In this document: positions 1 through 34,757 of the stretch, piece by piece
Position numbering within the stretch: position 1 is the stretch's first letter
Layout: each line of letters opens with the position of its first letter
Source of the DNA: Candidatus Binatia bacterium
GTDB taxonomy: Bacteria; Desulfobacterota; Binatia; HRBIN30
Direction of reading: 5' to 3'
Length of the DNA: 34,757 nt
Assembly (NCBI GenBank): GCA_038245295.1
Contig: JBBRSP010000045.1
Span: 1-34,757, forward strand
Made by a program: the position numbers and the translations under genes
The notes under the pieces: generated by a model
Told to the model about the DNA's origin: nothing
Databases searched by the model: none
The model's input: only the letters and a program-made list of their open reading frames with translations

Positions 1-142
<142 letters not shown>

Positions 143-194
143 GCGGACTCTGGGAACCGAAAGCGCGACCGATCCACCGACACGGTAAACTGAA

Positions 195-503
195 ATGAAC
201 GAGAAGATTCGAATCCGTCTCAAAGCTTATGATCACCGGCTGCTCGACCAGTCCGTCCGCGAAATCGTGGAAACGGTTCGCCAAACCGGAGGACGTGTCG
301 CTGGCCCGATTCCGTTGCCGACTCGCATCGAGCGGTTCACGGTCAATCGTTCGCCACACGTCGACAAAAAGTCGCGTGAGCAGTTCGAGATCCGAACCCA
401 TAAACGGTTGCTCGACATTCTCGAGCCGACCCAGCAGACCATTGACGCGCTTGGCAAGTTGGACCTTGCCGCGGGCGTCGATGTGGAGATCAAGCTGCAG
501 TAG
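195..503 (+). CDS. rpsJ: 30S ribosomal protein S10
   Basis: [15 protein letters not shown]...GPIPLPT...[13 protein letters not shown]. Confidence 0.99.
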
Positions 504-536
504 TTGCGCGCAGCTTCGGTAGGAAGTGATAACGCC

Positions 537-1181
537 ATGCTCGGGCTGATTGGAAAGAAACTGGGGATGACCCAGGTCTTCGACGACAAAGGACAGCTTG
601 TGCCGGTTACTGTTTTACAGGCCGGCCCCTGTACCGTTGTTCAGTTGAAGAGTGAAACAACAGATGGATACGCCGCCGTGCAACTCGGCTTTGGCGAGAA
701 GAAAGCGCAGCGCGCCACGAAGGCTTACCGCAACCATTGCACGAAGGCCGGTAAGGGTGTGTTCACAATCTTACGTGAGTTTCCGCCGCAACGTGACACC
801 GACTACACGGTCGGCCAGGAAATCACGCTGAGCGAGTTGTTCAAGGTCGGAGATCGTATCGATATCAGCGGTACGACCAAGGGCCGCGGCTTCACCGGTG
901 TGATCAAGCGCTACGGCTTCAGTGGCTTCCCGGGCAGTCATGGTACGCACGAATACTTCCGTCATGGCGGCTCGATCGGCAACCGTTCCTACCCGGGGCG
1001 CGTTTTCAAGGGCAAGCGCATGCCCGGACAGTACGGGAACGAGACGGTCACGACGCAGAATCTGGTTGTCGTCGGCGTCCGTCCGGAAGAGAACTTGTTG
1101 CTGGTGCGCGGCGCCGTTCCTGGAGCGCGCAACGGCCTGGTCACGATTCATCGTGCCGTGAAGGAGAGAATCCGTGGCTGA
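537..1181 (+). CDS. rplC: 50S ribosomal protein L3
   Basis: [44 protein letters not shown] at 537 preferred over TTG at 504. Confidence 0.98.
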
Positions 1182-1806
1182 GTTGAAGTCACTGCCGCTT
1201 ATCTCCCAGCGCAACGAGTCGGTGGGCGAGTTTAAGCTGCCGGAAGAAGTGTTCGGCGGGCCTGTCCGTCGTCATCTGATTTACGAGCTCGTCAAGATGC
1301 AGATGGCCAACCGTCGGGCCGGCACTCATGCGACCAAGACGCGAGCCTTCGTGAGCGGCGGCGGTAAGAAGCCGTGGCGCCAGAAGGGCACGGGCCGAGC
1401 ACGCGCGGGTAGCATCCGATCGCCGTTGTGGCCTGGTGGCGCCGTGATCTTCGGACCGCAGCCGCGCGACTACTCCTACCGCTTACCGGCGTCGGCGCGT
1501 AAGTCAGGCCTGCGCGCCGCCTTTGCTTCGAAGCTCAAGGACGGCAAGGTCACGATCGTCGATAAGATCGCCCTTGATGCGCCGAAGACCAAGTTGTTGC
1601 TCAAGGTGGTCAGCGATCTGTCGGCACCGCACGCGTTGATCATCATTCCGGCGGCCGATGCGTCGCTCGAGCGTGCGGCTCGCAACATCCCGACCGTCAA
1701 GGTGCTGCGCGCCGAAGGGGCCAATGTGTACGACCTGCTGCGTTACGACCGCTTGATCGTTACTCCAGAAGCGATCGAAGCGCTGCAGAAGAGGTTGGAA
1801 GCATGA
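1174..1806 (+). CDS. rplD: 50S ribosomal protein L4
   Basis: GTHATKTR..VSGGGKKPWRQKGTGRARAGS motif; operon position. Confidence 0.98.
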   Translation: MAELKSLPLISQRNESVGEFKLPEEVFGGPVRRHLIYELVKMQMANRRAGTHATKTRAFVSGGGKKPWRQKGTGRARAGSIRSPLWPGGAVIFGPQPRDYSYRLPASARKSGLRAAFASKLKDGKVTIVDKIALDAPKTKLLLKVVSDLSAPHALIIIPAADASLERAARNIPTVKVLRAEGANVYDLLRYDRLIVTPEAIEALQKRLEA

Positions 1807-2093
1807 AAGACCTCCTGACTGTGCTGACAGCCCCGGTGATCACTGAGAAGGGCACCCTGGTCAACCAAACCGGTAACCAGGTTATCTTCCGTGTCCGCCC
1901 CGAGGCCAACAAGGACGAGATTCGCAAGGCCGTCGAGAGCTTCTTCAAGGTGAAGGTCGAAGCGGTGCGAACGATCAACTATTTGGGCAAGAACCGCCGC
2001 GTCGGCAAGTCCATGGGCCAGCGACCACGCTGGAAGAAGGCCTATGTGACCCTCGCCGAAGGACAGCGGATCGACTTCTTCGAGAACGTGTAA
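1803..2093 (+). CDS. rplW: 50S ribosomal protein L23
   Basis: [25 protein letters not shown]. Confidence 0.98.
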
Positions 2094-2097
2094 CGCC

Positions 2098-2925
2098 ATG
2101 GCTGTACGTCAATACAAACCTTCGTCCCCGGGGCGCCGCTTCCAAGGCGTGCTCGACTTCGCGGAACTAACCAAGAAGAAGAAACCCGAACGTCGTCTGC
2201 TGGCTCCAAAGAAACGTACCGGTGGGCGTAATACCCTCGGGCGGATCACGTCGCGCCACCGCGGCGGTGGCCACAAGCAACGTTACCGCTTGATCGACTT
2301 CCGTCGGATCAAGGACATCGTGCCGGCAAAGGTGGCGGCGGTCGAGTACGATCCAAATCGTTCGGCCAATCTGGCGCTGCTCAATTATGCCGATGGCGAG
2401 AAGGCCTACATCCTGGCTCCGGTCGGCCTCAAGGTCGGCGATCCGGTTGTCAGCGGCGAAGGCGCCGATATCAAGCCCGGCAACACTCTCGTGCTCAAGA
2501 ACATCCCGACGGGCACCTTGGTGCACAACATCGAGCTCAAGCCGGGTCGGGGTGGCCAGTTGGCCCGTAGCGCCGGCACGTTTGCGCAGCTAATGGCCAA
2601 GGAAGGCGGCAACGCCCTCCTGAAGTTGCCGTCCGGTGAACTGCGTTATGTGCAGCTCACATGCCGTGCGACCATCGGCCAGGTTGGTAACACGGATCAT
2701 GAGAACGTTTCGATTGGCAAGGCTGGACGCTCGCGCTGGCTTGGGCGGCGGCCAAAGGTTCGCGGTATTGCGATGAACCCGGTCGACCATCCGCATGGTG
2801 GCGGTGAAGGCCGTTCCAAGGGCAATCACCCACAATCCCCGTGGGGACAACCGGCCAAGGGTTATAAGACCCGACACAACCCGCGTACCGACCGTTTCAT
2901 CGTGAAACGGCGAGGCAAGAAGTAG
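2098..2925 (+). CDS. rplB: 50S ribosomal protein L2
   Basis: [25 protein letters not shown]. Confidence 0.99.
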
Positions 2926-2935
2926 GAGGCACCGA

Positions 2936-3223
2936 GTGGCACGGTCGGTAAAGAAGGGGCCGTTCATCGACGCGCACCTGCTGAAGAAGGTCGACGCGAT
3001 GAACGCATCGCGCGATCGCCGTGTAATCCGCACATGGTCGCGCCGCTCCACGGTGAGCCCGGACATGGTCGGACATACGTTTGCAGTTCACAACGGGCGA
3101 AAGTTCATCCCCGTTTTCGTGACCGAGAACATGGTTGGGCACAAGCTCGGTGAGTTTTCGCCGACGCGTACCTTCCATGGACACTCGGGCGACAAAAAGA
3201 GTGACATGAAGGGCAAGGGGTAG
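2936..3223 (+). CDS. rpsS: 30S ribosomal protein S19
   Basis: [30 protein letters not shown]. Confidence 0.99.
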
Positions 3224-3226
3224 GGC

Positions 3227-3571
3227 ATGGAAGCACGCGCAGTAAATCGGCACGTGCGGATTTCTCCGCAGAAGGCGCGTCTGGTGGCCGACTTGATCCG
3301 TGGTAAAAACGTCGGCGAAGCCCTGATGCTGTTGGAGTTCGTTCCGAAGAAGGCCGCCCGCTTGATTTCGAAGACCTTGAAGTCGGTGGTTGCCAACGCC
3401 GAAAGCCAGCAACGGGTCGACCTCGATAGATTGTTCGTGTCGCGCATCATGATTGACGCTTCGACCACCTTGAAGCGCTCACTGCCGCGCGCTCACGGTC
3501 GGGCGACACCACTGCTGAAGCGTACCAGCCACATCACCATTATCGTCGACGAGCGACGGGCCAGAGCGTAG
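3227..3571 (+). CDS. rplV: 50S ribosomal protein L22
   Basis: [31 protein letters not shown]. Confidence 0.98.
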
Positions 3572-3579
3572 GGGAGCGT

Positions 3580-4245
3580 ATGGGTCAGAAGGTTCATCCA
3601 AAAGGTTTTCGACTTAGCGTCACCCAGGCCTGGGACTCGCGCTGGTTCGCGCGCGCCGAGTACGCCAATTTGCTGCACGAGGATCTCAAGCTGCGTAAGT
3701 TCCTCAAGCAGCGCCTCTATCATGCGGGTATCTCGCGCATCGAAATCGAGCGGGCTGCCAGCAAAGCGAAGATCAATATCTATACAGCGCGCCCCGGCAT
3801 TGTCATTGGCAAGAAGGGCGCGGAGATCGAGAAGCTGAAGGCCGACCTGGCGAAGCTTGCCAAGCGGGAGATCTTCATCAACATCCACGAAGTGCGACGC
3901 CCCGATGTCGATGCACAACTGGTCGCCGAGAACGTGGCTCTGCAGCTCGAACGGCGCGTGGCTTTCCGTCGTGCGATGAAGGAAGCGGTTGGGCGCGCCA
4001 TGCGAATGGGTGCCCAGGGCGTGAAGATCCAATGTTCGGGTCGCCTCGGCGGTGCCGAGATCGCCCGCACGGAGTGGTCGCGCGAGGGCCGTGTACCGCT
4101 GCACACGCTGCGCGCCGACATCAGTTACGGACTCGCCGAGGCCAAGACAACCTACGGATTGATCGGGATCAAGGCGTGGGTTTTCCGCGGCGAGGTCCTG
4201 AGCCCCGAAGACGATCGCACCCAACGGAGCACCCAAGCCGCGTAA
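3580..4245 (+). CDS. rpsC: 30S ribosomal protein S3
   Basis: [35 protein letters not shown]. Confidence 0.99.
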
Positions 4246-4268
4246 TCTACGCGTCACAGTGAATTGCC

Positions 4269-4689
<421 letters not shown>

Positions 4690-4703
<14 letters not shown>

Positions 4704-4893
4704 GTTGCGCGATCTGGGCGAGCAAGAGCTGGCTGCGAAGCTCAAGGAGCTGCGTGAGTCGTTGTTCATGCTGCGACTGCGCCATAAGACGAGCCAGTTG
4801 GAAAACGCAGCACGTCTCGGTGAGACGCGGCGCGACATCGCGCGCATCCACACGATTCAACGGCAGCGGCAGTCGAAAGGGAAGGCCTCGTGA
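4690..4893 (+). CDS. rpmC: 50S ribosomal protein L29
   Basis: MQASELR...QLEN...[17 protein letters not shown] before ATG at 4690. Confidence 0.96.
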
Positions 4894-5150
4894 ACGACAC
4901 GCGTGCAAAGACGAAGACGCGCGAAGGCGTCGTCGTCAGCAATAAAATGGAAAAGACTGTGGTCGTTCGCGTGGAGCGTCTGATCCAGCATCCGAAGTAC
5001 AAGAAGCGTCTCAAGGTGCGCGTCAAAGTGAAAGCACATGACGAGCAGAATCAATGTGGGATCGGTGACCGCGTGATCCTCGCGGAGACGCGTCCGCTTA
5101 GCCGCGATAAACGCTGGAAGGTGCGGTCGATCATCGAGAAGGCCGTCTAA
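4890..5150 (+). CDS. rpsQ: 30S ribosomal protein S17
   Basis: [26 protein letters not shown]. Confidence 0.98.
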
Positions 5151-5185
5151 CCGGTCAACTCGTAGAAGACCCAACAGGAACGACG

Positions 5186-5554
5186 ATGGTTCAGTCGGAA
5201 ACAGTATTGGATGTGGCGGACAACTCCGGAGCGCGCAAGGTGCTTTGCATCAAGGTGCTCGGGGGATCGCGTCGCCGGTATGCCTCGCTCGGGGACATCA
5301 TTGTGGTCTCCATCAAGGAAGCCATCCCGAACGCGAAGGTGAAGAAGGGCGATGTTGCCAAGGCCGTCGTTGTTCGAACGAAAAAGGAAGTGGGCCGTGC
5401 AGACGGTTCCTATATCCGTTTCGATTCGAACTCGGCCGTGCTCATCGACAATCAAAAGGAGCCCATCGGCACGCGTATCTTCGGCCCCGTGGCGCGCGAG
5501 CTGCGCGCCAAGCGCTTCATGAAGATCCTGTCGCTGGCGCCCGAGGTGCTGTGA
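5186..5554 (+). CDS. rplN: 50S ribosomal protein L14
   Basis: [27 protein letters not shown]. Confidence 0.99.
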
Positions 5555-5557
5555 GTC

Positions 5558-5878
5558 ATGCGGGCACAAATCAAACGCGGCGATAACGTGTTGGTGATCA
5601 GCGGCAAGGAACGCGGCAAGACCGGTAAGGTGTTGCGCGTGATTCCTTCGACGGGACGCGCCACCGTGGAGCGTCTCAATATGGTGAAGCGGCATACCAA
5701 GCCGCGCAGCCAGCAGTCGCAGGGTGGAATCGTGGAGAAGGAAGCACCCATGCACCTCTCCAACCTGATGATGCTTTGTGATCGCTGCAGCAAGCCGACG
5801 CGCATGGGCAAACGGCATCTCGACGATGGACGCAGCGTGCGCACGTGCCGCCGTTGCAACGAGCAGATTGATAGGTAA
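5558..5878 (+). CDS. rplX: 50S ribosomal protein L24
   Basis: KOW motif [29 protein letters not shown]-terminal CxxC..CxxC. Confidence 0.98.
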
Positions 5879-5883
5879 GCGGC

Positions 5884-6429
5884 ATGGCCAGACCACGAAT
5901 CAAAGAACGCTACGAGAGCGAAGTGCTACCCCGCCTGATCAAGGAGATGGGGTACGCGAATAAGTTCCAGGCGCCGCGCCTGGACAAAATTGTGATCAAC
6001 GTCGGCATGGGCGAAGCGATCCAGAACGCCAAATTGCTCGACGTGGCGGTCACCGAGTTGACGACGATCACCGGCCAGAGGCCTGTGGTGACGAAGTCGC
6101 GTAAAGCCATCGCCAATTTCAAGCTGCGCGAGAACCTGCCGATCGGGTGCATGGTGACCTTGCGCGGCGCGCGGATGTATGAGTTCTTCGACCGCCTGGT
6201 GAATGTCGCTCTGCCGCGTGTCCGTGACTTCAAGGGAGTTTCGGACAAGGCGTTCGACGGCCGCGGAAATTATGCCCTCGGCTTGCGTGAGCAGACGATC
6301 TTCCCTGAGATCGATATGGACAAGGTCGAGAAAGTTCACGGCATGACCGTTTGTATCAATACGACGGCCGGCACCGACGCCGAAGGGCGGTTGCTGCTCA
6401 AGGCCATGGGCATGCCGTTCCGGAGTTAG
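5884..6429 (+). CDS. rplE: 50S ribosomal protein L5
   Basis: [28 protein letters not shown]. Confidence 0.99.
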
Positions 6430-6438
6430 GAGTCAGAC

Positions 6439-6624
6439 GTGGCTAAAAAGTGTTTGCGCATCAAGGCGGAAGCGCCGGCGAAATTCAAAGTCCGGGCGTA
6501 TAATCGTTGCCCCCGATGTGGGCGGCCGCGAGCGTTCTACCGGCGCTTCAAGCTGTGCCGGCTTTGCCTGCGCGACCTCGCCCGCAAGGGGGAGATCCCG
6601 GGTCTGACCAAAGCGAGTTGGTAG
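6439..6624 (+). CDS. rpsN: 30S ribosomal protein S14, short Zn-binding (type Z) form
   Basis: 61 aa, RCPRCGRPR...[16 protein letters not shown]. Confidence 0.97.
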
Positions 6625-6631
6625 GTATCCT

Positions 6632-7030
6632 ATGTCAATGACTGATCCCATTGCCGATCTTTTGACGCGCATCCGCAACGGTGCGCGAGCCCGTAAAGAC
6701 CATGTCGATATGCCGTGGTCGACGGTGAAAACCCACATCTTGGACGTTCTCGTCGCCGAAGGATTCGTGCGCGAGTACTCCACCGTGGAAACCGATGGCC
6801 ACCGCACCTTGCGCGTCCTGCTCAAGTACGACCCGCGGCAGCAGTCGGTGATCTGCGGTTTGAAACGCGTCAGCAAGCCGAGCCTGCGCGTTTACGTCGG
6901 CGCCAAGGAGATTCCGGTCCTGCGTCGCGGCCTCGGCGTCAATATCGTGTCCACGCCCGCCGGGATCATGACTGACCGCGAAGCGCGGCAGCGCAACCTC
7001 GGCGGCGAGCTCATGTGCGCCGTCTGGTAG
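6632..7030 (+). CDS. rpsH: 30S ribosomal protein S8
   Basis: MTDPIADLLTRIRNG, RVSKPSLRVY, GGELMCAVW. Confidence 0.99.
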   Translation: MSMTDPIADLLTRIRNGARARKDHVDMPWSTVKTHILDVLVAEGFVREYSTVETDGHRTLRVLLKYDPRQQSVICGLKRVSKPSLRVYVGAKEIPVLRRGLGVNIVSTPAGIMTDREARQRNLGGELMCAVW

Positions 7031-7039
7031 TGAGAAGCC

Positions 7040-7588
7040 ATGTCACGCATCGGTAAACTCCCGATTACAATCCCCTCTGGGGTGAAGGTGAACCTCAGCG
7101 ACGGGGTTCTGCGCGTTGAAGGCCCGAAGGGCAAGCTAGCGCAGACCGTTCCGCCGCTGGTTGATATCGCGATCGAAAGCGGCACGTTGCAGGTGCAACG
7201 CCGCGACGACGGTCGGCAAGCGCGGGCCATGCATGGTCTGGCGCAGCGCCTGATCGGCAACATGGTCAAAGGCGTGCACGAAGGCTTCAGCCGTACGCTC
7301 GAGATCATCGGCGTCGGTTACCGCGCCGAGCCGCGCGGTAACTCGTTGTTCCTCAACCTCGGTTACTCCCATCCGATTCTGTTCCAGCTGCCGGACGCGG
7401 TGAAAGCCAAGGTCGAAAAGCAAACGGTGATCACGCTCGAGAGCATCGATTGCCAACTGCTTGGCCAAACGGCCGCGATGATTCGCGGCCTGCGCCCACC
7501 CGAACCGTATAAGGGGAAGGGAATCAAGTACTCCGACGAGAAGGTCCGTCGCAAGGCAGGTAAGGCTGCCGGCGCTGCGGGAGGTTGA
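7040..7588 (+). CDS. rplF: 50S ribosomal protein L6
   Basis: [28 protein letters not shown]. Confidence 0.99.
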
Positions 7589-7590
7589 GT

Positions 7591-7956
7591 ATGAATACGA
7601 GCATCAAAGTTCTGGCGCGCTTGCGCCGACAAACCCGTGTGCGCCGCAGTGTCGTCGGTACCGACGAGCGTCCCCGGCTGTGTGTGTTCCGCAGTTCGAA
7701 GCATATTTACGCACAGGTGATCTCCGATCAGACCGGCCGGACACTGGCCGCCGCTTCGACGGAATCGCCGGCGCTGAAAAGCCAGCTGAAGAAGACCGCG
7801 AACAAGGATGCCGCCAAGCAGGTAGGTACCTTGATCGCCCGTACCTGTCAGGATCTCGGTATCCGACGGGTGGTATTCGATCGCAACGGTTTTACGTATC
7901 ACGGGCGCATCCAGGCGCTTGCCGATGCGGCACGCGAAGCTGGACTAGAATTTTAG
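7591..7956 (+). CDS. rplR: 50S ribosomal protein L18
   Basis: [38 protein letters not shown]. Confidence 0.98.
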
Positions 7957-7971
7957 GGCGCAGGAGCTTTC

Positions 7972-8493
7972 ATGGCATTGCCTCGTGGTAGAGAGCGCGC
8001 CGATGCCGGCGCCTCGGAGTTCAAGGAAAAAGTCGTTCAGATCAATCGCGTCGCCAAGGTCGTGAAGGGCGGACGGCGGTTCAGCTTTAGCGCGTTGGTC
8101 GTCGTCGGTGATGGCGGCGGGCGCGTCGGCTACGGATTGGGCAAGGCGAAGGAAGTTCCGGAAGCCATCCGCAAAGCCATAGAGGCCGCCAAAAAGGGTC
8201 TGGTCACCGTTCCGGTGAGCGATGGGACGATTCCGTTCGAGGTCGAGGGGCGCTACGGCGCCGGACACGTCATGCTTCGTCCCGCAGCCGACGGCACCGG
8301 CGTCATCGCTGGTGGCGGCGTTCGCGCCGTCGTCGAGGCGGTGGGCGTGCGTAATGTGTTGACCAAGTGCATCGGTTCCAACAATCCGCACAATATGGTC
8401 AAAGCGACCGTCGATGCGCTGCGCCAATTGCGTCGCCCCGACGAAATCGCCGCCTTGCGCGGCAAACAGGTTGCTGAGATCCTGGGAGTATAA
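7972..8493 (+). CDS. rpsE: 30S ribosomal protein S5
   Basis: [32 protein letters not shown]. Confidence 0.99.
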
Positions 8494-8495
8494 CG

Positions 8496-8681
8496 ATGAC
8501 AGCGGGTCCGGTGGTCAAATTGAAGTTGGTTCGCAGCCCGATTAGCTGCAACCAGCGAGTTCGCCAAACGCTCAAGGCGTTGGGCTTGACGCGTATGGGT
8601 AAGACATCCGTGGTACGTGAAAATCCACCGATGCTCGGCCGCATCGCCAAGGTGCGCCATCTGATCGAGGTTCTACCGTAA
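8496..8681 (+). CDS. rpmD: 50S ribosomal protein L30
   Basis: KLVRSPI...TLKALGL...[10 protein letters not shown]; between rpsE and rplO. Confidence 0.95.
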
Positions 8682-8682
8682 C

Positions 8683-9126
8683 ATGGACTTAAGCAATCTC
8701 TCTCCCGCGCCTGGCGCGATCAAGAAACGGAAGCGCGTCGGCCGCGGTCCGGGCTCCGGCCATGGCAAGACGGCAACGCGTGGACACAAGGGTCGCAAGG
8801 CCCGTTCCGGCGGTAACACCGCCCCACGGTTTGAAGGTGGCCAGATGCCGCTGCAGCGCCGTTTGCCGAAGCGCGGTTTCCACAACATTTTCCGAACCGA
8901 ATACACGATCGTGAACCTCGGCCAACTTGAGACACGTTTCGAGGCCGGTGCTGTCGTCGACATCGAGCACTACGCCGCGTCGTTCAAAGCGCGCGGCATG
9001 GTCAAGATTCTTGCCGATGGCGAGCTGACCAAGAAGCTCACTGTCAAAGCACACAAGTTTAGCGAGGCTGCCAGGAAGCGGATCGAAGAATTGGGCGGCA
9101 CCGCTGAGGTGATTGTCCGTGCTTGA
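8683..9126 (+). CDS. rplO: 50S ribosomal protein L15
   Basis: [31 protein letters not shown]. Confidence 0.98.
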
Positions 9127-10426
9127 AGGATTCCAAAACGCATCGCGTATTCCGGAACTGCGGCGTCGTCTGCTGTTCACGTTTGCGATGCTGGCCGTCT
9201 ACCGGATCGGGGTTGCGATTCCGACACCGGGAATCGACGGTCGTGCCCTCGCCGATTATTTCGAGGCCGCGCGGAACAATATGTTCGGCATGGTCAATTT
9301 GTTTTCTGGCGGCGCACTCGAGCGATTTTCGATCTTCGCCCTCGGCATCATGCCGTACATCAGCTCGTCGATCATCTTTCAGTTGCTGACCGTCGTCATT
9401 CCTTACCTGGAGCGTCTGCAAAAAGAGGGAGAGGTCGGCCGCCGCAAGATCAACCAACTGACTCGTTACGGCGCCCTTGGCCTCGCCGTGATTCAGAGCT
9501 CCTTCATCAGCTTCGGTATTGCGCGGCTCACGTCACCCGGGGGCGCACCGGTAGTTCCGCACCCAGGGATTCCGTTTTATGCACTGACGGCGATCACGCT
9601 GACCTGCGGCACCATGTTCACCATGTGGCTGGGTGAGCAAATCACCGAGCGCGGTATCGGTAATGGCATTTCGCTGATCATCTTCACCGGCATCATCACC
9701 GGTATGCCGGCCAGCGTTGTCACCGCCCTCACGTATGTGCGTGAAGGTGAAATGAGCATCTTCGTGCTCATCGGCCTGCTTCTCTTCATGGTCGGCGTCG
9801 TTGCGGCGATTATCGTGATGGAACGCGGCCAGCGGCGGATCCCCGTGCAATACGCGAAGCGAGTCGTCGGGCGTCGTATGTACGGCGGCCAAAGCTCGCA
9901 TCTGCCCCTAAAGCTCAACGTCTCCGGTGTGATCCCGCCGATTTTTGCATCGTCGCTCCTCGTATTCCCTGGAACGATCGCCGGGTTCATTGATCAGCCG
10001 TGGGCCAAGAAGGTTTCGGAAGTGCTCAGCCCGGGTGGCCCGCTGTACACGGTCCTTTATGTCACCCTCATCATCTTCTTCTGCTACTTCTACACAGCAG
10101 TCAGCTTCAATACGGCAGATGTCGCCGACAACATGAAGCGTTTTGGTGGTTTCATCCCAGGAATTCGCCCCGGGCAGCGCACTGCGGAGTACATCGACCG
10201 CATCTTGGCGCGATTGACTCTCGCCGGCGCGCTTTATGTCGCTGGGATCTGCGTGCTTCCATCGATCCTGATTCAGCGCTTCAACGTGCCGTTCTACTTC
10301 GGCGGCACAGCCCTGCTGATCGTCATTGGTGTCGCCCTCGATACCGTCGCCCAGATCGAAACCCATCTGCTGACTCGCAGTTACCAAGGTTTCATGAAGC
10401 GCGGCCGCATCAAGGGTCGTAAGTAG
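9119..10426 (+). CDS. secY: Preprotein translocase subunit SecY
   Basis: [54 protein letters not shown] at 9119 follows GAGGT. Confidence 0.99.
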
Positions 10427-10437
10427 GATTGCCGACT

Positions 10438-11079
10438 GTGCGAATGGTTTTGATGGGTCCCCCGGGAGCCGGGAAAGGGACACAGGCCAAGCTATTGCAG
10501 GCCGAGTTCCATGTCGCCCATGTTTCGTCGGGCGACCTGCTGCGCGCCGCCATCCGGCGCAAGAGTGCGCTCGGCGTCCAGGCGAAGAAGTTCATGGACC
10601 GCGGCGAGCTGGTTCCCGATGAAATTCTTCTGGGCAACATTGAGGAACGTCTTCTTGAGGCCGACTGCACCAACGGCTTCTTGCTCGACGGCTTCCCTCG
10701 CACCATTCCTCAGGCCGACGCGTTGCAGGTGTTGCTCGCGCGCCAGGAAAAGACGTTGGACCGCGTCGTCAGTATCACGGTCCCACGCGACGAATTGGTG
10801 AAACGATTGGCAGGGCGTCGAACCTGCCGTAACTGCGACTCGATGTACCACGTGATCTTTGAGCCACCGACGAATGCCGGCCTCTGCAACAAGTGCAATG
10901 GTGAGCTCTATCAACGCGAAGACGACCAGGAAGACACGGTTGTTGCGCGCTTGGACGTCTATGATCGGCAGACGGCACCGCTGCTCTCGTACTACCGGGA
11001 GCGTGGCTTGCTTCGCGAAGTCGACGGTGTCGGCTCGCAGGACCAAGTGCTAGGACGAATCCTGGCCGCTGAGGCTTGA
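10438..11079 (+). CDS. adk: Adenylate kinase with Zn-lid (CxxC..CxxC)
   Basis: P-loop GPPGAGKGTQA, GFLLDGFPRT, lid CRNC...CNKC; start uncertain by a few codons. Confidence 0.98.
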   Translation: MRMVLMGPPGAGKGTQAKLLQAEFHVAHVSSGDLLRAAIRRKSALGVQAKKFMDRGELVPDEILLGNIEERLLEADCTNGFLLDGFPRTIPQADALQVLLARQEKTLDRVVSITVPRDELVKRLAGRRTCRNCDSMYHVIFEPPTNAGLCNKCNGELYQREDDQEDTVVARLDVYDRQTAPLLSYYRERGLLREVDGVGSQDQVLGRILAAEA

Positions 11080-11081
11080 TC

Positions 11082-11861
11082 ATGGTCAGTGTGAAAAGTC
11101 CGGAGCAAATCGCCATCATGCGCAAGGCAAACCTCATCGTCGCCGAGGTTTTGGCCGAATTGCGTCGCGCGGTTCGCCCGGGCATGAGCACGGCCGAGCT
11201 TGATCGCATGGCGGAAGAGGGGACGCTGCGGCGGGGTGCAAAACCCGCGTTCAAAGGCTACGGTGCGCAGTTCGCATCGCAGGCGTTTCCGCGTAGTGTC
11301 TGCGTTTCGATCAACGACGAAGTGGTTCACGGGATCCCGTCGGATCGGCGCGTCTTGCGTGAAGGTGATATGGTCGGGTTGGATTTTGGTGTCTGCTTTC
11401 AAGGATTCTACGGCGATTCGGCGATTACGGTTCCGGTCGGTGAAGTGGACGACGAGGCCAAGCGCTTGATGCAGGTCGCCGAAGCAGCTTTATGGGCGGG
11501 TATCGAAGAGATGCGCGTCGGTAAGCGCATTGGTGATGTGTCGTCGGCGATTCAGAAGCATGTCGAGCGCCACGGGTTCTCGGTCGTGCGCCAGTTCGTC
11601 GGGCATGGCATCGGGCGTAGCCTGCATGAGGACCCGCAGGTGCCGAATTATGGTAAGCCGGATCGCGGCGAGCGTTTGCGTGAAGGCATGGTGCTGGCCC
11701 TCGAACCGATGGTGAACGCGGGTACGCATGAGGTCGTGATCAAACAAGACGGGTGGACGGCGGTGACGCGGGATGGGCGTCGCTCGGCCCACTTTGAGCA
11801 TTCGGTGGCTGTAACCGCCGACGGCCCGTATGTGTTGAGCCAACTACCCGCCGATCGCTAG
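11082..11861 (+). CDS. map: Type I methionine aminopeptidase
   Basis: [38 protein letters not shown]. Confidence 0.98.
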
Positions 11862-11889
11862 AAGACCGAGCGGTGAAACGGAGTCGATC

Positions 11890-12003
11890 GTGAAAGTTCG
11901 AGCGTCAGTAAAACCAATCTGCAAAAAGTGCAAAGTGATCCGCCGTGAAGGTGTGGTGCGCGTGATTTGCAGCAACCCACGCCACAAACAGCGGCAGGGA
12001 TAG
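11890..12003 (+). CDS. rpmJ: 50S ribosomal protein L36 (Zn-binding form); absent from the ORF track
   Basis: GTG at 11890 reads [37 protein letters not shown]. Confidence 0.98.
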
Positions 12004-12028
12004 TGGCCGGGAGAACGAGGAATAAACG

Positions 12029-12412
12029 ATGGCGCGTATCGCTGGTGTAGATCTTCCACGGAACAAGCGGATGGAAGTGGCTTTGACATATATTTTCGGC
12101 ATTGGCCGGACGTCGTCACGCCGCATCCTGATGGAATCCGGAGTTTCGTTCGACAAGAAGAGCGACGTGGTGAGCGACGATGAGCTGGTGCGTATCCGCC
12201 AGGTCATCGACGCCCAGTTCAAAGTGGAAGGCGATCTGCGCCGCGAGACGACGCAGAACATCAAGCGACTGCTCGACATTGGTTCGTACCGTGGCCAGCG
12301 GCATCGGCGCAATCTGCCGTCGCGCGGCCAGCGGACGCACACCAACGCTCGGACCCGTAAGGGGCCGCGCCGCTCGATCGCCGGTAAGAAGCAAGCCCCC
12401 TCAAAGGGCTAA
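12029..12412 (+). CDS. rpsM: 30S ribosomal protein S13
   Basis: [33 protein letters not shown]. Confidence 0.99.
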
Positions 12413-12439
12413 CCCTCGTTTGAGGCAAGGAGCCTGAAG

Positions 12440-12853
12440 ATGGCCAAAGAAGAAGCGAAGGCGGCTGACAAAGCCGCCACACCGAAGCGCAAAAAGATCA
12501 AGAAGACGGTCAGTGAAGGCGTGGCGCATATCCACTCGACCTTCAACAACACGATCGTGACGATCACCGACCCTGTTGGTCATGTCGTCTCCTGGTCGAG
12601 CGCCGGTGCCGTCGGCTTCAAGGGCTCGCGCAAAGGTACCCCATTCGCGGCGCAGCTGGCCGCGGAACAAGCCGCCAAGAAGGCGATGGACTGCGGCATG
12701 CGCAGCGTCCAAGTGTACGTTAAAGGGCCCGGTGCAGGCCGTGAGTCGGCGCTGCGTGCTCTACAAATGGCCGGATTTGCGATTAACGTCATCCGCGATG
12801 TAACGCCGATTCCGCACAACGGTTGCCGTCCGCCGAAGCGGCGGCGCGTGTGA
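12440..12853 (+). CDS. rpsK: 30S ribosomal protein S11
   Basis: [42 protein letters not shown]. Confidence 0.99.
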
Positions 12854-12871
12854 TGACGAGGAGGACCAGCG

Positions 12872-13498
12872 TTGGCTCGATATATTGATTCAGTGTGCCG
12901 GCAGTGCCGGCGTGAAGGCACCAAGCTCTTTTTGAAGGGCGAGCGCTGCTACACCGATAAGTGCGCCATCGAACGGCGGAACTACCCGCCTGGTCAACAT
13001 GGCCAGGGGCGCACGAAGTTCTCCGAGTATGCTGTGCAGCTGCGCGAGAAGCAAAAGGTCAAGCGCATGTACGGCCTGCTCGAAGCGCAATTCCGTCGCT
13101 ACTTCGAGACGGCCGAACGTCTGCGCGGTATCACCGGCGAGAACCTGCTCCTCTTGTTGGAACAGCGCCTCGACAATATGGTCTACCGGATGGGCTTTGC
13201 GACCTCACGAGCCGAAGCACGGCAGTTGGTGCGCCATGGCCACTTCCAGGTCAACGGTAAGAAGGTCGATATCCCGTCCTTCCGTGTCAAAGTCGGCCAG
13301 GCTGTGACCGTTCGTGAGCGCAGCCGCACCGTCGCTCGCATCGTCGAAGCCTTGGCTCAGGCCGAACGTCGCGGCATTCCGGACTGGATCGAAGTGCAGA
13401 AGGACGCCTTTTCCGCGCGTCTGAAGGCGCTGCCGACACGCGCCGACTTGACCATGCCGATCAACGAGAAGCTGATCGTCGAGCTGTATTCGAAGTGA
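12872..13498 (+). CDS. rpsD: 30S ribosomal protein S4
   Basis: [33 protein letters not shown]. Confidence 0.99.
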
Positions 13499-13541
13499 AG
13501 GACTGGTCGGAACAACCGAAACCAGCGGGAGGTTGCTAGCG

Positions 13542-14561
13542 ATGCTACCGCAACGCAATTGGCGCGATCTGATCAAACCGAAACAACTCGTCGCCGACGA
13601 GGAAACGACGCAGACCTTCGGGAAGTTTGTGGCGGAGCCGCTCGAGCGAGGATTCGGTATCACCATCGGCAACTCGCTGCGCCGCATTCTGCTGTCGTCT
13701 CTGCAAGGCACCGCTATCACCGCCATCAAGGTGAAGGGTGTCCTGCACGAGTTCTCGACCATCCCCGGCGTGCGCGAGGATGTCACCGATATCGTTCTGA
13801 ACCTCAAGGAAGTGCGTCTGCGCTTGAACGATGGATTGCAGGGCTCGGCGCGTATCGAATCCAAGGGCGACGGCGTGGTGACGGCGAAAGACATCGTTGC
13901 CAGCCCGTTCGTCGAGGTTCTGAATCCGGACCAACACATCGCCACCCTTTCGAAGGAAGGGCGCCTCGATGTTGATCTGACCCTCAAGCTCGGCCGCGGC
14001 TACGTGCCCGCTGAACGCAACAAGGACGAAGACGCTCCGGTCGGCACCATTCCGATCGACGCCATCTTCTCGCCGGTGCGCAAGGTGAACTACAACGTCA
14101 GCAACGCCCGCGTCGGTCAACGCACTGACTACGAGAAGCTGACGATCGAGTTGTGGACGGACGGCAGCGTGCGCCCCGATGACGCGATTGCCTACGCGGC
14201 GCGCATCCTGCAGGATCAACTGGCGATCTTCGTCAACTTCGAAGAGCAGCCGGAAGAGCCGGAGCAGGTCGCGGCCGACGGGCCGGGGCTCAACGACAAC
14301 CTGTTCCGCAGCGTCGCCGAGCTCGATTTGTCGGTGCGTTCTGCCAACTGTTTGCAGAATGCCGGCATCAAGTACATCGGTGAGCTGGTGCAGCGTACCG
14401 AGGCCGAGATGTTGAAGACCAAGAATTTCGGCCGCAAGTCGCTCAACGAGATCAAAGAGATCCTGCGCGACATGGGTCTGGACTTCGGAATGCGTTTGGA
14501 GAGTTTCCCGCCGCGTGCCGAGCTCGATGCCCGCTGGGCCCGCGAACGCGAGAGCGCCTAA
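13542..14561 (+). CDS. rpoA: RNA polymerase alpha subunit
   Basis: [47 protein letters not shown] at 13542 follows GGAGGT. Confidence 0.99.
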
Positions 14562-14597
14562 GGAGCGGCGACGCGCAAGGAAGTTGGAGCTTAACCA

Positions 14598-15047
14598 ATG
14601 AGACACCTCAATACCGGGCGCAAGCTCAACCGGACGAGTACCCATCGCAAAGCGATGTTCCGGAACATGGTGACGTCGCTGATCGAGCACGAGCAGATCC
14701 GCACCACCGATGCCAAAGCCAAGGAACTGCGCCGGGTCGTCGACAAGATGATCACCCTGGGCAAACGCGGCACCTTGCATGCCCGCCGTCAGGCCGCTGC
14801 CTACGTGCGGACCCGCACCGCCGTCACCAAGCTGTTCAGCGAAGTGGCGGATCGCTTCCGCGAACGCCCAGGTGGCTACACGCGCATCATCAAGCTCGGC
14901 ACCCGGGTCGGCGACGCCGCCCAGATGTCGATGATCGAGCTGGTCGACCGCGGCGATGCCCACAAGGCGGAAGCCGAGAAGAAGCGCGAACGTCGCGTAC
15001 GCCGCGCCCAGAAGAAGACCGAAGGCCAACCGGCCGCACCTCAGTGA
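14598..15047 (+). CDS. rplQ: 50S ribosomal protein L17
   Basis: [31 protein letters not shown]. Confidence 0.99.
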
Positions 15048-15053
15048 TTTATC

Positions 15054-15085
15054 GGGCCGATCCGTCACTCACGACGGATCGGCCC
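15054..15085. terminator. Perfect 13-bp hairpin between convergent rplQ and amidase; probable terminator
   Basis: GGGCCGATCCGTC-actcac-GACGGATCGGCCC, 6 nt after the rplQ stop; only a weak U-tract. Confidence 0.65.
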
Positions 15086-15113
15086 AAGTTCTCCCCCCGC
15101 CATTTCGTAGTTC

Positions 15114-16577
15114 TCAATCTCCCGCTATCGCCGGCCAGCGGTCAGCCCACGGCGCTGCCTGCTCGATCGCCGCGGCGATCTGCAACAAGAGATCCTCACG
15201 TCCGAAGGCGGCTACCAGCTGCGCTCCCACCGGCAAGCCCGTCGACGTGTGGTGTATCGGCAGCGAAATCGCCGGTTGGCCACTCAGGTTGAAGATCGAT
15301 GTAAAACTTCCGTACGGTGCTGCCTTCATCCATCCGGAGAGCGGATCATCCGCCGGCGCCGCCATGGAGCCGAGCGGGGGAGGGGGCAAGGCCGCCGTCG
15401 GCGTGAGCAAGAGATCAAAGCCGCTATTCCACCAGGCCGCCGTGCGACGGCCAATCGCATGTACAGTGTCGATGGCGGCCAGATAGGTCGACGCCGAGAA
15501 GCTCCGCCCCATCTCCGCCACCGCCGCGGTGAGTGGTTCCACATCGCCGGGCTGCAGAGGCCGGCCGAGGCGCGTCTCGAGAACTTCGAGCAATCGAGTG
15601 ATGTTGCAAGCCACTACGGTGGCGAACGCTCTCAGACCTTCGAGATCACCAAGCGCGTCGGGATGGGACTCGACAACCTCGTGCCCGAGATCAGCGAGAA
15701 GTTTCGCCGTGCGCGTTGCGGCAGCTGTACAATCCTCATCAACCACCAGGCCGTCACGTGGTGACGTGCTCAGGATGCCGATGCGCAGTCGCTTCAGCGG
15801 TTGCGTCGCTACTTCCCGATAGGACGGGGCGGGAGGGCTCGCCCAATAGGGATCACCGGCGACATTGCCGGAGTAGACGTCGAGAATGGCCGCGGTATCC
15901 CGAACACTGCGGGTCACCACCAGCTCGCACGAGAATCCGCCCCAGCGTTCACCGGCGTTGGGCCCGAAGGAGCCGCGGGCGCGCGTCGGCTTGAGACCAA
16001 CCAGGCCACAATGCGACGCCGGAATGCGGATCGAGCCACCGCCATCACTGGCGTGTGCCGCCGCAACCATGCCGGCGGCGACCGCGGCGGCCGAGCCGCC
16101 ACTGGAGCCGCCTGAGCTGTGTCCGACATTCCAGGGATTACGCGTTGGCCCGTACGCCAACGGTTCCGTCGTCGGCTGCAATCCATACTCGGGCGTGTTG
16201 GTGCGCCCCAGTGAAATGAAGCCGGCCTCGCGAAACCGCGCGGCGGTGAAGCTGTCCACCTTTTCCGTGGCGCCGGCCTGTTGCTTCAGCGCCGCCACCC
16301 CGCGGTGACACGGCGCTCCGGCTTCCTCACCGCCCAGATCCTTCATCAGAAACGGCACGCCGTAGAACGGCTGTCCCGCCGCGGCGGCTTTGCCGTCGAG
16401 CTGTCGCGCTTGCCGGCGCGCGCGCTCGAACGCCGGTAGGATCACGGCGTTGATTTGCGGATTGAGTCGCTCGATGCGGCCAATCGCCAGGTCGACCAGC
16501 TCACTGGGCGAGATCTTGCGGTTACGCACCAATTCGGCCTGAGCCGTGGCGTCGAGTTTCCAGATGTCGCTGCTCAT
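15114..16577 (-). CDS. Amidase signature family enzyme (Ser-cisSer-Lys)
   Basis: GVPFLMKDL, GRTNTPE, TRNPWN, GGSSGGSAAAVAAG, SDGGGSIRIPASHCG. Confidence 0.95.
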   Translation of the reverse strand: MSSDIWKLDATAQAELVRNRKISPSELVDLAIGRIERLNPQINAVILPAFERARRQARQLDGKAAAAGQPFYGVPFLMKDLGGEEAGAPCHRGVAALKQQAGATEKVDSFTAARFREAGFISLGRTNTPEYGLQPTTEPLAYGPTRNPWNVGHSSGGSSGGSAAAVAAGMVAAAHASDGGGSIRIPASHCGLVGLKPTRARGSFGPNAGERWGGFSCELVVTRSVRDTAAILDVYSGNVAGDPYWASPPAPSYREVATQPLKRLRIGILSTSPRDGLVVDEDCTAAATRTAKLLADLGHEVVESHPDALGDLEGLRAFATVVACNITRLLEVLETRLGRPLQPGDVEPLTAAVAEMGRSFSASTYLAAIDTVHAIGRRTAAWWNSGFDLLLTPTAALPPPPLGSMAAPADDPLSGWMKAAPYGSFTSIFNLSGQPAISLPIHHTSTGLPVGAQLVAAFGREDLLLQIAAAIEQAAPWADRWPAIAGD

Positions 16578-16619
16578 GTTGACTCCTTCATCAAACCTGT
16601 CCTGGGGTTCAACGGCATC

Positions 16620-16782
16620 CCCTCTCCCAGATCGAATCGATTCGCAACCGCTGGGAGAGGGTTAGGGTGAGGGTTCGGGTTGATTCTAAGGAATCGGATG
16701 TTCCCAATGGCACCGTCTCCGGGCCCTCACCCTCACCCTAACCCTCTCCCGCACGCTGAATTTCCGCTCGATGTGGGAGAGG
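16620..16782. repeat. Inverted pair of REP-like palindromes (CCCTCACCCTAACCCTCTCCC..GGGAGAGG family)
   Basis: CCCTCTCCC..GGGAGAGGGTTAGGGTGAGGG (16620-16673) and its inverse CCCTCACCCTAACCCTCTCCC..GGGAGAGG (16730-16782). Confidence 0.85.
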
Positions 16783-16796
16783 CGGGCAGGGCTCCA

Positions 16797-18095
<1,299 letters not shown>

Positions 18096-18165
18096 TTATT
18101 GTGCGCGTCGGTCCACCCGACTTCAGGCTTGTTCCGCTCTCACCTGACTGGTAGACGCGGCGGCT

Positions 18166-18711
18166 GTGGGTGCACCGAAACATTTGATCTGGGCTGATCT
18201 GGAGATGACCGGACTCGATCCGGATCGCGACTCGATTCTGGAAATCGCTCTGTTGGCGACGGATGACGCGCTCAACATCGTCGCCGAGGGGCCGGTTTTG
18301 GCAATCCGTCATTCGAAGGACGTTCTGGATGCGATGGACGACTGGAACCGCGAGCACCACGGCGCTTCGGGTCTGACGCAGCGGGCGCTCGATTCAAACG
18401 TCAGCATGGCCGACGCCGAGAAGGCGTGTCTGGATTTCATCAAGCAGCATTCGGCCGAACGCGGCTCACCCTTGTGCGGCAACTCGATCTGGCAAGACCG
18501 CCGCTTCATCGCGCGCTACATGCCGAAGGTCGATGCCTTTCTACATTATCGTGTCATCGATGTGAGCACCGTGAAGGAGCTCGTCTCCCGCTGGTACCCG
18601 AACGGCGAAAAGCCGCCAACCAAGAAACATGCTCACCTGGCTCTCGACGACATCCGCGAATCGATCGAAGAACTACGCTTCTACCAATCGAAGTACTTCA
18701 TCCCTTCCTGA
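18166..18711 (+). CDS. orn: Oligoribonuclease (DEDDh)
   Basis: LIWADLEMTGLD, PLCGNSIWQDRRF, HYRVIDVSTVKEL, HLALDDIRESIEELRFY. Confidence 0.97.
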   Translation: MGAPKHLIWADLEMTGLDPDRDSILEIALLATDDALNIVAEGPVLAIRHSKDVLDAMDDWNREHHGASGLTQRALDSNVSMADAEKACLDFIKQHSAERGSPLCGNSIWQDRRFIARYMPKVDAFLHYRVIDVSTVKELVSRWYPNGEKPPTKKHAHLALDDIRESIEELRFYQSKYFIPS

Positions 18712-18713
18712 AT

Positions 18714-18761
18714 CCAAATCGCCAAATGGCCAAATGGCCAAATGGAAGGATGGCCAAATGG
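18714..18761. repeat. Tandem 8-bp repeat (CCAAATGG)x6, imperfect
   Basis: CCAAATCG CCAAATGG CCAAATGG CCAAATGG AAGGATGG CCAAATGG fills the gap between convergent stop codons. Confidence 0.85.
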
Positions 18762-18763
18762 AA

Positions 18764-20179
18764 TCAGTGCGCATCCTGACCGCCGCGCCACATCGCCACT
18801 CGACCACCGCCATCCCCGGAGATGAGCCGGCCGTTGATCCAAGTCAATGCAAAGAGCTGCGCGTCATGGAAGTTGAGCGGCTGAAGTTCGGTTTCCGTGC
18901 CGACCTGTAGCAAGCCGCCAACCCCGCCTACTGCCAGGCGACCGCTGTTCTGGTCGACGGCAAAGGCCGACAAAGGTTTGTTCAGCGACGCTACGACCGT
19001 CGCAGGACCCTGCAACAGGGGCCAGCGACGCAGGACCCCGTCATCGCCGGTGCTGAAGAACCAATCGTCCTTGTACCGTTGAATGACTCGCGCCGCGACT
19101 TTACCGCCAGGACGCGTTCCGAACACTCCGCCATTCACCGTGTCGATCAGTGTCAGTGAGCCATCGTCATCGATCGACGCCAGTCGCCGCTCGTTCGCCA
19201 CGGCGAGGATGCCCGGATCCTGACCGAGGGCGATGTCGCGCATACGCGTCAGCTTGTGCCCGTCCCACACTTCGGTGCCATGCGAATAGAAGCGCGAAAC
19301 GAAGATGCGTTCGCCATCCAGCGACCACGTGAGCGATTGGATGACGCCATTGCCGGCGACGGACTCGGCAAGGATCTTGCCTTTGTCGCTGTCGTACAAG
19401 TGCACTCGCCCCTCGATGGCGACGGCCAGGCGGGTTCGATCCGGGCTGAGCTCGAGTGAGTTGACGAAGATTGGATGCGGGGTCTCGTCGGTCGTTACCT
19501 CGACCGGTGATGGCGGCTCGAAGGCGGTGACGAACTGTCCAGAGCTGATGCTCCACCGCGTAATCCCCGAATCTTCGGCGGCAATCAGCAAATCATCATC
19601 GGTGAGCCCTACGGAAAATGCGTTGATCGCCGACGCGAACTTCATCGAGCACTGTGGCCGTGAGCCGGCTCCACCACGGTCCGGTTCGCAGCCGTTCGGC
19701 GGCAGGCTGGCCGCACCGGAGCCATTCACCTGTAGCGGCACGAGGAAATGACTTTCGATGTTCTCGGCGCCCGGCGGCACAAGCTTGACCGCGAGCGCCG
19801 CGTGAGTGCCCTGCAGCGCCTGCGCCGCGCCGGTGAATCGGTCGGCTTGCGGGGCCAGGCCGACTTCCTGTCGTACCGTTCCCACCTGAACCGTGGCGGA
19901 GCCTGTCCATCCCGCCGGCGTCACAGGTTTGCGCCACAGATCGGTGACCCACACGGTGATTCGACCGCTGGAGTCGGCGGTAGCTTCGATGTGGTGCGTG
20001 CCGACCATCGACACGATGCCATTGTGCTGCGGTCGATGATCGTGCATCCGCGCCGTCGAAGCCGGCGTCGGCGTGGAGGAGGTCGGAGACTCTCCAGGAG
20101 ACTTTGACCCGCTGCAGCCGCTGCCAATCAGCGAAGAAACTGCGGCCGCCAGCAAAAATGCGACACGCACCCTAGTCAT
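18764..20179 (-). CDS. Putative lipoprotein with His-rich N-terminal domain and WD40-like beta-propeller
   Basis: Signal peptide with lipobox-like GSG-C, S/T/P linker, MHDHRPQHNG..THHIE; WD-like blades (VNSLELSPD, IQSLTWSLDG, FSTGDDGVLRRW, ISGDGGGRVAMW). Confidence 0.7.
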   Translation of the reverse strand: MTRVRVAFLLAAAVSSLIGSGCSGSKSPGESPTSSTPTPASTARMHDHRPQHNGIVSMVGTHHIEATADSSGRITVWVTDLWRKPVTPAGWTGSATVQVGTVRQEVGLAPQADRFTGAAQALQGTHAALAVKLVPPGAENIESHFLVPLQVNGSGAASLPPNGCEPDRGGAGSRPQCSMKFASAINAFSVGLTDDDLLIAAEDSGITRWSISSGQFVTAFEPPSPVEVTTDETPHPIFVNSLELSPDRTRLAVAIEGRVHLYDSDKGKILAESVAGNGVIQSLTWSLDGERIFVSRFYSHGTEVWDGHKLTRMRDIALGQDPGILAVANERRLASIDDDGSLTLIDTVNGGVFGTRPGGKVAARVIQRYKDDWFFSTGDDGVLRRWPLLQGPATVVASLNKPLSAFAVDQNSGRLAVGGVGGLLQVGTETELQPLNFHDAQLFALTWINGRLISGDGGGRVAMWRGGQDAH

Positions 20180-20299
20180 TTGCGAACGCCACTATCAGAT
20201 CGCGTGATGTTTGCACAAGCGTTTGCGATGTTTGAATTGATTCCGTCACTTCTGCGCCGGCAGTTTGACCTGATCGGGCGCCTCCGCTTTGAAGTGCCT

Positions 20300-22819
20300 G
20301 TGCCGCGTGGCTTGCCGATCGATCCGATACTTCCCGACATCACCGACGCCGTTCGGCACCATCCTTGTATCGTCCTGCAGGCCGAACCCGGTGCCGGCAA
20401 GACGACACGCGTGCCCGGCGCCTTACTGGACGCCGGGCTGGCCGGCGACGGCGATATCGTCGTGCTGGAGCCGCGACGCATCGCCGCAAGAGCGTCGGCT
20501 GAGTTTGTGGCGCGCGCCCGCGGCGGACGTGTTGGTGGCGAGGTCGGTTATCGCGTTCGTTTCGAACAGGTCGGTGATCACGCCACGCGCCTGTGGTTCA
20601 TCACCGAAGGCATCTTCGGCCGCCGGCTGGTGTCGGATCCGTTCCTCGAGGGCGTCGGCATCGTCATCCTCGATGAGTTTCACGAACGCCACGTCGCCGG
20701 TGACGTCGCCCTGACGACGCTGCGCGAGCTGCAGCAGACGCTCCGCCCGGACCTGCGGCTCGTCGTGATGTCGGCGACGATCGAGGCCGATCGGGTGGCG
20801 CATTACCTCGACAACTGCCCGGTCATCCATTCACACGGCCGACACTATCCGGTGGATGTCCAGTATGAGGCGGCGACGGATACAGCTCCTGTCTGGGATC
20901 GCTGTGCACGCGCCGTCCGCACCACGCTGGCTCAAGGCGAAGGCGACATCCTCGTCTTTCTCCCCGGTGCGGCCGAGATTCGCCGCACCGCCGAGCGGCT
21001 GGGCGGCCTTCCGAATGTCGCGGTGCTGACTCTTCACGGCGACATGCCCCTCGAAGAGCAGCGTCGGGTCATCGAGCCGGGGCCGCAACGGCGCGTCGTC
21101 TTGTCGACCAATGTGGCCGAGACATCACTGACCATCGACGGGATCACCACCGTCATCGACTCGGGCCTGGTGCGCGAGTCACGGCTCGACGCGCGCCATG
21201 GCCTCAATCGGTTGCGCACGCTGAGCATCAGCCGGGCTTCGGCCGATCAACGCGCCGGACGTGCCGGGCGCACCGCGCCCGGCCGTTGCGTCCGGTTGTG
21301 GACCCGCGCCGAGAATCTCGGCCGCCGTGAACACGACACGCCGGAGATTCTCCGACTCGATTTGAGCGCCATGTTGCTGGAGATCAGCGCCTGGGGACTG
21401 CGGCGCCCTGAGGATCTCATATGGCTCGATTCGCCTCAGCCCACCGCGATGGCGCATGCCGAGCGGCTGCTGCGCGCGCTCGGTGCCATCGACGTCGAGC
21501 GGCGTGTCAGCGACGTCGGCCAGCGTATGTTGCGTTTTGGCGTCGAGCCCCGGTTGGCCCGTATGCTCGTCGCGGCGGAAGACCTAGGCTGTGCTTCGCA
21601 AGCCGCGACGCTCGCCGCCCTCGCCTCGGAGCGCGATATTTTCCGCGAGCAGCGCGCCTTCGGCGGCCGGACGACCGAGCTCCATACGGGGCAGTCGGAT
21701 CTGCTGGTGCGCCTGGCGGCATTCGAGGAAGCGGCGCGTAGCCATTGGGACGCACGAACCTGTGAGCGACTTGGGATCGACCGCGGTGTGGCGCGTGCCG
21801 TCGACCGGGTCCGCAGCCAACTGGCGCGTCGCGGCGGCGGTGTGGCCGGCGTCAAGACCAAGGATGATGCCCTGTTGCGTTGCATCGCCGCTGGCTTCCC
21901 CGATCGCGTTTGCCGCCGACGCGCCGAGGGTTTATTGACGGCCGTGATGGTGGGCAACACCGGCCTGGTGCAGTCGGAGCACAGTGTCGTTCGCGAGCCG
22001 GAATTGTTCGTGGCGATCGACGTCGACGGCAGCAAACGGCGCGGCCAGGTCGAATCGATCGTGCGCATCGCCAGTGCTGTTCACCGCGAATGGCTTGCCG
22101 AGATTGCTCCCGGAGCGCTCTCCGTGCAGGTGGACACGATCTACGACAGCGAGCGGCAACGAGTTGTCGAACAGCGGCGCCAGTGTTTCCTCGATCTCGT
22201 GCTCGACGAGAAGATCTCGACCAAGGTCGACCCCAGCCGCGCCGGCGAGGTCCTGGCTGCGGCGGTGCTCGCCGCACCGCTCGCGCGGCAGGAAATGCTG
22301 GGGCACTTCGAGAACATCGTTGAACGTGTCCGCTTCCTGCGCGCGACGCTCGGCGAGAGCGACTTCCCTGACGCCGATGAATTTGCCGATGACGTAATTC
22401 GCAGTGCCTGTGTGGGCCAGACGACGATGGCCAGTTTGCGCGGCCTGGAATGGACCAAGTGGGCGCGTGCGACCCTGACCCATCCGCAGCGCCAGGCCTT
22501 GGAGCGCGAGGCGCCGGAGAAGCTCGACCTGCCATCGGGTCGCAGCGCGTCGATCCACTACAGCCGCGAGCGTGCTCCCTTCGTGGCGGTGCGTATCCAG
22601 CACGCCTTCGGCTTGCGCCAATCGCCGCGCCTGGCGCGCGGCCGCGTTGCCGTGGTTTTCGAGTTGCTGGCCCCCAATCAACGCCCGGCGCAAGTGACCG
22701 ACGATCTCGAGAGCTTTTGGAAACGCGGCTACCCCGAAGTGCGCAAGTTGCTGCGCGGACGTTACCCGAAGCATTCGTGGCCGGAGGATCCGTTCAGCCC
22801 GGAGACCGGGCGACGCTAA
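20300..22819 (+). CDS. hrpB: ATP-dependent helicase HrpB (DEAH/RHA)
   Basis: LPIDPIL, AEPGAGKTT, EPRRIAAR, DEFHER, MSAT, STNVAETSLTI, QRAGRAGR, SFWKRGYPEVRKLLRGRYPKHSWPEDP; start approximate (frame open from 20180). Confidence 0.95.
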   Translation: MPRGLPIDPILPDITDAVRHHPCIVLQAEPGAGKTTRVPGALLDAGLAGDGDIVVLEPRRIAARASAEFVARARGGRVGGEVGYRVRFEQVGDHATRLWFITEGIFGRRLVSDPFLEGVGIVILDEFHERHVAGDVALTTLRELQQTLRPDLRLVVMSATIEADRVAHYLDNCPVIHSHGRHYPVDVQYEAATDTAPVWDRCARAVRTTLAQGEGDILVFLPGAAEIRRTAERLGGLPNVAVLTLHGDMPLEEQRRVIEPGPQRRVVLSTNVAETSLTIDGITTVIDSGLVRESRLDARHGLNRLRTLSISRASADQRAGRAGRTAPGRCVRLWTRAENLGRREHDTPEILRLDLSAMLLEISAWGLRRPEDLIWLDSPQPTAMAHAERLLRALGAIDVERRVSDVGQRMLRFGVEPRLARMLVAAEDLGCASQAATLAALASERDIFREQRAFGGRTTELHTGQSDLLVRLAAFEEAARSHWDARTCERLGIDRGVARAVDRVRSQLARRGGGVAGVKTKDDALLRCIAAGFPDRVCRRRAEGLLTAVMVGNTGLVQSEHSVVREPELFVAIDVDGSKRRGQVESIVRIASAVHREWLAEIAPGALSVQVDTIYDSERQRVVEQRRQCFLDLVLDEKISTKVDPSRAGEVLAAAVLAAPLARQEMLGHFENIVERVRFLRATLGESDFPDADEFADDVIRSACVGQTTMASLRGLEWTKWARATLTHPQRQALEREAPEKLDLPSGRSASIHYSRERAPFVAVRIQHAFGLRQSPRLARGRVAVVFELLAPNQRPAQVTDDLESFWKRGYPEVRKLLRGRYPKHSWPEDPFSPETGRR

Positions 22820-22958
22820 GGTTCTTGGTGCAGCTTCCCTCCTTCAGTGGCATGACGCTTCTTGCCCGACAATCATGTCATCCGCGAATGCACACAGCCC
22901 GGCGGTTGGCCGGAACCAACTCAGGCCAAGCATCCCTACCTCGGTCATTCCGGCGAAA

Positions 22959-23175
22959 GAGACTGTCGAGTTTCCATAGAACGGCGCTTCGAGACGCCTA
23001 TCCTGAGCTACGTCGAAGGGGCACCCGCAGGTCTTGCGCAATTGGTGCCTCCTCAGCGCGAACGGAAAAGTATCCTGGAGATCAAAGCACCCCGTTCGGG
23101 CTGAGGAGGCCCACCTGGTGAAATCCGATCCGTGGGGCCGTCTCGAAGCCCGCCCTAGACTTCATCGACAGTCTC
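22959..23175. mobile_element. 217-bp non-autonomous element (MITE) with 11-bp terminal inverted repeats and 4-bp GAAA target duplication
   Basis: GAAA|GAGACTGTCGA...TCGACAGTCTC|GAAA; excision restores the palindrome GTCATTCCGGCGAAAGCCGAAATCTCCC. Confidence 0.75.
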
Positions 23176-23230
23176 GAAAGCCGAAATCTCCCACGCATTC
23201 GAGACTGTCGTAAAACCAAAGTGGAGCAAG

Positions 23231-23294
23231 GTCATCCCGGTGAAAACCGGGATCTCCCGAAAGCGGGCGAGATACCGGCTTGCGCCGGTATGAC
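23231..23294. repeat. REP-like palindrome doublet (GTCATYCCGG..CCGGGATC / GATACCGG..CCGGTATGAC)
   Basis: GTCATCCCGGTGAAAACCGGGATCTC and the inverted GAGATACCGGCTTGCGCCGGTATGAC. Confidence 0.8.
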
Positions 23295-23370
23295 GGAGGG
23301 AAAGATGGCTGCAGTGCATGTACGACCTGCAGCCTTCGCGATGGAAGCACTGTCGTGCTGGGCAGGCAGT

Positions 23371-23652
23371 ATGATGAGCGCGACGACGAAGCGTGGCGGC
23401 GCAAGGGTGTCGAAGGCACAGTCTCCATCGGAAGATCGCAGCCTGACACGCGACGAAATCGAACGACTCTTCGTTTCCGAATGGGTGCTCGTTGAGAGCC
23501 CGTCGAGCGACGTCGACCTACAGGTTCGCAAGGGAATTGTGGGCTGGCACAGCGCCGATCACGACGAAGTCTACCGCAAGGCAATCGAGCTCAAACCAAA
23601 GCGGGTCCTCTTGTTGGACACCCATCCACAAGACTCGGCGATTGTGCTGTGA
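23371..23652 (+). CDS. Small hypothetical protein (DUF5678-like); start uncertain
   Basis: LTRDEIERLFVSEWVLVE...G.V.WHSADHDEVYRKAIELKPK resembles a small-protein family I recall; the 3' end lies inside repeat copy A. Confidence 0.55.
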   Translation: MMSATTKRGGARVSKAQSPSEDRSLTRDEIERLFVSEWVLVESPSSDVDLQVRKGIVGWHSADHDEVYRKAIELKPKRVLLLDTHPQDSAIVL

Positions 23653-23724
23653 GATCAGCCCCGGGAATGAACGCACCGCTCAGCGACTGTCGCCGGGCGG
23701 AGATGGGGAGTCCTTCATGCCGCC
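23610..23724 (+). repeat. ~115-bp dispersed hairpin repeat, copy A
   Basis: CTTGTTGGACACCCATCCACAAGACTCGGCGATTGTG...CGGAGATGGGGAGTCCTTCATGCCGCC; aligns with 28470-28584 and 32570-32682. Confidence 0.95.
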
Positions 23725-23740
23725 CTACTGGTGGCAAACT

Positions 23741-23769
23741 TTGACAGAGTCTGCCACCGACAGTACACT
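23741..23769 (+). promoter_or_regulatory. Sigma70-type promoter of the parDE operon with overlapping inverted repeat
   Basis: TTGACA(23741)-17 nt-TACACT(23764); imperfect inverted repeat GGTGGCAAACTTTG-A-CAGAGTCTGCCACC spans the -35. Confidence 0.75.
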
Positions 23770-23775
23770 GCTCGC

Positions 23776-24054
23776 ATGAAGACGAAAGCTCTCACGAGCA
23801 TGAACATCTCCATTCCTTCCGCCTTGCGCGAACGGCTTGAGGAGAAACTCGCTCGCCACGCCTACAGCTCTGCGAGCGAATACGTCCGGCAGCTGATCCG
23901 CCAAGACCTCGAGCGCGACGTGCGGGAGAAGGTGGAGGCGCAGCTTCTCGAAGGGGTCGGCTCGAAGGGGCGCATCAAGGTCACGCCGAAATGGTGGGCG
24001 GATAAGGAGGCGATGCTCGGTGCCCCCTCTCGGCGTGCTGCCAAACGCGCGTGA
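23776..24054 (+). CDS. Type II antitoxin, ParD-like ribbon-helix-helix
   Basis: TSMNISIP...YSSASEYVRQLIRQD...LLEG; stop overlaps the toxin start (GTGA). Confidence 0.85.
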   Translation: MKTKALTSMNISIPSALRERLEEKLARHAYSSASEYVRQLIRQDLERDVREKVEAQLLEGVGSKGRIKVTPKWWADKEAMLGAPSRRAAKRA

Positions 24055-24365
24055 AATTCGACCTCATCGTTAGCGCAGCGGCTGACGAGGATATCAACGG
24101 CTACATCTCCTATACGAACGAGCGGAGCCCAAACGCCGCTCGGCGCTTCCTTGCCGCCCTCCGCGTGGCCTTTGATCGGATCCTGTCGATGCCGGAGATT
24201 GGCCACGTTTGGGAAACCGACCGCCAGGATCTCGCAGGTCTCCGGGCCTGGCGGATTGACGACTTCCCCCTGTCGATCTTCTATTTTCCTCATTCGACGG
24301 CCATCGAGGTGATTCGCGTCCTTCATCACTCACGCGACATCAAGGTGATTGTCGAAGACACCTGA
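24051..24365 (+). CDS. Type II toxin, ParE/RelE family
   Basis: AADEDI..YI...SPNAARRFL...MPEIG...LRAWRIDDFPLSIFY...IEVIRVLHHSRDI. Confidence 0.88.
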   Translation: MKFDLIVSAAADEDINGYISYTNERSPNAARRFLAALRVAFDRILSMPEIGHVWETDRQDLAGLRAWRIDDFPLSIFYFPHSTAIEVIRVLHHSRDIKVIVEDT

Positions 24366-24651
24366 TGGCGGTGCGGGCGTCAGGAAAAGATCGTTTGCGA
24401 ACTTCTGCACGGTGAGTTTGCCGAGACACCCACTCACCCCCGCCAACGACGTGAGCCCCGACATCACGGGTGACATTGCTGCAGTCCAGTCCGGAAGGTG
24501 TGTATGCTGGCCCGCCAACGCCTGGGCTGTGCGGCGAAGGGCAATCGCACGGTGGTGAGTTGTCCTTCTTGCGCCGACTTACCCCCGGAGTTTGCTTTGA
24601 CATGAGCCCGTGAGCCGCCGATACATGAGACTCGACGAAGGGGCACATCCG

Positions 24652-25214
24652 ATGGCGAGAACGATCCTGACGATCACGTGCGGCGCGCTGCTTCTGGCTG
24701 GAACGGCGCTGGCGGCACCGACAGCGCAGCAGCACTGCGATTACCAGCGCCTTGTAGCGTTCAGAAAATTCCAGGCGTGTACAAGAGACTACGGTCGCAC
24801 CGCACGCCAAGGGCATTTACTTTGACGAGTTCCAAACGCTGGCAAGATGTCGCCACAAGTACTTCGGCGAATGGACACAGTTTCAGGGCAAGGTGTCATT
24901 GCAAGGCAGCAACTGCATAGGTAGCCGGTTCACCGACAACGGTGATGGAACAGTTACGGATGGTCTGACCGTTCTCGTTTGGGAAAAGAAGATCAACCAC
25001 GACGACGTGGCAAACTACTCGGATCCACATGACGCCGACAACGGGTATTCGTGGGGATTCGAGGGTTCCCAAAATGGCAGCGCATTTAGCGACTCCTGGT
25101 CCGACCCAAGCTGGAGTTCCCTATGCGTACAAAATCGACTTTGGGGATGGAACCAGTCACCCCGCGCAGAAATCAAGCGGAGGACGAAGCCATGCGGTAC
25201 GAGCAGGACTTTGA
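24652..25214 (+). pseudogene. Secreted DUF1566 (Lcl C-terminal-like) protein, frameshifted and internally deleted
   Basis: Signal peptide MARTILTITCGALLLAGTALA; second frame RFTDNGDGTVTDGLTVLVWEKK; third frame AYKIDFGDG..K..SHAVRAGL*; no WRLPT..EL core. Confidence 0.7.
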
Positions 25215-25245
25215 CCTCGGTGGGCATTTACCTAAGGTCTCGCAC

Positions 25246-25305
25246 TGGACGAGTGCACCGCTCAGTGACTGTCGCCGGGCGGAGATGGGTGTCCTTCCTG
25301 CCGCC
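25246..25305 (+). repeat. Right half of the ~115-bp dispersed repeat, copy D
   Basis: TGGACGAGTGCACCGCTCAGTGACTGTCGCCGGGCGGAGATGGGTGTCCTTCCTGCCGCC. Confidence 0.9.
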
Positions 25306-25426
25306 GCTTCGTGGCCTCGCCGCCATCCTCATCGGAGGCGGCGAGGCGGATCATGTGCGCCGGTTGTTTGGGGGACGCGGGTACCGTCTTCGCGATTGTT
25401 GGGAGAATCGCGACAATCGCAACCAC

Positions 25427-25690
25427 GAGCTTGTGAAAAAATCGCCTCCTTCCACGAGAACCATGCTATATACATCGTGACGCGATGGATTGTGGTGGGA
25501 GGTGGCGAGGATGGGGCAGAGCGGAGTCAATTGCAGCTGCGCAGCTTCGATCTCGACTCAACGATTCCAAAAGATCATAGGGCGCGATTACTGTGGCGGG
25601 CGGTCGAGACTTTAGACCTCTCGGCATTCTACGAGCCTATCAAGGCACGAGTTGGCATCGCCGGCCGGCCGTCGGGGGATCCGATATGGC
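25427..25690 (+). mobile_element. IS1182-family remnant: probable left end plus N-terminal transposase fragment
   Basis: ERSQLQLRSFDLDSTIPKDHRARLLWRAVETLDLSAFYEPIKARVGIAGRPSGDP matches IS1182 N-termini; upstream GAGCTTGTGAAAAAA resembles a terminal inverted repeat. Confidence 0.7.
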
Positions 25691-26082
25691 TCAGCGCCAG
25701 GGCGGGGCGACGAGCGAAACTGACGCGCGCATCGCGCGGCACAAGCAAGCTAGACCAGCCGGCGCCGCCGTTGCCGACACACGGAGTGAGGCTTCGAAGA
25801 CGCGCTCAGCCTCGCACCCGGGCAAGGGATGACGATTGGCTCGCGGCATTCGCGCTCATTCCGTAGAGCCTCACTTTCGCGGCGAGAAATACGGCTCTAA
25901 GGCTGAAAACCGCCCTGGAATTTTCCGAATGCCCAACATCATCCGGCACATCGCTTGGTCCGATCCCGCCAAATCCTCGCGAGAATCGCCCGAATCGCCC
26001 GTAGGTCGCTTTTGCCGCCCCGCACTCGTGTGTCGGCGCTTGACTCTCCCCGTGCCCCTGGAGGAGCCTCAGCCGAGGGCAA

Positions 26083-28236
26083 ATGAAAATCTGTTTCCGC
26101 TTGTGCTTGGCGCTGACATTCCTGCTGGTCGCGCACGGTGGCGCCGCCGCCGCGATCACGGAGGTAGCGCTGCCGACCGCGGCGGCGGATCCGCAGTCAA
26201 TCACCGTCGGACCTGACGGAGCCTTATGGTTCACGGAATACCGTGGCAACCGCATCGGGCGCATCAGTACCGCAGCACCACACATCGTCACCGAGATAGA
26301 GCTTCCGCAGCCGGCGCACTTCCCCTCCCGCATTACATCGGGGCAAGACGGCAGGCTTTGGTTCACTGAGCTCAAGCCGCGCGCCATCGCCAGCCTCGAT
26401 CCGAATAACCCGGCGGTCATCGACGAGATCGACCACGATCCGAACGATTGGCCCAGCGCCATCCTTGGCTTGCCCGATGGCAGCATCTGGTACGCCGATG
26501 AATTGCGCCCCCAGTTGACCCGGATCGACGGCAGCAACCACGATTCGATCACGACAATCCCGATCAGTACGCGAGCCAGTCGACTGATCCTCGGGCCGAG
26601 CGGCGACCTTTGGTACGCCGGAGTCAACCTCCTCGGACGAGTCGCAACCACCCCGCCCTATGCGGAGAGCGACGTGCGACTGACCGCACGCAATGGCAGC
26701 ACCGCCCTTGCGGCCGCCTCCGACGGCACCATGTGGGCCACCGGCTTCTCCTTCGGTAACTCCGGCCTAACGCGCTTGTCGGGTAGCGGCTTCATCGACG
26801 TCGATCGCATGGCTCTGCCGTTCTGGCTGTATTCCGTCGGCATCGTTCGCGGCAGCGACGACAATCTGTGGATTGCCGATGGGCGGGGGAATCTGATGCG
26901 CGTCTCAACTCAACCCCCTTACGCCAAAACGATCTTTCCTCTGGCGCGCGCGAGTCTACCGACCGACATCGTCAGTGGCCCCGACGGCAACCTGTGGGTC
27001 ACCCAAAGCGGCACCAACAGCATCGCCATCATCACTCCCGACACACCTGCCCCGCAGCCGGCGACGGTTGTGGTGAACAGTACGCGCGACACCCAGCTTG
27101 CGGCAGACGACGAGTGCACGCTGCGTGAAGCGATCGCCAATATCGATGCACCCGGAGACGTGAGTGGTGGCGACTGCGCCGCGGCCGCGGGCATCGATGA
27201 TACAATCACCTTCCACCTGCCATCCTATCCGGCCGTCGTGCGCTTGCGCGCTTCACTCTTGATCGATCGCCGCTTCACGATCCGTGGGCCATTCCCGGGG
27301 ACACCGCAGTCGCTGCGGATCGATGGCTTTGGGCGCAATCGCATTCTGCGAATCTATGATGGGGAGATTGAGACGCACGACGTGACCTTTCAGCACGGCA
27401 CCTTCTACGCCCCGTTCGACCTCAACCACGCCGGCGGTGGCGCGGTGAGCGTGCATGGCGAGGCACGCTTCTTCCACACCGACTTCGTTTGCAACCACAA
27501 CTCATTTGGCGGGGCGATCTATGCCGACGAGGAAAGCCGGCTACAGTTCGCCGATTGCCGCCTTGTGCGGAACAAGTCTACGATCGGCCCGGTAATCTGG
27601 AGCGATGGCCCGGTGACGATGGATCGATGCACCATGCAAAATAATGTCGGAGGCGGCGTCAAGGCGGTCACGCTCACGGTCACAAACAGCACTTTCGCAG
27701 CGAACCGCAACGGCTCTGCGATCGTTGCCGCAACGCTCCTTCTCAGCAACTCAACCTTCGATCGCAATCGCGGCGCCGCCCCTGTGGTTCAGGCAAGCGA
27801 GGGCACCGTGACGAGCTCGACGTTCACCAACAATTTTGGTGATTTGCTCAGCTCCCGCGGCAGTTCGCTGCAGATCGGCAACAGCATCATGACCCGCTGC
27901 TTTCGCAGCAGTTGCCGCTCGTCCGGCTGCCCTTCTATCGCCTCGGCCGGCCACAACCTGAGCGATAACAGTTGCGTGATGGCGGCCCCAGGCGACCTCG
28001 TCGCAACCGATCCCGGGCTGACGCGCCTCGCCGCCTTCGGCGGCCCAACGCGCACGCGCGCCCTATGCACTGGCGCGGGCGAGCCCCGCGCCGCCTGTAC
28101 ATCTCGCAGCCCAGCCATCGACGCCGGCGACGACACGGTCCTCGATCCGCCGCTCGCCCTTTCGCACGATCAACGCGGCGAGCTGCGGCGCGTCGGAGCG
28201 CACGTCGACATCGGCGCCACCGAATCCGCCCCGTGA
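26083..28236 (+). CDS. Secreted protein: Vgb-lyase-like beta-propeller, CSLREA domain, beta-helix and choice-of-anchor-Q-like C-terminus
   Basis: Signal peptide; repeated ITVGPDGALWFTE/IVSGPDGNLWVT; VVNSTRD..CTLREAI; DPGL..LAAFGGPT..SPAIDAGD..DQRG..DIGATE. Confidence 0.85.
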   Translation: MKICFRLCLALTFLLVAHGGAAAAITEVALPTAAADPQSITVGPDGALWFTEYRGNRIGRISTAAPHIVTEIELPQPAHFPSRITSGQDGRLWFTELKPRAIASLDPNNPAVIDEIDHDPNDWPSAILGLPDGSIWYADELRPQLTRIDGSNHDSITTIPISTRASRLILGPSGDLWYAGVNLLGRVATTPPYAESDVRLTARNGSTALAAASDGTMWATGFSFGNSGLTRLSGSGFIDVDRMALPFWLYSVGIVRGSDDNLWIADGRGNLMRVSTQPPYAKTIFPLARASLPTDIVSGPDGNLWVTQSGTNSIAIITPDTPAPQPATVVVNSTRDTQLAADDECTLREAIANIDAPGDVSGGDCAAAAGIDDTITFHLPSYPAVVRLRASLLIDRRFTIRGPFPGTPQSLRIDGFGRNRILRIYDGEIETHDVTFQHGTFYAPFDLNHAGGGAVSVHGEARFFHTDFVCNHNSFGGAIYADEESRLQFADCRLVRNKSTIGPVIWSDGPVTMDRCTMQNNVGGGVKAVTLTVTNSTFAANRNGSAIVAATLLLSNSTFDRNRGAAPVVQASEGTVTSSTFTNNFGDLLSSRGSSLQIGNSIMTRCFRSSCRSSGCPSIASAGHNLSDNSCVMAAPGDLVATDPGLTRLAAFGGPTRTRALCTGAGEPRAACTSRSPAIDAGDDTVLDPPLALSHDQRGELRRVGAHVDIGATESAP

Positions 28237-28469
28237 GCCCGACCGCGGACACTGTATGTGGACACCTATCCCTCAACGGAAGACCAGTTGCCGCACGACC
28301 CAGCGGTTACGTAGAGATTGGCGGCTTTACGGCGCAATCGGAATCCTGCGCCGGTCCGTGTCCCCGACGGCGGACTAGAAGCCCCCGAGCCGCTTTCGCA
28401 GATCCTAGAGAGGCTAAGCGGGATCGGTAGAATAGGCCAACTCTTGCTCGGAGCTGTGTGGGCGGAGCG

Positions 28470-28584
28470 CTTGTTGGACACGCACCCACAACACTCGGCG
28501 ATTGTGCCGTGAGATCAGCGCCTTGGATGAACGCACCGTTCAGCGATTGTCGCCGGGGCGGAGATGGGTGTCCTTCTTGCCGCC
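28470..28584 (+). repeat. ~115-bp dispersed hairpin repeat, copy B
   Basis: CTTGTTGGACACGCACCCACAACACTCGGCGATTGTG...GGAGATGGGTGTCCTTCTTGCCGCC. Confidence 0.95.
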
Positions 28585-28605
28585 GGACCCCTATCGCCGC
28601 GGGTT

Positions 28606-29091
28606 CTATTGCCGCCGAGTACACGAAGCGTCGTCGAAGCAACTCGCATCGCCGCAGTCGCAGACAGACACCTGATGGCTGGCGTCCGGCGCACAACCGC
28701 ATGCGCCGATCAGGCAGGTGTTCGGGAAATCGCTGGCGCTGGCGCAGCACAAGGCTGATGTCACCGTGCCGCCCGAATCACGGCAACGCTGATCGGCGGA
28801 CTGCTGTCGATGCGGAACATGCGGTGGGTGCGGAACATGCGGCGCGCGTGGCAAATGAGAGTGGTCGGGAACGCAGGCGCAACGTTCAGGAGACCAGTGG
28901 AAACCGCGGATGCACAAACCGGTCTCGACGCATGATACCGGGGTTGGGGTCGCTGTCGGTGTCGGACACCCGACACTACTGCACGCGGGCGTTGTTGGCC
29001 GAGCATTCGCAGCGCCAAGGTTGACATGGACGAGGACCAAGGAAAGTGTGACGACCGCGCAAAAAAACCGAGCGATACAACCCTGCTGCAT
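28606..29091 (-). CDS. Small secreted Cys-rich protein with PT linker and PHVPH repeats
   Basis: Signal peptide ending ANA; GAGGGGAG RBS; C-terminal C..SGGTV..LCC....DFPNTCLIGACGC.P..SH...CDC...CF. Confidence 0.7.
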   Translation of the reverse strand: MQQGCIARFFCAVVTLSLVLVHVNLGAANARPTTPACSSVGCPTPTATPTPVSCVETGLCIRGFHWSPERCACVPDHSHLPRAPHVPHPPHVPHRQQSADQRCRDSGGTVTSALCCASASDFPNTCLIGACGCAPDASHQVSVCDCGDASCFDDASCTRRQ

Positions 29092-29682
29092 GGCATTCTC
29101 CCTCTGGCCCCGGTGAGCCGCTCACGGCGCATAACTTCAATCGATGCGAAGGATGAGCCGGGCAAGCGCGTCGCGTCAACCAGGAATGAACTGATGGTTG
29201 TGGGTCGCCGAGACGGTGCGACCCCCGAACCGTAGTCCCACGCGCGTAGTACTCCGGGCTTACAGCGTCGCAAGACACCTAGTAGAAGTTCTGAACACGC
29301 ACCAATCGTTAGATCAGTGTCAACTATCGCACGAAGAGACCATGTGGGTGTGGGTTGTCGACTCTGCCCCACGACGAAAGCGAGCGACCCGAACACCAGA
29401 ACGAACCGGTTGAATTCTAGCCCAGAGCAGCCCTTCCCCGTTGACGCCGCCCAAGCGTCTGAATACGCTTCCAGTGCTGCACCGACGTGGTGACTGGGTC
29501 TCCTCCAGTTCCAAACACAAACAGGCATGCCCTCTAGTTAGGGCATGTTGGGTGCCCCTTCAGCCTGACCCGTGAGACTGAAGGTTGCTGACAAGCAGCC
29601 CCGGAAAGCGGGGCCGGAGCGCTTGTGGGCCTGTGCCTGCGCCGGGGGCGTCGGCAAATTCATTCGATCAAGGAGATAGACA

Positions 29683-32508
29683 ATGAGGCGGCAAGGCATA
29701 CTAGCACTCGCGGCGAGCTTTCTAGCGCTGTGGGTCACAACGTCCAATGCGGCGACAACCTGGAGTGTTCCGGGTAACAACTCGAACGTCTGCACCGTGG
29801 TAAACCCGAACTGCAACACCATCGCCCAGGCGGTGACCGCCGCCACTAGCGGCGACACGATCAACATCGGCGCCGGCAACTTCCCGGCGCCTGCCGCGAT
29901 CGTCCTCACGAAGACGCTCACCATTGCGGGCGCGGGCATCGGTGCGACTTTCGTGCAGCCGACCAGCGCCGGTTTCTCGGTGCGTACCAACGACATCGTG
30001 ATCCGCGACCTCGCGATGCAGAACGGCACCGTCGGCATCGCTTTCCAAAGCGCCTCCAGCAACAACACGCAGATCACGCGGGTGGCTTTCAGTGGTCAGA
30101 CGTCGCGCGGCATCGACATGCAGCTTGCGGCCACGTTCCTGGTCAGCAATGTGGTGATCACCGATTGCCAGTTCGCCACGACGAACATCGGCCTCCGCAC
30201 CTCGTCCACCACTCAGGTGGCGGGGCTCACCATCACCGGAACCAGCTTTACCGGAAATCCCTACGGCATCTACGTAGCGAACGACGGCAACAGCTCGAAA
30301 TTCTCGGGTCTGACGATCCAGAACTCGACGTTCACCAACAACACCAACTACTCGATTTATGCCGAGGAGATGCGCGACTGCTTGATCGAGGACTCGACCT
30401 TCACCGGCGGCTCAACTGGCATCGGGCTGTTCAAGTTCTACAGCAGCAACGCGACAGCGATGTCTAACATCACCATCCGCCGCGACCAGTTCTCACAACA
30501 CCGCGGTACGGCGCTCGACATCGAGATGTTCGCGATGGCCTTGCAGACCCCGATCGACATCTCCGCCAACACGTTTGCTACCGACGTCAGCGTCATCACC
30601 TCGAACGCCTCGGCAATCTTCACGTTACTAAGTAGCAGCTTCACCACGCACGCGGCGATCAACATCACCAACAACACGTTCACCGCAACGGGAGCCTTCG
30701 CCAGCGCTACCGCCACACACGGTATCCGCATGCGCGGCAACGGACCACTGGTCATCACCGGAAACTCCTTCGACGGCGGCAACGTCGGCGGCAGCGGTAC
30801 GACCCCCGACAGCAGCGCTCTGTGGATCGAGTCGAACCCCGGAGCGATGGCTGCAACTGCTACGTTCACCGCCTCTTGCAACCGCATCGGCGGCTTCGAG
30901 AACGGCGTCAGCGTTTTCAACTCGACAGCCGGCACGTATGGTGGGCTGCCGTCTTCTGTCGCGGTTACGCTGACCACCAACAACATCGTCGGCAACAGCA
31001 TTGTCGGCGTGATCAACGGCGCCGCGCCGCCAACCGTGAGCGCGATGAACAACTGGTGGGGTTGCCTTGCCGGCCCAGGCAATGCCGGCTGCGATACGAT
31101 CAGCGGCGGTGTTGACGCCAGCAACTTCGCGACGACGCCATCGACCTGTGCCCCCTGTGTCAGCAACTCGCAATGCGAAGACTTCAACCCTTGTAGCGTC
31201 GATATTTGCTCAATGACCTGCTCGAACAGCGCGGGCAACTCCGGCACCACCTGCCGTGCCGCCGTCGCTGTCTGTGACCAGCTCGAGACCTGTGACGGCT
31301 CCAGCATCACCTGCCCGGCGGACGCATTCCAAGCCAGCAGCGTCGTTTGCCGCCCCTCGGCGGGCGTCTGCGACCCAGGCGAGAACTGCACCGGGTCAGC
31401 CGCAGCATGCCCACCCGACGCCAAGAGTAGCGTTGTTTGCCGAGCCGCGGCTGGCGTTTGCGACATCGCCGAGAGCTGTGACGGGGTTGGCAATGCCTGC
31501 CCGGTCGACGCCAAGAGCTCTGCCGTTTGCCGGCCCGCTGCCGGCGTTTGCGACGTCAGTGAGAGTTGCAACGGGGTTGGCGATGCCTGTCCGGTCGACG
31601 CCAAGAGCTCTGCCGTTTGCCGGCCCGCCGCCGACGTTTGCGACGTCAGTGAGAGTTGCAACGGAGTAGCGGACAATTGCCCCGCCGATGCCTTCCGGTC
31701 GAGTGTACAGGTGTGCCGTGCAGCAGCCGGGAGCTGCGATGTCGCCGAGAATTGTACGGGGGCGGGTGCCGCATGCCCGGCCGACACCTTCCAGCCAAGC
31801 ACTTCGGTCTGCCGTGCCAGCGCCGGAACCTGCGATGTGGCCGAGAGCTGCACGGGCTCCAGCGCCCCTTGCCCAAGCGATGCCTTCCAGGCGTCGACCG
31901 TCGTCTGTCGCGCCGTCGCCAGCAACTGCGACGTCGCTGAGAGCTGCACCGGCTCACAAGCGGCTTGCCCCATCGACACTTTGCAACCGGACGGCTCGAT
32001 CTGCAACGCCGGCAACTTCTGCTCCGCCGGAGTCTGCCAGGCGCCTAACTCGTTGGTACTGAGCCGCGCCAGTCTTTACGTCAACGCTCGCGCTAACCGG
32101 GCCAACGGCCGCGCTACTGCACGATCGCTGGTAAACGACAATGACACGGGTGGAACGCTGGAAACGCAACTGCTCGCCGGTACGGTGACGCTGCGGATCC
32201 AGGATGCCGGCACCTTTACCGTCACCCGTACTTTCAGTAACTGCACCAAATCGAGGACTCGCATCCGCTGCCAAAGCGCCGACCGCAAAACCAACGCCGC
32301 CTTCGCTTCCCGCCCCGGCCCGTACATCTACCAGATGCGCGTTCGGTTCAGTGGACTCGGGAGCCTCGAAACCGGGGGCACGCGTCCGACCGGCCCGGTC
32401 ACGGTCACAATGGATCAAGGAGGCCTGGCAACCCGCGACGACGTAATCGGCAACATCGTCCCGTGTTGGTCGCACTGGCCGACGCGACTCACCTGCCGCG
32501 AAGACTAA
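29683..32508 (+). CDS. Large secreted protein: parallel beta-helix, 8 disintegrin-like Cys repeats and a basic C-terminal domain
   Basis: AAGGAG RBS, signal peptide, CNTIAQAVTAATSGDTINIGAG, T/S/N-rich beta-helix, NNWWG, repeats CRxxxxxCDxxExCxGxxxxCPxD. Confidence 0.9.
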   Translation: MRRQGILALAASFLALWVTTSNAATTWSVPGNNSNVCTVVNPNCNTIAQAVTAATSGDTINIGAGNFPAPAAIVLTKTLTIAGAGIGATFVQPTSAGFSVRTNDIVIRDLAMQNGTVGIAFQSASSNNTQITRVAFSGQTSRGIDMQLAATFLVSNVVITDCQFATTNIGLRTSSTTQVAGLTITGTSFTGNPYGIYVANDGNSSKFSGLTIQNSTFTNNTNYSIYAEEMRDCLIEDSTFTGGSTGIGLFKFYSSNATAMSNITIRRDQFSQHRGTALDIEMFAMALQTPIDISANTFATDVSVITSNASAIFTLLSSSFTTHAAINITNNTFTATGAFASATATHGIRMRGNGPLVITGNSFDGGNVGGSGTTPDSSALWIESNPGAMAATATFTASCNRIGGFENGVSVFNSTAGTYGGLPSSVAVTLTTNNIVGNSIVGVINGAAPPTVSAMNNWWGCLAGPGNAGCDTISGGVDASNFATTPSTCAPCVSNSQCEDFNPCSVDICSMTCSNSAGNSGTTCRAAVAVCDQLETCDGSSITCPADAFQASSVVCRPSAGVCDPGENCTGSAAACPPDAKSSVVCRAAAGVCDIAESCDGVGNACPVDAKSSAVCRPAAGVCDVSESCNGVGDACPVDAKSSAVCRPAADVCDVSESCNGVADNCPADAFRSSVQVCRAAAGSCDVAENCTGAGAACPADTFQPSTSVCRASAGTCDVAESCTGSSAPCPSDAFQASTVVCRAVASNCDVAESCTGSQAACPIDTLQPDGSICNAGNFCSAGVCQAPNSLVLSRASLYVNARANRANGRATARSLVNDNDTGGTLETQLLAGTVTLRIQDAGTFTVTRTFSNCTKSRTRIRCQSADRKTNAAFASRPGPYIYQMRVRFSGLGSLETGGTRPTGPVTVTMDQGGLATRDDVIGNIVPCWSHWPTRLTCRED

Positions 32509-32514
32509 TCTGCT

Positions 32515-32554
32515 CCCTCCTCTTGCCCGGCCTCGGCCGGGCAAGGAGGAGGGG
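32515..32554. repeat. GC-rich hairpin after the 29683-32508 stop (terminator-like or REP-like)
   Basis: CCCTCCTC-TTGCCCGGCC-tc-GGCCGGGCAA-GGAGGAGGGG; no U-tract. Confidence 0.6.
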
Positions 32555-32569
32555 CGCTTGTTGGAGGCG

Positions 32570-32682
32570 CTTGTTGGACACCCACCCACAAGACTCGGCG
32601 ATTGTGTTGTGAGATCAATGCCTTGGATGAACGCACCGCTCAGCGACGGTAGCCGGGCGGAGGTGGGTGTCCTTCATGCCGC
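32570..32682 (+). repeat. ~115-bp dispersed hairpin repeat, copy C
   Basis: Perfect 11-bp inverted repeat GGACACCCACC (32576-32586) / GGTGGGTGTCC (32662-32672). Confidence 0.95.
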
Positions 32683-32916
32683 TCTCTTCGAGTCCGCGCA
32701 CCAGCTTTCTTCTAGCCCTATCAGGACAAGGGCAAATGGATAGTTCGCAAGACTGCGTTCATCGACTCGCTTGCGCTGCGGAAGCACCACGGAAGCAAGC
32801 GACGCAAGCAGCGACGATTTTCCCTCGGACGGTCATGTCGCCGAACGGCTTCCGTTCTGAGCCCGGCCAACAGAAAATGGTTTCCAATCGAGGGATCGAG
32901 CTGTAGACCGTTCCGA

Positions 32917-34148
32917 GTGGGTAGGAAACCACCTTCGATAGAACCGGCTTCGCGCGCAGTCAGCCCATGGGGCTGCCGACTGCTTGCTTGCGCGGTCTTG
33001 TTGCTCATCAATACCGGTCGAAGTCAGGCCGGGGGCAATATTTGGACAAGTAGCGGACCCGCGGCGGATATCCGCGCCCTTGCCCTTGACCCGATCACCC
33101 CGAGCCGGGTCTACGCAGGGACAGACGATTCCTTGGGCGGCGGCAGCATCTTCAGAAGTACCGACGGCGGCAGCACTTGGAGCGAGGTCGCTAATCTTGG
33201 GGCGTCAGTCTACGCCATCGTCATCGCTCCGACGACGCCAAGCGCGGTGTATGCCGGAACCATCGGCGAGGCGGGCATCTTCAACAGCGATGACGGCGGC
33301 ACAACCTGGCATCACACGAACAACGGACTCAATTGCTTCTTCGTCCAGACGCTCGCCTTCGATCCCCTTCGACCCGACATTCTCTATGCCGGGACTGATG
33401 GCGGCTGCGTCTTCAGAAGCACCGATCGGGGCAGTTCCTGGAACGACCTTGACGCCAGACTTCCCGGGTTTGTCGAGAGCATCGTGATTGATCCTCTTCT
33501 GCCCAGTACGATCTATGCGGGTACGCTTTACGGTGTCGTCAAAACTGTGGATTCAGGTGCTACGTGGGTTGCGGCAAGCAGAGGGCTTCCGACTGGGCGA
33601 GTCAACGGCTACGCGTTGGCAATTGATCCCCTCACGCCGAGTACTCTGTACGCAGGGACTGACATCTTTGGTGCCGGGAGGATCTTCAAGACAACCGATG
33701 CGGGGGCACTTGGGTTGCCGGTTCAGGAATTCCCGGAGTCGCGGTCCGCGCGCTGCTGATCGACCCGACCGACCCGGATGTCATCTACGCCGCGACCGGT
33801 GGTCTTGGGGTTTTCAAGAGCACCAACGGCGGCGTTTGGTGGGAACCGTGGAATAGCGGACTGACCAGCAGCCGGGTAGGCGCCTTAGCTCTCGACCCTG
33901 CCCGGCCCGGTATCCTTCACGCAGGAACATCGGGTGGGGTGTTTTCCATTCAGCAGGTATCGGCATGCTTTGGTGACTGCAATGTAAGCGATCACGTCAC
34001 CGTCAACGAAGTCCTCACGCTGGTGAACATCGCTCTCGGCACTGCGCAACAATCGGCGTGCGCAGGCGGGCTCAGCGGTGAAGTTGCGGTTGATGTCGCG
34101 TTGATTGTTCAGGCGGTCAACAATGCAATGCGGGGTTGCACTGATTGA
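32917..34148 (+). pseudogene. Secreted BNR/Asp-box (VPS10/sialidase-like) propeller with C-terminal dockerin-like module; single frameshift near 33702
   Basis: Repeated LALDP...YAGT..G.FRSTDGGSTW blades continue in another frame after GGGGG (TWVAGSG...VFKSTNGG...CFGDCNVSDHVTVNEVLTLVNIALG...VNNAMRGCTD*). Confidence 0.8.
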
Positions 34149-34549
34149 CGGCGTGGCAGAAGCAACCCGCGCAATCTCAACGCAGAATCGGTGCTGTCGA
34201 CGGTGTGTTGGCCGCCAGAAAAGGCGCGCCCGTCAAGCGCCGAGCCGTCTGCCAAATTGCTACTGCTTTGGACCAACCACAATTCGCACGGACCCGTCAG
34301 GCAATGCCGCGTCAAGCCCTGAGCCGAGCGGAAACAGCCCGCAAGCCATGAATGCCTCCAGCAATGCACAATGTTCGTAATCAGCAGGTCTGCGGTTCGA
34401 ATCCGACGGCTTAGGGCTCGTCTGCATTGGTCTGCTGAGATACTGTAGCGTCCGAGTTGATCTAAAAGGGGCGCGGTCCAAAGGGGGGACCAATGGCGCG
34501 ACACTACTCCATCAGAGACTTCTTTCGGCAGAAGACCCGAAAATGACAT
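34109..34549 (-). CDS. Hypothetical ORF starting just after the attC-like site (possible cassette gene, may be frameshifted)
   Basis: ATG 9 nt downstream of the attC R' box on the minus strand; no recognisable motif. Confidence 0.3.
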   Translation of the reverse strand: MSFSGLLPKEVSDGVVSRHWSPLWTAPLLDQLGRYSISADQCRRALSRRIRTADLLITNIVHCWRHSWLAGCFRSAQGLTRHCLTGPCELWLVQSSSNLADGSALDGRAFSGGQHTVDSTDSALRLRGLLLPRRQSVQPRIALLTA

Positions 34550-34558
34550 GGCTACGTC

Positions 34559-34668
34559 GCCGAACGCCGCGGCTCAGGCGCGGCGGCCTAGTCCCACCGC
34601 GCGCCATTCGAAGCGAGGGCGATCAAGGGAGCACGCTGCCCGCCGTCGCCTGCAGCCGTCTGTTCGGC
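34559..34668 (-). other. Integron attC-like recombination site (110 bp)
   Basis: Minus strand: GCCGAAC-AGAC-GGCTGCAGG-CGACGGCGG...CCGCCGCG-CCTGAGCC-GCGGC-GTTCGGC; complementary R boxes, unpaired spacers, extra base in L''. Confidence 0.75.
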
Positions 34669-34757
34669 CTTTGGACGTCTCATTGGATCAGCCGCCACCA
34701 TAGAGTTTGCACCACGAAGGACACGAAGACCACGACGCGGGCCTTGCTCGCAATCCA

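Follow-up and report, generated by a model that had tools for sequence, protein, structure and literature searches.

A dispersed repeat family in a Binatia genome shares its terminal motif with TnpA-Y1 subclass 2.3 genes and probably arose from host gene DNA

Main

Elements of about 115 bp with inverted ends recur among accessory genes in a 34,757-nucleotide contig of a Candidatus Binatia bacterium (GenBank JBBRSP010000045.1; this whole stretch is referred to as the window), raising the question of what they are and what spread them. A first-pass annotation offered three answers: recombination sites of a cassette-like gene acquisition system, REPIN-like elements mobilised in trans by an HUH (RAYT/TnpA) enzyme, or a structured non-coding RNA. 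Our analysis supports the second and narrows the enzyme to TnpA-Y1 subclass 2.3. We think it likely that the repeats are a decaying, non-autonomous element of subclass 2.3 that arose from host gene DNA, probably at the first copy in the window.

Results

The window carries three full copies (aligned over 23610-23724, 28470-28584 and 32570-32684) and a right half (25246-25304), all on the + strand as annotated, and the full copies align to the first, copy A, at 79-83% without gaps. Their terminal motif is RGACACCCAY, ten bases that face inward and are preceded by variable sequence. Copy A (23604..23724) comprises an outer leader of ~12 nt, the left motif (23616-23625), a core, a degenerate right motif (23703-23713) and an 11-nt right leader. 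Terminal inverted repeats had been ascribed to every full copy, but are perfect only in the third (32566..32682; motifs at 32576-32585 and ending at 32672, 97 bp motif to motif): copy A has GATGGGGAGTCC at its right end, and the second copy (28464..28584; right motif ending at 28573) has a mutated left motif, GGACACGCAC. The inner match CTCGGCGA/TCGCCGGG is present as described. The right half copy (25241..25307) retains an intact right motif ending at 25294, and positions 25206-25240 may be its decayed left part. Directly 5' of the third copy lies a stutter unit (32553..32565, + strand), a 13-nt abortive left-end repeat made of the leader and the first 3 nt of the motif; the same pattern is present at other copies of the family.

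The window also contains a lone AGACACCCAC end of an unrelated family with the same motif (24424..24520, + strand), whose partner at C67:3541 matches at 80% over 104 nt. As annotated, no mobiliser is encoded here, with the caveat that positions 25817..25849 on the - strand match the start of another TnpA-Y1 over 11 residues (tblastn, 10/11, E 0.012). This 5' gene remnant belongs to another subclass (C58 type) and is not the cognate enzyme of the repeats. The DUF1566 label given to one gene drew no Pfam match in the one frame scanned; by eye, the sequence is a frameshifted remnant.

An iterated nhmmer search of the whole genome recovered 20 whole or half copies scoring more than 40 bits, spread across 12 of the 129 contigs, with both orientations represented within one contig. 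Confinement to an accessory region thus holds inside the window but not genome-wide, where 16 copies lie outside it, many of them next to metabolic genes. The copies decay neutrally: differences stand at 0.086 for motif columns against 0.085 for core columns, the ends decaying at the core's rate. The element was not found by BLAST in 60 relatives or by exact pattern in GTDB contigs or metagenome contigs, and assembled contigs from two samples of one study held no circle or skip joint across a copy. Because paralogs within the genome provided no clean empty site for any of the 20 copies, element ends were inferred from conservation, which extends 7-13 nt past the inverted motif on both sides, and from stutter phase. 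The idea that copies delimit modules stands in part, since several lie precisely at the point where homology to a paralogous locus begins or ends. The family's copies are best explained as scars, often at junctions of unrelated sequences, rather than as maintained cassette sites.

Three unrelated cores in the genome had suggested a fixed element length of 96-98 bp; pairs in relatives, however, took every part of the 80-110 bp range that was searched, and we therefore dropped this idea. Remote homology among core families was unsupported, except between two of them. A second family in the genome, of 165 bp, is an internal deletion of an autonomous element, and one half copy of the repeat adjoins a subclass 2.1.2 gene.

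The same motif accompanies subclass 2.3 genes. This RAYT-like HUH subclass is represented in the genome by three full genes and one cut by a contig end; the inward motif brackets the genes at C71 (695-1654, - strand), C34 and C98 and occurs as AGACACCCAA at C40. The candidate enzyme (320-323 aa) bears NHFH, WE, YVDLNP and TS, in agreement with the subclass signature NH[YF]H, WE, YVDLNP, TS, and its HuH-Y spacing of 104 (H71 to Y175) and its length agree with the subclass. The best fold match of its model is E. coli TnpA-REP (4er8; Z 12.1, rmsd 3.2, 158 aligned), with the C-terminal half barely covered. At 2.3 loci of relatives, the inward motif was found upstream in 20/26 and downstream in 16/25 (outward, 6 and 4), compared with 2/145 control windows and 1.1% of random 600-mers. 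Eighty metagenomic 2.3 loci gave a similar picture, with the inward motif upstream in 34/58 and downstream in 30/58 (outward, 0 and 2), and their top de novo inward 8-mer was GACACCCA, inward in 73 flanks and outward in 2. Gammaproteobacterial 2.3 loci carried the motif or a close variant in only 3/7, and a fourth matched a looser pattern only.

Among relatives with a 2.3 gene, 8 of 15 had inward pairs 80-110 bp apart, versus 2 of 45 among those without one (Fisher p 9e-5, kin not being independent); within the host family alone, the association was not significant (7/13 versus 2/12, p 0.097). A phylum sample of 200 genomes had no pairs and a single genome with a 2.3 gene. Genomes G009 and G010, both fragmented, had pairs but no 2.3 gene that we could find. 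The core matched the inner ends of autonomous elements over no more than 13-14 nt. No reverse transcriptase was found in this 96.6% complete genome. Since the same motif stands at 2.3 genes and at the repeats, sequence comparison makes it likely that these HUH enzymes spread the repeats in trans.

Tandem units at element ends suggest how the enzyme may act. All 20 near-perfect units start 7-14 nt outside the motif (P ~1e-6 under random phase), and for 13 further units at metagenomic loci the best start falls at 7-15, one of them being ambiguous (0-11). Units stop at variable inner points, and nearly all restarts fall 7-15 nt outside the motif, a phase common to the repeats and the 2.3 gene ends. 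As expected, this is the pattern that an HUH nick-and-rejoin reaction predicts. We set aside a count over 121 pairs ('never more than 14 nt') that the script had forced for periods up to 24 nt. Microhomology joins occur at C34 (15 nt exact) and C9:132917.

Copy A offers a view of where the family may have come from. The gene whose 3' end it overlaps, as annotated, is a small conserved ORF (23374..23652, + strand; 92 aa, no Pfam family) and the likely source of the element. Copy A takes in its final 15 codons and its stop, completing the gene in frame. This small gene is widespread (16 homologs, with C-termini reading ...YTG.LPKDTAIVL against ...DTH--PQDSAIVL here), and the ORF is its sole copy in the genome. 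The element's left part is homologous to the gene's 3' end: against a profile built from 35 native gene ends, its left inner 27 nt reached a score of 22.2, where the null maximum was 9.7 (0/3000 windows as high), and the left part against native gene ends gave z 5.7-6.3 (0/300 shuffles). Among 11 aligned copies, copy A is closest to native gene ends. The right part resembles the start of the next gene, a protease, weakly (23 and 137 of 1500 null windows, p ~0.015-0.09; z 1.8-2.2, reached by some controls), and a profile of the native gene junction alone did not pick up the element's right half. On these alignments we lean towards copy A as the source locus.

The repeats might instead be recombination sites of cassette-type gene acquisition, the 2.3 enzymes serving as integrase and the DNA between copies as the mobile units. 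Several observations would fit: four of the 20 copies are co-oriented within 9 kb, copy A is followed by a ParE-type toxin-antitoxin pair that has a promoter-like site of its own, in 9/40 flanks the match to a paralog or repeat at another place comes within 35 nt of the tested flank's edge, and 6/20 copies lie <3 kb from a contig end, against 9% of the genome. Yet the other 16 copies are mostly single, and around the 11 of these 16 loci that were scanned lie, among others, aminotransferase, DeaD-type helicase, ABC transporter, CoA-transferase and radical-SAM genes. The motif, no better conserved than the core, is broken in two of the three full window copies, no module with copies on both sides was found at a second locus, and the search of 60 relatives did not find the family. 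Genome-wide spread, neutral decay and the want of clean empty sites or array structure leave the cassette proposal improbable. Tyrosine recombinases as a whole class gave 11 matches in the genome, and only C1 and C21 also hold a copy, at least 70 kb away. Integron attC sites open with RYYYAAC and close with GTTRRRY on one strand, whereas the repeat's + strand has GTTGGAC at its left end only and GTCCTTC at its right; attC sites bound single-gene cassettes in an array, and here 16/20 copies are dispersed and window spacing is 1.6-4.1 kb with mixed content. Selection on folding, as in a structured non-coding RNA or regulatory element, fares worse still and we regard it as very improbable. Although 91% of the cells that make up the proposed helices do pair and one of six strand folds reaches z -2.4 (ssDNA folding z-scores of the copies run from -0.8 to -2.4), shuffles attain the overall pairing in 469/500, only one pair changes on both sides, and divergence is star-like (79-93%) with uniform rates. 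The covarying pair highlighted by the annotation, CATC/GATG versus CACC/GGTG, is mismatched in 5/9 copies with letters at both columns. RNAalifold returned a covariation term of +0.76 kcal/mol (11 copies, limited power), and Rfam yielded two chance-level matches, neither on a copy.

Other transposases could also be responsible. A subclass 2.1 (TIRYT) enzyme of the genome might be the mobiliser, or several TnpA-Y1 types might act on the motif: GGACAC is common to the motif and the GGGGWSAS consensus given for terminal inverted repeats (TIRs) in the text available from PMC3733652, at C9 a left half copy runs straight into the 5' region of a 2.1.2 gene remnant, and motif-bearing families lie upstream of the C58 gene, itself of subclass 2.1. 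We judge this unlikely, as the genome's 2.1 genes have inverted ends of their own, starting GGGGAC or GGGGTC, ~25 nt of imperfect homology explains the C9 join, and no word is more enriched around 2.3 genes than the motif. An ordinary MITE (a miniature transposable element with inverted repeats) of a DDE transposase, matching the motif incidentally, would account for ~100 bp, short inverted ends and ~20 dispersed copies. It is hardly credible given conservation that outruns the inverted motif by 7-13 nt on both sides, the stutter phase common to 2.3 gene ends, and target-site duplication not above a mismatched-pair control (12 full copies, with exact ends inferred).

Discussion

Spread by subclass 2.3 enzymes allows the following scheme. 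RGACACCCAY brackets both 2.3 genes and the element. The enzyme would bind this motif without a hairpin, nick ~11 nt 5' of it and stay linked to the nicked 5' end through its tyrosine. Rejoining of that fixed 5' end to a variably extended 3'-OH would give stutter repeats; joining to a 3'-OH elsewhere would give new copies, truncated ones perhaps being finished by microhomology. We give the nick-and-rejoin detail even chances of being correct. At copy A, sequences close to the motif within the gene's final codons, where the left part is homologous, would have become true sites, perhaps together with similar ones in the start of the following protease gene, setting free a ~120-bp stretch of host DNA that founded a new family. 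AAV Rep is likewise a Y1 HUH enzyme that binds a short duplex motif and nicks a short fixed distance away; it is eukaryotic and of an unrelated Rep class, and its likeness to the proposed 2.3 enzyme lies in motif binding and the offset nick.

Among known systems, TIRtrons come close. In the available text of Di Nocera et al. 2013 (PMC3733652), RAYT-like tyrosine transposase genes (TIRYTs) are bracketed not by hairpin REPs but by inverted repeats, which are also dispersed as singles, dimers and clusters; here, too, the repeat brackets a RAYT-like gene in inverted orientation and is dispersed. Most, though not all, TIRs described there follow GGGGWSAS, in place of RGACACCCAY, and that text was not found to describe a fixed outer boundary, stutter or a gene-derived core, which we see or propose for the repeats here. 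As far as the accessible text of PMC6006769 goes, its 26 TIRtron examples fall in subclasses 2.1, 2.2 and 2.5, with none in 2.3. The same source (Quentin et al. 2018) gives subclass 2.3 as near 325 aa with a median HuH-Y spacing of 110 and several diverged copies per genome, as here, and in its available portion reports no REP-like sequences at 2.3 genes, whereas we find a 10-bp inward motif and several non-autonomous families tied to them. RGACACCCAY is absent from the text supplements seen for PMC6006769 and PMC3733652, and a search of openly accessible article text turned up no paper linked to this motif or to subclass 2.3 ends.

REP/REPIN-RAYT systems (TnpA-REP groups 2 and 3), as presented in the consulted parts of PMC8266576 and PMC5581495, likewise feature non-autonomous inverted doublets and a Y1 HUH enzyme acting in trans, with 5'-phosphotyrosine and 3'-OH chemistry and cleavage outside the recognised element, which we propose here as well. 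This genome has both the inverted doublet and a Y1 transposase, their cognacy suggested by the shared motif. Unlike REPs, with GTAG (or GTGG) at the hairpin foot, the repeats have no tag and no local hairpin in either end; nor do they show an evident fixed CT cleavage dinucleotide, and they number ~20 rather than hundreds, with a core that probably comes from coding DNA. Prokaryotic MITEs, in the sections available from PMC10969869 and PMC3733652, are similarly short, non-coding and dispersed with inverted ends, but the repeat here is 10-11 bp, subterminal and without target-site duplication. MITE ends are common to an autonomous element beyond the repeat, whereas here the match spans 13-14 nt only and the family is no internal deletion. 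Replitrons (bioRxiv 10.1101/2022.12.15.520654, partial text) also use Y1 HUH enzymes but are eukaryotic, of an unrelated Rep class and with direct-repeat ends.

For a subclass whose genes had been reported to come without repeats, these comparisons name a definite substrate, RGACACCCAY, and place the predicted cut ~11 nt 5' of it; 2.3 function is therefore directly testable by the published cleavage and strand-transfer assay. More tentatively, 2.3 TnpA-Y1 might be an HUH recombinase that needs no hairpin: it would read a 10-bp motif, cut ~11 nt away in ruler-like fashion, move or rejoin whatever DNA is enclosed by two inward motifs, repeatedly turn host gene pieces into mobile families and stitch unrelated ends, with copy A a birthplace caught in the act. 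The available text of PMC3733652 leaves open whether such repeat families still form de novo; a family whose left part traces to an ordinary gene still in place bears on that question. Should the enzyme prove able to move any DNA lying between two 10-bp motifs, it would serve as a very compact vehicle for cargo and would cause rearrangements locally.

Copies, distribution and decay of the repeat family

The window, contig C45, carries three full copies of the 115-bp element (copy A, 23610-23724; 28470-28584; ~32570-32684) and a right half (25246-25304), just as the first-pass annotation described. A profile search of the 6.63-Mb genome (129 contigs) returned 29 matches at E values up to 1, 20 of them above 40 bits. 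These 20 copies were spread over 12 contigs, with four in the window, and their orientation was mixed within contigs C9 and C10. The proposed confinement to accessory and secreted-protein genes was not upheld: 16 of the 20 copies lie elsewhere, and Pfam matches among the 77 longest reading frames at 11 of these 16 loci were mostly to metabolic and housekeeping families, with two secreted-type proteins. We found no match to the family in 60 relatives, none congeneric, and no exact-pattern match in two public collections (GTDB contigs and metagenome contigs). Among eleven aligned full copies, identity is 79-93% with star-like divergence, and departure from consensus is 0.086 in the terminal motifs (inward-facing RGACACCCAY) versus 0.085 in the core. 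Structured ncRNA was rejected as the identity of the repeats: the fold from which selection had been argued lacked covariation support in the aligned copies, and an Rfam check gave no match there. Given the single-genome distribution, the star-like divergence, motifs decaying as the core does and no support for a fold, the family looks like the product of a burst confined to this lineage, with neutral decay since. It is real and decaying.

A cassette array was likewise rejected, and the element fails attC tests. The element differs from a DDE-type MITE in having neither a target duplication nor ends shared with an autonomous element. It resembles a REPIN or TIRtron-derived repeat as a non-autonomous inverted doublet with a presumably cognate Y1 enzyme encoded elsewhere; to this extent the earlier reading of a REPIN-like element served by an HUH enzyme stands, but the REP tag and REP hairpin are missing.

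Junctions and neighbouring mobile DNA

Twelve full copies showed no target-site duplication above a mismatched-pair control, and we found no clean empty site for any of the 20 copies. At two truncated copies, the joint with unrelated DNA runs through homology, 15 nt of it exact at one and ~25 nt imperfect at the other. In 9 of 40 copy flanks, similarity to a paralog or repeat extends to 35 nt or less from the edge of the tested flank, never to the same one on both sides; copies thus frequently sit at junctions, a pattern that could also reflect intergenic position. At C49:218-1276, with 6-nt near-homology at the junction, and at C9:231222-231607, motif-bounded ends likewise connect a fragment of a subclass 2.1.2 gene with unrelated genes.

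The window holds further features. A high-copy, presumably CGTC-REP-like palindromic repeat pair (22940-23300; 201 BLAST matches in the genome) encloses a ~220-bp element with GAGACTGTCG inverted ends, of which a 91% copy lies at C38:37484-37699. A frameshifted secreted-protein remnant (24653-25130), whose motif we take to be DUF1566-like, had no Pfam match in the one frame scanned. Adjoining the half copy, ends of subclass 2.1.2-type elements (GGGGAC... and a C90-type end) at 25371-25432 are the scar of a second HUH family, and a 5' IS remnant, presumably IS1182-like, follows at 25499-25684 and has matches at the ends of C20 and C18. At 28261-28280, GGACACCTAT precedes what resembles an end from another motif family, a stretch not long enough to give a BLAST match. 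Elsewhere, at C90:400-1020, a short membrane-protein ORF sits between two outward-facing subclass 2.1.2 ends beside a transposase gene; the 2.1 system could carry cargo in this way. An attC-like site lies further along.

The terminal motif and subclass 2.3 transposases

GGACACCCAC occurs 82 times in the genome, more often than 59 of 60 shuffled words. Clustering 200 motif sites showed that this inward-facing motif bounds several unrelated families: the 115-bp element, two of 96-98 bp and one of 161-166 bp. At C40:43069-44258, two 165-bp elements flank and truncate a transposase gene that we take to be IS91-like; these same-orientation copies around ~1 kb could form a composite unit. A transposase gene lies in each of the two longest motif-bracketed units, of 1471 and 1489 bp. 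Full-length genes lie on C34, C40 and C71, with one on C98 cut by the contig end, plus fragments. Their 320-323-aa products contain NHFH, WE, YVDLNP and TS, and their predicted fold resembles E. coli TnpA-REP. In PMC6006769, NH[YF]H/WE/YVDLNP/TS-type signatures define TnpA-Y1 subclass 2.3, to which the motif-bracketed transposases are thereby assigned by sequence; that paper reports no REP-like sequences at 2.1 or 2.3 genes by automatic or manual search. The 165-bp family and the left end of subclass 2.3 genes have a 39-nt segment in common (E 2.6e-6), the 115-bp family and the gene ends only 13-14 nt.

Across 27 loci from relatives, the inward motif was present in 20 of 26 upstream and 16 of 25 downstream flanks long enough to score, versus ~1% in controls. 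An independent set of 80 metagenomic loci gave 34/58 upstream and 30/58 downstream (outward, 0 and 2), and GACACCCA emerged de novo as the 8-mer with the strongest orientation bias. The motif or a close variant also occurred at three of seven gammaproteobacterial 2.3 loci. Short inward pairs were found in 8 of 15 relatives with a 2.3 gene versus 2 of 45 without; within the host family alone, the counts were 7/13 and 2/12 (p 0.097). Two pair-bearing relatives, both with fragmented genomes, yielded no 2.3 gene. The link between motif and subclass 2.3 is general, extending beyond this genome. Subclass 2.1 genes here have different inverted ends (GGGGAC or GGGGTC type), close to the TIRYT consensus in PMC3733652; the element's motif departs from the TIR consensus given there, GGGGWSAS. 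The preprint 10.1101/2020.03.09.984088 ties subclass 2.1 enzymes to variable gene clusters, though its claim of causation was withdrawn. Literature searches and the text supplements of PMC6006769 and PMC3733652 yielded no account of the ends of subclass 2.3 elements; relevant material could still stand in figures, non-text supplements or closed journals. The element appears to be what this orphan HUH subclass acts on, and a cut position can be predicted.

Stutter repeats and a putative nick

Head-to-tail repetition is frequent at the ends of 2.3 genes and small elements; in the window it is seen at 32553-32575. All 20 near-perfect tandem units (periods 28-82 bp) start 7-14 nt outside the motif, and their inner extent varies from 0 to ~60 nt. 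If phase were random, such agreement would have P ~1e-6; units that share a locus are not independent. In the metagenomic loci, 13 units start 7-15 nt outside the motif, one ambiguously. Apart from a purine bias, the outer bases differ from family to family, and conservation of the element extends 7-13 nt past the motif on both sides. At C71:254-449, a subclass 2.3 element has its right end in seven tandem copies with two different outer leaders, which suggests successive rounds at one site. In HUH chemistry, according to PMC8266576, the enzyme retains the 5' end as a phosphotyrosine that any 3'-OH can resolve, yielding joints with the fixed 5' start and variable 3' end of the stutter units. 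We infer that a nick ~11 nt 5' of the motif would free a 3'-OH, which would be extended and then rejoined to the enzyme-held 5' end.

A probable origin in a host gene

A small ORF at 23374-23652, single-copy in the genome, encodes a member of a small-protein family that occurs widely (16 homologs; 76 loci). The family C-terminus reads ...YTG.LPKDTAIVL and, in the window, ...DTH--PQDSAIVL, whose codons form the left part of the element; every aligned copy has a similar reading in the same frame. In many loci the stop overlaps the start of a DTGA-motif gene, presumably an aspartyl protease. Of the 76 loci, 35 have an in-register neighbour, and on a profile of these native junctions the element's inner 27 nt scored 22.2, against a maximum of 9.7 in 3000 random genome windows, and small-gene homology of the left part reached z 5.7-6.3 over shuffles. 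The left motif falls on Y-T-G codons; there, six of nine motif bases are already matched in 18 of 35 natives, versus 56 of 315 control windows. The right part is approximately in register with the protease start, its motif near W-G-P codons, a weak signal (23 and 137 of 1500; z 1.8-2.2). With the gene family present across many phyla and the element detected in a single genome, these comparisons indicate that the gene gave rise to the element. The likely source is copy A, because the gene is single-copy and copy A scores closest to native gene ends among aligned copies; the pattern would be the same under selection on the protein or homing back. If the element spread locally out of copy A, this would account for four copies lying within 9 kb.

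Among the relatives, G004 has 18 and G011 has 10 short inward motif pairs, which include small families with common cores and dense mixed arrays. The birth of the element from coding DNA is traceable, and the pairs in these relatives are good material on a possible coding origin of other cores.
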